Shown here: positions 1 through 64,000 of the stretch, piece after piece
Layout: the number at the start of each line of letters is the position of its first letter
Numbering within the stretch: the stretch's first letter is position 1
Source: Parcubacteria group bacterium Gr01-1014_8
Lineage (GTDB): Bacteria > Patescibacteriota > Minisyncoccia > Phycocordibacterales > UBA2100
Reading direction: 5' to 3'
NCBI GenBank assembly: GCA_007376385.1
Contig: VMGC01000004.1
Span: 64,001-128,000, forward strand
DNA: 64,000 nucleotides
Program-made: the position numbers and the translations under genes
Notes under the pieces: generated by a model
What the model was told of the DNA's origin: nothing
The model's input: the letters and a program-made list of their open reading frames with translations, nothing else
The model's database searches: none

Positions 1-1003
1 TGTGCCTCCGCCAAGTCGATATAGATTCTTTGTATTTTTTGGCGTCTCGCTGCGATCGATCTTCGCACCTCGTATTCGCACGTCGTAGTCCGAGCTGAGT
101 ATGAAATCCGGTGTATGAGCCGAAAACGACATGTCGAGCACCGCGATTTTGTACGGCACATCATCTCGATAGAGGACATCTAATACCGATGCTACGAGTG
201 TTCCCGCGTTCCAAACGATAGCCGCGCCAGGCTCTAACTGAACACGAACATCGTATTTCTTTTGGAACGTTTTGATAAGCGCAATGATTCCATTTACGTC
301 ATATGCATCATCGGTAATTTTCTGACCGCCGCCAAAGTTGATCCATTTCATGCCGGGGAAATACGTTGCAAATTTCTCTTCCACAAGAGTTACAGCAGTT
401 TCTAGTTCGGAGAATTCCTTTTCAAAAAAGATATGAAAATGAAGTCCGCTAATGCCTTCGAGCGCCTTAGGGTCTTTCGCGAGGGCTTCTTTGAATTCGT
501 TGATACGGATGCCAAGCCGTGAGCCTGGTGCGCAAGGGCTCCATAATCCGCCATGCTCATCGGGCCCCAGATATTCAGGATTGATACGTAACCCGCATTG
601 TATCTTCATTCCCGTATTTTTTTCGTGTGCCCACACGCGTTCACGAAATTGATACCACTGGCTGAATGAATTAAATACGATGGTATTGCAATATTTCAAC
701 ACATCCGCAAATTCCTCTTCTTTGTAGGCAGGAGCATACATGTGCACTTCCGACCCGAATTCATCGAAGCCAAGTCTAGCTTCATTCAGCGAACTCACTT
801 CAGTACCGTCTAAATATTCTTTAGTGATATGAAAGAGGGGCCAGGTTGCCCATGTCTTCAAAGCTTGCAGCATGAAGCAACCCGTCTCGTCTTTCACGTG
901 TTTCAGTATCGAGAGATTATGTCGAAGTAATTCTTCCTCGATAACAAATGCGGCGGTCTTTATTTTTGACGGATCAAGTGTGGAAGCAGGTCTTTTTTTC
1001 ATA
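1..1003 (-). CDS. nspC: Carboxy(nor)spermidine decarboxylase, partial; C-terminus lies beyond the window start
   Basis: Minus-strand ORF starts at the ATG (rc of 'cat') at 1001-1003 and runs off the window. My translation (MKKRPASTLDPSKIKTAAFVIEEELLRHNL...LQALKTWATW...VFNSFSQW...GGGQ) resembles the NspC/CANSDC family (LALKCFATW, IFNSISQL motifs). Not in the ORF track because it has no in-window stop. Confidence 0.6.
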
Positions 1004-1060
1004 TCAGCAATGTACTACGTATTCGTGAGAATGCGAGCATTTACAGTGTAGAATTTACCC

Positions 1061-1555
1061 ATGGAAGATAAAACAATTAATGCTTTGCGCTGGATTCTAG
1101 AAATTCTACATAGGAATGAAGTTGAATATCAGATCACAGGTGGTCTTGCGGCCAAAATATACGGATCTCCTAGGCCACTTAACGATATTGATATAGACCT
1201 ATCAGGAAAGTCGTTTCCAACGATAGTGCCTGAAATCTCAGAATATATAACATTTGGTCCCGCTCGTTTTAAAGATGGTAAATGGGATATGGATATGATC
1301 TCACTGAATTATCAGGGGCAGGAGATGGATTTAAGCGGTATAGACAATGATCCTCGCATCAGCAACAAGCCGAGAACAGAGTGGATCCCGTATCTCAGTG
1401 ATATTTCTAAAAAATTGAAACTTGATCATGAGGGAATGGACGTCTGGGTTATGCATCCTCGCGCATTGGCGGCATACAAGAAAGAACTCGACGGCGACCA
1501 CCAATCGATGGACATCGCAGCGGCAGAGAAATATGCCAGCGAACATGGATCGTAG
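1061..1555 (+). CDS. Minimal nucleotidyltransferase-fold protein (pol-beta-like NTase)
   Basis: 164 aa. 'GGLAAKIYGSPRPLNDIDIDL' fits the G[GS]x9-13 DxD nucleotidyltransferase signature. No HEPN partner seen. Confidence 0.45.
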   Translation: MEDKTINALRWILEILHRNEVEYQITGGLAAKIYGSPRPLNDIDIDLSGKSFPTIVPEISEYITFGPARFKDGKWDMDMISLNYQGQEMDLSGIDNDPRISNKPRTEWIPYLSDISKKLKLDHEGMDVWVMHPRALAAYKKELDGDHQSMDIAAAEKYASEHGS

Positions 1556-1560
1556 CACCT

Positions 1561-2472
1561 CTACGCTATGAGAAAAGAGCCAATGACCACAAGCAGGATC
1601 CCGGCGCTTTTTTGAATGACGGTTTCCTTCGTGAACACTTCTTCAAGATCGACTTTGAATTTCTGCTGCGCGAACATCGTGATCATAAGCAATATCAACG
1701 GATGGATGACTTTCATCGCAGCGACCTGAGTAACTGTCGCAAGAGTAAGCGCATGCAATGTGAAAAAGATATTCCCATAATCCGCCAGCTTCGCAAGGGA
1801 CGCCCCGCGTGCGTAGGAAAGAGCTCCCTGCAACTGTATACCCTTGCCGGCCCATGCAAAATGTATAGCAAGCATTACTGCGAGAAAGGCGCACATGTAC
1901 AGCATGCCACTCACCAGGAAAGACGCAGGAGAGAGCTCATACTGCTCGTAATAGCTCTTGAAAATATACCCCTCTGAACCGATGACGATCGCATCAAAAA
2001 TCAAGACACCGAGCATCATAAGTATGTATTTGGAATTTGAGAGTCTTTTTGACAGATCCTTGCGTGCAAAGAAGATCAACCCGCCGATAACCAACACTCC
2101 GACTCCGCCTATCTGCATCAACGTAAGCGACTCTTGCCGGAAAAAGATATCTATGGGCAGGAACACAAGGGGAAGAAGCGCGAACGTTACGCTGGCTGCC
2201 GTTATTTCAATGTACTTCAATATCCACGTATAGGAGATCGCTTGTATCGCATATACGAGTCCCCACCAAATTATCGGAAGAGAGAAGATTATCTCAGGCA
2301 CTGATCGGTAGATGAGAAATGCCACAACGATCGCAACACCAAGCACGATAATGTTCCGTATCAACGCGGCAACGAACGTGTCGAGCGTGCTTGAACCAAG
2401 CATCGCCGCTTTATCGATCGTTTCCTCAAGCGTGTTACAGAATATCGCGCCGAGGCTAAAGAGTTGCCACAT
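1561..2472 (-). CDS. EamA/DMT-family multi-TM transporter
   Basis: 303 aa, about 10 hydrophobic helices, with the duplicated 5-TM organisation typical of drug/metabolite transporters. Confidence 0.5.
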   Translation of the reverse strand: MWQLFSLGAIFCNTLEETIDKAAMLGSSTLDTFVAALIRNIIVLGVAIVVAFLIYRSVPEIIFSLPIIWWGLVYAIQAISYTWILKYIEITAASVTFALLPLVFLPIDIFFRQESLTLMQIGGVGVLVIGGLIFFARKDLSKRLSNSKYILMMLGVLIFDAIVIGSEGYIFKSYYEQYELSPASFLVSGMLYMCAFLAVMLAIHFAWAGKGIQLQGALSYARGASLAKLADYGNIFFTLHALTLATVTQVAAMKVIHPLILLMITMFAQQKFKVDLEEVFTKETVIQKSAGILLVVIGSFLIA

Positions 2473-2475
2473 GGG

Positions 2476-3702
2476 CTATATCTTCGCGGGAAGCGGTTTG
2501 TAGTTGATGACCTTATGTGGCAAACCATTTTTTGCAAGTGTCTTCAAGAACGGCTCCGGGTCCAATTGTTCGACGTTCCATACACCTGCCCCTGTCCAAA
2601 AACCTTTCATGACCATCATGGCTGCAATTACTGGCGGTACGCCCGCCGTATATGAGACTGCTTGAGAACCGACTTCGCGGAAGCATTTTGCGTGGTCGCA
2701 GACGTTATAAATGTATTTAGTACTTTCTTTGCCATTTTTTACGCCGGTCACGATACAACCGATGACAGCCTTGCCGCTGTACCCGGTTGCTAGCGATGCC
2801 GGGTCCGGGAGAAGTGCTTTCAAGAATTGAATTGGCACGATAGGTCTCCCTTCAAACATTACAGGGTCAATCCGACTGATGCCAATCGACTCCATGACGC
2901 GAAGATGCGTGAGGTAATTCTCGCCAAATGTCATCCAGAATCGCATTCGTTCAACAGAAGGGAAATGTTTGACAAGAGATTCCATTTCTTCGTGGTAGAG
3001 AAGATAGCTCTCCCTCTTTCCAGCAACAGGATAGTTGAAGGTGAAGTGGGTGCTTTTTGGGTCCATGATCGGGGGGCTCTTTACCCACTTTCCTTTGTTC
3101 CAATGTTTAACCTCTTGCGTAACCTCGCGAATGTTGATTTCTGGATTAAAATTCGTTGCAAATGATTTGCCGTGGCTTCCAGCATTTGCGTCGAGAATAT
3201 CAACGTACTTTATCTTGTCGAAATATTTCTTTGCGATATATGCGATGAAGGCGTTCGTAACTCCAGGGTCGAAGCCAGCGCCAAGAACCGCCATGATGCC
3301 CTTTTTCTTGTAGCGCGCCTGGTATGCCCATTGCCAGCTGTATTCAAAGTGAGCCTCATCGATAGGTTCGTAGTTCGCGGTGTCTATATAGTGGACTCCC
3401 GTTTCGAGGCATGCATCCATGATGGAAAGATCTTGGTAGGGAAGGGCGAGGTTGATGACGACCTCGGGATCTACTTTACGAATGAGCGCCGCTACATCTT
3501 TAGCTTTGTCAGCGTCTACAACATGGGTCTCAATGTCCACCCCCCAGCGTTTTTTTACATTCTTCTGGATTGCGTTCGGCTTTGCTATCGAACGGCTGGC
3601 GAGGTGTATTTTTTTGAATACGTCTTTATTTATTGCGCACTTGTGTGCGGCGACACTTCCGACCCCTCCGGCTCCAATGATGAGTACAGTTCCTTTAGCC
3701 AT
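2476..3702 (-). CDS. Carboxy(nor)spermidine dehydrogenase/synthase (saccharopine dehydrogenase family)
   Basis: N-terminal Rossmann motif 'MAKGTVLIIGAGGVGSVAAH' starts at the internal Met (rc ATG at 3700-3702). About 408 aa, saccharopine-dehydrogenase-like. It sits in the same cluster as the decarboxylase. Confidence 0.6.
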   Translation of the reverse strand: MAKGTVLIIGAGGVGSVAAHKCAINKDVFKKIHLASRSIAKPNAIQKNVKKRWGVDIETHVVDADKAKDVAALIRKVDPEVVINLALPYQDLSIMDACLETGVHYIDTANYEPIDEAHFEYSWQWAYQARYKKKGIMAVLGAGFDPGVTNAFIAYIAKKYFDKIKYVDILDANAGSHGKSFATNFNPEINIREVTQEVKHWNKGKWVKSPPIMDPKSTHFTFNYPVAGKRESYLLYHEEMESLVKHFPSVERMRFWMTFGENYLTHLRVMESIGISRIDPVMFEGRPIVPIQFLKALLPDPASLATGYSGKAVIGCIVTGVKNGKESTKYIYNVCDHAKCFREVGSQAVSYTAGVPPVIAAMMVMKGFWTGAGVWNVEQLDPEPFLKTLAKNGLPHKVINYKPLPAKI

Positions 3703-3759
3703 GGTTTCAATTTTATTGTATAGCCGGATGATAGGAGCGATAGGGGACAGCGTCAAGCA

Positions 3760-5595
3760 TCAGAAATTTCCCCACGCTGCCGGATGCCATGGTACTTTCG
3801 TAGAAATTTTTTCGGTCTTTTGCCGAAAGCCGTCATCCTTCATCAATTCTCGAATCGAAGGAAGAGTCTTGGGAGCGTTAGGCAATTTTTCTAGTACATA
3901 TACTTGCACAGGCGTACCAGAGGCAGTCATTTTTTTACGCAAAATAACATTCAGTATCTTTATGCGAGGAGCAATACCGCCTTCGTTGGGTTCTGAAAAT
4001 ATGGATTCGAGAAGCTCTAGTACGGAGGGGTAGACATAACGCGCCTCTATGAATATCTGCCCGTTTGTCGCAAGCCGTTCATAGAGTTCTCTCAAGACTC
4101 TGTCGTATAACGATTGAAATGCAGCTTTGTTTGCTATCTTCTCTTTCATTGCTCCGATCGGCCTGAAAAAAACGGTATCTAAAACAAATCCCCGAGATAT
4201 ATGGTCGTCGATTCTCGCAAGTAGGTTCTTGAGGCTTCCTCCTCTGCCCCGACGGAGAACATCCCCAGGGACAAATTCCAGTCCTGGACGGTGAGTCTGG
4301 GCGACGGCATTGGCATGAGGAGTATCACTTGGATCGATTGCTGTGGCCGCGATCATCGCGTCTTCACCTGCTTCAAATCCTAAATTTCCCTGGCCGAATA
4401 CATCTACGAAGAGGACTTTCTGTTTATTTCCATGTCGCTTTGCAATTCGTTCTTGGATACGTTGCGGAGACGAAAGCCCCCAGAAGGAGAGTTTATCAAC
4501 GCTCTCTTGCGAATTTATCTGTGTTGACCTTTTTACCTCATCTTCAATGTCGTCGGGGCTTCTCGCAAAATACGGAATATTACCCGCGTATGCATCCCAG
4601 TTTTTTTCTTTTAGCTTCTGTGCATCATGCATGTCGTATTTCAAGCTTTCTAACCCGCGGCGCATAACACCTTTTTTTAGGATTTTAAATTTGCGCACAG
4701 GTTTGGTGCGAAGTTTTGCCGTCTCTGAAATATAGTTCTCGTCCACTTGAGAATCTCCTGCTCGGTCGACATATATCTGCCGTTTGTAATAAGGTCTCAC
4801 AGTTTTTATGCTTATCAAATGACCGCCAACAATGGGCGCGTTTGACCCGAGTCTTTCGTCAAGACTAGTCTGGAGAGCGAAAATCTTTTCGGCTTGATTT
4901 TTGATGTTGCCGTTAGGTAACCGTGCGATATCGGCCGTTTTCATTCGAAGGATATAATCTTCATCTGTGAGAACCAAGCCTTCATTGCCTGATGGGAGAA
5001 GTGATTGGTCGGGAGCGAGTACATCGGTCCTACTCAAGTAATCAATGTCTAGTTTCCGAAGACGTTCAACCTCGGCAATTCCGGTGCCGGTTGTTCCATA
5101 ATACGTCGTAAAACCTTTGGTTTTTCCTACCGCGATCCGACTCATTATCGCCGCCAACGTTGTCGAAGCGCTGATTATTGAGTTAAACGAAGGCTCCGAA
5201 AATATCGTTGTATAGAGATCCTTCCCGATACCTTTCTGCTGGTGTTCTTTGCCCACGATAATGTCACGAAGAATCGCGACGGAGGCGTCGCTTGCGTCGC
5301 GCTCGATGCAACAAAATCCGAGTACGCGAGAATCGGAAGTTTTAATGAAAACCTTATCAACGCTCTCGAATGTTATCTGCAATTGTCGCTCAAATTCCGC
5401 TTCATCACGATCGTATGCCTCCTTAATGAGGGGCCAAAACAGATCCTTAAGTTGGACAATGTTCTCGTTCCACATCTCTTTGTCTTTAACGGTAAGGACG
5501 AGACTAGCACTTGAGATATCCATCGAGGCGCCTTTGAAATTCTCAAGCTTTAGTTTGAGCTCATTTGGACAATCACTCCCGATATCCCGTATCAT
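3760..5595 (-). CDS. Multidomain protein: N-terminal GNAT acetyltransferase, central unknown region, C-terminal class-I SAM methyltransferase-like domain
   Basis: 611-aa ORF. GNAT core 'VLGFCCIERDASDASVAILRDIIVGKEHQQKGIGKDLY' (Q/RxxGxG). C-terminal 'KVLFVDVFGQGNLGFEAG...IDPSD...FVPGDVL' resembles MTase motifs I, post-I and II. Start codon uncertain; an alternative Met is 24 codons downstream. Confidence 0.4.
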   Translation of the reverse strand: MIRDIGSDCPNELKLKLENFKGASMDISSASLVLTVKDKEMWNENIVQLKDLFWPLIKEAYDRDEAEFERQLQITFESVDKVFIKTSDSRVLGFCCIERDASDASVAILRDIIVGKEHQQKGIGKDLYTTIFSEPSFNSIISASTTLAAIMSRIAVGKTKGFTTYYGTTGTGIAEVERLRKLDIDYLSRTDVLAPDQSLLPSGNEGLVLTDEDYILRMKTADIARLPNGNIKNQAEKIFALQTSLDERLGSNAPIVGGHLISIKTVRPYYKRQIYVDRAGDSQVDENYISETAKLRTKPVRKFKILKKGVMRRGLESLKYDMHDAQKLKEKNWDAYAGNIPYFARSPDDIEDEVKRSTQINSQESVDKLSFWGLSSPQRIQERIAKRHGNKQKVLFVDVFGQGNLGFEAGEDAMIAATAIDPSDTPHANAVAQTHRPGLEFVPGDVLRRGRGGSLKNLLARIDDHISRGFVLDTVFFRPIGAMKEKIANKAAFQSLYDRVLRELYERLATNGQIFIEARYVYPSVLELLESIFSEPNEGGIAPRIKILNVILRKKMTASGTPVQVYVLEKLPNAPKTLPSIRELMKDDGFRQKTEKISTKVPWHPAAWGNF

Positions 5596-5607
5596 GATAG
5601 AAGTCTA

Positions 5608-6036
5608 TTAGCCTTCAAAAAGTAGAATAATTCCAATAGCGGAAAACAGAAAACCAACAGCCTTCGTGATAGACAACGGCTCTTTTAGAAAAATGATTCC
5701 AACAAACGCGACTATCGCAATTGCGACCACTTCCGTCAGAATGCCAGCGACGCTCAGTTGTGCGCCACGGCTATACATAAAGAAAATAGCGAGATCTGCA
5801 ATAGCTATAGAAGCACCTGCAAATAGGGCGGCACCGATGCCATAACGAGTGTACGTTAGATGTCCGTCGTATAAACGATAGAAAAATAAAAGGCAAAGGC
5901 TTACAGCCAGCGCCGACGACGTCATAATAATCACCGCAAGGAGAGGAGAGATTTTTTCGCCGGTCAATTTAGCACCGATGGCGTATCCAGCGGTACCCAG
6001 TGTGTAGAGCACGGCGAATATTTTCCACGACTGCAT
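5608..6036 (-). CDS. Small 4-TM membrane protein (SMR/EamA-half-like)
   Basis: I chose the start at internal Met 'MQSWKIFAVLYTLG' (rc ATG at 6034-6036), which is preceded by GGAG 5 nt upstream. The longer ORF-track form adds 43 non-hydrophobic residues. Confidence 0.45.
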   Translation of the reverse strand: MQSWKIFAVLYTLGTAGYAIGAKLTGEKISPLLAVIIMTSSALAVSLCLLFFYRLYDGHLTYTRYGIGAALFAGASIAIADLAIFFMYSRGAQLSVAGILTEVVAIAIVAFVGIIFLKEPLSITKAVGFLFSAIGIILLFEG

Positions 6037-6042
6037 CGCTCC

Positions 6043-6074
6043 AGTATATACTTCTGTAGCCTTTCGGTTGTCCA
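6043..6074 (-). promoter_or_regulatory. Putative sigma70-like promoter for the 5608-6036 operon (-35 TGGACA, -10 TATATA, 18-nt spacer)
   Basis: Minus-strand reading 'TGGACAaccgaaaggctacagaagTATATAct' lies just upstream of GGAG-ATG. Read by eye only. Confidence 0.25.
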
Positions 6075-6183
6075 CACTGTTGACAAAAAGATGCATATTT
6101 TGAAAAACGTGGTATGGTATCGGTCTATCCGAATACTGCAAGAGCGCAACCCGCGCATACGGCATCGGTAAGAAACATCAGAG

Positions 6184-7599
6184 ATGAGCACGGAATCCGC
6201 AACGCCTAAAAAGCGTGCGAAAACAAAAAAGAAAAAGAAGAAAAACGGTTTTAAAAAATTCTGGCGCCTCGGAATGGAGGAGTTTAATACGGGGGGCTTT
6301 GATATTAGTTCCGACGGCGAACTTGTCGCGCGCGAGGGCAATTATCAATACAATATTTTCGATATTGTAAAGAAATACGGCTCTCCGACGGAAATATTCT
6401 TTCCAACCGTCGTTGAGAACCGTGTGCGTGACCTTATCGAGACATTCAACGCGTACATAAAAGTCCTCGGATACAAGGGGAAATTTCACTACCATTATCC
6501 AATGAAAGTGAACCAAAACAAGGAATTTGTCTTACCTGCGGTAGCCGAGGGCTCCAACCTTGATGTTGCATCTGCAAACGAGCTGTATCTGGTAAAGCGA
6601 ATGTTGGAACAGGAAAGGTTCCACAACAAGATGCGCGTCATATGCAATGGTCCGAAAACAGCGCGGTACATGGACCTCATAGAAGAGCTGCGGGGGAAAG
6701 GACTCACGGTCATTCCGATAATCGAGGATCCGGTGGAGCTCGAGCGGATGCAAAAATTCAAAGGTCCTGTCGGCATTCGCGTCGATTTGAACGTTAAAGT
6801 GAAAAGTCATTGGGATAAGAAATTCAACCGCTTCGGCTTTACTGAAGATGAGTTGCTCGACATAGGGAAAATACGAAATCTTTCGGTATTGCACTATCAC
6901 ATTTCAAGCCAAATAGAGCAGATGAACGGATTTATTGAGCCGCTCAAAAGGGCAATTCAACTATTTGCAAAAATGAAGGAAAAGAATCCTGGATTGGACA
7001 CGCTCGATATCGGCGGGGGAGCAGGAGTTCCGTACAACAAGCAAAAGAAATTTTATTCGGGAAAAAGCCTCATTCAAAAGATCGTTAAAACAGCAAAAAC
7101 GCAAGCTGATGCGCTTGGGATAAAGCACCCGAATCTCATCGCCGAGTGGGGGCGTTACGTTGTCGCACCAGCCCAGATGACAATTTACAGGGTCATCGCC
7201 GAAAAGAGCGTGCAAAATAAAGGAGGCAATAAATGGTACGTCGTTGACGGAAGTTTTATGAACGACCTCACTGATACGTGGGCGCTCAAACAGAAGTGGC
7301 ACGTGATACCGATAAACAACTTACATCATCCGAAGTTGGAGCGGGTCTGGTTTGCCGGCAGTTCCTGCGACAGTGATGACAAGTACACTCACGGCGGCGT
7401 TCATGTTTTAGTGCCTAAGTTGTCAGATATAGACGAGCTGTTTGTCGGTATCCTCGATACCGGTGCATACCAGGACTCGCTTGCCTCGCATCATTGTCTT
7501 CTTTCATCGCCTTTGAAACTTATGGCTGCAAACGGCGAGATAAAAGTTGTGCGCAAGAGGGAGACACCAGAAGAGGTTGGGCGTCAGTTCGGGTGGTAG
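6184..7599 (+). CDS. speA: PLP-dependent arginine decarboxylase-like enzyme (fold-III Orn/DAP/Arg decarboxylase family, SpeA-like short form)
   Basis: 'YHYPMKVNQN' (PLP-lysine motif as in SpeA YPxKVNQ), 'LDIGGGAGVPY' (GGG loop) and 'SSCDSDDKY'. The N-terminal 30 aa are Lys-rich and come from an A-rich tract; the real start may be MEEFN at 6274. Confidence 0.6.
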   Translation: MSTESATPKKRAKTKKKKKKNGFKKFWRLGMEEFNTGGFDISSDGELVAREGNYQYNIFDIVKKYGSPTEIFFPTVVENRVRDLIETFNAYIKVLGYKGKFHYHYPMKVNQNKEFVLPAVAEGSNLDVASANELYLVKRMLEQERFHNKMRVICNGPKTARYMDLIEELRGKGLTVIPIIEDPVELERMQKFKGPVGIRVDLNVKVKSHWDKKFNRFGFTEDELLDIGKIRNLSVLHYHISSQIEQMNGFIEPLKRAIQLFAKMKEKNPGLDTLDIGGGAGVPYNKQKKFYSGKSLIQKIVKTAKTQADALGIKHPNLIAEWGRYVVAPAQMTIYRVIAEKSVQNKGGNKWYVVDGSFMNDLTDTWALKQKWHVIPINNLHHPKLERVWFAGSSCDSDDKYTHGGVHVLVPKLSDIDELFVGILDTGAYQDSLASHHCLLSSPLKLMAANGEIKVVRKRETPEEVGRQFGW

Positions 7600-7629
7600 G
7601 ACACAGACTAGGCATATGTTCGGTACCGT

Positions 7630-7655
7630 CGCTGTCTGTCGCTGCTGCGACAGCG
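7630..7655 (+). terminator. GC-rich hairpin downstream of the speA-like stop (7-bp stem CGCTGTC/GACAGCG), no U-tract
   Basis: Seen in sequence at about 7630-7655. Weak evidence as a terminator because no T-run follows. Confidence 0.2.
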
Positions 7656-7790
7656 CTGACTCTCGATCCGGTCGGCCTGCGAGACACGGCACCGAACACA
7701 TGCCCACGCTCGTTAAGGGGTGAATACAAAATGCAAATTCCACAGACTCGCTTATGATATACTTCTCGCATTAGACAATAATTATTGTAT

Positions 7791-8744
7791 ATGCCAAGTT
7801 CACCGAAAGTCACGCCGAAAGATTTCTTCCTCTGGGCAGGAGCGATGGTTGCCCTCTATGGGGGAGTCATTTCCTTCGTCACCCTATTATTTCAATACAT
7901 TGATTACGCGTATCCTGATCCTCTTTCCAACTATTCATACAGCGACCCGTTCTCAGGCAGCATGCGGTTTGCTATGGCGACTCTCATTGTGCTCGTGCCC
8001 GTAGCTCTCGTCATCATGCGCTTCATACGCAAAGACATCGCGCGCATTCCTGAAAAAAATGAACTGTGGGTACGACGATGGGCGCTCGTACTCACCGTCT
8101 TTATCGCTGGGGCTGCAGTAGTGGGGGACTCGATCGCGCTCATTAATTCGTTCCTGGGCGGTGATCTTACGACTCCATTTCTTCTCAAGGTTGTTGCGCT
8201 TCTTCTCGTTGCCGGTGCCGCATTCTTGCATTTTCTCGCTGACTTGCGTGGATACTGGACGGCAAATCGGGGACGGGCACAGATGGTCGGTTACGGAGCA
8301 GGAACCGTTGTACTTCTTACCGTCGTCGCAGGATTCTTCATCATGGGAACGCCGGGCGATGTGCGATTGATGCGTTATGACTCGCAAAAAGTGACTGACC
8401 TCCAGAACATACAATGGCAAGTGGTGAACTATTGGCAACAGAAACAAATGCTCCCGACAGCATTATCGCAACTTGAGGATCCTATCTCTGGTTGGAAGGC
8501 ACCGCTCGATCCAGAGGACAAGAGAGAGTATACGTATGAGAAAACAGGCGATATGTCTTTCAAACTCTGCGCGGAGTTCAACTTCGAAGTCACCGAAGAA
8601 ATGAATGGGGTGAAGGTTGCATATCCGGAATACGGCGTTAGTACGGACAATTGGCTGCATGGGCAGGGTGAGCACTGCTTTGACCGAACTATCGATCCGG
8701 ACCTGTATCCAGTCTATCCCAAAGGCGTTCCCATCCGCGAGTAA
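7791..8744 (+). CDS. Membrane protein, about 4 TM helices plus a C-terminal soluble domain; function unknown
   Basis: Track ORF 7785..8744 begins with TTG. The first ATG is at 7791 (MPSSPK...). Hydrophobic segments lie in the N-terminal 190 aa. Confidence 0.45.
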   Translation: MPSSPKVTPKDFFLWAGAMVALYGGVISFVTLLFQYIDYAYPDPLSNYSYSDPFSGSMRFAMATLIVLVPVALVIMRFIRKDIARIPEKNELWVRRWALVLTVFIAGAAVVGDSIALINSFLGGDLTTPFLLKVVALLLVAGAAFLHFLADLRGYWTANRGRAQMVGYGAGTVVLLTVVAGFFIMGTPGDVRLMRYDSQKVTDLQNIQWQVVNYWQQKQMLPTALSQLEDPISGWKAPLDPEDKREYTYEKTGDMSFKLCAEFNFEVTEEMNGVKVAYPEYGVSTDNWLHGQGEHCFDRTIDPDLYPVYPKGVPIRE

Positions 8745-8747
8745 TTT

Positions 8748-9002
8748 CTACGAGTCTGACTCGTAATGATCGAGTCGCCAGCGTTGGTAGGCGAGTAGCG
8801 CCCACTCTGAGCCTAGGATGAGCGACGAGATGGTTGCCGACCACAGATCGAGTGTCGCGTAGGTCGCAGCAAACACAAATAGTCCGCCAGCAGAAGCAAG
8901 TGAGGTGAGTAGTGCTGGCTTTTGTGCTCGATCAAATATCGTCGGTAAGATCGTCAAAATAAATCCCCACTGAATGATCGAGATAGCCCAATCTTGCCAC
9001 AT
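8748..9002 (-). CDS. Small 2-TM membrane protein
   Basis: 84 aa with two long hydrophobic stretches. It fills the gap between flanking genes. Confidence 0.35.
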   Translation of the reverse strand: MWQDWAISIIQWGFILTILPTIFDRAQKPALLTSLASAGGLFVFAATYATLDLWSATISSLILGSEWALLAYQRWRLDHYESDS

Positions 9003-9043
9003 GATTGTTAGTATATCGTATATAGTATATCGTATCTCGTATT

Positions 9044-9127
9044 ATGAAGAGATACGATCATCGCAAAATTGAGAAAAAATGGGCCTCCTTCGCTAAGGCT
9101 ACGGACGGGCAAACAGCAGAAGTATGA
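9044..9127 (+). other. 27-codon upstream ORF that mimics the LeuS N-terminus; its TGA overlaps the leuS ATG (ATGA)
   Basis: Translates as MKRYDHRKIEKKWASFAKATDGQTAEV*. Its first 13 residues parallel LeuS MKSYDHKRIERKW. The stop at 9125-9127 overlaps the leuS start at 9124-9126. Confidence 0.3.
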
Positions 9128-12081
9128 AAAGTTACGATCATAAACGTATAGAACGAAAGTGGCAGGCACGCTGGAAGAAATCGAAGCTGTACAAGACTGC
9201 CGATACGGTAAAAGGTAAGAAAAATTATTATTTGCTAACTGAATTTCCGTATCCGTCTGGCAATTTGCACGTCGGACACTGGTACGCTTTTTCTGTACCG
9301 GACATTTTAGCAAGAGCGCTCCGCATGCAAGGCAAGAATGTGATGTATCCGTTCGGCTTTGATGCATTCGGATTGCCTGCGGAAAACGCAGCCATAAAAA
9401 ATAAGTTGAATCCTCGAAAATGGACCCTCGGCAACATCAAGTACATGAAAAAACAGATAACCTCGATGGGTGCATCGTTTGATTGGTCTCGAGAACTCGC
9501 TACGTGCGATCCTGAATACTACAAGTGGACGCAGTGGCAGTTTTTGCAATTTTTTAAGGCAGGACTCGCATATCGAAAAGAGACAGCAGTCAATTGGTGC
9601 CCTTCGTGCAAGACAGTGCTTGCGAACGAGCAGGTAGTGGATGGAAAATGCGAACGATGCGGAACGGAAGTGATTCAGAAGCAAATGCTTCAATGGAACT
9701 TAAAAATCACCGACTATGCGGACCGTCTTATTGACGATTTGAGCACGCTGGATTGGCCTGAACAGATAAAGGAATCGCAGAAAAATTGGATAGGACGTTC
9801 TGAAGGCGCCGAGATAGATTTCAGGCTCACAGGAAATGTAGGCGATGACTCACGGTATCTGATCCTCCACGGCAGAGAAGGGAAGCCCACGAGCGTCTTT
9901 ATTCCATGGCTCAAAGAAGAACTGGAAAAAGCTGGACATGAAGTGGAAGTGCCACAGCTTCCCAACACGAATGAACCGAATGCATATGAACAGGCAGAAT
10001 ACATCCTCAAGAACTGCACCGTAGATGAAAAAACAGTTGTGATAGGCCACTCGATAGGAGGAGTTACAGCGCTGCGTCTCTTGGAGAAGGGCGCAAAGGT
10101 TAGGCGCGTTATATTGGTCGCGACACCGTACTCAGGAAGATTTTTGGATGGTAAGAAACGGCCGAGCGTCACAGATTCCGTGAAGAAGGGGTTCGATTTC
10201 GAGACGATACGGAACAATACAAAGAGCATCATTGTTATGCCGGATGTAAAAGATGACAGAGTTCCATTTTCCGACGCCGAGAGCTATGCGCAGAAACTGG
10301 CCGGGATGCTGGTCCATGGCAGGGGAGAGGAGAAGCATTTTATGGGTAAGATAGAGCCGGATGTATTGATGTGCCTTTGCCCCACTATCCGCGTTTTTAC
10401 GACGCGAGCCGACACGCTTTTCGGGGCGACCTACATGGTCTTGTCCCCGGAACATCCATGGGTACGGTTAGCGATAGATGATGATCACAAAGTTTTAGAA
10501 AATAAGGATGAGGTAAAGGAATACGTCACAGCGGCGAATAAAAAAACTGAGCTGGAACGCCTCACGGAACAAAAAGAAAAGACCGGGGTGAGGCTGAAAG
10601 GCGTTGAGGGAGTAAACCCCGCTACGGGCGAGAAGATACCGATATTCGTAGCAGACTACGTGCTTGCGCACTACGGGACAGGGGCCATCATGGCGGTCCC
10701 GGCGCACGATGAGCGCGACTTTGCATTTGCCAAGAAATTTGAGCTGCCGATACGAGATGTGATCTCTACTGGAAAGATGGAATCCGGCGTGTTCGCAGGA
10801 GAAGGAGTGTTGGTGAATTCCGGCGCGTTCAATGGGCTAAAAAGTATCGAGGCTAAGAGCACGCTCACCGATAAATTTGGCCGCAGTAAAATCACGTACA
10901 AACTCCGCGATTGGATAGTTTCGCGCCAGCGTTACTGGGGAGTTCCAATACCCATCGTCCACTGCGAAAGGTGTGGAGACGTCGCTATTCCTGATCCACA
11001 GCTTCCCGTTACATTGCCGGAAATCAAAGATTATTTGCCAACCGGAGACGGAAAATCGCCTCTCGCAAAAGCCAAAAAGTGGGTCAAAGTGAAATGTCCG
11101 CAGTGCAAAGGGACGGCAGAAAGAGAAACAGATACTCTCGATACGTTCGTCGATTCATCCTGGTACTTTTTGCGGTACGCGGACACAATAAACAAAAAAA
11201 AGTTTGCCGATATGAAAAAGATGGATGCATGGATGCCGGTAGATCTCTATTCCGGAGGAGCAGAACACACAACGATGCACCTCCTCTATTCTCGCTTCTG
11301 GCAGAAGGCGCTCTACGATCTAAAGCTCGTTAAGGACAGCGAGCCGTACACGCGAAGGATGAATCGTTCCATCATTCTTGGTCCAGACGGGCAAAAGATG
11401 TCGAAATCCCGAGGCAACGTGATAGACCCGGATGCTGTTGTCGCGAAACTCGGCGCAGACACCGTGCGTATGTACCTTGCCTTCATAGGTCCGTATAATG
11501 AGGTTTCGAACTATCCGTGGAATCCGGATGGTGTGGTAGGTATTCGCCGTTTTCTCGAGCGTGTTTGGCGCCTCCGCGACCGACTTACGATATCGGTCAA
11601 GAAAAGTGACGGACATACGATATCGAACATCGAACGGATGCTGCATGTAACGATTAAAAAGGTGGGGGACGATATCACTGCCCTGAAATTCAATACTGCC
11701 ATCGCGCAGATGATGTCGTTTATGAACGAAGCAGAGAGTAAAGGGATCACAAAGGCGCAATACGAGACACTGCTTCGGCTTCTTGCCCCGTTCGCTCCTC
11801 ATATTGCAGACGAACTTTGGAGCATGATGGGACACAAGAAGTCGGTTCATATTGAAAAATGGCCCGCATTCGATCCGCATAAACTCGCGTCGTCGTCGTT
11901 TACAATTGCGGTACAAGTGAATGGCAAGACACGAACTCAAATCACCATACCTGCTGCAGTGAAGGAAGACGCCGTGAAGGAACAGGCTGAAACAGCTGCA
12001 GGAAAATGGTTGGAGGGAAAGGCTATAAAAAAGATCATCTACGTGCCCGGCCGCATCGTCAACATCGTCGCGGGCGAATAG
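9124..12081 (+). CDS. leuS: Leucyl-tRNA synthetase carrying an inserted alpha/beta serine-hydrolase domain
   Basis: HIGH-type 'PYPSGNLHVGH', KMSKS 'QKMSKS', CP1 editing-domain landmarks 'VFTTRADT', 'GTGAIMAVPAHDERDFAFA' and 'RDWIVSRQRYWG'. Residues about 243-419 form an RBBP9/YdeN-like hydrolase (LILHG...VVIGHSIGG...). Total 985 aa. Confidence 0.9.
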   Translation: MKSYDHKRIERKWQARWKKSKLYKTADTVKGKKNYYLLTEFPYPSGNLHVGHWYAFSVPDILARALRMQGKNVMYPFGFDAFGLPAENAAIKNKLNPRKWTLGNIKYMKKQITSMGASFDWSRELATCDPEYYKWTQWQFLQFFKAGLAYRKETAVNWCPSCKTVLANEQVVDGKCERCGTEVIQKQMLQWNLKITDYADRLIDDLSTLDWPEQIKESQKNWIGRSEGAEIDFRLTGNVGDDSRYLILHGREGKPTSVFIPWLKEELEKAGHEVEVPQLPNTNEPNAYEQAEYILKNCTVDEKTVVIGHSIGGVTALRLLEKGAKVRRVILVATPYSGRFLDGKKRPSVTDSVKKGFDFETIRNNTKSIIVMPDVKDDRVPFSDAESYAQKLAGMLVHGRGEEKHFMGKIEPDVLMCLCPTIRVFTTRADTLFGATYMVLSPEHPWVRLAIDDDHKVLENKDEVKEYVTAANKKTELERLTEQKEKTGVRLKGVEGVNPATGEKIPIFVADYVLAHYGTGAIMAVPAHDERDFAFAKKFELPIRDVISTGKMESGVFAGEGVLVNSGAFNGLKSIEAKSTLTDKFGRSKITYKLRDWIVSRQRYWGVPIPIVHCERCGDVAIPDPQLPVTLPEIKDYLPTGDGKSPLAKAKKWVKVKCPQCKGTAERETDTLDTFVDSSWYFLRYADTINKKKFADMKKMDAWMPVDLYSGGAEHTTMHLLYSRFWQKALYDLKLVKDSEPYTRRMNRSIILGPDGQKMSKSRGNVIDPDAVVAKLGADTVRMYLAFIGPYNEVSNYPWNPDGVVGIRRFLERVWRLRDRLTISVKKSDGHTISNIERMLHVTIKKVGDDITALKFNTAIAQMMSFMNEAESKGITKAQYETLLRLLAPFAPHIADELWSMMGHKKSVHIEKWPAFDPHKLASSSFTIAVQVNGKTRTQITIPAAVKEDAVKEQAETAAGKWLEGKAIKKIIYVPGRIVNIVAGE

Positions 12082-12084
12082 TCC

Positions 12085-13509
12085 CTATTTTTGGGAGATA
12101 CGAGGACCTTTGGTCGAGTCTTCGAGGTTGAATCCATGCGCAGCGACCATGCTGCGTAATTCGTCGGCCCGTTTCCAATCTTTTGCACCTCGGGCCGTCT
12201 CGCGTTCATCGACAAGTGCGCGAACTTCCGGCGGCAGCTCATCAATAGATACGTTGTTCGCTGCGCTGCCGGATTCAAGTTTCAGTCCTAATACCGCATC
12301 AAAATCTTTGAGAGCGTTGTATTTTTTGACGGCACTGACGTTTGGGTCTTTTACAAGCTCCCACACAACTGCGAGCGCTCCAGGAGTGTCCACGTCATCA
12401 TTAATTCGCTTTCTGAACATATCTATATATGGATCAGCGTTCTTGCCAGTGTCTTTATTATCCCTGAACGAACCATACAAATTGTATAGGCGATTCAAAG
12501 ACGTCTGCGCTGCAGTCATTCCGTCCCACGAAAAACTTGCTGGCGTGCGGTAGTGAGCGCCGAGGAGAAGATATCGGAATACGAGGGGAGAGAACCCGCG
12601 TTCGACGACATTTGATACATAGATGGTATTGCCTTCCGACTTTGCAATTTTGGCGCCCTCTATCTGTACGTGGGCGCGATGAAGCCAGAAGCGTGAAAAT
12701 GGCTTTTTACCTGTCGCAGATTCAGATTGAGCTATTTCGTTATTGTGGTGAATTGGAATGTGCTCTATTCCACCAGTATGAATATCTATCTGGTCGCCTA
12801 AGAGCTCTCTACTCATCACTGAGCACTCGATATGCCAGCCGGGATAGCCCTTTCCCCATGGCGAATCCCAGCCCAACGTATCCTGACTGCTAAGTTTCCA
12901 AAGCAAAAAATCGGTGGGATTTTTTTTGTCCGAAGTCGATGAGACACGTGCGCCTTCGCGAATGCCAGATAGGTCGATGTTGCCCAATGTTCCGTACGCC
13001 GGGAATTTCGACGAATCAAAATACATGCCTTGTTTCCCGCGATACGCGAATCCTTTTTTTTCGAGGGTTTTTACCATCTCTATCTGCTGCGGAATATAGT
13101 CTGACGCGCGCGGGAATGAAGTGCTGGCAGTATTGATGTTCAGAAGTTTTAGGTCCTCCAGAAACAAGTCAGCATATTTCTTGCCAAGTGCGCGCATGTT
13201 CTCGAGCGTGAGTTCCATGCCCTCTCGTTTCAATCCTTTTGTCATGCGGTCTTCTCCCTCGTCCGCATCGCCCTGGTTATCTCCGGTCAAATGGCCGACA
13301 TCGGTAAAATTTATTGCTTGTTTGACCTTGTAGCCGTTGAATTCGAGAGTGCGCCGCAATAGATCTACGAATACGAACATAGACAAGTTTCCGATATGTT
13401 GAGGACCGTAGACGGTCGGACCGCAGTTGTACATTTTTACTTCTCCTCTCTGCAGCATCGTAAACTCTTGCTTTTTACCGGTCAGCGTGTTGTAAAAGAA
13501 AAGCGGCAT
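12085..13509 (-). CDS. cysS: Cysteinyl-tRNA synthetase
   Basis: 'MYNCGPTVYGPQHIGN' (HIGH region) and 'KIAKSEGN' (KMSKS-like). Start chosen at MPLFFYNTLTGKKQEF (rc ATG 13507-13509). The track ORF extends 34 codons further upstream. Confidence 0.85.
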   Translation of the reverse strand: MPLFFYNTLTGKKQEFTMLQRGEVKMYNCGPTVYGPQHIGNLSMFVFVDLLRRTLEFNGYKVKQAINFTDVGHLTGDNQGDADEGEDRMTKGLKREGMELTLENMRALGKKYADLFLEDLKLLNINTASTSFPRASDYIPQQIEMVKTLEKKGFAYRGKQGMYFDSSKFPAYGTLGNIDLSGIREGARVSSTSDKKNPTDFLLWKLSSQDTLGWDSPWGKGYPGWHIECSVMSRELLGDQIDIHTGGIEHIPIHHNNEIAQSESATGKKPFSRFWLHRAHVQIEGAKIAKSEGNTIYVSNVVERGFSPLVFRYLLLGAHYRTPASFSWDGMTAAQTSLNRLYNLYGSFRDNKDTGKNADPYIDMFRKRINDDVDTPGALAVVWELVKDPNVSAVKKYNALKDFDAVLGLKLESGSAANNVSIDELPPEVRALVDERETARGAKDWKRADELRSMVAAHGFNLEDSTKGPRISQK

Positions 13510-13661
13510 ATTCGCCGATGCTGAACCGCTTCTGTTCATACGAAACGGAAATGCAGACAGGATGTCTGAGATCACCTGCCCGACGACATCAGCGAGAGAC
13601 CGCATGACCAAAAGTATGCCTGCATTTGCTTCAGACTACAAGCGGAGAATGGCTCGTTGTC

Positions 13662-14573
13662 CTACAGCCATTTGCGCCGTTTGAAATACCACACCATAAG
13701 CGCGCCCGCAGTTGCGACTATGCCGACAATGATCCAGAAATCGTAGGGCAGACCTACGATCGGATTGGATCTCGCATTGATGTCGAAAATAGCAACGAAA
13801 AGCGAAAGAGGGAATGTAAGGAGTGCCATGATGGTAAGAACGCGCATTGTCTCGTTCTCTTTCGTCGAAAGAAGAGAGTTATTGGTTTCGCGCAATTCGT
13901 GGAGGACCTCTGTAAGTCTCATGACATGATTGTGTACTCGATAATATTCGTTCGACAAGGCGCGCAAATAACTGACGAATTCTTCTCCAAAGAACATCTG
14001 ACCGTCTTTATCGAGCGTGTGGAGTACGTCTCTGTGCGGTTCAATAGTTTGCCTTAAATTCAGCAGGTCTCTTGCGCTTCTTGAAAGCCGCTCGACCATG
14101 CCAACTTCGTGGCCGGAAAATATGTTCTCTTCAATATGCGAAAGGTCGCTTCGCACGAAATCAATTTCATGCTCAACGGCCTTATAGAGACGCTTGAGCA
14201 TGTAGTAAAAAAGAAAGCCGGCATGATCTCCCATGACGCTTTTATCAAGAATTGAATTCACTTCAAAAAGCTTGGAAAATGTATGCAGCGGGTCAATGGT
14301 GTCGTAGTGAGTAGTGATGATGAATGACTTGCCTATGACAAAATCTATTTCTTGCTCGATGGTTCTGTGCGTGTGTCGTAGAGCAGGGAAGTGGAGAATA
14401 GCGTAGATGTAATCGTTATAGAATTCGACTCGAGGTTTCGCAGTCGGTAGAAGAAGTTCTTCCGCGATAAGGTGGGCAAGGCCGAATTCATCCATAACAG
14501 CGCGGACCTCTTCGCGGGTAGGGGATTCGAGGTCTATCCACACGAGCGATGAATGCTCATGGCGTGACAACAT
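13662..14573 (-). CDS. CorA-family divalent cation transporter homolog with an atypical pore motif
   Basis: 303 aa. Cytoplasmic alpha/beta domain plus two C-terminal TM helices, 'LTFPLSLFVAIFDINARSNP...YFKRRKW'. The usual GMN motif is replaced by DIN. Confidence 0.65.
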   Translation of the reverse strand: MLSRHEHSSLVWIDLESPTREEVRAVMDEFGLAHLIAEELLLPTAKPRVEFYNDYIYAILHFPALRHTHRTIEQEIDFVIGKSFIITTHYDTIDPLHTFSKLFEVNSILDKSVMGDHAGFLFYYMLKRLYKAVEHEIDFVRSDLSHIEENIFSGHEVGMVERLSRSARDLLNLRQTIEPHRDVLHTLDKDGQMFFGEEFVSYLRALSNEYYRVHNHVMRLTEVLHELRETNNSLLSTKENETMRVLTIMALLTFPLSLFVAIFDINARSNPIVGLPYDFWIIVGIVATAGALMVWYFKRRKWL

Positions 14574-14636
14574 GTGCTGAATTCTAGCACAAAAGCGACG
14601 TCATTTTTTCATCGTCTATGATAGAATACTGCCACT

Positions 14637-15887
14637 ATGTTATTTCAAAGAGAGGGTCAGCCGAGTGGAACTGTACGCTTCGGAACGGCATTCGCCATCG
14701 CACTTGTGGTGGGTGCGCTCGGCTTCACCGGGGGTATTTTTGCAGGTAATCGTACCTATGCGAATGGACCCCTGCTCGGCGACTCTCCGCCAGAAGGGGT
14801 CGACATGACCCCCGTATGGAAAGCGTGGCGCATCATTGATGAAAAATTCGTTCCCGCAGCCGTTGCTACCACGAGCATAGCTGCAGCATCAACAACCGAT
14901 GCGGAGCAAAGACGAGTCTGGGGCATGATCGAAGGACTGGCCAATTCATTGGACGATCCCTACACATATTTCATGCCGCCCGCAGAGCAAAAGCAATTTT
15001 CAGAGGACATGACTGGCGCATTCGAAGGAGTAGGGATGGAAATAGCCGTTCGAGACGAAGTGCTCGTTATCGTCTCGCCCCTTAAAGGCACGCCTGCTGA
15101 ACGGGCAGGACTTCGAGCAGGAGACAAGATATTGAAAATAGACGGCGATGACACGCGTGGCGTAGATATTACGTCTGCAGTCCAGCGCATCCGCGGACCA
15201 AAGGGAAGTACCGTTACTTTCTCTATATTTAGAGATGGATGGTCCGAACCCAAGGATGTACAAGTCGTACGCGACGTCATCAACGTCCCGATCGTCACGA
15301 CGGAAATAAAAGAGGGAGTCTTCGTTATTGAGGTGGCAAGCTTTACGGCAAATTCGCCAGGACTATTTCGAAATGCTCTTCGTGAATTTGTGGATTCAGG
15401 CACGTCGAGACTCATCATTGACCTTCGTGGAAATCCGGGAGGATATCTGGATGCCGCCGTGGACATGGCAAGTTGGTTCCTTCCTTCTGGAAAAATCGTG
15501 GTTGTGGAAGATTATGCTGGGCACGAGACCAATATAACGCATCGCTCGCGCGGCTATAACGTATTCAACGATAATTTGCGCATGGTCATTCTCGTTGATA
15601 AAGGCTCTGCATCCGCCTCTGAAATTCTCGCACTCGCGCTTAATAGCCACGGCAAGGCTCGGCTCATCGGTTCTCCTACCTTCGGCAAAGGTTCAGTCCA
15701 GGAGCTGATAGACATAACGCCTGATACGGGTTTGAAGCTCACGGTCGCGAGGTGGCTCGGGCCTAACGGAGAGCATATACCGCACTCTGGCATCATTCCC
15801 GACATTCAAGTTGAAAGAACTGAAGACGATATTAAAAGCGACAAGGACCCGCAGATTGATGCGGCTATCAAGGCAGTCAATGAGTAG
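14637..15887 (+). CDS. C-terminal processing peptidase (S41, Ctp/Prc family) with PDZ domain
   Basis: N-terminal TM anchor, PDZ 'GLRAGDKILKIDGDD', and catalytic region 'LVDKGSASASEI...TFGKGSVQ'. Confidence 0.8.
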   Translation: MLFQREGQPSGTVRFGTAFAIALVVGALGFTGGIFAGNRTYANGPLLGDSPPEGVDMTPVWKAWRIIDEKFVPAAVATTSIAAASTTDAEQRRVWGMIEGLANSLDDPYTYFMPPAEQKQFSEDMTGAFEGVGMEIAVRDEVLVIVSPLKGTPAERAGLRAGDKILKIDGDDTRGVDITSAVQRIRGPKGSTVTFSIFRDGWSEPKDVQVVRDVINVPIVTTEIKEGVFVIEVASFTANSPGLFRNALREFVDSGTSRLIIDLRGNPGGYLDAAVDMASWFLPSGKIVVVEDYAGHETNITHRSRGYNVFNDNLRMVILVDKGSASASEILALALNSHGKARLIGSPTFGKGSVQELIDITPDTGLKLTVARWLGPNGEHIPHSGIIPDIQVERTEDDIKSDKDPQIDAAIKAVNE

Positions 15888-15890
15888 CGT

Positions 15891-16032
15891 ATGCCCGCAC
15901 ACCAATGGTGGCATAATGTTTTTGTTGCAAATATACTATCTGACATGTATCCAGATTCGGAAACTCGTACTGCGACTACGGATAATATTCTGAAAACACG
16001 TGGCAACCATGCCACCATTGGTGTGCGGGTAT
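15891..16032 (+). repeat. 142-bp element bounded by a 24-bp near-perfect inverted repeat (ATGCCCGCACACCAATGGTGGCAT / ATGCCACCATTGGTGTGCGGGTAT); it encodes a 46-codon ORF whose TGA overlaps the rplI ATG
   Basis: Left arm 15891-15914 and right arm 16009-16032 match 23/24 as reverse complements. The internal ORF is [47 protein letters not shown]. Confidence 0.5.
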
Positions 16033-16480
16033 GAAGGTCATCATGCTTCGTGATGTCGCAGGTGTGGGACAAAAGGGAACCATAGCGCGCGTATCGGATG
16101 GCTATGCCATGAATTTTCTTATTCCTCAAAAATTTGCAGAAATGGCTACAGAAGAGAAGGTCAATGAGACGCATAAACGAAAAGCCGAAGCTGAAGCCAT
16201 GGTGGTGAAGCAGATGGCAGAATGGAAGGAGCAAGCAACACGGCTTGCTAATGCATCAGTGACAGTTCGCATGGAGGCAAATGAAAAGGGACAGCTGTAT
16301 AGTCAGATACCTCACGCCAAAATTCTTGAACGCATATCGAAGGAGCTCGGCATCAACGTTAAGGAGGAATGCCTGGTCGATGTAAGGCCGATAAAATCAC
16401 TCGGCCGTACTGAAATAGACCTTACGCTGGGCGGGAAACGGATCCCATTCACTGTTTTTGTGGAGAGAAAAGAGGATTAA
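16031..16480 (+). CDS. rplI: 50S ribosomal protein L9
   Basis: '[32 protein letters not shown]' matches the L9 N-domain consensus. Confidence 0.85.
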
Positions 16481-16749
16481 ACAACCTCTGCCATTCGGCG
16501 GATATTTCTGCGACCGTCGAAATTTATCTTACGCACTGTGCGGAATTTTACGATCCCTTTGATGAGTGAAAAGATGGTGTGGTCTTTACCGAGTCCGACG
16601 TTCTTGCCGGCCATTATTTTTGTGCCTCTCTGGCGAACGATTATCTCGCCCGGATTTACCGAGCTTCCATCAGAACGCTTGATGCCGAGGTATTTCGGAT
16701 TCGAATCGTTCAGGTTTTTTGCTGTTCCAGCGGCTTTCGTTGTTGCCAT
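16477..16749 (-). CDS. rpmA: 50S ribosomal protein L27
   Basis: '...[36 protein letters not shown]' is the L27 signature. No rplU lies upstream. Confidence 0.8.
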
Positions 16750-16800
16750 AGTTGTATCTTTAGAGCCTTCCTACGCCCTTTTCTAGGGTATTATTGAGGC

Positions 16801-17163
16801 ATGCAGAGTATACCGGAGATGACTGGTAGTATCAAGGGCTACGTTGACAAGGGGACAGGGGAGTGGGGTATTCCAGTTATCGTCATTTTGGTAGGCATCG
16901 CCTCATTTGGATTAGGACGATTGTCGACGCTTGAAGGCTCTACATCCGCAGTATCGGTCAGTTCTATCCCTATGCAGGCAGCTTCCGCATCGCTTGCGGT
17001 AGGAGGGCTTGTGGTGGCTTCAAGAACGGGCACTGCATATCATTACCCATGGTGTGCCGGCGCGACGACAATAAAGGAGAGTAATAAAGTGTGGTTCAAA
17101 GATGAGGAGGCAGCCAGAAAAGCAGGCTATACCCCTGCTAAAAACTGTAGGGGATTGAAATAG
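16801..17163 (+). CDS. Membrane-anchored protein with a C-terminal Ada-like/'YHxPxC...AGY-P' small metal-binding-like domain
   Basis: N-terminal TM helix and Ala/Ser-rich linker. The C-terminus 'YHYPWCAGATTIKESNKVWFKDEEAARKAGYTPAKNC' resembles a small domain found on secreted proteins. Confidence 0.4.
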   Translation: MQSIPEMTGSIKGYVDKGTGEWGIPVIVILVGIASFGLGRLSTLEGSTSAVSVSSIPMQAASASLAVGGLVVASRTGTAYHYPWCAGATTIKESNKVWFKDEEAARKAGYTPAKNCRGLK

Positions 17164-17190
17164 GAAACATAACGGGGGCAACTGTGCTTC

Positions 17191-17226
17191 GTACCATAAT
17201 GGTGCCGGTCGGCACCATTATGGTAC
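17191..17226. terminator. Perfect 16-bp-stem palindrome GTACCATAATGGTGCC-ggtc-GGCACCATTATGGTAC; likely an intergenic terminator/structural hairpin
   Basis: Seen in sequence 28 nt after the 16801-17163 stop. No clear U-tract follows. Confidence 0.35.
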
Positions 17227-17303
17227 GCATATAAATCAAAAGGAGACAGAAAATCCCCGAAACAAACACGACAGCTGGTATATCATGGGATATACTTATC
17301 GTC

Positions 17304-17906
17304 ATGTTGGTCGTCGATGTTGAAGCCTCGGGGACAGAGGCGCATACACACTCCATTGTGAGTGTTGGCGCACTGGACCTTTCAAACCCGACCAATCGTT
17401 TTTATGAAGAGTGCCGCGTATGGGACGGCGCGCACATCATGGATGAGGCGCTTGTCGTTAATGGTTTTACGCGAGAACAGATAATCGACCCAAAAAAGTT
17501 ATCGGAAGCAGACCTTGTCCATAAATTTCTGCATTGGAGTGAAGATTTGACTAACCGCACTCTAGCTGGACAGAACGTGTCATTCGACAGAGATTTCTTA
17601 AAATATGCATCGCAAAGGGCGGGGCATACGGATTGGCCATTCGCATATCGCACCATAGACACTCATACGCTCTGCTGGGCTCATATGGTGAATCGGGGAT
17701 TGAAACCGCCAATAGACCCGAAGCACCGGCGCTCTGCGCTCGATTTGGACGCTGTACTGAACTATTGCGGGATTCCGAACGAGCCAGAACCGCATAATGC
17801 TCTTACGGGAGCGTTGTCGCATGGAGAAGTAATCTCAAGATTGTTGTATGGAAGGAAATTACTGCCAGAATTCACGCAGTTCGATATTCCGTGGAAAAAA
17901 GTGTAG
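17304..17906 (+). CDS. DEDD-family 3'-5' exonuclease (DnaQ/RNase T-like)
   Basis: 'LVVDVEASG' (Exo I DxE), 'ADLVHKF...GQNVSFDRDFL' (Exo II) and 'HNALTGALS' (Exo III His). Confidence 0.6.
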   Translation: MLVVDVEASGTEAHTHSIVSVGALDLSNPTNRFYEECRVWDGAHIMDEALVVNGFTREQIIDPKKLSEADLVHKFLHWSEDLTNRTLAGQNVSFDRDFLKYASQRAGHTDWPFAYRTIDTHTLCWAHMVNRGLKPPIDPKHRRSALDLDAVLNYCGIPNEPEPHNALTGALSHGEVISRLLYGRKLLPEFTQFDIPWKKV

Positions 17907-17915
17907 AGGGTTTAT

Positions 17916-18512
17916 ATGACTGATAATGGAAACTTCGGCGGTCCAGATAAAAATCATACACCAGACGATACAAAACGAATGATTGAGGAGGCAGTCCGCA
18001 GAGCTCAAGAGCGACTGCAAAAGAATTTGCAGAGAACGGTGGATCAAGCTGGCGCAGACGTACGGAAGCAAGATGCAGAAGAGAAGGCTCGTACAGAAGA
18101 AACGCTAAAAGCACCCATTGAGGAGCGCGTTGCATATGCTGCAGGTGCCGTCATGAATTATTTTTATTTTACGATGGGTTTTCAACCGGACAAAGCAAAG
18201 AGGGCGCAGGATAGCGTGAGTCTTATTTCTGCAGCGATCACGACGGCACAGCGCGCGTCTGAAGATCTCTTCAAGACAAACCCGCAAGGATACAAAACGC
18301 CAGAGGAGCAAATTCAGCGCGTAACAGAGATGGAGGAGGTTATATCAAATACAGTTCTTAAATGGTACGAACGCGAGCGCGATACTCTTGTCGCAAGCGG
18401 TCACAAGCCGAAGGGGTATGCCAGTATGGAGGGGGCGTGGGCGACATTTGTAGAAGGCTATAGAGATTCCTTTAACACCTACGCGTTCCCGAAAACGAAG
18501 CCCTCGAAGTAG
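17916..18512 (+). CDS. Hypothetical soluble protein
   Basis: 198 aa, charged and coiled-coil-like, no recognisable motif. Confidence 0.4.
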   Translation: MTDNGNFGGPDKNHTPDDTKRMIEEAVRRAQERLQKNLQRTVDQAGADVRKQDAEEKARTEETLKAPIEERVAYAAGAVMNYFYFTMGFQPDKAKRAQDSVSLISAAITTAQRASEDLFKTNPQGYKTPEEQIQRVTEMEEVISNTVLKWYERERDTLVASGHKPKGYASMEGAWATFVEGYRDSFNTYAFPKTKPSK

Positions 18513-18551
18513 CTAGACTAGCCAGAAACTTGTGGCACACTGTGCCTATAT

Positions 18552-19301
18552 ATGTTTGAACTACTCGCAGGCGTTGTTGTACTCATCGTGGTCGCGGTTC
18601 TTGTTTTGCGCCAGGTAAACCAATACGAAGGGGGAGTGATGTTCACCATGGGCAAATTTGTCGGCGTAAAAGCGCCGGGCTGGAGAATTGTCGTCCCGAT
18701 ATTTCAGCAGATGAAGAAAGTGGACATGCGCGTGAAAGCCGTGGACGTGCCAGAACAAAAGGCGATAACGAAAGACAATATCGCAGTCGGAGTAAATGCA
18801 GTCATCTATTATCGCGTGATAGACGCCGCGAAAGCAATACTCGAAGTCGAGAATTTTATTTATGCGATGAGCCAGCTAGCGCAGACAACGATGCGAAATG
18901 CGGTTGGTGAAGTCGAACTCGACGACCTGCTTTCCCAACGCGACAAAATTTCAGAACGCATAAGCAATGTCGTGGATAGCGCGAGCGAGTTATGGGGCAT
19001 CAAAGTTTCGAACGTGGAGTTGAAAGATATTGCGCTCCCGGCCGATATGGAACGAACCATCGCAAAGCAAGCAGAGGCAGAACGTGAGAAGCGCGCCGTT
19101 ATCATCAAGGCAGAAGGGGAGGTAATGGCGGCAGAGAATATGGCAAAAGCAGCCACTATGCTGGCTGCGGCCCCTGGGGCATTGCATTTGCGAACGCTCC
19201 AGTCCATTAACGATATTTCATCTGACCAATCCAACACTGTTGTATTCGCAGTGCCGCTTGAAGTTTTGCGTGCGCTTGATGTGTTGGGCAAGAAATCATA
19301 A
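18552..19301 (+). CDS. SPFH/band-7 (stomatin/HflK-like) membrane protein
   Basis: N-terminal TM helix, then 'GWRIVVPIFQQMKKVDMRVKAVDVPEQKAITKDNIAVGVNAVIYYRV', the typical SPFH core, and a C-terminal Ala/Glu-rich coiled coil. Confidence 0.75.
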   Translation: MFELLAGVVVLIVVAVLVLRQVNQYEGGVMFTMGKFVGVKAPGWRIVVPIFQQMKKVDMRVKAVDVPEQKAITKDNIAVGVNAVIYYRVIDAAKAILEVENFIYAMSQLAQTTMRNAVGEVELDDLLSQRDKISERISNVVDSASELWGIKVSNVELKDIALPADMERTIAKQAEAEREKRAVIIKAEGEVMAAENMAKAATMLAAAPGALHLRTLQSINDISSDQSNTVVFAVPLEVLRALDVLGKKS

Positions 19302-19349
19302 GGGGGATAGGATCTATCCCAATAATGGCAATGTCGCACAATATATCTT

Positions 19350-20054
19350 TTGCGACACGTAGCCTGGGCAAACGGCTGCCCTGGGGTCTCCCCCGGGTTC
19401 CGGTATAATTTCGAGGTGACGTATGCCATACGTGTCAGAGACGTTCTTTCAACATCTGAACGTCGGATATTTTCCCGCCTCTCTTCCCCGCGGAAGCTTC
19501 AGGATTTCTTAGAATCTATTCCGATCAATTTTGAGCAAAAAGGAGAAACCAACCACTCCCCCGAAAACGTCCTAAAAACCGGGGAAGCCCATTGTTTTGA
19601 AGCGGCTGTATTTGCCGCCGCGGTACTTGCCTACCATGGCCGGAAGCCTCTCCTCATGGATTTTGCGACTGCATATGACGATGAAGACCATACAGTTGCC
19701 CTTTTTCGAGAAAGCGGCCTCTGGGGCGCGATCAGTAAGACAAACCATGCAGTACTACGCTACCGAGATGCTGTTTATAGGACTCCGCGCGAACTCGCAC
19801 TGTCTTATTTCCACGAATACTATATGTGGGATGGCAGAAAGTCTTTGCGCGCTTTTTCTAAGCCGTTTGACGTATCTCGCTATGCGCCTGAAAAATGGAT
19901 AACGACGGAAACGAGCCTAGACTGGCTCATGGATAGAATTTCCAAGTCTCCCTATTATGCGATGGCGCCGGAAAAAGCTCTTAAAAAGCTTCGACCTGCC
20001 TCGCCTATCGAACTTCGTGCGCTGAAACTGACAGAATGGAAAAAGAAAGTCTAG
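19350..20054 (+). CDS. Transglutaminase-like cysteine peptidase-fold protein
   Basis: 'GEAHCFEAAVFAAAVLAYHG' fits the transglutaminase-core Cys motif GxxxCxxFAxxF. Start codon uncertain. Confidence 0.4.
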   Translation: MRHVAWANGCPGVSPGFRYNFEVTYAIRVRDVLSTSERRIFSRLSSPRKLQDFLESIPINFEQKGETNHSPENVLKTGEAHCFEAAVFAAAVLAYHGRKPLLMDFATAYDDEDHTVALFRESGLWGAISKTNHAVLRYRDAVYRTPRELALSYFHEYYMWDGRKSLRAFSKPFDVSRYAPEKWITTETSLDWLMDRISKSPYYAMAPEKALKKLRPASPIELRALKLTEWKKKV

Positions 20055-21316
20055 AGATAATCCAATGGATTCAAATACCCTCCTACAGCTGAAACCGGAA
20101 TGGTTGCCTTCCCACATGGAGTATTCGTACCAAGCTGGCGTACCTGCACCGCGTCAGAAGCATATACGGTGAAGTGCAAGTGCGGGCCGGTCGCATATCC
20201 CGTATTGCCAGAGTACCCTATCGCCTGCCCGGTAGAAACGGATTGTCCTTGACTCACATTTATTTGCGACAGGTGCGCATAGAGCGTCGTAAGTCCGTTG
20301 CCATGTTTTATCAGCACCCATTTTCCATATGAGTAACAACCTCTTACAGCGTCAGAATTGCCAGTTCCGATAACGTCTCCCGAAAGAGCGGTTTTTACAG
20401 GCGTACCGATAGATGCACGAAAATCCACACCGTTGTGGCCTTTTCCGCTGTATGCTCCGCTGCGTGCGAAATCCGTATTTCCGAAGTTTTGCGTGATTGT
20501 CACGCTATCCAGGGGCCAGCGCAGGATTCCCTTCCCGGATGGTGGCAAAAGCTTCGGGTTCAGTGTGTATTGGAGTTTTGATTCCAGTTCGTTCAGAGAT
20601 TTCTCGAACGTTGCTTTGGCTGTACGTTTTGCTTCCAGAATTGCTTGGTAGTTTGCCTCTTGTGATTTTGTTTGCGCGAGAAGCGCGTTCTGCTCGCGTC
20701 TCGTCACGTCCAAGGATTCCTGTTGCGAGGCCAACGTCTCCTTCTGACTGACAAGTTGCTGACGTTTTTTGTCAGATTCATCACGCGATACAGTCAGTTC
20801 TTCCTTGGCTGCCATCATTGAATCAATATGTTCGTTCACGGCATCCTGGAACGAACGGTTGGTCTCCAAGTCGTCCCACAGAGCGGATATAGAGTCGCTC
20901 GTAAGCACTTGTTCAATAAGCGTCACGTTTTCTTGTTGATTCATGGACTGAATGGCCTGAGTCAAACCCTCTTCATCCCGATGTATCGCGGTCTCTTTAT
21001 CAACGATAGAACCGTCGAGCCGTTTGATCTCCAACTCTGTCGTAGCAATGTTTGCCTTAGTAACGTTTATCTTTGCGTTTAATTGTTTACGCTGAAGGTC
21101 AAGGATAGAGACTGTATTTTGCAGTGTTTGTTTCTTCGCACCGACTTCCTGCAGCTGCTTTTCAAAAGCGGCAATTTCTCTGTTGAGTTGTTGAATGTGC
21201 GAATTTTGCGAATTTATCTGGTTCTGCAATTGATCGGCCGTTTGAGCAGACAACACGAAAGGCGTACTGGCAAGTACCGCCAGTGCAAGCATGAAGATAC
21301 CGCCTCGTACGTGCAT
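20051..21316 (-). CDS. M23 family peptidase with N-terminal coiled coil (EnvC-like murein hydrolase/activator)
   Basis: Signal/TM, about 230 aa of Gln/Leu-rich coiled coil, and C-terminal 'GHNGVDF...YAHLSQ...GYSGNTGYATGPHLHF', the M23 HxxxD/HxH motifs. Confidence 0.75.
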   Translation of the reverse strand: MHVRGGIFMLALAVLASTPFVLSAQTADQLQNQINSQNSHIQQLNREIAAFEKQLQEVGAKKQTLQNTVSILDLQRKQLNAKINVTKANIATTELEIKRLDGSIVDKETAIHRDEEGLTQAIQSMNQQENVTLIEQVLTSDSISALWDDLETNRSFQDAVNEHIDSMMAAKEELTVSRDESDKKRQQLVSQKETLASQQESLDVTRREQNALLAQTKSQEANYQAILEAKRTAKATFEKSLNELESKLQYTLNPKLLPPSGKGILRWPLDSVTITQNFGNTDFARSGAYSGKGHNGVDFRASIGTPVKTALSGDVIGTGNSDAVRGCYSYGKWVLIKHGNGLTTLYAHLSQINVSQGQSVSTGQAIGYSGNTGYATGPHLHFTVYASDAVQVRQLGTNTPCGKATIPVSAVGGYLNPLDYL

Positions 21317-21318
21317 AA

Positions 21319-22650
21319 TTACGAAAGAGAAGCTATGGCTTTGCTGACGCGCCGCACTGTCTCATCCTTACCGAGGATCGAAGCAACAAGAAAAGGGTCC
21401 GGTGACTGTTCTTTGCCGGTAAGAGAGTATCGAAAAGGCCAAAGAACTGCTCCCCTTCCCTCTTTAGTGGCGTAGGGCCAAAGCGCATCTTTTATCGAGG
21501 ATACGTCGAATACATTCAACGCTTCAAGCAGAGTCTTGATATCCCTAAGATGCTCGGCAGTTTTTGCGGCGCTGATCTTCTTCATTGGAATGAGATGTGC
21601 CTCTACTGAGGGCTGAACGAAGAAATAGTCGTATTCGCCGTTCATTGATTGTTCGTGAATGTCGCTCCATACAGAAATTCGCTCGCGAACAAGCGGAATG
21701 ATCTTTTTTGCAATGGATTCGTTCCAGTTCAAATGCGTAAGTGAATTTTCAAGCCACGACAGAGCCTCTGATGCGAACGCACTATCTGATAGTTTCAACA
21801 TATATTCGCGATTGAACCATCGCAATTTCTCAACATCGAAGACTGCTCCGCTTTTGTGCAGATCTGATAGTTCGAATTCCTGTACCATCTCATCGAGCGA
21901 CAATACTTCCCTTCCTGACGGCGCAGTCCACCCCAGCGTCGCTAGGTAGTTCAAGAGCGCTTGGGGCAGATATCCCTTTTCCCTGTAATTCTTTACAGCA
22001 ACGTCGCCCTTTCGCTTGGATAATTTTGCCCGGTCGAGGCTCAGGTGCAGAGGATAATGGGCGTACATGGGTCTTTTCGCGCCGAGTGCTTCTTGAATGA
22101 GAATTTGACGCGGCGTATTAGATATATGGTCCTCCCCTCTGATAACGTGCGTAATTCCCATAGCCGCATCGTCAACCACGACGGCAAGATGATACAGCGG
22201 GTCGTCCTTGGAGCGAGCGATGACAAAGTCTTTAAGCTCCGTTGTGTCAAACGATATATCGCCGCGTATGACATCAGTAAACGTGATAGTTTTGCCGGAA
22301 TTCCGCAATCGAATAACGCTCACCATTGTACCGGGGTCCTTCTTACTCTCTTCGTCCGATACGTATGCTTTATCTTCATCAATAAGTTTTTCTATTTCAG
22401 CGCGATACACGTCGATCCTCTCGGATTGTCTATGAAATTCGTCCCATGAAAGCCCAAGCCACGTGAGCGAATCTTTGATGTCATCCTCGAATTCTCGGGT
22501 ACTTCGTTCTTTGTCCGTATCCTCTGAGCGAAAAATGATGGTGCCATTGTTTTTTCGCGCAAACAAATAATTCACGATGGCCATACGCGCAGTACCTACG
22601 TGGCAGAACCCGGTCGGGCTCGGCGGAAATCTAACCCGCACGGAATTCAT
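21319..22650 (-). CDS. gltX: Glutamyl-tRNA synthetase
   Basis: 'VRVRFPPSPTGFCHVGTAR' (HIGH) and 'KLSKRKG' (KMSKS). Confidence 0.85.
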   Translation of the reverse strand: MNSVRVRFPPSPTGFCHVGTARMAIVNYLFARKNNGTIIFRSEDTDKERSTREFEDDIKDSLTWLGLSWDEFHRQSERIDVYRAEIEKLIDEDKAYVSDEESKKDPGTMVSVIRLRNSGKTITFTDVIRGDISFDTTELKDFVIARSKDDPLYHLAVVVDDAAMGITHVIRGEDHISNTPRQILIQEALGAKRPMYAHYPLHLSLDRAKLSKRKGDVAVKNYREKGYLPQALLNYLATLGWTAPSGREVLSLDEMVQEFELSDLHKSGAVFDVEKLRWFNREYMLKLSDSAFASEALSWLENSLTHLNWNESIAKKIIPLVRERISVWSDIHEQSMNGEYDYFFVQPSVEAHLIPMKKISAAKTAEHLRDIKTLLEALNVFDVSSIKDALWPYATKEGRGAVLWPFRYSLTGKEQSPDPFLVASILGKDETVRRVSKAIASLS

Positions 22651-22754
22651 ACCCCGTGAGAGAGATTACGCGAGCTTATGCAACAAACTCTCGGGATATT
22701 GAATTGAATGAATAGTATTGTCATATCTATTATTTTTTCTCTCATGGGGTCATA
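22649..22754. repeat. Intercistronic palindromic element, copy D: arms ATACCCCGTGAGAGAGA / TCTCTCATGGGGTCAT lie exactly between the murG stop and the gltX start
   Basis: Left arm 22649-22665 overlaps the gltX ATG. Right arm 22737-22754 overlaps the murG stop. Same terminal consensus as copies A, B and C. Confidence 0.55.
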
Positions 22755-23889
22755 GCGGCTCGTGGGAGAGCGCGGTCTCGAGAAGAATGGTCGCAAGCTT
22801 CCCTCCCGCATCGGGTCGTGCAAATTGTGCGGCCGCGGCGGACATCTTCGCCCGAGTCATCTCATCGTTCATTACTCTGTCTATTTCTGCAGCAAGGAGA
22901 TGCGGCGTCAAATTCTTTTGATCAACGACAACAGATGCTCCCGTTCTTGCATATGAGAACGCATTCTCCGTCTGATCATTTGAGATCTCCTTTGGGAGAG
23001 GAATAATGATGCTCGGCAATTTCCACGATGCTATTTCAAAAATGGTGCCGGACCCCGCTCGGGCAACAACGAGCGATGCAATTCCCGCTGTCATTCGCAG
23101 AGCAAGCGTGTTTAGCAGTCCGAATGTACGGTAGCGTTCTTTGTACGGCGAATCTTTGAGGATGACGTTAGCTATCCCATTCAATTCTTCAAGATTAGAT
23201 TTTCCGGTTTGGTGAACGACATTATATTTAGAGAGCAAGTCGGGGAGAGCGTTGAGTACGGCCTCATTTATTGCCTGTGCTCCCTGCGAGCCTCCCATGA
23301 TAAAGACTGTCGCTCGCGGCTGAAGTTTGAGAAATTCATATCCGCCCTCTTTCGTCGGATTCTCTATCTCTTTTCGTATCGGGTGTCCAATGAGAGCAAT
23401 GCGCGACTTCACTTTCGATGAATATTGCGCAACAGCTTCTGGATGAGCAACGGCGACCCATTTGGCGAATTTCGATGACCACAACGAGACTCGTCCGGGC
23501 TTTGCGTCTGCGTCGTATATGACAACCGGAATGTTTAAGGTGCGCGCTGCGTAGAGAGTCGGAAACGCCGCGTAACCGCCGGTAGAAAAGACGACATCAG
23601 GATAGATTGAAAATAATTGGAAAATTGATTTGATTATGCCGACGAACGTCTTGAAAACGTCAAACACGTTAAGAATGCTCGGATATGTGCGCAACTTTCC
23701 TGCAGGCGAAGGCCGATAGGAAATATCATGCTCGACAAGCGCTGCGTCATCAAACGCAGGCGGACCAATGTAGAAAAATTCAGGCGAAACAAGCCGCCGC
23801 GCATCCACGAGATCCTCAATGTGCTCCGCAACTGCAATGAGGGGATAAAAATGTCCGCCAGAGCCCCCTCCCGTGAAGACGATGCGCAT
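22750..23889 (-). CDS. murG: UDP-GlcNAc:lipid I N-acetylglucosaminyltransferase
   Basis: 'MRIVFTGGGSGGHFYPLIAVAE' and the C-terminal 'GGSQGA' glycosyltransferase-28 motifs. Confidence 0.85.
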   Translation of the reverse strand: MRIVFTGGGSGGHFYPLIAVAEHIEDLVDARRLVSPEFFYIGPPAFDDAALVEHDISYRPSPAGKLRTYPSILNVFDVFKTFVGIIKSIFQLFSIYPDVVFSTGGYAAFPTLYAARTLNIPVVIYDADAKPGRVSLWSSKFAKWVAVAHPEAVAQYSSKVKSRIALIGHPIRKEIENPTKEGGYEFLKLQPRATVFIMGGSQGAQAINEAVLNALPDLLSKYNVVHQTGKSNLEELNGIANVILKDSPYKERYRTFGLLNTLALRMTAGIASLVVARAGSGTIFEIASWKLPSIIIPLPKEISNDQTENAFSYARTGASVVVDQKNLTPHLLAAEIDRVMNDEMTRAKMSAAAAQFARPDAGGKLATILLETALSHEPL

Positions 23890-23928
23890 AGTGGCTTAAA
23901 GTTTACCACGTTCCTCTCTCCTGAGGAC

Positions 23929-25023
23929 TTATTTCTTTGGCCTATATCTGGATATACCGAGCAAAATGCCGGCACTGCCCAGAGAGACAAGCATGGCAGA
24001 ACCACCCTGACTTATAAACGTCAACGGAATCCCGGTTAACGGGGCAAGACCAAGCATTGAACCAATATTTATAAATGCCTCGCTGACGAAATATGTTGAA
24101 ATGCCGACGGCAGCAAGCGCTCCGAAATAATCAGGCGCACGAGCAGCTACCGCAAAACCGCGCAGGGCGAGTAGTAAAAATACTCCTATGATGGCGCTTC
24201 CGCCGATAAAACCGATCTCCTCGGCCGCAACAGCAAATATTGAATCCCCCATCGGTTCAGGCAGATACGTAAATTTCTGAACGCTCTGGCCAAATCCGCG
24301 TCCAAAGACGCCGCCCGAACCTATCGCAATGAGGGACTGTTTTATTTGATAGCCTTCCGCGAGAGGATTTTCAGCGGGATTAATGAATGTCGTAACCCTA
24401 TCGAGCATGTACGGTCTTAGGTATGCAAGGCCCCCGAGCATGATGACGCCGATTGCGCCGATAATCGCGATATCACGTAATCGTGCGCCTGCCGCTACAT
24501 ATACTGCAAGTGCAGCGATACAGATGACGCCGAGCGTGCCTATATCGGGCTGTATGACAAGCAATAGAGTCGGCGGCGCAAGTATCGCCGCAAACGCGGC
24601 AAGACCTCGCCATGAACCGCTCTCCCCTCTCAATGTCGAGAAGTAGGAAGCAACCATAAGAATAGTCGCAATTTTAAGCGCTTCCGAAGGTTGAAACGTG
24701 AAGCCGAGTATCTCAATCCACCGTCTCCCGCCGCCGTGCATAAAGCCGACGTGCGGCACGAAAACGAGTGCCGTCAGCAACAGCGCACATCCATACAGAT
24801 ATGGCGCCCATACCCGCCATCTGCGATATTCAATGAACGTGGTAGCCGCGAGCGCTGCGAGACCAAGACTCACCCCAAGAACTAAGTGGTTAAAAACGAC
24901 TGACGAAATGTGCGATGCTCCGCGTGCGAGAAGACCGAACGCCGCTGATATGAATACGCCAGCGCCGCCGACTACGAGTACAGCAATAATACTAGCGAGA
25001 GGTTTGTCGATATGTGCTTTCAT
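23929..25023 (-). CDS. ftsW: SEDS-family peptidoglycan glycosyltransferase (FtsW/RodA)
   Basis: Start at 'MKAHIDKPLASIIAVLVV' (rc ATG 25021-25023). About 10 TM helices and '...GSGGVFGRGFGQS...PEPMGDSIFA', conserved in FtsW/RodA. Confidence 0.8.
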   Translation of the reverse strand: MKAHIDKPLASIIAVLVVGGAGVFISAAFGLLARGASHISSVVFNHLVLGVSLGLAALAATTFIEYRRWRVWAPYLYGCALLLTALVFVPHVGFMHGGGRRWIEILGFTFQPSEALKIATILMVASYFSTLRGESGSWRGLAAFAAILAPPTLLLVIQPDIGTLGVICIAALAVYVAAGARLRDIAIIGAIGVIMLGGLAYLRPYMLDRVTTFINPAENPLAEGYQIKQSLIAIGSGGVFGRGFGQSVQKFTYLPEPMGDSIFAVAAEEIGFIGGSAIIGVFLLLALRGFAVAARAPDYFGALAAVGISTYFVSEAFINIGSMLGLAPLTGIPLTFISQGGSAMLVSLGSAGILLGISRYRPKK

Positions 25024-25024
25024 G

Positions 25025-26533
25025 TCATCCGAGTGATTTTCGATACTTTGCCGCTGCAAGAGCATCGTCAGCGAATTCACTATTACCTTTCCAGAGATGG
25101 TAGATGTTCGATGTGTGGTTTCGATGCAGGAAATGCCGCTGCTTCTCCGGGCCAAGATCTTTTTCCACATACTCTTCAATGAGGGAAATATCTTCCGCGA
25201 GTACATTAAATCGAGCATCTCCGCCCATAAGCAGTTCTAAGTTTTCCTTATTCAAAAACTTACCCGCGTGGACGAGGTCCTTTTTAAGATTTACATACAA
25301 CCGCTCTAATAAGTTCATGATGCCCATCTCACGAGCGATCTTTAGCGCTCTTCCCGTAGCTATCAGCTCTGGCGGAATACCAAGGGAATAGAATGCGCCG
25401 GTGAATTTAATGGCTCTCGGCAGTTGAATCCCGCCAACACCGCGTGAATATCCGAAGAGTCCGATGTGCTGCGCCCTCTCACGATGACTCGGCAGTGCAG
25501 ACGCTACATCGTTTATGACATCCGCAAGCGGCGTTATTGTGTCAGTAAAAAAACGAGCTGCCCGAGCATTGAACAGAGAGATTTTTTCGCTGTCCTTCTC
25601 GTTCACTTTTTCATACCTGTCGATATTCTTAGGGATTTCTTTGTTGAGTTTTCGTATGGCTTTTTTCACGTCATCCAGCGGGTAATCCGAGCGAAAGGCT
25701 GATTGGATCGTCAACGACTGGGCACCTGTATACTGCTCTATGGTTTCGTCAACATATTCCGGGTTTATCCCTCCTCTGAACGGTAAGCTGCCGCCGCCAA
25801 CCCACGGATACATGCGTATACCTCGTTTTTCTCCTAGCTCATGTGAATCTGCAATAAGTTTCTTGACTGCGAGCACGGTCGGCAAAAGCCCCGCGTTCAT
25901 TGCCGGATCGGAGCGCGCTATAAAGACGCGAAAGTACTCTGGGACAAGAGCATGAGTGTCTCGCAGATAATCGAGATAATCACTCATGATGCGGGGAGCC
26001 TCTTCCATGGTCTCAACGCTTTCAAATAGCGGTATAACGTCGAGAAATTTGAATTCGCTTGGCATATCAAAAATACTTTCTGCAGCTTCCGCTATTCTAT
26101 GGAATCGCTCCTGCATCTGTTTGAGTTGCTCTGCAGAAGTCGTCATGGGCAAGATGAGTTCAAATATCGGAGGAATATGGAAACCGTATTGCCTCGCGGC
26201 ATGTTCGGCCGCAAATACGTTGATAAGGCTCCGCGGAAGCCGGTGTGTTTTCTCGACCCAAACATTTGGAATGCGAAACGTGAGAAATATGTTCTTGCCA
26301 ATTTGATGTTTCTTGAAATAGTCAAAATAGTTTTGGTACAGCCGGTCAATAACCGCCTCATCAACCAACTTTCCTTCCCAATCCCACATGTACTCGTGCA
26401 CTCCGAGCTCGGAAAAACATCGGTAGCATTCATCAATTTCCTCACTTGACGCAACAAACCGCTTCCCCGTAAAGGGTGACGGGCATGCGTTATCAGGATG
26501 CTGGGTGGCCATCGTGACGGGGATAGTGCGCAT
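25025..26533 (-). CDS. Archaeal-type phosphoenolpyruvate carboxylase (PEPC type 2)
   Basis: 'IPVTMATQHPDN' N-terminal hallmark of the archaeal-type PEPC family, about 500 aa. It is coupled to flanking mraY and ftsW with 9-nt and 1-nt gaps. Confidence 0.65.
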   Translation of the reverse strand: MRTIPVTMATQHPDNACPSPFTGKRFVASSEEIDECYRCFSELGVHEYMWDWEGKLVDEAVIDRLYQNYFDYFKKHQIGKNIFLTFRIPNVWVEKTHRLPRSLINVFAAEHAARQYGFHIPPIFELILPMTTSAEQLKQMQERFHRIAEAAESIFDMPSEFKFLDVIPLFESVETMEEAPRIMSDYLDYLRDTHALVPEYFRVFIARSDPAMNAGLLPTVLAVKKLIADSHELGEKRGIRMYPWVGGGSLPFRGGINPEYVDETIEQYTGAQSLTIQSAFRSDYPLDDVKKAIRKLNKEIPKNIDRYEKVNEKDSEKISLFNARAARFFTDTITPLADVINDVASALPSHRERAQHIGLFGYSRGVGGIQLPRAIKFTGAFYSLGIPPELIATGRALKIAREMGIMNLLERLYVNLKKDLVHAGKFLNKENLELLMGGDARFNVLAEDISLIEEYVEKDLGPEKQRHFLHRNHTSNIYHLWKGNSEFADDALAAAKYRKSLG

Positions 26534-26542
26534 ACAGATCGT

Positions 26543-27604
26543 TTATAGTGCTGATAGCGCCAAAATGACCCCAAGGAACGCAAATACGATGGAGAGTACC
26601 CAGTAACGCATGGCAACCTTATAGCCCGGCCAACCGATGGCTTCAAAGTGATGATGGAGAGGCGCGACGCGGAATATCTTCTTTCCGAGAAAGTATTTCG
26701 AGGTAACTTGGAGCACATTTGACCCCACAGTAATAACAAGAAGCCCTCCTATAATGGGAAGAACGGCGACGCCGACTCCTTCGCCCAAGCTATCTGTCAT
26801 GAATACGACAACAGCGAGCGCGAGTGTGAGCGCCATTGTTCCCGTATCGCTCATATAAAAACGCGCAGGCGGGATGTTGAACCACAAAAATGCGAGAAGT
26901 CCCCCGACCACGGACGCCGTAAATGCTGCGAGGTCTATCTGATTTTGCGCAAAAGCGATGACCGAATACGCCGCAAACACAGACATAAAAACACCGCCCG
27001 AGAGTCCGTCAATGCCATCAATGACCCCCGAGGCAAACAGAGCGAGGGAAAGCAGAACGAAAAAAGGAATAACAAGCCAGCCGATCTCGAGTGGTGAAGA
27101 GAAAGGAATATTTATCGTGTGAACATCAAGTTTTGCAAAAAACCATACGCCTATCATGGTCGACATGATGAGTACGACAACAAGTCGCACATTGAGAGGC
27201 AGCCCATCGCCAGACGGGCGTATGACAAGCACATCGTCGATGAATCCGGCGATACCGCCTATAACGAGCGCCGCGAGAGGTATCCACGTTTGATTTCGAC
27301 TTAAGAAATTGAGACTCGTTGTCACCGAGTCTTGAAAAAGACCTGCGAGACCAGCAAGACCAAGTATGGTAATAACGACGCTCCCCCACACGACGAGCCC
27401 GCCCATGCGCGGCGCTCTCTGTTCGTGGGCTTCGTGAAGCCTATTGAACTCAGATGCGACATTGCCATCAAGACCATTTTTCCCGGGTTTTTTTTTCCAC
27501 ATCCTGTGCTTGTAGAGATAGTGTGTCAGGATAGGTGTAATTGCCATCCCAACAACGAAGGTGGCGGCAGCCGGAACAAGAATGCGTACCGTATCGGACA
27601 ACAT
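26543..27604 (-). CDS. mraY: Phospho-N-acetylmuramoyl-pentapeptide transferase
   Basis: 'RVAPLHHHFE' and a polytopic membrane topology typical of MraY. Confidence 0.85.
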   Translation of the reverse strand: MLSDTVRILVPAAATFVVGMAITPILTHYLYKHRMWKKKPGKNGLDGNVASEFNRLHEAHEQRAPRMGGLVVWGSVVITILGLAGLAGLFQDSVTTSLNFLSRNQTWIPLAALVIGGIAGFIDDVLVIRPSGDGLPLNVRLVVVLIMSTMIGVWFFAKLDVHTINIPFSSPLEIGWLVIPFFVLLSLALFASGVIDGIDGLSGGVFMSVFAAYSVIAFAQNQIDLAAFTASVVGGLLAFLWFNIPPARFYMSDTGTMALTLALAVVVFMTDSLGEGVGVAVLPIIGGLLVITVGSNVLQVTSKYFLGKKIFRVAPLHHHFEAIGWPGYKVAMRYWVLSIVFAFLGVILALSAL

Positions 27605-27624
27605 ATTTTCATTGTACCTCGCTG

Positions 27625-28599
27625 CTACAAGCTTTGCGCGATGGCTTTCGTGGCCCGGTCAACGAGACTGCGCATATCCTTAAATCGACCATCGTAGGAT
27701 GAGCCAAGCACCACAACAACAACGGGGTGACCCGGTCCCACCTCAAACACGACCACAACATTACCGCCTGCCAGATCCGTGTACCCTGTCTTGCCGAGCA
27801 CCAGCCCAGGAATATCCGGCAGAGCGTCATTCGTGTTAATAGTGGCGCTCGGACTGCCATTGAGCGGCCCAAGATCAGCATTCGGGTCGCTTGTCCCGGA
27901 AAATAGGTCCTGATCCACGGCCACAGCATGAGCAAAAAGTGTTGCGACATCTCGTGCTGAACCCATAGCGCCTGGCTGTGTCGTACCGATGTCCAGTCCG
28001 CTTGGATTAGCAAAGTATGTTTTTGCGAGGCCAAGTTCCTGAGCAAGTTTGTTCATCCTCCATACGGCGGTATTAGTATCCGGAGCGTCTGGATATTTTG
28101 CACGAAGCAGCGGCTCAGCGGCCTCCGCCAGGGCCTCTGCGCCCGCGTTCGATGAGCGTATAAGTGTAAAATCCACGAGGTCGCGAACTCTCCAGCTATC
28201 GCCCGTGCCGAGTCCGCCGCCCTCTCCTTTTTCCACTGCGTCTCGCGATATCGTAACCGTATCAAATGGCTGCAAGACTTCGGAAACTACAAGCATGAGG
28301 GGCACTTTCGTCAAAGACGCAAGCGGTAGCTGTGTCTCAGCATTTTTTTCGAAAAGCACGGCACGTTCATGCATGTCGTATACAAGAGCCGCCTTGGCCT
28401 CGAGCGAAACATCGCGAAATAGAGCGTGTGGCATCGCAACAGCTGCAGTTTGGTCAATACGAGTCTCTGAGGATCCAATTGACTGCATACCAACCAATAT
28501 CACAATGGTAGCCGTCAAAAAAAGAGATATGCTGGCAAGCCATTTCTCACGAGCTATTTCCATCGTTTTGCGAATGAGCGTTTTCATTGAAAATTTCAT
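27625..28599 (-). CDS. Serine-type D-Ala-D-Ala carboxypeptidase (PBP5/S11-like)
   Basis: N-terminal TM, 'ASLTKV' (SxxK), 'RSSNAG' (SxN) and 'GKTGYT' (KTG). Confidence 0.7.
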   Translation of the reverse strand: MKFSMKTLIRKTMEIAREKWLASISLFLTATIVILVGMQSIGSSETRIDQTAAVAMPHALFRDVSLEAKAALVYDMHERAVLFEKNAETQLPLASLTKVPLMLVVSEVLQPFDTVTISRDAVEKGEGGGLGTGDSWRVRDLVDFTLIRSSNAGAEALAEAAEPLLRAKYPDAPDTNTAVWRMNKLAQELGLAKTYFANPSGLDIGTTQPGAMGSARDVATLFAHAVAVDQDLFSGTSDPNADLGPLNGSPSATINTNDALPDIPGLVLGKTGYTDLAGGNVVVVFEVGPGHPVVVVVLGSSYDGRFKDMRSLVDRATKAIAQSL

Positions 28600-29122
28600 T
28601 CTTGCTCTTAAAAGCCTTTAGTTCGCGAGCGATTGTATCATAGTCGGGTAATTTTTCCGTGTTTGCTACACCGAGATGGGCAAGAAGCTCGACTGTCGGC
28701 CGATACAGGTATTCTCTGCCGTCCTCGGGATTTCCTGCTCGTTCGGCAAGGCCCCGCGAAAGCAGCGTTCGGAGTGTTGACGAAGAATTCACGCCTCGAA
28801 TGTAATCAATGTCGGCTCGGGTGGACGGACCGTCGTATAAAAGGATCGTCAATACTTCGAGCCCCGCATCGCCTATTTCTCGTTCCTGCTCTTTCAGCTG
28901 GGCAGCAGCTACGGTGTCACGTATGCCGGCAGAAACGGCCAGCGCGACTTCTTTGTCAGTCCTGACGACAGTGAGCGGCGTATTCTTGAGCGTCTGTTCA
29001 AGTACGTTCAATGCACCAAGAAGCTCAGCCTGATCGCAGTCTAAGAATTGTGCCAATTTCTTCAGCGTCAGGGAATCGCCTTCTGCAAACAATAGTGCGT
29101 GAATTTTAGAAGCAAGGTCCAT
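28547..29122 (-). CDS. scpB: Segregation and condensation protein B
   Basis: Winged-helix tandem 'IHALLFAEGDSLTLKKLAQ...LGALNVL'. Start chosen at MDLASK (rc ATG 29120-29122), 4 nt after the scpA stop. It lies directly downstream of scpA. Confidence 0.65.
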   Translation of the reverse strand: MDLASKIHALLFAEGDSLTLKKLAQFLDCDQAELLGALNVLEQTLKNTPLTVVRTDKEVALAVSAGIRDTVAAAQLKEQEREIGDAGLEVLTILLYDGPSTRADIDYIRGVNSSSTLRTLLSRGLAERAGNPEDGREYLYRPTVELLAHLGVANTEKLPDYDTIARELKAFKSKNEIFNENAHSQNDGNSS

Positions 29123-29126
29123 ATGT

Positions 29127-29903
29127 TCAATATTTTGGCGCGCCAAGAGCTTCGGTTTCGAGAAGAATATCACTAAAAAGCTTCTCCTGCGTTGCGCTAA
29201 TGCTGCCGCTGCGTATTAGTTCCAAGACCGCGAGAAAATGGACTATCATTTCGTGCCTTCCGGATGCCTTGGTTAATTCGCTCCACTTTGTGCGGATAGA
29301 GGATGCCAAACGGCGTCGCAGAGTCCCGATGACCTCTTCGAGTTGGAGAATGGGGACGACAGTCGCTTCTGCCAGGCGTTCGGGTTTTGGAAGAGTATTT
29401 ACCAGTCTTTTTGCGGCGCCGAGCAGCATGGCAAGCGTCGTTTCTCCAGGATTGAAGGCCACCGCACGTCCTCCCGTATGCTCCGGCGTAGGCTGTCGTT
29501 TTGCGAATTGCAGAGGCTTTTTCCTCCATATCTGCCGCAATGACTTTGACGACTTTCGTACCAACGCATACGCGGCAAGTCTCCTTTCCAATTCTCCGAT
29601 GCTTTGCGATTCCTCTTCGGACAAATCGACCGACGGAAGCAATGTTCTGGACTTGATAAGCAGCAGAGTGGATGCAATGAGTATGAACTGCGCGGTCTCC
29701 GCGAGAGGCAATTGCGGCAAACTCTCAACGTATGCGAGGTATGCGTCGGTTACTTCCGCAAGAGAAACTTCGGATATCGAAAGCTTTCTCTCTTCTATCA
29801 AGCTAAGAAGAGCATCAAGCGGTCCAGAATATGTATGTGTAGCTACGGCAAAGGCGCTCATGCCCGCCACTCGAAATGGCATCGCAAGAGAGAACATTGC
29901 CAT
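29127..29903 (-). CDS. scpA: Segregation and condensation protein A (kleisin)
   Basis: 'YSGPLDALLSLIEERKLSISEVSLAEVTDAYLAYV' is the ScpA N-terminal signature. It is paired with scpB. Confidence 0.65.
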   Translation of the reverse strand: MAMFSLAMPFRVAGMSAFAVATHTYSGPLDALLSLIEERKLSISEVSLAEVTDAYLAYVESLPQLPLAETAQFILIASTLLLIKSRTLLPSVDLSEEESQSIGELERRLAAYALVRKSSKSLRQIWRKKPLQFAKRQPTPEHTGGRAVAFNPGETTLAMLLGAAKRLVNTLPKPERLAEATVVPILQLEEVIGTLRRRLASSIRTKWSELTKASGRHEMIVHFLAVLELIRSGSISATQEKLFSDILLETEALGAPKY

Positions 29904-29992
29904 TTATTACGTCCTGCTGATAATTGCTCGATCATATATTTGTTCTGTATTTTATATCTGCTAAATTCCAAATGCCATTTCGCATGCTCGGA

Positions 29993-31387
29993 TTACACTT
30001 TCTTCTTTTTTATCTCAATGCCCAGTTCATTCAGCTGTTTGCCCTGAAGCGGCTTAGGTGCGTTCATAACTGCGGTTTGGCCGCCCCTCGTCATCGGGAA
30101 TGCCTGCACCTCGCGAAGATAGCTCTCCCCCGTCAGGTTCATCAGAACGCGTTCAATGCCGATTGCGATGCCTCCGTGCGGCGGGGCGCCATAGGTAAAG
30201 GCTTTCAACATGTGCCCGATGCTATCTTCGATGCGTTCATCGCTGTAGCCCATTGTCTTATACACAGCACGTAATATGCCTGGTCTATGGGCGCGAATAG
30301 AACCCCCAGCGGTCTCGAAGCCGTTACAAACAAGATCATATTGCGCTGTCAAAATGTGTTCGATATTGCGGCCGTGCAACAGGTCATCCGCATGCTCTGG
30401 AAGCGGCGCAGAAAATGGATTGTGAGTGAACGTCCAACCGCCCTCAGGCGTTTTCTCAAAGAACGGGAATTTGTGGACCCACGCATACGCAAGAACCCCG
30501 GTTTTCTTCTCATCGTCTGTTCGAAGGTCGAATTTATCAGCGCCGAATTTTTCCATTGCTTCAGCATAGGTAAATCGCGGAAATGGTTTTTCACGAACTT
30601 TAAACCCGAGCTTTTCCACCGTCTCAGTCATCATGTCCTCCACGATGGCCATCACATCTTCTTGTTCGACGAATGACATCTCTATATCGATCTGCGAGTG
30701 TTCAAAGCCCCGGTCAGCCCGCAGGTCTTCATCGCGGACGGCGCGCGCAATCTGAAAATATCGCTCCATGCCTGCAACCATCAGAAGCTGCTTGTACTGC
30801 TGTGGGGACTGCGGAAGAGCATAAAATGAGCCTGGATGGAGCCGCGATGGAACGACAAAATCCCTCGAACCTTCCGGTGTTGACTCTGTGAGGAGAGGTG
30901 TTTCAATTTCGGTGAATTTCTTTGCAAATAAATACTCTCTGCACGCTCTGACAAATTCGCTCCGCAATCGAATATTCTTTTGCATTCGTTCACTTCGAAG
31001 ATCTAAATAGCGGTACTGCAATCGAGTTTTCTCATCGACCATTGAGGTATCTTCAGTAATTTCAAATGGCGGCACATCGGATGCACCGAGAACATCGAGT
31101 GATCCAACTGATACTTCTATATCGCCGTTCTCTACCCCGACGGTTATATTTTTTCCAGGTCGTTTGTTAACAGTGCCCATGATGGAGATAGCCGACTCGC
31201 GTGTCGTCGTCTTAGCGACTTCAAGAGCAGGACTTTTGGTCAAGACAACGGTTTGGACCGATCCGGTCATGTCTCGCACGTCAAAAAAGACCATTTTACC
31301 TTGGTCTCTCCGTACTGATATCCAGCCGCGTATGCAAACGCTTTCCCCGACATGATCTTTAAGATCTTTAATGTAGGTACGTTCCAT
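29993..31387 (-). CDS. aspS: Aspartyl-tRNA synthetase, short archaeal/non-discriminating-like type without the GAD insertion
   Basis: Anticodon-binding OB 'VCIRGWISVRRDQGKMVFFDVRD' and class-II motifs '...FRDEDLRADR...' and 'GGSIRAHRP'. Start at MERTYIK is about 4 nt after the trpS stop; the coordinate is +/-1. The track ORF has 29 extra N-terminal codons. Confidence 0.85.
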   Translation of the reverse strand: MERTYIKDLKDHVGESVCIRGWISVRRDQGKMVFFDVRDMTGSVQTVVLTKSPALEVAKTTTRESAISIMGTVNKRPGKNITVGVENGDIEVSVGSLDVLGASDVPPFEITEDTSMVDEKTRLQYRYLDLRSERMQKNIRLRSEFVRACREYLFAKKFTEIETPLLTESTPEGSRDFVVPSRLHPGSFYALPQSPQQYKQLLMVAGMERYFQIARAVRDEDLRADRGFEHSQIDIEMSFVEQEDVMAIVEDMMTETVEKLGFKVREKPFPRFTYAEAMEKFGADKFDLRTDDEKKTGVLAYAWVHKFPFFEKTPEGGWTFTHNPFSAPLPEHADDLLHGRNIEHILTAQYDLVCNGFETAGGSIRAHRPGILRAVYKTMGYSDERIEDSIGHMLKAFTYGAPPHGGIAIGIERVLMNLTGESYLREVQAFPMTRGGQTAVMNAPKPLQGKQLNELGIEIKKKKV

Positions 31388-31391
31388 AGTG

Positions 31392-32327
31392 CTAGATCGA
31401 AACTCCAATCTTTTCACGAACGTCATACATCTTCTTGGATGCATATTCTCGCGCGTTCGCGCTCCCCTTTTCAAGTATTGTTGCTACATCTGAATCGCTG
31501 ATCGATGCATATTTCTCTCTCATCGGTTTTACAACGGCATCAATGTCCTCGATAAGCGCCTCTTTCAGGACCTTGTATTTTCCTTTATGTGCGCTATAGA
31601 GCGACTCAAGTTCTGCCTCAGCGCGAAAATGCCGGTGTACTTGGTACACATTCTCAGGTCTTTCTCCGGATGAGTCAGTGACAATGGACATCACCGCTTT
31701 TACGAGAACATCCTTTGGCTCAAAGAGAGGTATCGTATTTCCATAGCTCTTGCTCATTTTCTTGCCATCCGTGCCTGGAACGATAGCGACAGAATCCAAT
31801 ATCTTTGCTTGCGGTTCTTTAAATGTTTGGCCGAACGCAATGTTGAATTTCGACGCCGCTTCACGCGCGTACTCGAGATGCTGCCGCTGGTCAGCGCCCA
31901 CTGGTACAACATCGGTATCGTACAGCAAAATATCTGCGGCCATAAGCATCGGATAGTTAAAAAGTCCCACGTTCGCTTCGAGTCCTTTCGCAAGTTTGTC
32001 CTTGTACGCATGCGACAGTTCGAGGAAAGGAACAGTGACAAGACATTCAAATATCCACGCGAGTTCTGTGTGCTCCTGGACACGCGACTGCTGGAATATG
32101 ACCGCTTTATTGGGGTCAATACCGGCTGCAACGTAACTCTTGACGATATCGCGTATGTTGCTCCGAAGTTCATCCTTCTGGCGCAGAGTAGTAAGCGCGT
32201 GATAATCAGCAACCATCAAAAAGCTTTCGAAGCTGAAATAGAGTTCGGAAAACGGCTTTAATGCGCCCAAGTAATTCCCAATATGCAATACACCAGAAGG
32301 CTGGAGTCCCGTCAAAAGTCGCTGCAC
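31392..32327 (-). CDS. trpS: Tryptophanyl-tRNA synthetase
   Basis: 'LQPSGVLHIGNYLGA' (HIGH-like) and 'KMSKS' present, 311 aa. Confidence 0.85.
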   Translation of the reverse strand: MQRLLTGLQPSGVLHIGNYLGALKPFSELYFSFESFLMVADYHALTTLRQKDELRSNIRDIVKSYVAAGIDPNKAVIFQQSRVQEHTELAWIFECLVTVPFLELSHAYKDKLAKGLEANVGLFNYPMLMAADILLYDTDVVPVGADQRQHLEYAREAASKFNIAFGQTFKEPQAKILDSVAIVPGTDGKKMSKSYGNTIPLFEPKDVLVKAVMSIVTDSSGERPENVYQVHRHFRAEAELESLYSAHKGKYKVLKEALIEDIDAVVKPMREKYASISDSDVATILEKGSANAREYASKKMYDVREKIGVSI

Positions 32328-32370
32328 CCCGCCACTATATCAGAAAACCAAGCCCAAAACACGCACTTTT

Positions 32371-33858
32371 TTACACGCCTGTCGGCAATTCAACGATGAA
32401 CATAGATCCCTTTCCCCTTCCTTCTGATTCAGCCCATATCTTTCCCTTATGCGCGTCAGCGATCTGCTTCGCAATGTAGAGGCCATAGCCAGTGGAATCA
32501 ACATTGACCTTCAGCGAATCTTTGCCCTTCCCCCCTTCTGTGAACAGCATTTTTTTATCATCTGCTGTCAGCCCAACGCCCGTATCTTTCACCATAAATC
32601 GCGCCCAGTTGCGTTTGCGCTCGAGCGACACATGTACCGATCCTTTTGGCGAATATTTTATCGCATTATCAATAAGATTTCTTATCAAGTGTTCAGCGAC
32701 CTTCTTCTTGTCTCCAACAATGTTGCACTCATTTGCGGGAAGTGAGGCTTCTATCCTCACGCTCCTGTCTTCAGCCACTTTTGCCAGCGCCGCTAACTCT
32801 TCGCGAACGGTCGCTGCTAAGTCAAACGTGCCCATAGTGTAGTCAACAGTCCCCTTCTGCATGTCTGAGGCAGAAAGTATCTCCATCACCGTTGCGACAC
32901 CTTTGCGGGTATCTATCAGTTCCGCTCCAGCGGCGGCTCGAAGTGTATCCGTAACGTCTCCGAAATCTCCCTCCAGTATTCCAGCGAATGCCGCCTCGCT
33001 CTTCGTAAGGTATCCCTTAACTTCATGGCTGATGAAATGCAGGAGACTTTCTTGTTGCTTGTTCGCCGCTTCGAGAGCGAGTGAGAGTTTCGCAAGCATC
33101 ACTGCGCGCCGGTCCCAGATAAATATCAGGGTGATGGACAAAATTGCTATGATGAGAGTAAGTACACCGATGAAAATCAGGAACGGATAGAGTGTCTGTC
33201 TTGTGACTGTGAAAAAGTCACCAGCTTTTATGTCCGTTGCCAGGATTGCGACCACCCTCCCCTCTGAATCAGTAATAGGAGCATAGCCGGTCAGTACTTG
33301 TCCGTATGAATCTTCATATAGCTCCGCAGCTGTAAGCGGTCCGTTATACGCTTCGTATGCTTCCGGGATATCGACTGCCTCGGGATAATCCTGACCGGGC
33401 CACTGAAGTTTATCCGCGCCATCCGCTTCCACCAGACCGTCACCGTTCGCGTCAACATCGTTACGTGGATTGTCATCAGTATTCGCGTACGGATTTATGG
33501 ACTCTGCGTCGGCCACGAATTCCATCTGCAACGGGTCAGAGCTTTTCTTGCGGAAAATGTACATGAACACGATGCTCTCGTTCTGATCCTTGGCTTTTTT
33601 AAGATCCGATACCACTTCCCTCCATTCTGGCTTTACCCAATCCTCCTCGATCTGTAATTCCTGGAGCGCTTTGGCATCTATGTTGGCGGCCTGCGTGATC
33701 GAGATAGAAAGCAATCTTTCGCGTAGATTTTCCGTCAGCAAACTGATGGTTTGCGTATACAGGATCCACGCTGCTCCTACGGCGAGTCCAACAGCCACAG
33801 CTGCAACGACGCCGCCTCCTACTACAAGCGCACGCAATTTTGTAGTTCTCGATTCCAT
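32371..33858 (-). CDS. Sensor histidine kinase (two TM helices flanking a periplasmic sensor; HisKA and HATPase_c domains)
   Basis: H-box 'HFISHEVKGYLT', N-box 'LIRNLIDNAIKYS' and G-boxes 'DTGVGLTADD...GYGLYIAK'. No response regulator is adjacent. Confidence 0.7.
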   Translation of the reverse strand: MESRTTKLRALVVGGGVVAAVAVGLAVGAAWILYTQTISLLTENLRERLLSISITQAANIDAKALQELQIEEDWVKPEWREVVSDLKKAKDQNESIVFMYIFRKKSSDPLQMEFVADAESINPYANTDDNPRNDVDANGDGLVEADGADKLQWPGQDYPEAVDIPEAYEAYNGPLTAAELYEDSYGQVLTGYAPITDSEGRVVAILATDIKAGDFFTVTRQTLYPFLIFIGVLTLIIAILSITLIFIWDRRAVMLAKLSLALEAANKQQESLLHFISHEVKGYLTKSEAAFAGILEGDFGDVTDTLRAAAGAELIDTRKGVATVMEILSASDMQKGTVDYTMGTFDLAATVREELAALAKVAEDRSVRIEASLPANECNIVGDKKKVAEHLIRNLIDNAIKYSPKGSVHVSLERKRNWARFMVKDTGVGLTADDKKMLFTEGGKGKDSLKVNVDSTGYGLYIAKQIADAHKGKIWAESEGRGKGSMFIVELPTGV

Positions 33859-33866
33859 ATAGCGTC

Positions 33867-35732
33867 TTACACGTCCAATAATGGTAGCATGACTTCCGCC
33901 TCGGTTTCCCGCAGGAATTGTGCGAGTCGCGGACCATGATCTTTCGCGAACAGCAATTGGTACACGTGTTGGAAGAATCGCAATTGAGCGGCGCGGTTCC
34001 GGCGTTCGGTTTGACCACTCTTGTTGGGGAGAGCGTACAGTGCAAAGGAGAATTCCTCAAGACTTTTTGAACCCTTGCGCTTCAGGAGAGTTCGCAATTT
34101 TCTAAGCAGGATCATGTCGCGCGACTCAAGTTTGGCAGCATGCTCGACGTTCGGTTTATCCAGCAAATGGTATGTATGCTTATCATCAATTCTGATGTAT
34201 CGTCGGCCTTTTGGCCGCGCAATTGTCCGCACGTCTATATAAGAAATTTCCGCAGACGAAACGACCGATTGCCCTTGAATTTCCTGATTCATTAATCGCA
34301 AAAGCTTCGGAACATTTTTCTCCTTCACCTGCCTGAACTCATGCAATTTTGCTCTGAGCTTTTCCCCCTGCTTCTTTTCTAGAAGTGGCTTGGCAACGTG
34401 TTCATAGATATCCCGCTGGGGCAAAGTCGGTTTGCATACGATCTTGCCATGGATGGAGAGGCTTGATGCCCCGCTTCCGTAACCTCCGTAGGGCTGCGTG
34501 CCGCGTTCTATTCCGCGTGCGTGCAGATGAGTGTTGTGCAGTATCGTCCCTGCATCATGTATTTTTTTTCCGCTTATTACTTTTCCGACAAGCCCCGAAA
34601 CGTAGGCACTCGTACCATAGACGGTCACATACATGGCATTATGGGCGTAACGTGGATCCTCAAAATATAGTGCGAGTTCGCGATCACCCCGATATTTCTG
34701 CAAATAGATAATAGGTGCAAATATCTCATTGAAATTACCTCCCTCGTTTAGCGGCTTGTTGACTATGGTCGGCTGCAAGATGGCATCGCGCGTGGTTACA
34801 GTGCCCGGCGTTTGCGGATCTATCCATTTCAGATTATGCGTGAGTAGGTCTTCTATCCGGACCAGATCTCTCGGGTCGCTGATAGGTCCCACGCGATTCG
34901 TACGATCGCGGTAGTGCCCTACGTCCACCTCTCGAAGCTTCTCCCGTAACGCACCCAAAAAAACCTCAAAAATATCCTTGTGCACAAGAATAGTGTTTGG
35001 AGCTGCGCAGTCCTGTCCTTGATTGTACAGTTGCAGAGTGAGCACGGCATCGAGTGCCGCGGGAAGGTCGGCGTCCTTGCTGATGACTACCGGATTATGT
35101 CCCGCTCCGTTGGTGATGAACAGCGTACGGTTGTCGAATATGATGCGCAACTGATCAGCGTGCGCTGGCGTGCCTGTAAAAATAACGGCATCGGTTACGG
35201 GAAGACTCTCTCCGGTTGAAGGATCAACGCGGAGTGCAGAGTGCTCTGTAAGAAAATCCAAACGGCCCTGATGGGAGACAGCGATGTTGGGGAAAAGGGT
35301 CCGTATGTCGAGAAGTTCGAGGAGTTTAGGAAAGAATTGGCGCATGCTATGCGGAATACGGAAATGCACCTTATGTGCCATGAACGAAGGAATGATAACA
35401 AAGCACGTAAACGCGTACAGAGGCTGATTTCTAGGTAGAAATGACGCCACTTCATTCACGCGTAGCTGAAAGTATTTTTTGTTCTCCCGGAGATTTCGCA
35501 GAATGTCGAGCGTGCGGAACGTCTCATCCTGAACGACTTCGTAACTCTCGTACTCAAGCAATATGTTGGTCAGTTCTTCAAATTGGCCTTCTATCTTATC
35601 CGCGAGCAATTTCGCACGATGCGCTATCTCGTCAAAAGAAAGAATTGAATACGGCGCAAAGTCCGCCGCAGGAACGGCCTTCATCGGCATGGCAGGCTCT
35701 CGAACAGAGACGATCGTCGTGTCGCCTTTCAT
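33867..35732 (-). CDS. Aldehyde-dehydrogenase-superfamily (acyl-CoA reductase/LuxC-like) protein with a unique ~180-aa C-terminal extension
   Basis: 'NGAGHNPVV...LYNQGQDCAAPNTILVH' matches the ALDH catalytic-Cys motif (GQxC). The C-terminal 180 aa have no recognisable motif. Confidence 0.45.
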   Translation of the reverse strand: MKGDTTIVSVREPAMPMKAVPAADFAPYSILSFDEIAHRAKLLADKIEGQFEELTNILLEYESYEVVQDETFRTLDILRNLRENKKYFQLRVNEVASFLPRNQPLYAFTCFVIIPSFMAHKVHFRIPHSMRQFFPKLLELLDIRTLFPNIAVSHQGRLDFLTEHSALRVDPSTGESLPVTDAVIFTGTPAHADQLRIIFDNRTLFITNGAGHNPVVISKDADLPAALDAVLTLQLYNQGQDCAAPNTILVHKDIFEVFLGALREKLREVDVGHYRDRTNRVGPISDPRDLVRIEDLLTHNLKWIDPQTPGTVTTRDAILQPTIVNKPLNEGGNFNEIFAPIIYLQKYRGDRELALYFEDPRYAHNAMYVTVYGTSAYVSGLVGKVISGKKIHDAGTILHNTHLHARGIERGTQPYGGYGSGASSLSIHGKIVCKPTLPQRDIYEHVAKPLLEKKQGEKLRAKLHEFRQVKEKNVPKLLRLMNQEIQGQSVVSSAEISYIDVRTIARPKGRRYIRIDDKHTYHLLDKPNVEHAAKLESRDMILLRKLRTLLKRKGSKSLEEFSFALYALPNKSGQTERRNRAAQLRFFQHVYQLLFAKDHGPRLAQFLRETEAEVMLPLLDV

Positions 35733-35747
35733 TGTAGTGTCACGATA

Positions 35748-36083
35748 TTATGAAAATTGTAGAAAAACGATACCGGAAAGCACTAATGCCAGTCCGAAAT
35801 ATTGAAAAACGGATATCTTGCTCCATTCTTGGAATAGAAACAAACCCATAATGATAGTGCAGACGGTAAGCAAGGCATCTATCGTACCCGAGCCTATGGC
35901 GACGCCAAGTCTCGAGGTAACGAGTCCGAACGTAATAAAAACGAACGGCGAGACGGCAATGACAGCCAGCAACAGCAGGGAAAACTTATCATCTTTGCTT
36001 GCCCACGTAGCCCCCAAATAGTTCCCAAGAAGCGCAACCGCCACGGCCAATACAACAAAAAGCCATGCCCCAAGTCTTTCCAT
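35748..36083 (-). CDS. SMR-family small multidrug-resistance-type 4-TM protein
   Basis: 111 aa with four hydrophobic helices and a conserved acidic residue in TM1. Confidence 0.5.
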   Translation of the reverse strand: MERLGAWLFVVLAVAVALLGNYLGATWASKDDKFSLLLLAVIAVSPFVFITFGLVTSRLGVAIGSGTIDALLTVCTIIMGLFLFQEWSKISVFQYFGLALVLSGIVFLQFS

Positions 36084-36150
36084 ATATTGCTCATCACACT
36101 AGCACATAAACCCCTATTGGGAAGAGTTCGCTGTTTAGAAACGCAGGGTG

Positions 36151-36645
36151 CTACACGTTCCGTTCAAACGCCAAGGCTGCGAAAGAGCCGATGATCCACC
36201 AAAAGCGATATGCTTCACCGAAGATCGTTTGTATTTGTCCATTGAAGTTCCATACAGACGAAAGCGCTGGTACCTGAAGCCAAGTGACGATCAGCAAAAT
36301 AGCCACGGCCACCCCGGCAAAAATAGCCTGTATGGGCTGCCCACCCATCTCACTGTAATCAATCGTTAGACGGCGTACAAAAATGAACATCAAGACCAGA
36401 ATGAGGCCGAATTGAAGCGCCTGAAGGACAGGCGTTGAAAACGTCCTCGACAGTGAGCCGAGGAATGCAGCGTTCGTGAGCGACGTAGACGCGAGGAGCG
36501 CAAGAAGCATACCGATGCCGAGCGAGGATATACGCCCGACCCCGACGCGTATGGCGTCAATGGTGAGCAGTAGCGCAACCGCCCCTAAAATTATCCAGTC
36601 CGCCGGTACCGTTGAAACATAGCTGGTGACTGAGCCTATATCCAT
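36151..36645 (-). CDS. Hypothetical polytopic membrane protein
   Basis: 164 aa with 4-5 hydrophobic segments. It fills an otherwise empty interval. Confidence 0.35.
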   Translation of the reverse strand: MDIGSVTSYVSTVPADWIILGAVALLLTIDAIRVGVGRISSLGIGMLLALLASTSLTNAAFLGSLSRTFSTPVLQALQFGLILVLMFIFVRRLTIDYSEMGGQPIQAIFAGVAVAILLIVTWLQVPALSSVWNFNGQIQTIFGEAYRFWWIIGSFAALAFERNV

Positions 36646-36727
36646 AACTTCTTAGACGCATTCTCAGTCTACCACTGAACAACTTCCGATTTATATGCTG
36701 CTGTTGAAAAACTTGTCAACCAGTATG

Positions 36728-37813
36728 CTACAGGCCTTCAGCGCGCAAGTTCTCAATGAGAATTTTCGCGCTTTTCGAAAGTTTTTTCGGAAATTCAATA
36801 TTCACCCTAACCAATAGATCTCCTCGACTCCCTCGTCCTGATGGCACACCTTTTCCGCGTACTCGAATGAACTCTCCATGCGTAACGCCGGCAGGAACAG
36901 TGACCGTCGTCTCACCGTCCAGCGATTGTATCGTGTAGTCTCCGCCAAGCAGTGCGTCAGTAAGTTTTATCGGCAGCACCATAACGAGATTGCTCCCGTC
37001 GCGCGTAAATACTTTGTCTGCTTTTACGTGCAATTTCACATAGAGGTCTCCCGCTGATACTCCAGGAGCAGCCTCCCCCCTCCCCGGCATTCGTATCATC
37101 TCGCCATTTTCAACACCAGCAGGAACACTCACGCGGATCTCTTCCTCTCTCTTTGCTACGCCTTCGCCGTTGCATGCCGTGCATGGCTGATCCGGCACTT
37201 CCCGTCGGCCATGGCACTGCGGGCATGTCCTCACTGATGTAAACGAACCGAAAAACGAGTTGCGGCTTTCGTGTATCTGACCTTTGCCATTGCACATCGT
37301 ACACTCTGTCATCCGGGAACCCTTCTTGGCACCAGTACCAGTGCAGACGTCGCATGTTGTAACTTTTGAGATCAGAACTCGTCTCTCCGTCCCAAAGATA
37401 GCGTCTTTGAATGGTATTTCTATATCTATCGAGATGTCGCGGCCTCTTTTTTGCTTTCGGCCCGTAGCGCCGCCGAAAAATTCGCCAAAAATATCACCGA
37501 GGTCGAATTCAACTCCCTCTCCGCTGAAACCGCTTCCTCCTGCACCGGAAAATCCAGCAAATTTAGAGAAATCAAATCCGCCGAATCCTCCCGCGCCTCC
37601 GCCGCCTGAAAATGTCTTCCCGTACGCGTCATACTCTGCCCGTTTCTTCTTATCAGACAAGACGGCGTATGCCTCACTGACCTCCTTGAACTTCGCTTCG
37701 TCTCCGCCTTTTTTATCCGGATGAAATTTATGTGCAAGCGAGCGAAAGGCTTTTTTAATATCCTCCTCCGTCGCAGTTTTCTGTATACCCAATATTTGGT
37801 AGTAGTCTTTCAT
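36728..37813 (-). CDS. dnaJ: Chaperone DnaJ (type I: J domain, G/F region, four CxxCxGxG repeats)
   Basis: 'KDYYQILGI...HPDK', and 'CDVCTGTG', 'CTMCNGKG', 'CPQCHGRR', 'CTACNGEG'. The first ATG is at M4 of the track ORF, whose first codon is GTG. Confidence 0.85.
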
Positions 37814-37917
37814 ATGGATCACTTTAAGGAATATCTTTCGAAACTCCGTGCATTAGCGCTGGTAATACTTCGTTATCTCATGCGTACCTCCCGTACTCCA
37901 GAACCCTCTACATCGCA

Positions 37918-38023
37918 GTATACCCCATGAGATAATATCGCAACAAGTGCAACAATGCTGTTGATAATTTGATGCATTTCGAGTTTGATGTGTACGTGAT
38001 TCATTCTATCTCACGGGGTATAC
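37918..38023. repeat. Intercistronic palindromic element, copy A, between dnaK and dnaJ: arms GTATACCCCATGAGATA / TATCTCACGGGGTATAC with a 72-nt spacer
   Basis: Left arm 37918-37934 and right arm 38007-38023 are reverse complements apart from one A/G. Confidence 0.55.
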
Positions 38024-38108
38024 ATCCATGCTTCGTCACCCTACAAGCGATGGATACATGTGGATAGTGCGCCGCTTTGCACCTGCGCGGCACACGCTAC
38101 CGACCCGC

Positions 38109-39965
38109 TCAATCTTTTTTTGGTTCTTGGCCATCCGCAGGAGGCGTCTCGCCGCCTTGGGCGGGACCCTTCGACATGGCTTCGCCGATGGCACTCATCG
38201 CGGCAGAAAGCGCATCTACTGCATTTTTTATGGCGACCGCATCATTCCCCGCTCTGGCCGTTTTTAGCGCATCTATCTTCTCCTGAACATTTTTCTTCAC
38301 ATCAGAACCGATCTTCTCTCCATGCTCGCGCAGAGCTTTCTCCGCGGCGTACACAAGTTGGTCAGCGGCGTTCTGTGCCTCCACCAATTCCTTCTTTTTC
38401 TTGTCAGACTCGGCGTTGGCATCAGCATCCGAGCGCATTTTTTCAACGTCCGCATCAGTTAATCCGGAACGCGCCTCTATCCGTATTGATTGCTCCTTAC
38501 CAGACGTTTTTTCCTTCGCTTTGACAGAGAGAATGCCGTTTGCATCTATATCGAAACTGACCTCGATTTGCGGCATGCCTCGTGGCGACGGCGGAATACC
38601 GTCCAGGTTGAACCGTCCCAAAGACTTATTGTCTGCAGCCATCGGTCTCTCGCCTTGTACGACATGTATCTCGACGGACGGTTGGTTGTCCGCCGCCGTC
38701 GAAAACACCTGCGATTTTGAAGTAGGAATAGTCGTGTTTCTTTCAATTAATTTTGTTGCAACCCCTCCGAGTGTCTCTATGCCGAAAGAAAGAGGTATGA
38801 CATCGAGAAGAAGCACATCCTTTACGTCGCCCTGCAAAATTCCTCCCTGGATAGCCGCACCGATGGCAACGACCTCGTCCGGGTTTACTCCCATGTGCGG
38901 CTTTTTTCCGAAAAAATCCTCAACTGCCTTTTGAAGCGCCGGCATTCGTGTTTGTCCTCCCACGAGAATAACTTCATTGATATCTCCTATTTTGAACGGC
39001 GAGGCTTCCATTGCGCGTTTTGTTATAGCAATAGCTCTATCAACAAATTCGCGAGAAAGGTCCTCAAGCTTCCCGCGCGTCATCTTAATAAGGAGATGCC
39101 GGGGGCCGGACGAATCCGACGTGATGAACGGAATATTGATCTCAGTTTCTAGCGCGCTTGAGAGTTCTATTTTGGCTTTCTCTGCACCTTCATCAAGTCG
39201 TTGCCGTGCCAAGGGATCATTACGAACATCAATGCCTGACTCTTTTTTGAATTCATCAGCTATCCAATTCATGATATTCTGGTCCAGATCTTTTCCTCCA
39301 AGATGGGCATCGCCATCGGTTGAACGGACTTCTATCACGTCGTCACCCACTTCCAGAACGGAGATGTCGAACGTGCCTCCGCCAAAGTCGAACACAACGA
39401 TTTTTTCGTTCTTTTTTTTGTTAAAACCATATGCTAAGGCAGCTGCAGTCGGTTCATTGATGATGCGCTTCACATCAAGTCCCGCTATCTTGCCCGCATC
39501 ACGCGTTGCCTGACGCTGTGAATCGTTGAAATATGCGGGAACGGTAATGACCGCTTCCGTGATCGTCTCGCCCAGCTTCGCTTCAGCGTCCTGTTTTAAC
39601 TTTTGCAGGATCATGGCAGAGATCTCCTCTGGCCGGTACCACTTAGAACCCATGTGCACCTCTATGCCGCCATTCGAGCTTTTCTGCATCTCAAAAGGCA
39701 CCGCTTTCCTATCCTTTTCTACTGCAGCTTCGTCGAACGAGTGTCCGATGAAGCGCTTTATTTGATAAATTGTGTTTTTCGGATTCGTAACCGCTTGTCT
39801 TTTTGCAAGAAGTCCGACAAGCCGCTCCCCTGTCTTTGAGGTGGCGACAACGGACGGCGTCGTCCGAGCGCCCTCAGCATTTTCTATGATGTCAGGCTCG
39901 CCTCCTTTCACTATTGCAATCGCTGAATTCGTCGTTCCAAGATCTATGCCGAGTATTTTTCCCAT
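38109..39965 (-). CDS. dnaK: Chaperone DnaK (Hsp70)
   Basis: '[13 protein letters not shown]', 'DLGGGTFD' and '[11 protein letters not shown]' Hsp70 signatures, 618 aa. Confidence 0.9.
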
Positions 39966-40015
39966 ATTTTTATAATATATGTTTTAACCTGCATCATTTT
40001 ATCCCTACGCTGAGA

Positions 40016-40824
40016 TTGTGCAAGTCAGACTTGCACAAACATGACATATTTATGAGCTGTCGTCAAAATCCATTGCCAAACGGACAAATTCATTGTCAAA
40101 CGCATACACACCATTTAATACGTCCTTTGCTGAATTTAAGAATTTCCGTTCGTCGGTTTCAACGACCTCATCAAGAGCGTCGTAGTCGAGTATCTGGGAT
40201 CGCCGCGAGCCTAGAACGTCTATAAGGCTCGCGAATGGATATGCTCGTGCCTGCTGTAATGCCTCATCGTATTTCTGAAAAGCACTATCTAAGCCGCCGG
40301 GGAATCTCTCGAACGGATTTTTGACGGTAATGTATGCAAGTAAATATTGCAGATATTCATCATCATGGACGGTGCGAGCTTTGTACGAACTCTGAAACAG
40401 AGTTCCCTCTTCGCTGTACTTGGCGTTGAAATATGCTGCCATACTCGTGCATAGTCTCTGCATAAAAGCGCTGATACCATTTTCTACGTTCTCGCGTACG
40501 AGCAAATGGAAGTGATTATCCATAAGACAGAACGCTAAGATTGACACGTATGGCTTTTGCTTTCGCCAATGTTCAGGACGTGAAAATCCGGCACGAATAT
40601 TGTCTGGGCCGATATCGCGCTCCCAATTCCGCGGCGTGTTGTCGTCGTTTAGGTAACGTAGGAGTTTAAGAAATCGCCACCGGTCGTCATCGTCTCGGAT
40701 TATGCTCATGCCGCGTGTACCTCTCTTCATTACATGCACGTACGAGCCGACGGAATACGGTTCTCTTCTCATACTTGACAGATTACATTATTCTTCTGCA
40801 CTTGTGCAAGTCAGACTTGCACAA
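40016..40824 (-). mobile_element. IS200/IS605- or RAYT-like element: Y1 (HUH) transposase flanked by two direct copies of a 23-bp hairpin TTGTGCAAGTCAGACTTGCACAA
   Basis: Hairpins at 40016-40038 and 40802-40824 have 11-bp palindromic arms, and each is followed by CATGAC. The insertion splits grpE from dnaK. Confidence 0.6.
40050..40772 (-). CDS. HUH-Y1 single-strand transposase (IS200/IS605 TnpA / REP-associated tyrosine transposase-like)
   Basis: 'YVHVMKRG...RWRFLKLL' parallels the N-terminal beta-strands of TnpA. 'FCLMDNHFHLLV' is the HUH motif, and 'GTLFQSSYKART' carries the candidate catalytic Tyr. Confidence 0.55.
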   Translation of the reverse strand: MRREPYSVGSYVHVMKRGTRGMSIIRDDDDRWRFLKLLRYLNDDNTPRNWERDIGPDNIRAGFSRPEHWRKQKPYVSILAFCLMDNHFHLLVRENVENGISAFMQRLCTSMAAYFNAKYSEEGTLFQSSYKARTVHDDEYLQYLLAYITVKNPFERFPGGLDSAFQKYDEALQQARAYPFASLIDVLGSRRSQILDYDALDEVVETDERKFLNSAKDVLNGVYAFDNEFVRLAMDFDDSS

Positions 40825-40842
40825 CGCATGACTTTTCCAGTT

Positions 40843-41448
40843 TCAACCCTCTAATTTGTACATTGTGATATGCGCCGGACGAAGAATGCGACCCCCTAAC
40901 TTCCAACCTCGCCTCACGATACGAGCAACAGTACCAGGCTCGCCCTCTTCATCAACTTCTTGCACGATGTCATGCATTGTCGGATCGTATTTCTCGCCCG
41001 GCTTTCCAAAAGGCACCACACTGGCACTTTCAAGAGCACTTTCGAGCTGTGCCTTTATCCCTTCCAAGCCTGCCCTCCACGTCGCATCCACAGTCTGCCA
41101 GGATGGTGAGAGGGATGCCATGTCAAAACTATCGAGTGCTGGGATGAGAGCCTCGATAAGGCGAGCTACCCTTGCAGTACTTGCCCTTTCGACCATACTC
41201 TCGGCTTCCTTTTTTTGGTTTACCGCATCAGCTTTGCATCTTTGCCATCCATCCAAGAATTCCTGCCGTTCCTTTTTTGCCTGCGCAAGTTCATCGCGCA
41301 ACTTTTTCAACTTCGCTTTTGCGGCATCAAGATCGCTGAGCTCCGCCTCGTCGTCGACAAGTCGAGACGGATAGTCCTCGGGTTCGAAATCGATATCTTC
41401 CTTTAGGTCATCGTCATCCATCGCGCAAAGTATATCAAAATTGTGCAA
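40843..41448 (-). CDS. grpE: Nucleotide exchange factor GrpE
   Basis: Acidic N-terminus, long coiled coil 'KAKLKKLRDELAQAKKERQEFLDGWQRCKAD' and C-terminal beta-domain '...VVPFGKPGEKYDPTMHDIVQEV'. Confidence 0.8.
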   Translation of the reverse strand: MHNFDILCAMDDDDLKEDIDFEPEDYPSRLVDDEAELSDLDAAKAKLKKLRDELAQAKKERQEFLDGWQRCKADAVNQKKEAESMVERASTARVARLIEALIPALDSFDMASLSPSWQTVDATWRAGLEGIKAQLESALESASVVPFGKPGEKYDPTMHDIVQEVDEEGEPGTVARIVRRGWKLGGRILRPAHITMYKLEG

Positions 41449-41470
41449 CTTCGGAGAATGTCAGAGATAT

Positions 41471-41836
41471 TTAATGAATATAAAGAGTTGCATCGACGTA
41501 CGATTGGAAAAAGCTGTAGATGATAAAGATCACAAATACAATCAGGGGCAACGCCGTCACAAGTGTGGTCCACATGTAGTATCGACGTGATATCCCGGCT
41601 CGTTTCATCGCGAATAATATGATCACGCCGATGAGCGTCATCACGCCACTGGGAATAACAGCAAAAAAGATAAACATGACGGCAAAGACTAAAGGTATAA
41701 CCAATCCTTCTAAACCCGTGTGTATCTTCTGTGCTTCAAGAAGGCTTCTGAACGTCAAAATTGTTCCAAGTATGGGAACAGCGGCACAAAGACCAAAGAG
41801 GATTTTGTAGGAGCGCGATATAAATTTCTCGCCCAT
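41471..41836 (-). CDS. Hypothetical 4-TM membrane protein
   Basis: Start moved to the second Met (MGEKF) to avoid a 16-nt overlap with rpsI; this is uncertain. Confidence 0.35.
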   Translation of the reverse strand: MGEKFISRSYKILFGLCAAVPILGTILTFRSLLEAQKIHTGLEGLVIPLVFAVMFIFFAVIPSGVMTLIGVIILFAMKRAGISRRYYMWTTLVTALPLIVFVIFIIYSFFQSYVDATLYIH

Positions 41837-41838
41837 GC

Positions 41839-42234
41839 TTATCGCTTCGACCATTGCGGCGCACGTCGTGCAGCTTTAAGTCCGAATTTCTTTCTTTCTT
41901 TTGCTCGCGGATCGCGCTTCAGAAAGCCTCTTTGTTTTAGGTCTTTTCGGAACGATGCCTCTATATCAACCAGTGCGCGTGCAATGCCATGTCTCAGGGC
42001 ATCTGCCTGCGCCTTTTTGCCTCCGCCCTTCACTTTGGCTGTAACCGCATATGTACCGCCTACCGCTTTGAGGGGAGAAGTCACGGTATCTACCATGAGA
42101 GGGATCTGAAAGTAATCGATAGCATCCTTGTCGTTCACCTGTATCGAAATATTCTTTGCACTCACGAGCCTTACCCGCGCCGTTGCTGTTTTGCGACGTC
42201 CGACTGCCTCCGTGTACGATGTGATTTTGCTCAT
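41839..42234 (-). CDS. rpsI: 30S ribosomal protein S9
   Basis: 'GRRKTATARVRLV' and C-terminal '...RRAPQWSKR'. Confidence 0.85.
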   Translation of the reverse strand: MSKITSYTEAVGRRKTATARVRLVSAKNISIQVNDKDAIDYFQIPLMVDTVTSPLKAVGGTYAVTAKVKGGGKKAQADALRHGIARALVDIEASFRKDLKQRGFLKRDPRAKERKKFGLKAARRAPQWSKR

Positions 42235-42256
42235 GACAAGTTGGTGAGTGTAAAGA

Positions 42257-42610
42257 TTATTCCGTGATGTGCAAGCGCTTCATCCTGTTCGTTCGCGAAG
42301 CATTGCGCGGCAGCATTCTTTCTATTGCACGCTTTAATGCTTCGCCTCTGCCTTTTCGCGCAATAAGAGAACCGAGTGTTTCGCGCTTTAATCCGCCCGG
42401 ATGCCCTGAATATGTGTGATACATTTTTTTCTGTCTCTTTTTTTCAGGTAGGTACAACTTTGCCGCGTTTGTGATGGAAACTTTGACTGCCGATAAGATA
42501 TGCCTTGTATACGAAGGATCCGTCTTCCCCATAAGCGCCTTGGCGGCCTGCGATGCTACACGTCCAAGTTTTTTTCCCGCAGCATCGATGGTGTATTCAG
42601 TATGGGTCAT
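42257..42610 (-). CDS. rplM: 50S ribosomal protein L13
   Basis: '...IDAAGKKLGRVASQAAKALMGK' matches the L13 N-terminus, 117 aa. Confidence 0.8.
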   Translation of the reverse strand: MTHTEYTIDAAGKKLGRVASQAAKALMGKTDPSYTRHILSAVKVSITNAAKLYLPEKKRQKKMYHTYSGHPGGLKRETLGSLIARKGRGEALKRAIERMLPRNASRTNRMKRLHITE

Positions 42611-42612
42611 AG

Positions 42613-42969
42613 TTATTGTACGAATTCAATGCGTGCAGACTCGCTGACTCGTTTGCCAATCCTGCCTAATTTTATGACCCGTGTGTACCCCCCGGCACGG
42701 GACATGTATCGCGGCGCGATGGTATCGTGAAGTCTCTTTACAGCATCTGCCGCGTTCCCCAATCGCTCCGATATGATCCTTTTTGATTGCAATGTATTCA
42801 CCTTGCTTGCTGTGACAAGACGCTCCATGTACGGGCGAAGCTCCTTGGCTTTTGCGGCAGTTGTCGTAATACCTCCCTCAAGAACGAGCGAGCGTGCAAG
42901 GCCGCGAAGCAGCGCAACGCGCTGGCGCTTCGTGCGGCCGAGTGTTCGTGTGTTCTTGTGATGACGCAT
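42613..42969 (-). CDS. rplQ: 50S ribosomal protein L17
   Basis: 'MRHHKNTRTLGRTKRQRVALLRGLARSLV' matches the L17 N-terminus. Confidence 0.8.
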   Translation of the reverse strand: MRHHKNTRTLGRTKRQRVALLRGLARSLVLEGGITTTAAKAKELRPYMERLVTASKVNTLQSKRIISERLGNAADAVKRLHDTIAPRYMSRAGGYTRVIKLGRIGKRVSESARIEFVQ

Positions 42970-42972
42970 ATT

Positions 42973-43941
42973 TTATTGCGTGCGAAGAGTCAGTCCCAAA
43001 TTAGAGAGGGCGCGCTTTATGTCCTGCAAGCCCTTCTGACCCAGTCCTTCGATCGAAAGCAGGTCGTCTTCTCGCTTCCTGACAAGACCTCCGACTGTTC
43101 GAATGGATGCATTATCAAGCGCAGCTTCAACGCGAGGGGGAAGCTTGAGTTCAGATATTCGTGTCTTGAGCATTTCTGCGTCTGCACCCTGCAGCTTATC
43201 GTCGCGGTGCGCCGATTCATCCGCATCCTCATCCGTTGCTTCTGCTTTTTCTTCCTTGAACCCGACGATCGCACGCAGCTGATGTATCATCGTCTCCACC
43301 GAACGCTCGAGAGCCTCGTGAGGAGATATCGTACCGTCCGTTTCTATCACCATGCGAAGGCGGTTAAAATCAGTTCGGTCACCGACACGCATGTTCTCTA
43401 CTTCATAGTTGACGCGGCGGATAGGAGAAAAAATGGCGTCGAGTGCAATGGAACCGACTTCAACGCGTTCCTTTTGATGAATTTCTTTCGGTACGTATCC
43501 GAGACCCCTCTCTGCATGAACTTCCATCTCAAGCGTTGTTTTCGAAATTATTTCCGCGATATGCTGCTCTGGATTCAAGATTTCCACCTGCCCCGGCAGC
43601 TTAAAATCAGCGGCGGTAACGGTATGAGGACCTTTTACAGAGAGCGTCAGTGTTTGCGGCTCATCAGTAAGGAATTTCAACCGCACACGGCGAAGATTGA
43701 GGAGCATCGTGACCATATCTTCTCGAACTCCCTCGACCGTGGAAAACTCATGCGGTACACCGGGGATTTTTACGTGCGTTACTGCCGCCCCAGGAAGAGA
43801 GGAAAGAATGATGCGTCTGAGCGAGTTGCCGAGTGTATACCCATACCCCGGATACAGGCCATCTATTTCATAGACGCCGCTTCGCTCGTCTTCCGAGACA
43901 ATACGTGGCTTACTGGGAAGAGCTATGTGATAGTCCAACAT
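42973..43941 (-). CDS. rpoA: DNA-directed RNA polymerase subunit alpha
   Basis: 'YTLGNSLRRIILSSLPGAAVTHVKI' (N-terminal domain) and C-terminal domain 'SIRTVGGLVRKREDDLLSIEGLGQKGLQDI'. Confidence 0.85.
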   Translation of the reverse strand: MLDYHIALPSKPRIVSEDERSGVYEIDGLYPGYGYTLGNSLRRIILSSLPGAAVTHVKIPGVPHEFSTVEGVREDMVTMLLNLRRVRLKFLTDEPQTLTLSVKGPHTVTAADFKLPGQVEILNPEQHIAEIISKTTLEMEVHAERGLGYVPKEIHQKERVEVGSIALDAIFSPIRRVNYEVENMRVGDRTDFNRLRMVIETDGTISPHEALERSVETMIHQLRAIVGFKEEKAEATDEDADESAHRDDKLQGADAEMLKTRISELKLPPRVEAALDNASIRTVGGLVRKREDDLLSIEGLGQKGLQDIKRALSNLGLTLRTQ

Positions 43942-44130
43942 AAAAAAATGGCGCGTTAGGCGAAAGGAGGCTTAAAATCTGGATAAAAAAGCGATTAATA
44001 AAAGATACGAAAAACGCGAAACAGTATACCCCAACATAATGCTGTTGGCAATATTTACGTCCGTGGATAAGTTATGTTCATAAAGCTCGTTGGCATATGT
44101 AAAGGTAGGAATATATTCAAGATATACATT

Positions 44131-44736
44131 CTACCTGCTGTAAAACTCGAACACCGAAGGATAATCGAGAGCAGACTCCGTTGGTGAGTATTGTGCCTCG
44201 CCGGTAATCTCTCCTTTCATCAACGACACGTCAACAGAAAGCCATGCAGGTATAGGACGAGAAGCAGTCTCAGGGTTTCCAAGATGCGCGAAAAGTGCGC
44301 TTTTGCGCGAGCCCTCTCGAACGGCAAAAACATCGCCCTTTTTTAGTCTGTGCGATGGGACCATTGTGCGAATGCCGTTCACTGTAATGTGGCCATGAGA
44401 GACCATTTGGCGGCCTGCACGGCGTGTCAGAGCAAAGCCGGCACGATATACAACGCTATCAAGGCGCTCTTCCAGAGCGCGATGCAATGCAAGAGATGGG
44501 TTCTCGTTCTCGTATGCTTTCTTTGCATAATTTGAAAGACTCTTTTCAGTTAATCCATATGTATAGCGCACTCGCTGTTTTTCTATAAGCTGTCTTCCGT
44601 AATCGGAACCTCCGCCTCTCTTCTGTTTCTTTACCGTGCGCGCTTCCGAGAGAGCGAATTTTTGTGTTTGGCATTGTTCGAACACCGCAGGTCCAAGGCG
44701 CTTTCCGATCTTGTATTTTGATCTTACAGGCAGCAT
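44131..44736 (-). CDS. rpsD: 30S ribosomal protein S4
   Basis: Start at MLPVRSKYKIGKRLG. The C-terminal S4 domain 'LDSVVYRAGFALTRRAGRQMVSHGHITVNG' is conserved. Confidence 0.8.
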   Translation of the reverse strand: MLPVRSKYKIGKRLGPAVFEQCQTQKFALSEARTVKKQKRGGGSDYGRQLIEKQRVRYTYGLTEKSLSNYAKKAYENENPSLALHRALEERLDSVVYRAGFALTRRAGRQMVSHGHITVNGIRTMVPSHRLKKGDVFAVREGSRKSALFAHLGNPETASRPIPAWLSVDVSLMKGEITGEAQYSPTESALDYPSVFEFYSR

Positions 44737-44737
44737 A

Positions 44738-45172
44738 TTATATTCGTCTTGGTTTTGGCGCTCGCGGCCCGTTGTGAGGCACTGGTGTATCATCCGCTAT
44801 TCTCGATACTTCTATCCCCTTGCTTGCAAATGCCCGAAGGGCCGATTCCCGTCCTGCACCCACTCCGCGAATGACAACATCCACTTCTTTCACGCCTATC
44901 ATACCTGCCTTCTCGCCGACAAGTTCTCCGACCTTTGCAGCGGCAAACGGCGTTCCCTTCTTTGCTCCTGAAAAGCCAAGCGCGCCTGAAGACGACCATG
45001 CAACGGTATTCCCCTCTTTGTCGGACAGAAGTACTTTCGTATTGTTGTAGGTAGCATGAATGTGCAACGTTCCCGCTGTCATGACGCGTTTGGCTGTGCG
45101 CGAAAGCGAGCGCGATTTTAGCCCCTGATCGACAGTACCGCCTGATTTTCGAATGATGCGTTTTTTTCCCAT
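44738..45172 (-). CDS. rpsK: 30S ribosomal protein S11
   Basis: '...GTLHIHATYNNTKVLLSDKEGNTVAWSSSGALGFSGAKKGTPFAA' is the S11 core. Confidence 0.85.
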   Translation of the reverse strand: MGKKRIIRKSGGTVDQGLKSRSLSRTAKRVMTAGTLHIHATYNNTKVLLSDKEGNTVAWSSSGALGFSGAKKGTPFAAAKVGELVGEKAGMIGVKEVDVVIRGVGAGRESALRAFASKGIEVSRIADDTPVPHNGPRAPKPRRI

Positions 45173-45175
45173 ATG

Positions 45176-45556
45176 CTATGTTTTCTCCAACTTACGCCTT
45201 CCGGATGTCATCGTCTTTCGTACGTTGCCCCGGATAGTTCGAGAGTTTGTTTTTGTGCGCTGGCCTCTGACCGGCAATTTTTTCGCATGACGATTACCTC
45301 GATGCGCCTTAATGTCCTTGAGACGCCTGATATTCGAAGATATCGAGCGGCGAAGCTCACCCTCGACTTGAAATTGCTCTATTGCTTCTCGAAGCGACGA
45401 CTCCTCTGCGGCTGTCAGGTCCTTTGGGTGTTTGCCTGGATCAATGCCTAGTTTCCCCAGCGCGGCGAGAGCACGGGGCCGTCCGACGCCGTAAATAGCC
45501 GTAAGCGCTATCTCAAGGCGCTTTGTGTCTGGAATTGTTATACCTGCGATACGCAT
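45176..45556 (-). CDS. rpsM: 30S ribosomal protein S13
   Basis: 'MRIAGITIPDTKRLEIALTAIYGVG' matches the S13 N-terminus. Confidence 0.85.
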   Translation of the reverse strand: MRIAGITIPDTKRLEIALTAIYGVGRPRALAALGKLGIDPGKHPKDLTAAEESSLREAIEQFQVEGELRRSISSNIRRLKDIKAHRGNRHAKKLPVRGQRTKTNSRTIRGNVRKTMTSGRRKLEKT

Positions 45557-45572
45557 GAAATATTGGGAAAAA

Positions 45573-45686
45573 TTAACCTTGCCGTTGCTTATGCCGAGGA
45601 TTTTTACAAATGACGCACAACCTACCGCGTCTCCTGACGTGGCGACAGTGAATGCACATCTTTTTTAGAGACGATTTGACTCGCAT
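45573..45686 (-). CDS. rpmJ: 50S ribosomal protein L36, found by manual translation; not in the ORF track because it is under 60 aa
   Basis: The reverse complement translates to [37 protein letters not shown] (C-x2-C...C-x4-H zinc ribbon). It lies between infA and rpsM, as expected. Confidence 0.75.
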
Positions 45687-45696
45687 GACTCTGGGA

Positions 45697-45903
45697 CTAA
45701 CTCCTCCTTGTAATACGAGCTCGTCCGCCATAGGGGTCAAGTTGTAGTGTCACCCTATCTCCGACGAGCACTTTTATTCTGTGCAGACGCATCTTTCCGG
45801 CCAGGTACGCAAGCGTAACCTCGCCATTTTCCAGCTTCACCCGAAAGAGGGCATTTGGGAGCGCCTCATCGACAACTCCTTCAGCCATCTCTGGTTCTGC
45901 CAT
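45697..45903 (-). CDS. infA: Translation initiation factor IF-1
   Basis: '[31 protein letters not shown]...[23 protein letters not shown]' is the S1-like OB fold of IF-1. Confidence 0.8.
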
Positions 45904-45958
45904 ATGATCCTGCGCGCAAAAGAGTATCAGTGTTTTAGCCCTAAGTCAACTAGACTAC

Positions 45959-47338
45959 TTAGGGGTTAGCCGGCTCGACCACGGTTATCTTGATATTGTT
46001 GGGATCGTTCGGGAAAGAATTCTTCCAGAACGGGGCGATGCTCGCTTCTGCCTTTTCCACCGATGAGAACGAGCCTATTATCGTCTCAAAAGCGCCCTGG
46101 TCCTTGCCAGCTAATGCCTGCGCGAGGGAGGAGGCATCCACATGCCATACCAATTGTGCACTGCCATTCAGGGTGAATGTGAGCGGATCTTTCCCGAGAA
46201 CTTTCTCATCGCCCGCACGTTTCGCGCTCAAAACAATCTTGGGCTTCAGAGAAACCGCACTGTCGGACGCATCCGCACTCACGGCAGATGCTATTGAACG
46301 CGAAAAGGTTGATGCAGAAAATATTGGGATTATGACCGTCGCCCTCTCATTAACTTTCGCACTCCCCGCAGAGTCCGGCGTTGTCGGCAATGATTCAAAA
46401 CGTACGCTTTCTAGATCCGGAAATGCGAACGCGTCAGCGGTGTTTCTTTCAGCCACAGTTACTTTGACCGCTTCCTGCAGTCGCGCGCGGATCTCGAAAC
46501 GAGCCTTCTCTAAAGCCTCTTTGGAAACTGCCGGCTTTGTACCACTAAACCCTCCTTTGAAAGAATCTGTCGATCGGCCCCATACGCCTGCATACATATC
46601 AGCAGTTGACTTTAATCCCGGCAGGGTAAATTTATCCGCAGGCGCTATGTTATACGCTTCTCCCGGTTGGTCAGCGATGACCGTGATGCTGACTTGCCCC
46701 GGCGTCGAACCTTTTTTTCCAGGAATTTCGACTGACGCAGGTACGCGAAATATCATCCCTCCCGGAGATTGAAAACGCGTGTTCTTGATGAGCCGTACCG
46801 ATGCCGTCGAGTAATCATTATAGACGGTGATAGTGCCAGTCGCCTTATCCTCCGCTTTTTCGCTTCCTGTTGCAGGCACCACGGCGGAATTCTCTAGGAC
46901 TACGGTCTCAGTCTTATACGAAATAGTTCCGGTGGCGCTTGTGCCTTCTGGATACGCTGTGAATTGCGTTGAATCATCGAACGTCATCTGGTGTGTCCGT
47001 GGAGTTACAGTCACCGTCGTATTCCCGAGGAAGAAGTACACCAAAGCCCCGACAAGAACAAGAACGGCCGCGACTGCGCCTATCCAAATGTATAAGCGCG
47101 AGCGCCGGCGGGGCGACTCCGCATAGCCTCCGAGAGTTGCTTGAGGTGCTGCCTCCGGTTTGATATCGCCGGCACCGATGCGCGCTGGCGCGGCAGTTAT
47201 TGGAACCCGGCGGACGGGAACCGCAATATTCCGTATTGAACGATCTCCCGGGGGATTGCTTGGCACAGGTGCAGGCGGTGTCTGCCCAGAGGAAGGCGGT
47301 TTTGGAGGCTGAATATCTGCAAAAAAATCTTTCGCCAT
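45959..47338 (-). CDS. Hypothetical single-pass membrane protein with a Pro-rich N-terminus and a large extracytoplasmic beta-rich domain
   Basis: 459 aa, Pro-rich leader, one TM (LYIWIGAVAAVLVLVGALVYFFL). No motif recognised. Confidence 0.45.
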   Translation of the reverse strand: MAKDFFADIQPPKPPSSGQTPPAPVPSNPPGDRSIRNIAVPVRRVPITAAPARIGAGDIKPEAAPQATLGGYAESPRRRSRLYIWIGAVAAVLVLVGALVYFFLGNTTVTVTPRTHQMTFDDSTQFTAYPEGTSATGTISYKTETVVLENSAVVPATGSEKAEDKATGTITVYNDYSTASVRLIKNTRFQSPGGMIFRVPASVEIPGKKGSTPGQVSITVIADQPGEAYNIAPADKFTLPGLKSTADMYAGVWGRSTDSFKGGFSGTKPAVSKEALEKARFEIRARLQEAVKVTVAERNTADAFAFPDLESVRFESLPTTPDSAGSAKVNERATVIIPIFSASTFSRSIASAVSADASDSAVSLKPKIVLSAKRAGDEKVLGKDPLTFTLNGSAQLVWHVDASSLAQALAGKDQGAFETIIGSFSSVEKAEASIAPFWKNSFPNDPNNIKITVVEPANP

Positions 47339-47380
47339 ATGCCTGCTCAGTATATCACTTTTGACGTAGCACTCCTTGTA

Positions 47381-48568
47381 TTATGTGGATTGAGCATTCA
47401 GGTTCAGAAACGCTGATGCAATGCCGAGGCCTGTGTCCCCTTTTACTCCTGGATCCCACGTAACAGAGTTTGAAATATGTTCTGGCGTTATTGATTCAAC
47501 CTTCAAAGGCTGCGTGGTCATTGTAAACGGTGAAAAATCGAGCCGCGAAAAGAAATGCTCGTACCACGGTGCAAAATCTTGTGCAACATGCAGAATGCAC
47601 GAATTCGGCACGCGGCGAGGAGTTGCGAGCACGGAAAATGTCTCTCCAAATAGCTTAGTAAGTTCTGGTTCTGTTTTTGCAAGACCAGCTTTTAATTCGT
47701 CGCACGCCGCAGTGACACATGTATCGCTGAGGAGCATACGCATCAACGATACACTCTCTTCCGGAAGGCCCTTTTCACCAGCAACCCGGCGCGTCAACGT
47801 AGAAGTGCCTTCGGGCACACTCGCGTGTTCGGCTATCTCGTCTTTTCGAATTGCGATGCAATCAGTCGATTCACTGCCAACCGTTATCACAAAATACTGC
47901 CTCAGTGCTGAATGCTCGTGCAATACAGTTTGGAGCGCCCGCATATGGGAGCGGAAGTCTATCAACCTTCCAGGGAGATGTTTACCGAGTGCTCCTTCTA
48001 TTCCCTGCTTCATCTGCGGCTCAATGTCACTCTGAAAGGCAGTAACGCCAACGCTTTTCGCTTTTTTCCCGAGCGGTTTTGCAGTTGGATATCCGTTGAG
48101 ATATACGCGTACCACGTTCGTCTCGAATAGCGAACTCACATTCAACTCACTGGGCTGCTCCAGCGCTTGCTTTGCCAAACCTTGGATGACGTCATTATTT
48201 ATCGCTTGGACTCCTTCGAATATCTTTTCTGCATGCGCTGTGCGAGAACGAACCCATGGAGAACCGACGATGGCATGCACGGTCTTGGGGATGCCGAATG
48301 CTTTAAATGTGTCTCCCTCTGCATATTTTTTGAGAACACGCTCTGAAGCCTCACCAAGGAGCGTCGGCAATCCGGCAAGGACTTGCTCCCTCGTACGCTG
48401 TTCAAGCGGCAATGACGCGCGTTCAGCAGATAGAACGCGCGCCGCGCTAGCCGAGTGCAGCACTACAACGGCTGCGGCTACAGAACCGCTTTCCACTTCA
48501 CACACAAAGACTGGCTTCCCTTTTGATGCCCGCCCAAAGAACGACAGCATTAATGCCCAGAATAACAT
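47381..48568 (-). CDS. Hypothetical protein, possibly actin-like ATPase fold (FtsA/PilM-like); low confidence
   Basis: 'KPVFVCEVESGSVAAAVVVL' and 'YFVITVGSESTDCIAI' resemble the two phosphate loops of ASKHA-fold proteins. Otherwise unassigned. Confidence 0.35.
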   Translation of the reverse strand: MLFWALMLSFFGRASKGKPVFVCEVESGSVAAAVVVLHSASAARVLSAERASLPLEQRTREQVLAGLPTLLGEASERVLKKYAEGDTFKAFGIPKTVHAIVGSPWVRSRTAHAEKIFEGVQAINNDVIQGLAKQALEQPSELNVSSLFETNVVRVYLNGYPTAKPLGKKAKSVGVTAFQSDIEPQMKQGIEGALGKHLPGRLIDFRSHMRALQTVLHEHSALRQYFVITVGSESTDCIAIRKDEIAEHASVPEGTSTLTRRVAGEKGLPEESVSLMRMLLSDTCVTAACDELKAGLAKTEPELTKLFGETFSVLATPRRVPNSCILHVAQDFAPWYEHFFSRLDFSPFTMTTQPLKVESITPEHISNSVTWDPGVKGDTGLGIASAFLNLNAQST

Positions 48569-48608
48569 ACGTTTTTCAAGATAACTTGAAAGTTATACAA
48601 TTCACGCA

Positions 48609-48965
48609 ATGACAGATGACATTAAGAATGTGGGAAGGATAAAACCAGCTCCTCTGTTTTCACGCGCCGGATTGATATTCGACCCGACAAAGCTATCAAT
48701 CACTTCGGAGACAGAAACCGCCATACTGTCGCTGTACGAGTGGAGGCTGCTAAACGCGCTTGTAGAGCAAGAAGGAAAAGCTGTCAGCTATGACGAATTG
48801 GGAATTGCGATGAGCGAGGACAGGCGACCCAGGTCCAAAAATCAACTTGCGAACCACGTCTTTGAGCAGCGCGAAAAACTCGCTCGTCTATCGCCTTTTC
48901 TGAATATTCGAAACGTCGAAAATATTGGTTACGGTTTAAATTCCGGCTCGAATGACCGGACATGA
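48609..48965 (+). CDS. Stand-alone OmpR/PhoB-type winged-helix DNA-binding domain protein
   Basis: 'LSLYEWRLLNALVEQEGKAVSYDEL...RSKNQLANHVFEQREKL...IRNVENIGY' matches trans_reg_C. No receiver domain. Confidence 0.5.
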   Translation: MTDDIKNVGRIKPAPLFSRAGLIFDPTKLSITSETETAILSLYEWRLLNALVEQEGKAVSYDELGIAMSEDRRPRSKNQLANHVFEQREKLARLSPFLNIRNVENIGYGLNSGSNDRT

Positions 48966-48969
48966 CCCT

Positions 48970-50883
48970 TTACTGAATTGTAGCCTTTATTCTTCGAACA
49001 CCCGCTGCGACAGCTTCCTCCTTTTGGATCTTGAAACTTCCAACGATGTCGCCGGTGTTCTCGACATGGGGCCCGCCGCAGAATTCGAGTGAGAACGCCT
49101 GCTCAAACTGAGGTTTCTCAAGCGTTGCATCCTTCGGACCGACTGAATACACCGATACCATATCCGGATACTTTGCGCCAAACTCGTGCTCTGCGCCCAA
49201 CTGCTCTGCCCTATCTTTCGGGAGAATGCTTCTCGTCACTGGAAGCTGCTCACGGATTTTCTCATTCACTATGTTTTCCACTTCCGATATCTGTTCGGGA
49301 GTCATTTTCGCGGTATGCGAAAAATCGATACGAAGGCGCTCTTGCGTAATATTGCTGCCGCGTTGCTTTACGTGTCCGCCAAGAACCACCTGCAACGCCT
49401 TCAACAGCAGGTGGTGCGTCGTGTGCAGTCGCGTTGTCTTTTCCGAGTGATCGGCAAGACCACCCTTGAATTTCTGCTCGGAACTCGCTCGTGAAAGTTC
49501 CTGGTGCTTTTTCATGTACTCTCTGAAGCCCGCCTCATCTATCGCATGTCCTCTTTCTTTTGCTATCTCGAACGTCATCTCGAACGGGAAGCCGTACGAG
49601 GTGAACAATACATATGCCTGTTCTCCCGTAATGTCCCCGGACACCATTCGTTCGAATTCACGCATCCCCTGTTCGAGCGTGTGCCAGAATTGTTTTTCTT
49701 CTTTCCAGATCTCGTCTTTTATATTGCTCCATTCCCGTTCATCGTTCAGTTCAGGATACGGTTCGGAATAATTTTCCGTGAACAACGTCGCGCATTTTAC
49801 CAGCATGCTCTCGTCCGATGCGCTCTCGGCAACCCCGAGTTTGTTGGCATGCTGAACGGCGCGGCGAATGAGACGGCGCAACACATATCCTCGTTCCGTA
49901 TTTGAGGGTCTGATTCCATCGGCGAGCATGAATGTAGCCGCGCGTATATGGTCTGCGATAATGCGAAAAGAACGAATGTATCTTGCATCGGAATATGATT
50001 TCCCGGAGAAACGCTCTAAGAGCGAAATGACATTCTCAAATACATCCGTTTTAAAAACATCTGGGTCGTTATTGGATGCAGCCGCAATTCTCTCGAGCCC
50101 TCCGCCAAAATCGACATTTTGCTTCGGGAGCAGGCCGAACGTACCGTCTTTTTTCTTTATGTATTGCATAAACACCGAATTCCCTATCTCTAAAAAACGG
50201 CCGCAATCGCAATTCGGATGGCACTCGTTGCCGAATTTTGTGTCGTGAGGTAGTCCGAAATCGTAAAAAACTTCTGAGTCTGGACCGCCGGGTTCACCGA
50301 CAGGCATATTTTCCGGCACCCCGGCACGAGACCACCAGTTCTTTTTCGCATCATAGAAAAAAATTCGTCCGCCTTGCATGCCCTTCTTGTAGCCTTCTTC
50401 TTCGGAGCCAACGAGGACATCCTTTGCGTCAATACCGACGGTTGAAAATATTTCTTTCCAAATGACGGCAGATTCAGTGTCCCTCGGCACATTATTTTTT
50501 TCATCCCCGATGAACACCGTGACGTAGAGCTTCTCCGGATCAAGTCCTATTTCTTTTGTAAGGAATTCAAAGAACCACGGCAGCTGTTCTTTTTTGAAAT
50601 AGTCCCCGAGCGACCAATTGCCGAGCATCTCGAAGAACGTCGTGTGCCGGTTGTCCCCCACCTCCTCAATGTCCATGGCACGAAAACTTTTTTGAGAATT
50701 CACGAGCCGCTTCCCGGACGGATGATCTTTCCCGAGAAGATACGGAACGAGCGGCTGCATGCCGCTTCCGGTGAAAAGCGTCGTCGGATCGTTCTCCGGA
50801 ACGACAGGAGCCGAAGGAATTACTACGTGTCCTTGCGCTTTAAAAAACGCCAAGTATTTCGAACGAATATCGTTGAGAGTCAT
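48970..50883 (-). CDS. alaS: Alanyl-tRNA synthetase, short form (catalytic, tRNA-recognition and editing domains; no C-Ala domain)
   Basis: Start at MTLNDIRSKYLAFFKAQGH (rc ATG 50881-50883). 'HHLLLKALQ...GGHVKQRGS' is the editing/second-site HxxxH motif. About 637 aa. Confidence 0.85.
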   Translation of the reverse strand: MTLNDIRSKYLAFFKAQGHVVIPSAPVVPENDPTTLFTGSGMQPLVPYLLGKDHPSGKRLVNSQKSFRAMDIEEVGDNRHTTFFEMLGNWSLGDYFKKEQLPWFFEFLTKEIGLDPEKLYVTVFIGDEKNNVPRDTESAVIWKEIFSTVGIDAKDVLVGSEEEGYKKGMQGGRIFFYDAKKNWWSRAGVPENMPVGEPGGPDSEVFYDFGLPHDTKFGNECHPNCDCGRFLEIGNSVFMQYIKKKDGTFGLLPKQNVDFGGGLERIAAASNNDPDVFKTDVFENVISLLERFSGKSYSDARYIRSFRIIADHIRAATFMLADGIRPSNTERGYVLRRLIRRAVQHANKLGVAESASDESMLVKCATLFTENYSEPYPELNDEREWSNIKDEIWKEEKQFWHTLEQGMREFERMVSGDITGEQAYVLFTSYGFPFEMTFEIAKERGHAIDEAGFREYMKKHQELSRASSEQKFKGGLADHSEKTTRLHTTHHLLLKALQVVLGGHVKQRGSNITQERLRIDFSHTAKMTPEQISEVENIVNEKIREQLPVTRSILPKDRAEQLGAEHEFGAKYPDMVSVYSVGPKDATLEKPQFEQAFSLEFCGGPHVENTGDIVGSFKIQKEEAVAAGVRRIKATIQ

Positions 50884-51193
50884 AAAAAGGTGTATGGCGT
50901 ATAGGGTATAGCGTATTGCGGAAAAAACCAAATCATGCGACACGCAAAATAGCTCATCCCTCGTCCCAACAGCCAAAGCTCATTGTTTCGAGGGATGCTG
51001 GAGTGCCCGACCTTTCGGCCGTTTTTGTCTGTTCCGAAACATACCCCAGATCAGGTTCACTGCCAGAAATACTAGCAGTATCCCGAACCAGAAGTCGTAG
51101 GAACTGACCGCGCTCCATACGCTTGTCAGCGTCATGCTGCGTCCACGCTACCACCTTTTTTGACTTTGCAACACGTGAAGGTACGATGCCCTG

Positions 51194-52465
51194 ATGCAAT
51201 ACAATGTACATACCCTCAAAAACGGCCTGCGCATCGTTCTCGTTCCGATGCCGGGCACTGAGACCGCGACTGTGATCGCAATGACCGGTACCGGCTCACG
51301 TTACGAGGATACACGCGAGAACGGCCTCGCACACTTCCTCGAGCACATGTTTTTCAAAGGAACTAAGGAACGGCCGAGTGCGCGCGCTATCAGTGAAGAG
51401 CTGGATTCTGTAGGAAGCGTTTACAATGCCTTCACCTCCAAAGAACGCACTGCTTACTACGCGAAAGTCTCAAGCCGATACCTCGACACCGCGCTCGACG
51501 TCATCAGTGACATCTTTCTCAACTCAGCGCTTCCGAGCAAAGAAATAACGAAAGAGCGCGGCGCCATCATTCAGGAGATTGATATGTACGAAGACATGCC
51601 GATGCGCACGGTAGACAACGTGTTTGACGCGCTTATCTTCGGTGAAGAACACCCGCTCGGCCGCACTATTCTAGGACCGAAGGAAAATATCCGTGCTTTC
51701 ACGCGCAAAGATTTCGCTGCATACCTCAAGCGCAACTACACGCCTCTGAACACCGTCGTGTGCGTTGCAGGCGCATTTTCTGGATCAAAAGTCCTTGCAA
51801 CATTGGAAAAAGCCTTCGGTTCTCTCAAGCACGGCAATCCGCCTAATTACATTACGTTTACATCAGAGCAAAGCGCACCGCGCATTTCAATTAAGCACAA
51901 AAACACAGACCAAACGCATGTCATGCTCGGCGTACCCGCCTATCCATATCTTCACAAGGATGAATTCGCGCTCGCTGTCCTTGCGACTATTCTTGGCGGG
52001 GGTATGTCCAGCCGGCTGTTTCTTGAAGTGCGCGAGAAGCGGGGCTTGGCCTATTCAGTGCGAGCAACAGTAGAGAATTACCCGGACACCGGGTATCTTG
52101 CGGTTCAGGCGGGCGTCGAACATGGAAAATTGGAAAAGACAGTCAAAACGATTCTTGCCGAATTTAAAAAGATCAAACGAGAAAAAGTATCTTCCACCGA
52201 ACTCGACAAGGCCAAAAACTACATCAAAGGCACAATGACACTGCATCTTGAAACAAGCGATGCGGTAGCTGAGCATGCGGCTTCGACAATGATTAACATC
52301 GGCAGAGTCCGGCCCCTTGATGAAATCCTAGCTGGTATCGACACTGTGCGAATTGATGATATCCAACGCGTCGCCAGCGACCTATTGCAGACGGACAAAC
52401 TGAACCTCGCCGTCATCGGCCCACATACCAATGCAGAAGTATTGCAAACAGCGATGCGCCTTTGA
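51194..52465 (+). CDS. M16 (pitrilysin/insulinase) family zinc peptidase
   Basis: 'GLAHFLEHMFFKGT' is the inverted zincin HxxEH motif. 423 aa, a single M16 unit. Confidence 0.75.
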   Translation: MQYNVHTLKNGLRIVLVPMPGTETATVIAMTGTGSRYEDTRENGLAHFLEHMFFKGTKERPSARAISEELDSVGSVYNAFTSKERTAYYAKVSSRYLDTALDVISDIFLNSALPSKEITKERGAIIQEIDMYEDMPMRTVDNVFDALIFGEEHPLGRTILGPKENIRAFTRKDFAAYLKRNYTPLNTVVCVAGAFSGSKVLATLEKAFGSLKHGNPPNYITFTSEQSAPRISIKHKNTDQTHVMLGVPAYPYLHKDEFALAVLATILGGGMSSRLFLEVREKRGLAYSVRATVENYPDTGYLAVQAGVEHGKLEKTVKTILAEFKKIKREKVSSTELDKAKNYIKGTMTLHLETSDAVAEHAASTMINIGRVRPLDEILAGIDTVRIDDIQRVASDLLQTDKLNLAVIGPHTNAEVLQTAMRL

Positions 52466-53056
52466 TCAAGCCGTTCGCAGGATTTGAAAATCTTTCTTGA
52501 GTGTCTCTTTTAGAGACTGATTGTAAATCGCTGCCGCTGGATGATAGAGCGGCACAACTTTGACAGTTCCGTACGACGCGGTTCCATCATACGACTTGCC
52601 GTGTGCGCGACTGATAGTTTCTATTTCCAGTGAAAGTCCGAGTCTCCTCATAATGTAGTCCATTGAAAACCTACCAAGAGTAGCAATGACTTTTGGCTGA
52701 ATGACGTCTATCTGCCTGTCGAGAAACGGCGCATACAATTCAATTTCCGACGGAAGCGGGTCGCGATTTTCAGGGGGCCTGTCTTTGACAATGTTCGTGA
52801 TGTATACCTCTTTCCGAGGAACACCAATTGATTCCAAGAGAGAGTCTAGAATTTTGCCGGCAGCTCCGCAGAAAGGTCTCCCCGTCAGTGCCTCATTCTT
52901 CCCCGGCGCCTCGCCAATGAACATTATTTTCGAGTCGTGGCTGCCCTCTCCAAGAACGGCGTGGTTATTATTTTTCTTGCGATACTCAGCCAACCCGCCA
53001 TCTATTGCGATGACTTCATCCCGTATCTGCTTCATCTTTTCGAATTTATCGCTCAT
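52466..53056 (-). CDS. Uracil-DNA glycosylase, family 4
   Basis: 'FIGEAPGKNEALTGRPFCGAAGKILD' (GEAPG motif) and C-terminal 'HPAAA' region. Confidence 0.7.
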   Translation of the reverse strand: MSDKFEKMKQIRDEVIAIDGGLAEYRKKNNNHAVLGEGSHDSKIMFIGEAPGKNEALTGRPFCGAAGKILDSLLESIGVPRKEVYITNIVKDRPPENRDPLPSEIELYAPFLDRQIDVIQPKVIATLGRFSMDYIMRRLGLSLEIETISRAHGKSYDGTASYGTVKVVPLYHPAAAIYNQSLKETLKKDFQILRTA

Positions 53057-54279
53057 GGTGCGTGTTGTATCTGCTCAATGAGAATATGCAAGCCCTCATC
53101 TAACTGCTCTTCTGAGATAGTGAGCGGCGGCATGAGCTGCATATTGTCTCCGCTTCCTACAACAACGTGCAGGCCTCCCGAGAGCGCTGATCGCTGGACG
53201 CGCACGCACGTTTCTGCATCCTTGAATTGAACTCCTATTTCCATTCCTTTCCCCCGAACAGCAACGACGACACCGCCGAGATCCTTTTTGATCGTTTTCA
53301 TGATATATGCTCCTTTTTTCTCTGCCATGTCCCACGTCTTATCACGTTGATGAACCTGCAGAGTTTTTAATGCTGCCGCACACGCAAGCGGCGTCCACCC
53401 AAACGTTGAAATGAGCATCGCGTCCGGAAACGCTTTTTCAAAAATATCTCTCCTGCCCACCGATGTCCCTATAGCTACCGAGCCATTTGAGATCCCTTTT
53501 GCGAGCACTATCATATCTGGGATGACGCTTTCGTGCTCTATTGCAAACAATTTTCCCGTCCGCGAGAATCCCGTTCCCACTTCGTCGATGATGAGCAACG
53601 TGCCGTATGCAGCCGTCAGCTGTCGAACGCTTTTGAGAAAACCTGGGTACGCAATAGCGGTAGACCCCCAACCCGTAACAATTCCCGGCTCAGTTACTAT
53701 TGCAGCGATATCTTCACCAGCGAGCAATTCTTCCAAGTCTGAAAGAAATTTCTCGAAAACTTCATTCCCGAGGTTTTCTTCGGGAAATTGTATCGGCGTT
53801 ATTTCAGGCACAAGAGGTGCAAGTCTCTCTCTTGCCGCTCCAGAAGCGCCGAGCGCAAGTGAAGCGAATAGCTGTCCATGATAGTGCTCATTGAAACCGA
53901 GGATTTTCTTTCGTCCTGTGTAGGCGCGCGCCACTTTTATTGACATTTCTATCGCTTCAGTGCCGCCTGTCGCTTTCATGCATGCGTTAAGCTCTTTGGG
54001 CAGTGACGCGGTGAGCGCTTTAGCATATTCTTCCTGAATGACATCACTGCCCCACAAGAGCCCTTGCACGTTCTTTTCAACCTGCTCGATGATCGCCTCA
54101 GATATTTCTGGATGATTCCAACCAAGATTTGTAACGTTCCAGCCAGAAGTAAAATCGATGAATCGTTTTCCTTCTCGATCCCAAATCTCCCCGCCACGCG
54201 CTTTCCCGAATGAGAAAAACTTTATTGGACCGCCCGTACCGTCCTTTGAGGCGCGGTAGACGATACTATTTTCTATCAT
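53053..54279 (-). CDS. Class-III PLP-dependent aminotransferase (ArgD/GabT/putrescine aminotransferase-like)
   Basis: 'FTSGWNVTNLGWNHPEI', 'LIIDEVGTGFSRTGKLFA' (PLP-Lys region) and 'GKGMEIGVQ'. Confidence 0.7.
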   Translation of the reverse strand: MIENSIVYRASKDGTGGPIKFFSFGKARGGEIWDREGKRFIDFTSGWNVTNLGWNHPEISEAIIEQVEKNVQGLLWGSDVIQEEYAKALTASLPKELNACMKATGGTEAIEMSIKVARAYTGRKKILGFNEHYHGQLFASLALGASGAARERLAPLVPEITPIQFPEENLGNEVFEKFLSDLEELLAGEDIAAIVTEPGIVTGWGSTAIAYPGFLKSVRQLTAAYGTLLIIDEVGTGFSRTGKLFAIEHESVIPDMIVLAKGISNGSVAIGTSVGRRDIFEKAFPDAMLISTFGWTPLACAAALKTLQVHQRDKTWDMAEKKGAYIMKTIKKDLGGVVVAVRGKGMEIGVQFKDAETCVRVQRSALSGGLHVVVGSGDNMQLMPPLTISEEQLDEGLHILIEQIQHAP

Positions 54280-54285
54280 AGGTAA

Positions 54286-54540
54286 CTAGATACGGGCTCC
54301 TTCACCCCTCAATAGAGCACGCTTACGTCTCTCTCCGCCGCGGTTATAATTGCCTAAGCTACCGTCAGAACGAACTACTCTGTGACACGGAATAGTCGGG
54401 TCATAGTTCGTCCGCATAATCGCGCCGACTCCTCGCGCCGCTTTGGAATTTCCCGCCTTTGTAGCAACCTGTTTATAGGTCATAGAACCCCCCTTTGGGA
54501 TCGTGCGTACGATATCGAGGACTTTCTCACGAAACGTCAT
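54286..54540 (-). CDS. Methylated-DNA-protein-cysteine methyltransferase (Ogt/MGMT) active-site domain protein
   Basis: '...YKQVATKAGNSKAARGVGAIMRTN...IPCHRVV' with the PCHRV catalytic Cys motif. Start at MTFREK (rc ATG 54538-54540). Confidence 0.65.
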   Translation of the reverse strand: MTFREKVLDIVRTIPKGGSMTYKQVATKAGNSKAARGVGAIMRTNYDPTIPCHRVVRSDGSLGNYNRGGERRKRALLRGEGARI

Positions 54541-54548
54541 GCACGCAT

Positions 54549-54654
54549 TATACCCCATGAGATAGATCTCAAGATATGCATTCTGAATCAAATCATTCGC
54601 AGACGGATTTCTAAAACATCAAGTCAGAGAATGTATCTCACGGGGTTATATACC
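54549..54654. repeat. Intercistronic palindromic element, copy B: arms TATACCCCATGAGATA / TATCTCACGGGGTTATATACC with a 69-nt spacer
   Basis: Arms at 54549-54564 and 54634-54654. The right arm overlaps the stop of the Cas4-like gene. Confidence 0.55.
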
Positions 54655-55443
54655 CAGAGTACCCTGAACTTTCTTCGAGTTTTTGGGCGCAAATGCGAGC
54701 ATTTTTTTGCCGACTGCTTCTCGATATCGGCAATAGTCGCACTCTTCTGATGCAGATGGCAACTCATCACGTTCCAGACACAATTTTATTTCTTTGAGCG
54801 TTCCTTCGACCCACGAATCGTCACCTTTATAAGGGACGAGAGTTACCTCGAACTCCAGCAGAGCATCAAATGCCTTTTTGTCCCTATCCGCGTTCGCATA
54901 CACGAAGTACCCAGTGTCAGAGACCTTGAATCCGTTCTGCCTAAAGAGCCACTGGTATATTTCCATTTGCCGTTTGTATCCATCGTGCCACTCTTGGTCC
55001 AATTCTTTTATCGTTTCGTCTTTACTCGTCGCCTTGTAATCAACGATGATAAGTTCGCCCTTTGGATCTATCCATATGTCATCCACGCCGCCGCACACCA
55101 TGAATCCTGTGCTGTGGCGATGGCAGATACCCCGCTTCAATGAGTCACGCCATTCATCTATGCGCGAGTCATCGAACGGAACCGCATCAACACCGTATTC
55201 TTTCAAGAGCGGATGCGTTGTCTTTTCTGTCCGATGAATATCGAATTCCTTTTTTAACAGCGCATCAACTGCACTATTCAGATTGAACGGAAAGCCCGGC
55301 GGACGAGCTGTCCCAAGCTTGTTATCAATATAAAAACACCTGGGGCACTCAAGAAAAAGCCCTATTTTCGAGCGAGAAAGACGGAACCTATCTCCGCCAT
55401 AGTTCCAATTTGGATTTCTGTCTGGCTTGTAGTAGCCGCTCAT
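54646..55443 (-). CDS. PD-(D/E)xK nuclease with a four-Cys cluster (Cas4-like/RecB-family Fe-S nuclease); no CRISPR context
   Basis: N-terminal 'CPRCFY', 'GGVDDIWIDPKGELIIVDYKATS' (D...EYK/DYK motif), 'YKRQMEIYQWL' (QxxxY) and C-terminal 'CDYCRY'. Confidence 0.6.
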   Translation of the reverse strand: MSGYYKPDRNPNWNYGGDRFRLSRSKIGLFLECPRCFYIDNKLGTARPPGFPFNLNSAVDALLKKEFDIHRTEKTTHPLLKEYGVDAVPFDDSRIDEWRDSLKRGICHRHSTGFMVCGGVDDIWIDPKGELIIVDYKATSKDETIKELDQEWHDGYKRQMEIYQWLFRQNGFKVSDTGYFVYANADRDKKAFDALLEFEVTLVPYKGDDSWVEGTLKEIKLCLERDELPSASEECDYCRYREAVGKKMLAFAPKNSKKVQGTLGI

Positions 55444-55450
55444 GGGACGA

Positions 55451-55521
55451 GTATACCCCGTGAGATCAAGAAATCTAAATATTTCGAACGACGTATGGGA
55501 ACTTATCTCACGGAATATACC
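55451..55521. repeat. Intercistronic palindromic element, copy C: arms GTATACCCCGTGAGAT / TTATCTCACGGAATATACC with a 36-nt spacer
   Basis: Arms at 55451-55466 and 55503-55521, immediately upstream of the Cas4-like gene start. Confidence 0.5.
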
Positions 55522-55657
55522 ACCGCCTCTGTCTGGAACATCGCCTCTGATATTCAGGTTGGAGAATATCGGAGGCGATGCATTTTTTTGCGTCGACGGA
55601 GCCGACTAACTTCCAGCAAGCCGACCCAGGTGCCCTCGTGTTAGCGAAGGATCGGCT

Positions 55658-56140
55658 TTACAAACTTCGCGAATCGCCTCGTTCTTTAACCTCGATGAAC
55701 CAATGCTTGAATGTATTTTCCACGTACCACATGCCAAAAAAGATGGCGAGTGTCAGCAACGTCGAGAAAATAGCGATCTGATACATACCAAACGCGACTA
55801 CGGCTCCTACAGCAGCCGCAACCCACAATCCCGCGGCAGTTGTTACGCCATGTAGCGAGTCGCCTTTGAAAATAATAAGCCCTGCACCAAGAAAACCTAT
55901 GCCCTGCACCACGGAAGCTAAGACACGGGCCGGATCGAAATTAACCAATCCTATGAATTGCGAGTCAACTGACATACCAGTCAGCACGAAGAGGCACGAG
56001 CCGAGCGAGACTAATCCGAACGTGCGGCTGCCTGCCGCTTGATTTGCCATCAATGCCCGTTCAGTACCGACGATGACACCCAAGAAAGCTGCAAGCAACA
56101 ACTTGAGCATCAGCGTGCTCGTCGGATCTACGAAATCCAT
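55658..56140 (-). CDS. MgtC/SapB family membrane protein
   Basis: 'LLAAFLGVIVGTERALMANQAAGSRTFGLVSLGSC' matches the MgtC N-terminal consensus (GxERE). Four to five TM helices. Confidence 0.7.
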   Translation of the reverse strand: MDFVDPTSTLMLKLLLAAFLGVIVGTERALMANQAAGSRTFGLVSLGSCLFVLTGMSVDSQFIGLVNFDPARVLASVVQGIGFLGAGLIIFKGDSLHGVTTAAGLWVAAAVGAVVAFGMYQIAIFSTLLTLAIFFGMWYVENTFKHWFIEVKERGDSRSL

Positions 56141-56144
56141 AGGC

Positions 56145-57023
56145 TCATTTTAGAGTACTGTTACCGTGCGTCAAAACGGAAGTGGGTACATCCGACATGT
56201 CGGCCGTGCAGAGATTTCGCGCTTCATCAAGTACGGCAGGAATATGACTCGGCCTGATGCCAAATTCCTCCAATAAATGTCCGTTCTTTACGTCTTTGCA
56301 GAGCACGATCTTGTTATCCATGAGCCGGCGCTTTTCACCTTCGGATAATGTCGTAAGGCACGTAAGCGGATGAACTTTTGCTTCCTCTATCATCGAAAGA
56401 AGCCCCTTCTCGTGCGGATAGTCCCACCCGATGAGCTTCAGATCCGAACATTGGGCGTATCGAATGGCATTGCGCGTAAATCGAGTATTCGTCACCAGCC
56501 AACCTTCGTCCACGCGCGAATGCGCTTCTGGAGACTTTGCGAGGTCCTCATATCGTGCATGCACGTAGAGCGCGTCTTTGATGTCAGTTCGCCCGCCCGG
56601 ATCGTTATGGAACTTCGCCTCGACCCCTATGCGCTTCCCGTCTTTTTCAGCAAGAACGTCCACCTCGTGAGGCGCGCATCGTCCGTTCAGAGCAACTCCA
56701 GTCCACGTTCTCCAGCCATGAGCTTTCAGAACTTCCGCAAAGAATTGCTCGAAAGGAAACCCCGACGGTCCTAAAGCAAACAGTGCGCGTTTTATGGAAT
56801 ACCGTGCCGCAACAGCTGGAACATTTTGATGACGGAGCATGTCGAATGCATGCCGATATATCTCCTCTGTTGATGAACCGTCGCGTACTTCGCGAACGAC
56901 GTGCTCGATGATGCGCTCCCTCGCATCCTTAGCGGCTCCAGCTCGTTGAAGGGATGAATCCAGCTTCGAACGCTCGAACAATTCACGCTCTCCATCCGCT
57001 TTTGTAATAAATAACTTGGTCAT
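56145..57023 (-). CDS. ATP-cone domain fused to an Mrr-like PD-(D/E)xK restriction-endonuclease-fold domain
   Basis: Start at MTKLFITKADGERELFERSKLDSSLQRAG (ATP-cone). 'HEVDVLAEKDGKRIGVEAKFH' is the D...ExK nuclease core. Confidence 0.6.
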   Translation of the reverse strand: MTKLFITKADGERELFERSKLDSSLQRAGAAKDARERIIEHVVREVRDGSSTEEIYRHAFDMLRHQNVPAVAARYSIKRALFALGPSGFPFEQFFAEVLKAHGWRTWTGVALNGRCAPHEVDVLAEKDGKRIGVEAKFHNDPGGRTDIKDALYVHARYEDLAKSPEAHSRVDEGWLVTNTRFTRNAIRYAQCSDLKLIGWDYPHEKGLLSMIEEAKVHPLTCLTTLSEGEKRRLMDNKIVLCKDVKNGHLLEEFGIRPSHIPAVLDEARNLCTADMSDVPTSVLTHGNSTLK

Positions 57024-57024
57024 G

Positions 57025-57426
57025 CTATTTCGTAAATTCCTCCAAGACTTGGATGTTAAGAGGCTTCCCGTCCAAGGTTGCGATAAAAGAAACACCAACG
57101 GAAGGCGCAAATACCACGGTCTCAAATTGCCGAACTGCCGACTCTTTTGAGCAATCGCGGTTTGGTTCTACCCACGTCTTGAAATCCACGAGATAGACAA
57201 ATCTCGATGGCTCTTGGATCGTGACGTGCAGCGTATGGCACTGAGATGGAACCATAAGCGCTCCTTTCAGATGATGTTGGCCTTGGCTTACATTTGAAAA
57301 GATCATGAGCGGCTGTTCTACTTTTGTATACGTACTTAAGATGCTCCCAACGAACACAAATGTCGCGAACGCCACAAAGACGGATATTGTCGATATCCAC
57401 AGGAGGCGCCACATCACCTCTGTCAT
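57025..57426 (-). CDS. Hypothetical protein with N-terminal TM anchor
   Basis: 133 aa, one hydrophobic helix. It starts 2 nt after the preceding gene, so it looks operonic. Confidence 0.35.
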   Translation of the reverse strand: MTEVMWRLLWISTISVFVAFATFVFVGSILSTYTKVEQPLMIFSNVSQGQHHLKGALMVPSQCHTLHVTIQEPSRFVYLVDFKTWVEPNRDCSKESAVRQFETVVFAPSVGVSFIATLDGKPLNIQVLEEFTK

Positions 57427-57509
57427 GTTCTGACATTATAGCCCGCCTGAAGATCGCCAGCACTCCGCGACTGCTATACAGTGGATTGCCGAGGGGCGTA
57501 TCAGATGCG

Positions 57510-58550
57510 TTACATCGCTATCCCGCCGCCAAGAACGCAAGACGAATCATAGAAGACGACAGATTGCCCGGGAGCGATAAGCTGCGGAGTATCGAATTGA
57601 ATTGAAGTGCTGTTCGTTTTCATTACTGTCGCGCTCACAGGTTCCTCTCTATATCTGACCTGCGCCTCAACAGAAATCTCATTAGCAGGAGATGTTCGAT
57701 GCCACTGCGTATCTGACAGTTGCACCTTGGTTCGCATTGCCTTTTTCCTGTCCGACGACACAACCAGAGTATTCGAGATAACATCAACCCGAATGCAATA
57801 GTACGTCGCGCCGCCCGAACTGTGTATTGAGAACCCGTGTCTTTGACCAACAGTGTACAGTGCGGCTCCCCTATGCCTGCCAATGACCTTTTCGCTTTCA
57901 TCAAGAACGTCTCCCGGCTTCATAGGAATATAATTGCTTAAGAATTCTGGCATCGATATATCGCCCACAAAGCAAAGGCCCTGGCTATCGGGCTTTTGCG
58001 CGACAGGGAGCGAAAAACGCGCAGCGAGCGAGCGAACCTCGGATTTTAAAAGAGCACCAACGGGAAAAAAGATCTTTCCGAGATCATTGCTCGACAACTG
58101 CCATAAAAAATACGACTGGTCTTTCTCTTTGTCTCTACCGCGATGTAATTCGAACTCATGTCCTTTCTGTTTGACTTGCGCATAATGGCCAGTCGCTATC
58201 ATCTGCGCGCCCTCCTCCCAAGCCCACCCCGCAAAAGCGCCGAATTTGATCACTCTATTGCAGAGTACGTCAGGATTCGGCGTCACCCCCCGCGTGTATC
58301 CCTCTATCATGTCGCCAATTACTTCTCGCTTGTATTCATCGGAAAGGTCAACTTCTTTGAACGGAATACCGAGCGTGGCACAGATGCGCATTGCGTCGAG
58401 TCTATCTCTCGCCCACGTACATTCTGTAAATTCAGGCTGCCAAATTTTTATGAACGCGCCGACAACAGTGAAACCCTGCTCTTTGAGTAGAGCTGCCGAT
58501 ACGGCGCTATCAACGCCGCCGGAGAGACCGACAAATACTACCTTTCCCAT
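57510..58550 (-). CDS. mnmA: tRNA-specific 2-thiouridylase
   Basis: PP-loop 'VGLSGGVDSAVSA', and 'GHYA...' and 'CFVGDIS' regions as in MnmA. Confidence 0.85.
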   Translation of the reverse strand: MGKVVFVGLSGGVDSAVSAALLKEQGFTVVGAFIKIWQPEFTECTWARDRLDAMRICATLGIPFKEVDLSDEYKREVIGDMIEGYTRGVTPNPDVLCNRVIKFGAFAGWAWEEGAQMIATGHYAQVKQKGHEFELHRGRDKEKDQSYFLWQLSSNDLGKIFFPVGALLKSEVRSLAARFSLPVAQKPDSQGLCFVGDISMPEFLSNYIPMKPGDVLDESEKVIGRHRGAALYTVGQRHGFSIHSSGGATYYCIRVDVISNTLVVSSDRKKAMRTKVQLSDTQWHRTSPANEISVEAQVRYREEPVSATVMKTNSTSIQFDTPQLIAPGQSVVFYDSSCVLGGGIAM

Positions 58551-58571
58551 TTACGGCACAATATACCTATC

Positions 58572-59606
58572 TTATGTGCCAAGGTACAATGCCTTTTTTC
58601 TCAGGTGCTCTTCGTAGGTCGTGCTGTAATACGTAACGCCATTGCGATCCGCGAGGTAATAGAGATATTTATGCTGCACAGGGGTCACCGCGGCTTTCAA
58701 CGATGACAAACTAGGAGAACCAATAGCACCCGGCGGAAGTCCTTTGTTGCGATAGGTGTTATACGGCGAATCACTTTTCAGATCCTCCATGGTCAGCTGA
58801 AATGTACTTCTTCCTATCGTGTATAGAAATGCAGCGTCTACTTGAAGCAGCATGTTCTTGTGTATCCTGTTCCAGAGCACTCCCGCTATCATTTGGCGGT
58901 CGCGAAACGTGTGTGCCTCCCTCTCTAAGAGCGATGCCATGATGACAACATCCTTAAGCGGCTTTCCGAATGATGCGACTTCCCCGGCTATCTGTTCCAT
59001 GTGTTCTTCAAAGTTCTGGCCCATCGCTTGTATCACAATATCTTCGGTCGCGTTCGGCAAAAAGAAATATGTATCAGGGAACAGGAATCCTTCGATTGGC
59101 TGGGCCTTTTCGTAAAATGTCTTTTCGTTGACACGTTTTAGACGATTTGAGAATATCTTTGCCATCTCCCTCGTCGTTGCGCCCTCTGGGATGCGAACTC
59201 TTGTCGGCTCCAGTCCATATGCGCCTGTCGAGATCGCTCGCGCGACAGCAAAAAGACTTTTAGGTTCTTTGAAAAGATAGTCACCGGCTTTTACCGCCGT
59301 ATCGCGTCCAAGCATAGTCACAACGATGCGAAGCGCCGCAGAGTTCTGCACAACGTGAGCATCTTTAAGAAGCGTGGCAACTTCATCAAGGGCGGCTCCC
59401 TGCGGGACTGTGACAAGCTCATCGATAGGAAATTCTTGCGGAGGCGCGAACCACCTTGAGTATGCATACAGAACAACAAAACCGACAACGATGATGATAA
59501 GTATGGTCCTTTGATTGGCGCCCCGCCGCCACTGTTCGCTGAGCCTGGCCTGCACGACGCCAAACCGAGCATAAAATTTCTCTAAATAACGTGAGATCTG
59601 AGGCAT
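58572..59606 (-). CDS. mltG: Endolytic murein transglycosylase MltG (YceG-like)
   Basis: N-terminal TM (ILIIIVVGFVVLYAY) and YceG core '...LLEREAHTFRDRQMIAGVLWNRI...GLPPGAIGSPSLSSLKAAV'. Start at MPQISRY (rc ATG 59604-59606). Confidence 0.7.
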   Translation of the reverse strand: MPQISRYLEKFYARFGVVQARLSEQWRRGANQRTILIIIVVGFVVLYAYSRWFAPPQEFPIDELVTVPQGAALDEVATLLKDAHVVQNSAALRIVVTMLGRDTAVKAGDYLFKEPKSLFAVARAISTGAYGLEPTRVRIPEGATTREMAKIFSNRLKRVNEKTFYEKAQPIEGFLFPDTYFFLPNATEDIVIQAMGQNFEEHMEQIAGEVASFGKPLKDVVIMASLLEREAHTFRDRQMIAGVLWNRIHKNMLLQVDAAFLYTIGRSTFQLTMEDLKSDSPYNTYRNKGLPPGAIGSPSLSSLKAAVTPVQHKYLYYLADRNGVTYYSTTYEEHLRKKALYLGT

Positions 59607-59620
59607 GAAGTTGCAGAAAT

Positions 59621-61090
59621 CTATTTCGGCAGATTCGAAGGCGGAGGGGCTTTGGTGAACGGTATTCTCTGGAGCCCTGGCGATTTGATGGCAGTCGTCG
59701 GCGGGTGGAAGAGCGACGCGATGCACTCAGCGCACATGATCATGCCGGGACTTATCCATGGAGCGTGAAAATAACTGCGTCTTCGGTACGCGTCAAGAAA
59801 TCTTCTAATTGTCAGTATCCACCGAACTCCGTGAAAATCTTGCCACGGATAGTCGAAGTCTCCGTGCCATCGTTTCGGGCGCAGCCGATTCAAATACCAC
59901 GAGTTGTACCCCTGCCAGAGCCATCGCATCGAGTTACGGTTCGGCGGGCTGTAGTCTTCGTACTTCGCAATGTAGGCAATTCGTATCCCAACCTCGAATA
60001 AACGCTTGCCCGCATGGCGCTCAATAGCTTGTATCTGCTCAGTCTGCTTCCACGTTCCCCTGGCACGAGCAGTTCGCTGTTCCTCTTCAGTCAGGTGCTT
60101 TCTGAATGTTGCAGATTCGAATCGCAGTTCCTCAACAACAGCCTGCGCTGCAGCTTGAAAAGTTGTGCCGCCAATTTTGCCTATGTGTGCGCGAAATATG
60201 ATCTGCGTCCACGCCTGTTCACTTTTCTTGAGATTGCTCATTCTCTCAACTATAAGAGCCAGTGGATCTGTTTTGTATTCTTCCTTTGGGTCCCTGTCCA
60301 TTTCGAAGTCCAGGTAGGAGCGTATCGGATAAATACCCATGATGGGTGGCGCGCGGCCTGGAATATCATTGGCTACTCCCAAAGGATTGGGGTCCTTCTC
60401 TAAAAGCATTTGGTTAGCAAAGAGGTCTGTTACTTGAGGATCGAAGTGGAATTTCGTCGCATAATCCTCCACTTCTATCAACTCTATTTCCGGGTACTGC
60501 GCATATATGAATGTTTCGGTGCGGCTTCTGAATTTTTCCCAGCACCAAATGTAAAAGTGCACTTCTCCCTCGAAACCTGCTATCTCGAACGAATACCATG
60601 TTCGGATACCGCCGTCCCAATAGCGGTCAATGAACGTTGTTTCTCCGTTTATATCCCAAAATCCAGCGAGGGCCGCCTCCATGGCTCTCGGCGATTTCAC
60701 AACATTTGCCGGAAATTTCATCTCAAGCACAACAGTCTTTTGCTTACTTATGTTATATGCCCGGACATACCACACCCACGCTTTCCACATGCCGGTTATG
60801 AGCGCTGCAGGAAGCCCCAAAGGAGACAAAGCCAGCAGCCAGGAGGCGGAGATCTTTAGAAAGCTCGGCAGCATATACGAAGCAACCGAGGTGAGTATCA
60901 CCAGAAATACAAGGAGAAGACCTCCCCTTGAGACGCCAAATTCACCCATGAGATCTATGAATTCTTGAAAATATGTCGCATGGCCGCTATGGCCGCTGTG
61001 AGTGCCTCCTTTTCCTGTACTTAAGTCGGCAAGAACCTGAGCAACATCGCCGACGGGATCGAATCCGCCAGATTCTTTTTCTTCCGCCAT
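59621..61090 (-). CDS. Hypothetical polytopic membrane protein with a large Trp/Tyr-rich soluble region
   Basis: 489 aa, His/Gly-rich N-terminus, 2-3 TM helices. No motif recognised. Confidence 0.4.
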   Translation of the reverse strand: MAEEKESGGFDPVGDVAQVLADLSTGKGGTHSGHSGHATYFQEFIDLMGEFGVSRGGLLLVFLVILTSVASYMLPSFLKISASWLLALSPLGLPAALITGMWKAWVWYVRAYNISKQKTVVLEMKFPANVVKSPRAMEAALAGFWDINGETTFIDRYWDGGIRTWYSFEIAGFEGEVHFYIWCWEKFRSRTETFIYAQYPEIELIEVEDYATKFHFDPQVTDLFANQMLLEKDPNPLGVANDIPGRAPPIMGIYPIRSYLDFEMDRDPKEEYKTDPLALIVERMSNLKKSEQAWTQIIFRAHIGKIGGTTFQAAAQAVVEELRFESATFRKHLTEEEQRTARARGTWKQTEQIQAIERHAGKRLFEVGIRIAYIAKYEDYSPPNRNSMRWLWQGYNSWYLNRLRPKRWHGDFDYPWQDFHGVRWILTIRRFLDAYRRRSYFHAPWISPGMIMCAECIASLFHPPTTAIKSPGLQRIPFTKAPPPSNLPK

Positions 61091-61150
61091 GGAGGCATTC
61101 TAACAGCTCCGCTGAATCGGTCTCTTACTTACTCACAGAAACGAACAAGA

Positions 61151-62170
61151 TTAATTCAGAGCGTATTTTCCGTCCGCCATGCGCGTGAACGAACCGTTCT
61201 GGAGATTGACCATCACCGTCGCATCTTTTACATAGCGCTCGCGCTTTACGCGCTCCACTATCTCACTTCGCGTAAGCGGTCCTTCTCGTTCCAAAATATT
61301 GCGTATCACCTCTCTGACGACCCCCGGCGCATAACCCCACTCCTTCAGAGCGTACAATCCGCGACCAACCAGTACGAACCGCTGGTCTTTGATGAGCTCA
61401 TTGTGCGTAGTCGCCGGATGCGCATTGCGTCGGAACAGTTTTTCGATGCCGCTCGCTACTTCCGTAAAGTGCATCGGAGAGCCGTGGCGCTTCAGCGTCA
61501 AGTAGGCAAAGTCGCGTGTGTTTCGAATGCGGACGTGCGGCGATTCGGTGCGTCCCCATTCTCCGAGCGGATTTTTACTGATGCGCTTCGAAATCATGAG
61601 CCACCTCTCCATGTGGTCATTTGGTCTCGACTTTATGCCTTCTTCTTTTAGAAATTTCTCAAAAAGCGCCAAAAACTCATCTTGCGGGATAAGATTCTCA
61701 AGTTCGACTGCCTCGTACAGTCTGATAAGTGCTCGTTCAATGGAATCGGAGAGACTTTCGTCCACATGCCACCTGGCGTGAAAATTGTTGTTCTCTCGCT
61801 CGTAATTGAAATGATGCCCGACGGTGAGCAAAAATATGATGTGGTTCTTATCCGTCTCACTTTTTGGCACTTCCTTCAAGAGAACGTGTTCGGCAAGCAC
61901 CCCGCCAAGTTCGTGGATTGCCCGCTTAAGGTCGTCAATTGCCTTAGTATGCGACGTATACGCCTCGGATCCCCGAATGCTTCCGAGTCCATGGCTCTCT
62001 ATCTGGCGGATGCGCTCTCTGGTGATGCCGTATTCCTTGCCGATAGCATCCAACGTGCGCCTCTCTCCAGTATTCCCGAGCCCAAAACGGTGCGTCAGCA
62101 CCTTACGGGAACGGTCGGGAAGATTGGCCAAGAGATCCTTTGTTACTGCTTTTGGGGCGAAGGACAACAT
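61151..62170 (-). CDS. Sigma-70 region-4-like HTH protein with a ~270-aa C-terminal extension
   Basis: 'RSRKVLTHRFGLGNTGERRTLDAIGKEYGITRERIRQIESHGLGSIR' matches sigma-70 region 4. The remainder is unassigned. Confidence 0.5.
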   Translation of the reverse strand: MLSFAPKAVTKDLLANLPDRSRKVLTHRFGLGNTGERRTLDAIGKEYGITRERIRQIESHGLGSIRGSEAYTSHTKAIDDLKRAIHELGGVLAEHVLLKEVPKSETDKNHIIFLLTVGHHFNYERENNNFHARWHVDESLSDSIERALIRLYEAVELENLIPQDEFLALFEKFLKEEGIKSRPNDHMERWLMISKRISKNPLGEWGRTESPHVRIRNTRDFAYLTLKRHGSPMHFTEVASGIEKLFRRNAHPATTHNELIKDQRFVLVGRGLYALKEWGYAPGVVREVIRNILEREGPLTRSEIVERVKRERYVKDATVMVNLQNGSFTRMADGKYALN

Positions 62171-62264
62171 GTTTTTGGTTTTTGAACCATTTGACGGAAC
62201 AAACTGGTTATGGCGTATGTTTTATCAGAATCTGAGAGGTGTGTCAATTTATTACTTGCGCAGA

Positions 62265-62336
62265 ATACCCCGTAGCTCTGCTGCGGGGATAAATGCGCAA
62301 GAGCGGAGGGGGTCGGGGAACCGCGTTCGGTTCCCC
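62265..62336. promoter_or_regulatory. Two adjacent hairpins in the dnaB upstream (divergent) region: ATACCCCGTAGCTCTGCTGCGGGGATA and GGGGAACCGcgttCGGTTCCCC
   Basis: The first (62265-62291) looks like a spacer-less relative of the ATACCCCRTGAGA element. The second (62315-62336) is a perfect 9-bp-stem palindrome 15 nt upstream of the dnaB ATG. Confidence 0.3.
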
Positions 62337-62350
62337 GTGGAGGAGAGCAG

Positions 62351-63697
62351 ATGGAGAAGGCTCTCCTTGGAGCCTTAATGCTTAGCCAAAACTCTATCTA
62401 CGAGGTCGCAGACGTCGTCACGATCGAGTCTTTTTACGCTGGAAAACATCGCGAGATATTTGATGCAATGCTCGCCCTCCATGCAAAGGGTGAACCTATA
62501 GATCTCGTCACCGTCTCTGGCAAACTTAAGGAGCGCCAGAAGTTGCAGGACATAGGCGGAGGCTCATATCTATCTGAACTGGTTGCTTCCGCAGCCTCTC
62601 CAGGAAGCGCACGGCACTACGCTGAATCTGTTCAGACCAAATTCGTCTTGCGTACCCTCATAGACGCTGCTGCAAAAATAGGAGAATTGGGCTTTCAGGA
62701 AGACAGAGAGATAGAAGAGATACTGGACGAGGCCCAAGCAGCCGTATTTACCGTTTCGAATGCTCCCAGCCTCCGAAATTTCACGACTATCAAAGAGAGT
62801 TTGACAGAAGCGTGGGAACGACTCGAGCATTTGCAGAAACACGAATCCGCTCTTCGCGGCATCCCGACCGGTTTTCCACAACTCGACAATTTGCTGGCAG
62901 GGCTTCAGAAATCCGACCTCATAATCCTAGCCGCACGACCTTCAATGGGTAAAACCGCCCTTGCACTTGATATGGCGCGGCTGACCGCTACGAAGCATCA
63001 GACCGCTGTCGGCATCTTTTCTCTTGAAATGAGTTCGCAGCAGCTTGTGGATAGAATGCTTGCTGCTGAAGCGCGTGTTGACTCATGGCAGCTTCGAACG
63101 GGAAAGATACGAAAAGACGAAGATTTTGGCCGTTTGCAAGAAGCAATGTCGCGGCTCTCTGAGGCGCCTATCTACATAGACGACAAAGCATCAAGTACCG
63201 TACTCGGCATGCGCTCAATTGCGCGCCGTTTAAAAATGGAAAAATCCCTGGGCCTCATTATCGTTGATTATCTGCAACTCATCACACCAGGCGCATCGAG
63301 AGGCAGCGATTCATTGGTTCAACAGATAACTGAAATATCGCGTTCTCTGAAGGCCATGGCCCGCGAGTTAGACGTTCCTGTTCTGGCGCTTTCGCAGCTT
63401 TCGCGCGCTGTTGAGCAACGACGCGGTCGCCCGCGTCTCTCTGACCTTCGCGATTCCGGCTCGATCGAGCAGGATGCGGATGTCGTGATGTTTATCCACA
63501 GAGAGGACAAAATGAGCGACAACACTGATAGGCCCGGTATAGCCGAAATTCTTGTCGAGAAACATAGAAACGGTCCTGTTGGAAAAATTGAACTTCAATT
63601 CCAGGACAAAATGGCAACCTTCGACACGCTCGCAACCGCAGATTTCGGCGATTTCACCACGGAAGCGCAGGTTTCGTCAGACGAGTCGCCGTTCTAA
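62351..63697 (+). CDS. dnaB: Replicative DNA helicase DnaB
   Basis: Walker A 'ILAARPSMGKTALALD', and 'IIVDYLQLI' and 'ELDVPVLALSQLSR' RecA-fold motifs. The N-terminal domain matches DnaB. Confidence 0.85.
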   Translation: MEKALLGALMLSQNSIYEVADVVTIESFYAGKHREIFDAMLALHAKGEPIDLVTVSGKLKERQKLQDIGGGSYLSELVASAASPGSARHYAESVQTKFVLRTLIDAAAKIGELGFQEDREIEEILDEAQAAVFTVSNAPSLRNFTTIKESLTEAWERLEHLQKHESALRGIPTGFPQLDNLLAGLQKSDLIILAARPSMGKTALALDMARLTATKHQTAVGIFSLEMSSQQLVDRMLAAEARVDSWQLRTGKIRKDEDFGRLQEAMSRLSEAPIYIDDKASSTVLGMRSIARRLKMEKSLGLIIVDYLQLITPGASRGSDSLVQQITEISRSLKAMARELDVPVLALSQLSRAVEQRRGRPRLSDLRDSGSIEQDADVVMFIHREDKMSDNTDRPGIAEILVEKHRNGPVGKIELQFQDKMATFDTLATADFGDFTTEAQVSSDESPF

Positions 63698-63740
63698 AAC
63701 AGGTTAGGCGTAGAGGGTCCGATTCGTTACAATGTCACCC

Positions 63741-64000
63741 ATGCCAGGGGATCCTATCGAGAGATTAAGCGCGCTTTTTGAACGCTTCCCCGGGATCGGA
63801 CCGCGACAAGCGCAACGATTCGTGCAATTCCTTCTGAGGTCCTCCCTAGCGACAAGAAGAGAGCTGATAGATTCTGTACAAGAATTGTCAAAAAGTGTTC
63901 ACCAATGCGTCTCTTGTATGCGTTATTCTACCGGAGCAAAGGGAGAGTGCTCTATGTGCGTCAGTACTGATCGTGAAAATTCGCTTCTCGCAGTTGTCGC
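63741..64000 (+). CDS. recR: Recombination protein RecR, partial; runs off the window end
   Basis: 'IERLSALFERFPGIGPRQAQRFVQFLL' (helix-hairpin-helix) followed by 'CVSCMRY...CSMC', the C4 zinc finger. An alternative ATG lies at 63732. Confidence 0.7.
   Translation, partial: MPGDPIERLSALFERFPGIGPRQAQRFVQFLLRSSLATRRELIDSVQELSKSVHQCVSCMRYSTGAKGECSMCVSTDRENSLLAVV

Follow-up and report, generated by a model that had tools for sequence, protein, structure and literature searches.

IS608 has TTAC 19 nt 5′ of its left-end hairpin and TCAA 10 nt 3′ of its right-end hairpin. Systems of the REP/RAYT and TIRtron kinds are usually called single-copy, vertically inherited and domesticated, and they are described mainly from Proteobacteria and a few other phyla. 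Our literature search found no published description of a REP/RAYT- or TIRtron-type system in Patescibacteria (CPR). Here we describe a gene flanked by two hairpins in the genome of Parcubacteria group bacterium Gr01-1014_8, located in a 64-kb stretch of DNA that was analyzed as a whole (hereafter, the window). Comparative sequence analysis makes it probable that this unit is a mobile cassette of the REPtron/TIRtron type, which has many times been gained or lost at its site, independently of its flanks, in a group of Kaiserbacteria-like Parcubacteria.

The best structural match was the REPtron of E. coli (TnpAREP/RAYT, YafM, 4ER8), which has the HUH/Y1 fold in common with the cassette. In both systems the gene is present once (here, within 64 kb) and has cognate palindromes on its two sides, inverted relative to each other, while solitary palindromes are dispersed, mostly between genes and sometimes within them (PMC3733652). 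The cassette differs in its protein, which has 240 aa as opposed to 165 and a Y-x4-N-P rather than a Y-x3-N-P motif, and in its hairpin, which is a perfect 11-1-11 structure with no GT[AG]G foot and with GTCAA 23–24 nt away instead. It also differs in its low copy number, and in the gain or loss of the whole cassette and the tree conflict seen here, as against vertical inheritance. The TIRtrons and their TIRYT proteins (subclass 2.1; PMC6006769, PMC3733652) are of the same length class (median 238 aa) and, judged by inspection of the published signatures, have in common with the cassette protein the NH[YF]H motif, an FQ replacing the W motif and an SS tail (here YPFSSL). TIRYT genes are also bracketed by inverted terminal repeats, some of which are self-complementary, and which can form small repeat families (PMC3733652). 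Unlike these systems, the cassette contains no GGGGWSAS and no Pfam-detected C-terminal HTH (Bac_DnaA_C, HTH_23, HTH_28), and subclass 2.1 is reported to lack gene-adjacent REP-like hairpins (PMC6006769), which are universal here. IS200/IS605 elements (IS608, ISDra2) resemble the cassette in having a single Y1 HUH gene, hairpin ends, a motif at a fixed distance and a size of about 0.8 kb, but the cassette has a protein of another class, ends that are symmetric and inverted, a motif internal to the hairpins and no tnpB, and the unit is not multi-copy. Lastly, palindromic repeats in frame in conserved genes, including those for replication and repair, are also known from Rickettsia RPE and intragenic REPs (PMC3733652), although the unit described here is only 21 nt long and was seen in relatives, not in this window.

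Structure of the cassette and its hairpins

The cassette spans 809 bp (positions 40016–40824) and consists of one Y1 gene between two identical hairpins. The Y1 ORF lies between grpE and dnaK in the same orientation as the operon. The features of the locus are as follows:

40843–41448 (minus strand): grpE, left flank of the cassette (Pfam GrpE, 106 bits)
40802–40824 (no strand assigned): upstream hairpin, pal_up; exact 23-mer, 18 nt past the grpE stop
40773–40801 (minus strand): linker from pal_up to the Y1 start codon; holds a −10-like TGTAAT and TGTCAA
40050–40772 (minus strand): gene for the Y1/HUH endonuclease, 240 aa, assigned from profile, motifs and predicted fold
40061–40066 (plus strand): second, inward-facing fixed-distance motif, CGTCAA (TTGACG on the gene strand)
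40016–40038 (no strand assigned): downstream hairpin, pal_dn; exact 23-mer with its minus-strand arm at the −35 position of dnaK
39996–40001 (minus strand): predicted dnaK −10 box, TAAAAT, 16 nt downstream of the arm TTGCAC
38109–39965 (minus strand): dnaK, right flank of the cassette (Pfam HSP70, 814 bits)
37822–36728 (minus strand): dnaJ, in the same direction as grpE, dnaK and the Y1 ORF

The 23-nt palindrome TTGTGCAAGTCAGACTTGCACAA occurs exactly twice in the window, and the first-pass annotation was accurate in placing both copies, in the same orientation, on either side of a 240-aa ORF. No third copy was found in the 64 kb at up to 3 mismatches, and the chance expectation is none (0 matches in 100 shuffles). 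The hairpin has an 11-1-11 architecture in which the arms are perfect and the central base alone is unpaired, and it is predicted to fold as single-stranded DNA at about −10 to −12 kcal/mol (z about −4). Such perfect palindromes are without the mismatches, asymmetric between strands, on which IS608 and REP systems rely. The hexamer CATGAC, which had been reported to follow each copy, is present on the plus strand after both (40040–40045, with a 1-nt gap, and 40827–40832, with a 2-nt gap), but relatives do not retain it. The GC content of the cassette (0.43–0.47) is slightly under that of its surroundings (0.48–0.53), a difference that is not diagnostic. No intrinsic terminators were detected in a scan of 36.5–42.5 kb, and the hairpins lack a T-run. 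An Rfam scan of 39800–41000 (E ≤ 1) gave no match. The window holds no second copy of the Y1 gene; one gene copy and two hairpins in 64 kb give no sign of current activity in this genome.

The same arrangement was recovered in relatives. The Y1 ORF was flanked by palindromes on both sides in 19 of 19 related GTDB loci, whatever the neighboring genes, and homologous palindromes occupied the pal_up position in all 19. Pairing was retained in 95.8% of stem cells while all 11 pairs varied on both sides; the covariation score was reached by 0 of 500 shuffles, and slid controls collapsed. The hairpin subtype tracked the Y1 tree, which, together with the flanking of the gene in every related locus, indicates that the hairpins belong to the gene. 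Neither GTAG nor GTGG was found at the hairpin foot in any of 35 aligned hairpins, and GGGGWSAS was absent from the cassette flanks in the window and in the related loci.

A REP-like dispersal of the hairpin, which had been proposed as a check, was observed in related metagenome contigs, where 105 of 120 hairpin hits were solitary (without a nearby Y1 gene), but the 64-kb window holds no extra copy, and the syntenic GTDB loci, about 95 kb in all, yielded none. Solitary hairpins mostly lay in the intervals separating co-directional genes, and sometimes within genes. In relatives, outside this window, they were found in frame inside murB, leuS, dnaE, uvrB and others; the intragenic unit is 21 nt (7 codons) and, in murB and leuS, displaces a variable segment with no net lengthening.

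A short motif accompanies the hairpins at a fixed distance. GTCAA occurred at +23/24 from the hairpin core in 35 of 242 flanks, compared with 0–2 at any other offset. At the cassette ends its orientation was inward in 22 of 30 and outward in 0 of 30. Each hairpin has (T)GTCAA 23–24 nt away on the side facing the gene, and by this motif the two cassette ends are inverted, not parallel. In the window, TGTCAA is located in the minus-strand linker (40780–40775), 2 nt ahead of the Y1 ATG, and the CGTCAA near the other end is 24 nt from the pal_dn core and overlaps the last ORF codons (F-D-D). The position of GTCAA internal to the hairpins is at odds with the end geometry of IS608.

Family and predicted fold of the Y1 protein

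By profile, motif and predicted structure, the ORF genuinely belongs to the HUH/Y1 proteins. The profile search proposed in the first-pass annotation supported its reading, with corrections. The match to Pfam PF01797 (Y1_Tnp) scored 44.1 bits (cut-off 23, E 2.7e-11), covering residues 75–149 (profile positions 40–119 of 121) and ending around Y147, while the NCBIfam RAYT equivalog NF047646 (35.2 bits, cut-off 80) and the IS200 model NF033573 (14.1 bits, cut-off 55) both stayed below their thresholds. No Pfam domain besides Y1_Tnp was detected in the protein, and no C-terminal HTH. Members of the homologue family are 233–240 aa long and carry the motifs NHFH, LFQ and YPFSSL; clusters at 90% identity contain 1–13 members each. 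Both the Y1 family and the palindrome were absent from IMG/VR, and carriage by phages was dropped as an explanation on this ground.

Six residues were invariant in 30 homologues of 47–73% identity: H87, H89, Y147, I148, K151 and N152. The HUH motif (H87-F-H89) reported in the first-pass annotation is among them. The tyrosine named there as catalytic, Y129 in LFQSSYKAR, is replaced by Phe in 5 of the 30 homologues; the predicted catalytic tyrosine is instead Y147 (in AYITVKNP), which in the structural model sits on helix 138–154, after the strand 131–134 (fourth strand). The tyrosine motif of the family reads Y147-I-x-[VI]-K-N152-(P), one residue longer than the class-2 Y-x-x-x-N-P (signatures of PMC6006769 Table 1).

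The AlphaFold2 model of the protein (pLDDT 90, pTM 0.88) includes a helical C-terminal extension (residues 155–235). Searched against the PDB with Foldseek, its best match was 4er8_A (E 2e-5, probability 1.00), that is, E. coli TnpAREP/RAYT bound to a REP hairpin. The next matches, 2a6m, 2xma, 2vjv and 2f4f (E 2e-4 to 1e-3, probability 1.00), were TnpA structures of IS608/ISDra2. A sequence-only search of the PDB with the Y1 protein returned no match; the fold search alone worked. The earlier assignment to a RAYT-like group agrees with the best fold match but not with the NCBIfam RAYT cut-off, and the protein motifs resemble the long subclass 2.1/TIRYT group more closely than classical RAYT or IS200 proteins.

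Occupied sites, empty sites and the dnaK promoter

The order grpE-Y1-dnaK, in the same orientation, was found in 11 of 19 GTDB loci, in 6 metagenome loci and in L140. The 11 syntenic loci at first suggested an ancient, vertically inherited insertion; this reading was dropped after relatives had been sampled by GrpE and trees had been built. Specifically, in 7 of 8 GrpE relatives grpE directly adjoins dnaK, with no cassette and no palindrome, in agreement with the first-pass view of the element as an insertion between these genes. No hairpin relic was found at empty sites. Other insertion contexts include ligA|gatC, and the Y1 genes of all eight non-chaperone loci (8/8) were also flanked by palindromes. 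One relative's genome carries two Y1 copies, 81% identical, at separate sites with hairpins at each.

A Mantel correlation of identities (Y1 vs. DnaK and GrpE) was uninformative, as DnaK vs. GrpE was itself non-significant with the duplicate genome removed, and bootstrapped trees were therefore used instead. In these neighbor-joining trees, built from short alignments (220 columns for Y1), four sister pairs consisted of an occupied and an empty locus: the window locus (WIN) with L143 (100% bootstrap), L005 with L144 (100%), L140 with L141 (100%) and L004 with L146 (92%). Carriers and non-carriers were interleaved on the host tree. The Y1-tree clades (L003, L007) and (L004, L005, L015), each at 99%, received 0% support from host genes, and host clades at 99–100% (GrpE, DnaK, ribosomal proteins) received 0% from Y1. 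GrpE (140 columns) and DnaK residues 1–200 followed the host tree, with ~0% support for Y1-type clades. The many carriers give the ORF a superficial likeness to a conserved, non-mobile gene at this position, a possibility raised in the first-pass annotation, yet the patchy occupancy among sisters and the conflict of the Y1 tree with the flanking genes indicate a mobile cassette. On this comparative evidence the unit is mobile and has been repeatedly gained or lost at one site, rather than being a host gene passed on by vertical descent.

Y1 proteins of occupied loci differ by 27–48%, and these loci thus document no recent transposition. DnaK identity among the relatives is 81–87%, and the 5′ end of dnaK is highly conserved. 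Exact insertion junctions were not located by alignment. For the closest occupied/empty pair, L140/L141, the junction alignment gave a suggestive match only (TTGCCAAGCAC vs. TTGACAAGCAC), and the flanking non-coding DNA of the other pairs was too diverged.

The right arm of pal_dn, TTGCAC (40023–40018, minus strand), coincides with the −35 position for dnaK, and the predicted −10 box that follows it lies 30 nt before the dnaK ATG (39965). As a −35 element, TTGCAC has 3 of 6 consensus matches in register. All 16 of the occupied loci show the arm TTGCAC, a spacing of 16–17 nt and a −10 box (5–6 of 6 consensus); L140 has TTGCCA-16-TATAAT. Empty sites show TTGACA-17/18-TATAAx in five of seven cases, and the two remaining have spacers of 5 and 24 nt, which are too short for a promoter. 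Where the cassette is present, the downstream arm thus appears, from these alignments, to replace part of the dnaK promoter. A similar arrangement precedes the Y1 gene, in which the pal_up right arm TTGCAC (40809–40804, minus strand) lies 16 nt before the −10-like TGTAAT (40787–40782); in most loci the −10-like box ends 6–9 nt from the ATG.

Explanations for the cassette and their implications

The observations would fit a mechanism in which the Y1 protein acts on single-stranded DNA, binding the hairpins and nicking at GTCAA or close to it, and in which this nicking may mobilize both the cassette and the solitary hairpins. Insertion at the chaperone site would have displaced a native TTGACA −35, with the arm TTGCAC now serving as the putative −35 of dnaK, while the upstream arm and a weak −10 may drive a nearly leaderless Y1 transcript. 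A more elaborate joint reading, which we offer as speculative and rather unlikely, is that of a site-specific HUH element that recognizes or cleaves the hexamer TTGACA (TGTCAA on the opposite strand), which is identical to the consensus −35. Such an element would home to the near-perfect −35 of dnaK, rebuild the promoter with its own arm and couple Y1 binding to chaperone expression. The 21-nt hairpin would then be a separate mini-element that settles in the centers of pre-existing palindromes and, as seven codons, in frame in CPR housekeeping genes.

Several explanations other than a mobile REPtron/TIRtron-type cassette were weighed. Homologous recombination is possible, though we do not favor it: a single insertion, or a few rare ones, would have been followed by exchange of alleles through DNA uptake via the grpE 3′ and dnaK 5′ ends, and the constancy of the site would be uninformative about the target choice of Y1. 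Exchange of this kind accounts for the same site, the orientation, the patchiness and the tree conflict. The highly conserved 5′ end of dnaK (DnaK 81–87% identical) would provide for it, and no insertion junction or target duplication was definable. The near-zero support for Y1-type clades in GrpE and DnaK 1–200 means, however, that exchanged tracts could reach no further than a few hundred bases, the divergence of the lineages is large for such exchange, and the unrelated sites (ligA|gatC) and the genome with two occupied sites require a transposition-like route. It is quite improbable that the gene entered the chaperone operon once and descended vertically as a domesticated, immobile host gene, with its absences being losses. 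Sisters that are occupied and empty were found four times at 92–100% bootstrap, the promoter at empty sites is canonical and intact, with no relic of a hairpin, and Y1 is set against GrpE, DnaK and ribosomal proteins at 99–100% against 0%. These results outweigh the position and orientation common to at least 18 loci, the one copy in the window, the retention of catalytic residues across deep divergence and the description of RAYTs as single-copy and vertically inherited in PMC5581495.

The unit is very unlikely to be an ordinary IS200/IS605 insertion sequence, with a class-1 TnpA, same-strand end hairpins, insertion 3′ of a tetra- or pentanucleotide and near-identical multiple copies. Its single Y1 gene, subterminal hairpins, length of about 0.8 kb, presence or absence among relatives and significant fold matches to the IS608 and ISDra2 TnpA proteins are what such an element would show, but the NCBIfam IS200 score is 14 bits vs. 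a cut-off of 55, and the protein has 240 aa and Y-x4-N-P vs. about 150 aa and Y-x3-Q (PMC6006769 Table 1). Moreover, the hairpins are symmetric with ends inverted rather than parallel, the 64 kb contain no further copy, and the 90%-identity clusters hold 1–13 members. The least probable account treats the palindrome not as a transposon end but as the operator of a heat-shock transcription factor, possibly bound by Y1 as a repressor. Perfect dyad symmetry and the overlap with the −35 positions of both the Y1 and dnaK promoters are compatible with an operator, as are two absences: hrcA is absent upstream of grpE, where ribosomal protein genes are found instead, and no CIRCE (TTAGCACTC-N9-GAGTGCTAA) was detected in the window at up to 3 mismatches. 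The palindrome differs from CIRCE in its 1-nt spacing and in its sequence. An operator would not be expected, however, to flank Y1 genes in 8 of 8 non-chaperone loci or to occur as solitary copies within the coding regions of murB, leuS, dnaE, uvrB and others, and the dnaK promoters of Y1-less relatives lack the palindrome. A regulatory side effect of Y1 binding, added to mobility, is possible.

As a mobile cassette of the REPtron/TIRtron type, the gene-plus-hairpin unit behaves as an element that turns up repeatedly at a single site across tiny, streamlined genomes. At that site, which is the promoter of an essential chaperone gene, the element appears to provide a −35 in place of the one it displaced. 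In-frame hairpins in murB, leuS, dnaE and uvrB carry the phenomenon known from Rickettsia RPE over to CPR bacteria. Should this be confirmed, the cassette would stand as a clear example from nature both of a Y1 element whose site is constant at the level of the gene and of a transposon end replacing a promoter, and it would provide a defined substrate, hairpin-N22-TGTCAA, for the biochemistry of the poorly understood long TnpAY1 proteins.

Gene order, hairpin pair and the Y1 protein

Searching the 64-kb window for the 23-mer TTGTGCAAGTCAGACTTGCACAA returned exactly two copies, which confirmed the repeated palindrome around an ORF described in the first-pass annotation; no further copy turned up in it at up to three mismatches, and shuffled sequence gave zero matches. 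The 23-mer reads as an 11-1-11 palindrome whose arms match perfectly. Folded as single-stranded DNA, either strand gave a 3-nt loop on a 10-bp stem (−10 to −12 kcal/mol, z ~ −4). The CATGAC reported behind each copy is present in the window but is not kept in relatives. The gene order is grpE, a 240-aa ORF (Y1), dnaK and dnaJ, with every gene on the minus strand.

Features of the grpE-dnaJ region in the window
41448..40843, minus strand, grpE
40802-40824, upstream hairpin
40780-40775, minus strand, TGTCAA, 2 nt ahead of the Y1 ATG
40772..40050, minus strand, 240-aa ORF (Y1)
40016-40038, downstream hairpin
40023-40018, TTGCAC arm of the downstream hairpin
40001-39996, predicted −10 box TAAAAT
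39965..38109, minus strand, dnaK
37822..36728, minus strand, dnaJ

Rfam showed no known RNA family in the cassette region, and a terminator scan found no terminator-like site there. The upstream synteny rpsM-rpsK-rpsD-rpoA-rplQ-rplM-rpsI-grpE-dnaK-dnaJ is kept in the group (window 41471-45172; L140-L147, eight relatives sampled via GrpE), and no hrcA precedes grpE in any of these. A CIRCE element was not found, and the 64-kb window contained zero tRNA genes. A second repeat family, ATACCCCRTGAGA, is unrelated to the cassette hairpin and has five window copies against 0.13 expected (dnaK-dnaJ spacer 37911-38030; also 22649, 54550 and 55453). Two of these form an inverted pair between dnaK and dnaJ, with 24-nt arms, 83% complementary, 72 nt apart. 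The dnaK-dnaJ spacers of four related loci (L001, L003, L008, L015) are unusually long, at 0.5-1.4 kb.

The ORF matched Pfam Y1_Tnp at 44.1 bits, over threshold, as the proposed HUH/Y1 profile check had anticipated. Against the NCBIfam models for RAYT and IS200 it stayed under threshold, with 35 bits (cut-off 80) and 14 bits (cut-off 55), respectively. The database record of the identical protein reads 'Parcubacteria group bacterium Gr01-1014_8', and over 300 homologues, each 233-240 aa long, came from Kaiserbacteria and Paceibacterota metagenomes, in clusters almost all of one to a few members. Across 30 aligned homologues, the HUH residues H87 and H89 never vary, nor do Y147, I148, K151 and N152 (AYIxVKNP); the tyrosine originally proposed, Y129, is Phe in 5/30 and gives way to Y147, which lies in the helix following the last core strand of the AlphaFold2 model (pLDDT 90, pTM 0.88). 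The best PDB match of the model was 4ER8, E. coli TnpAREP with bound REP hairpin, followed by the IS608, ISDra2 and IS200 transposases; a PDB search by sequence alone gave zero matches. Set by its signatures against the published TnpAY1 classification (PMC6006769), the family resembles subclass 2.1 (TIRYT) in its NHFH, FQ and 'SS' tail motifs and length of ~238 aa, whereas its Tyr motif has one extra residue and an HTH domain was not detected by Pfam.

Hairpins beside the Y1 gene and dispersed in relatives

Homologues were sought in one genome per GTDB species, giving 19 loci. A palindrome of 21-25 nt flanks the Y1 ORF on both sides in 19/19, irrespective of the neighbouring genes. Stem substitutions between loci compensate each other (95.8% of cells pair), with changes on both sides for all 11 pairs; no shuffle reached the covariation score, slid controls collapsed, and hairpin subtypes track the Y1 tree. 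Judged from these sequence comparisons, the hairpins belong to the Y1 gene. The distance from the 21-nt core to the start of GTCAA is 23-24 nt in 35/242 flanks (0-2 at any other offset); the motif is never present on both sides of a single hairpin, and around Y1 genes it points inward at 22/30 ends and outward at 0/30. The downstream window copy, TTGACG, overlaps the last ORF codons. At locus L085 (459-530), [TTGACA-N22-hairpin] forms a tandem direct repeat with a period of 51 nt, which suggests that the repeated unit takes in linker and hexamer besides the palindrome. Four loci outside the dnaK site carry extra locus-specific hairpins 0.3-2.3 kb from the Y1 gene (L009 2535-2563; L012 3621-3641; L017 3464-3488; L028 2155-2175), and inverted, REPIN-like hairpin doublets adjoin the gene in L008, L010 and L011.

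Metagenome contigs scanned for TGTGCAAGYYWRRCTTGCACA yielded at least 120 stretches, and 105/120 listed have no Y1 gene nearby. The suggested REP-like dispersion was seen as solitary copies in related contigs, but not as an extra copy in the window. Exact TGTGCAAGTC[AT]GACTTGCACA accounts for 97/130 copies among the matches listed. The intergenic share of listed copies is 69% against ~18% expected, mostly between co-directional genes; the remainder lie in frame within genes.

Genes with an in-frame hairpin (related metagenome loci)
murB: L057, L067, L071, L083, L095, L105, L108, L119, L122 (nine loci)
leuS: L042, L051, L082, L092 (four loci)
Further genes: dnaE L130; uvrB L083; mutY/nth L117, L077
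Also: typA L106; dus L021, L086; ahcY L046; cysS L096; dprA L093

The in-frame hairpin of 21 nt supplies seven codons (peptides VQVRLAQ, CASQTCT or CKSDLHK), and in murB and leuS it takes the place of a variable segment and adds no length to the protein. Varying copies stay palindromic through compensating changes (AAGTC/GACTT vs. AAGTT/AACTT). LeuS and CysS of hairpin-bearing contigs are 61-65% identical to the window proteins, so these contigs are relatives; window leuS (9124-12081) and cysS (12085-13611) lack the hairpin at the orthologous positions. Earlier work described intragenic REPs, some of them within replication and repair genes, as well as TIR families surrounding TIRYT genes (PMC3733652).

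Among unique listed copies, 11/105 form the centre of a larger palindrome specific to the locus, which extends the pairing by 4-10 bp per side (expected 0.4; L020, L022, L031, L034, L045, L052, L056, L090, L103, L107, L111). This suggests hairpin insertion at hairpin centres or inverted target duplication. The L103 copy resembles the loop of a terminator whose stem is followed by a T-run. One pattern match, TGTGCAAGTCTAGCTTGCACA (L091 2281-2301), lies in a low-complexity, Gln/Ser-rich, eukaryotic-looking ORF; it probably matches by chance and has no relation to the family.

History of the grpE-dnaK site

The order grpE-Y1-dnaK(-dnaJ), in the same orientation, occurs in 11/19 GTDB loci, six metagenome loci and L140. 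Only one of the eight GrpE-sampled relatives has the cassette; as the proposed spacing comparison brought out, dnaK directly follows grpE in the other seven, where the two genes are 5-126 nt apart and a palindrome is absent. Our initial reading was an ancient, vertically inherited gene. In a bootstrapped neighbour-joining host tree (GrpE+DnaK+S9+L13+L17, 1092 columns), however, carriers are interleaved with non-carriers, including four occupied/empty sister pairs at 92-100% bootstrap, one being the window and L143. Host genes gave 0% support to Y1 clades at 99%, as did Y1 to host clades at 99-100%; the immediate neighbours, GrpE and DnaK residues 1-200, agree with the host tree. One genome holds two Y1 copies, 81% identical, at different sites and each with its own hairpins. 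Patchy occupancy, tree conflict and the two-copy genome therefore led us to abandon vertical inheritance, and we infer that the hairpin-Y1-hairpin unit is mobile on evolutionary time, though recurring at one site.

That recurrence may reflect target choice by Y1, or it may reflect recombination through conserved flanks; insertion junctions of occupied and empty sites were too diverged for alignment. In the closest occupied/empty pair (L140 ~4110-4140 and L141 ~4028-4045), the L140 upstream hairpin arm and flank CTTGCCAAGCAC matches the L141 −35 region CTTGACAAGCAC at 11/12 positions (10/11 without the leading C), which may be a target clue or chance. The L141 −35, CTTGACAAG, is itself a 4-1-4 palindrome. 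In two different genomes (L013 and L018), a TGTGCATACC-type cassette lies upstream of homologous small membrane-protein genes (MKTTQRGFVVPLL... and MDTSQRGFIVPLL...); other Y1 subfamilies may therefore have preferred sites too.

Predicted promoters and affiliation of the cassette

Empty sites have a canonical dnaK promoter, TTGACA-17/18-TATAAx, in 5/7 relatives. In 16/16 occupied loci, a −10 box with 5-6/6 consensus follows TTGCAC, the right arm of the downstream hairpin, at a distance of 16-17 nt, and L140 keeps this layout with a diverged hairpin (TTGCCA-16-TATAAT). Towards its end, which is purine-rich, the spacer resembles its empty-site counterpart, as does the −10 box. In the simplest reading, the cassette would have displaced the native −35 box of dnaK, and the hairpin arm would now act in its place. 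The −10 box that goes with the upstream arm is weaker and ends 6-9 nt ahead of the Y1 ATG, which suggests, with low confidence, a weak, nearly leaderless Y1 transcript.

The Y1 family and palindrome were not found in IMG/VR, and in the literature searched we found no description of such a system in Patescibacteria. The earlier interpretation was essentially right and the finding is real. The cassette is best filed as a REPtron/TIRtron-kind element in Patescibacteria, distinguished, as far as sequence indicates, by its perfectly symmetric hairpin with no GTAG foot and GTCAA at a fixed distance, by its recurrence as a putative mobile unit at the dnaK promoter and, on the simplest reading, by a hairpin arm predicted to stand in for the dnaK −35 box.
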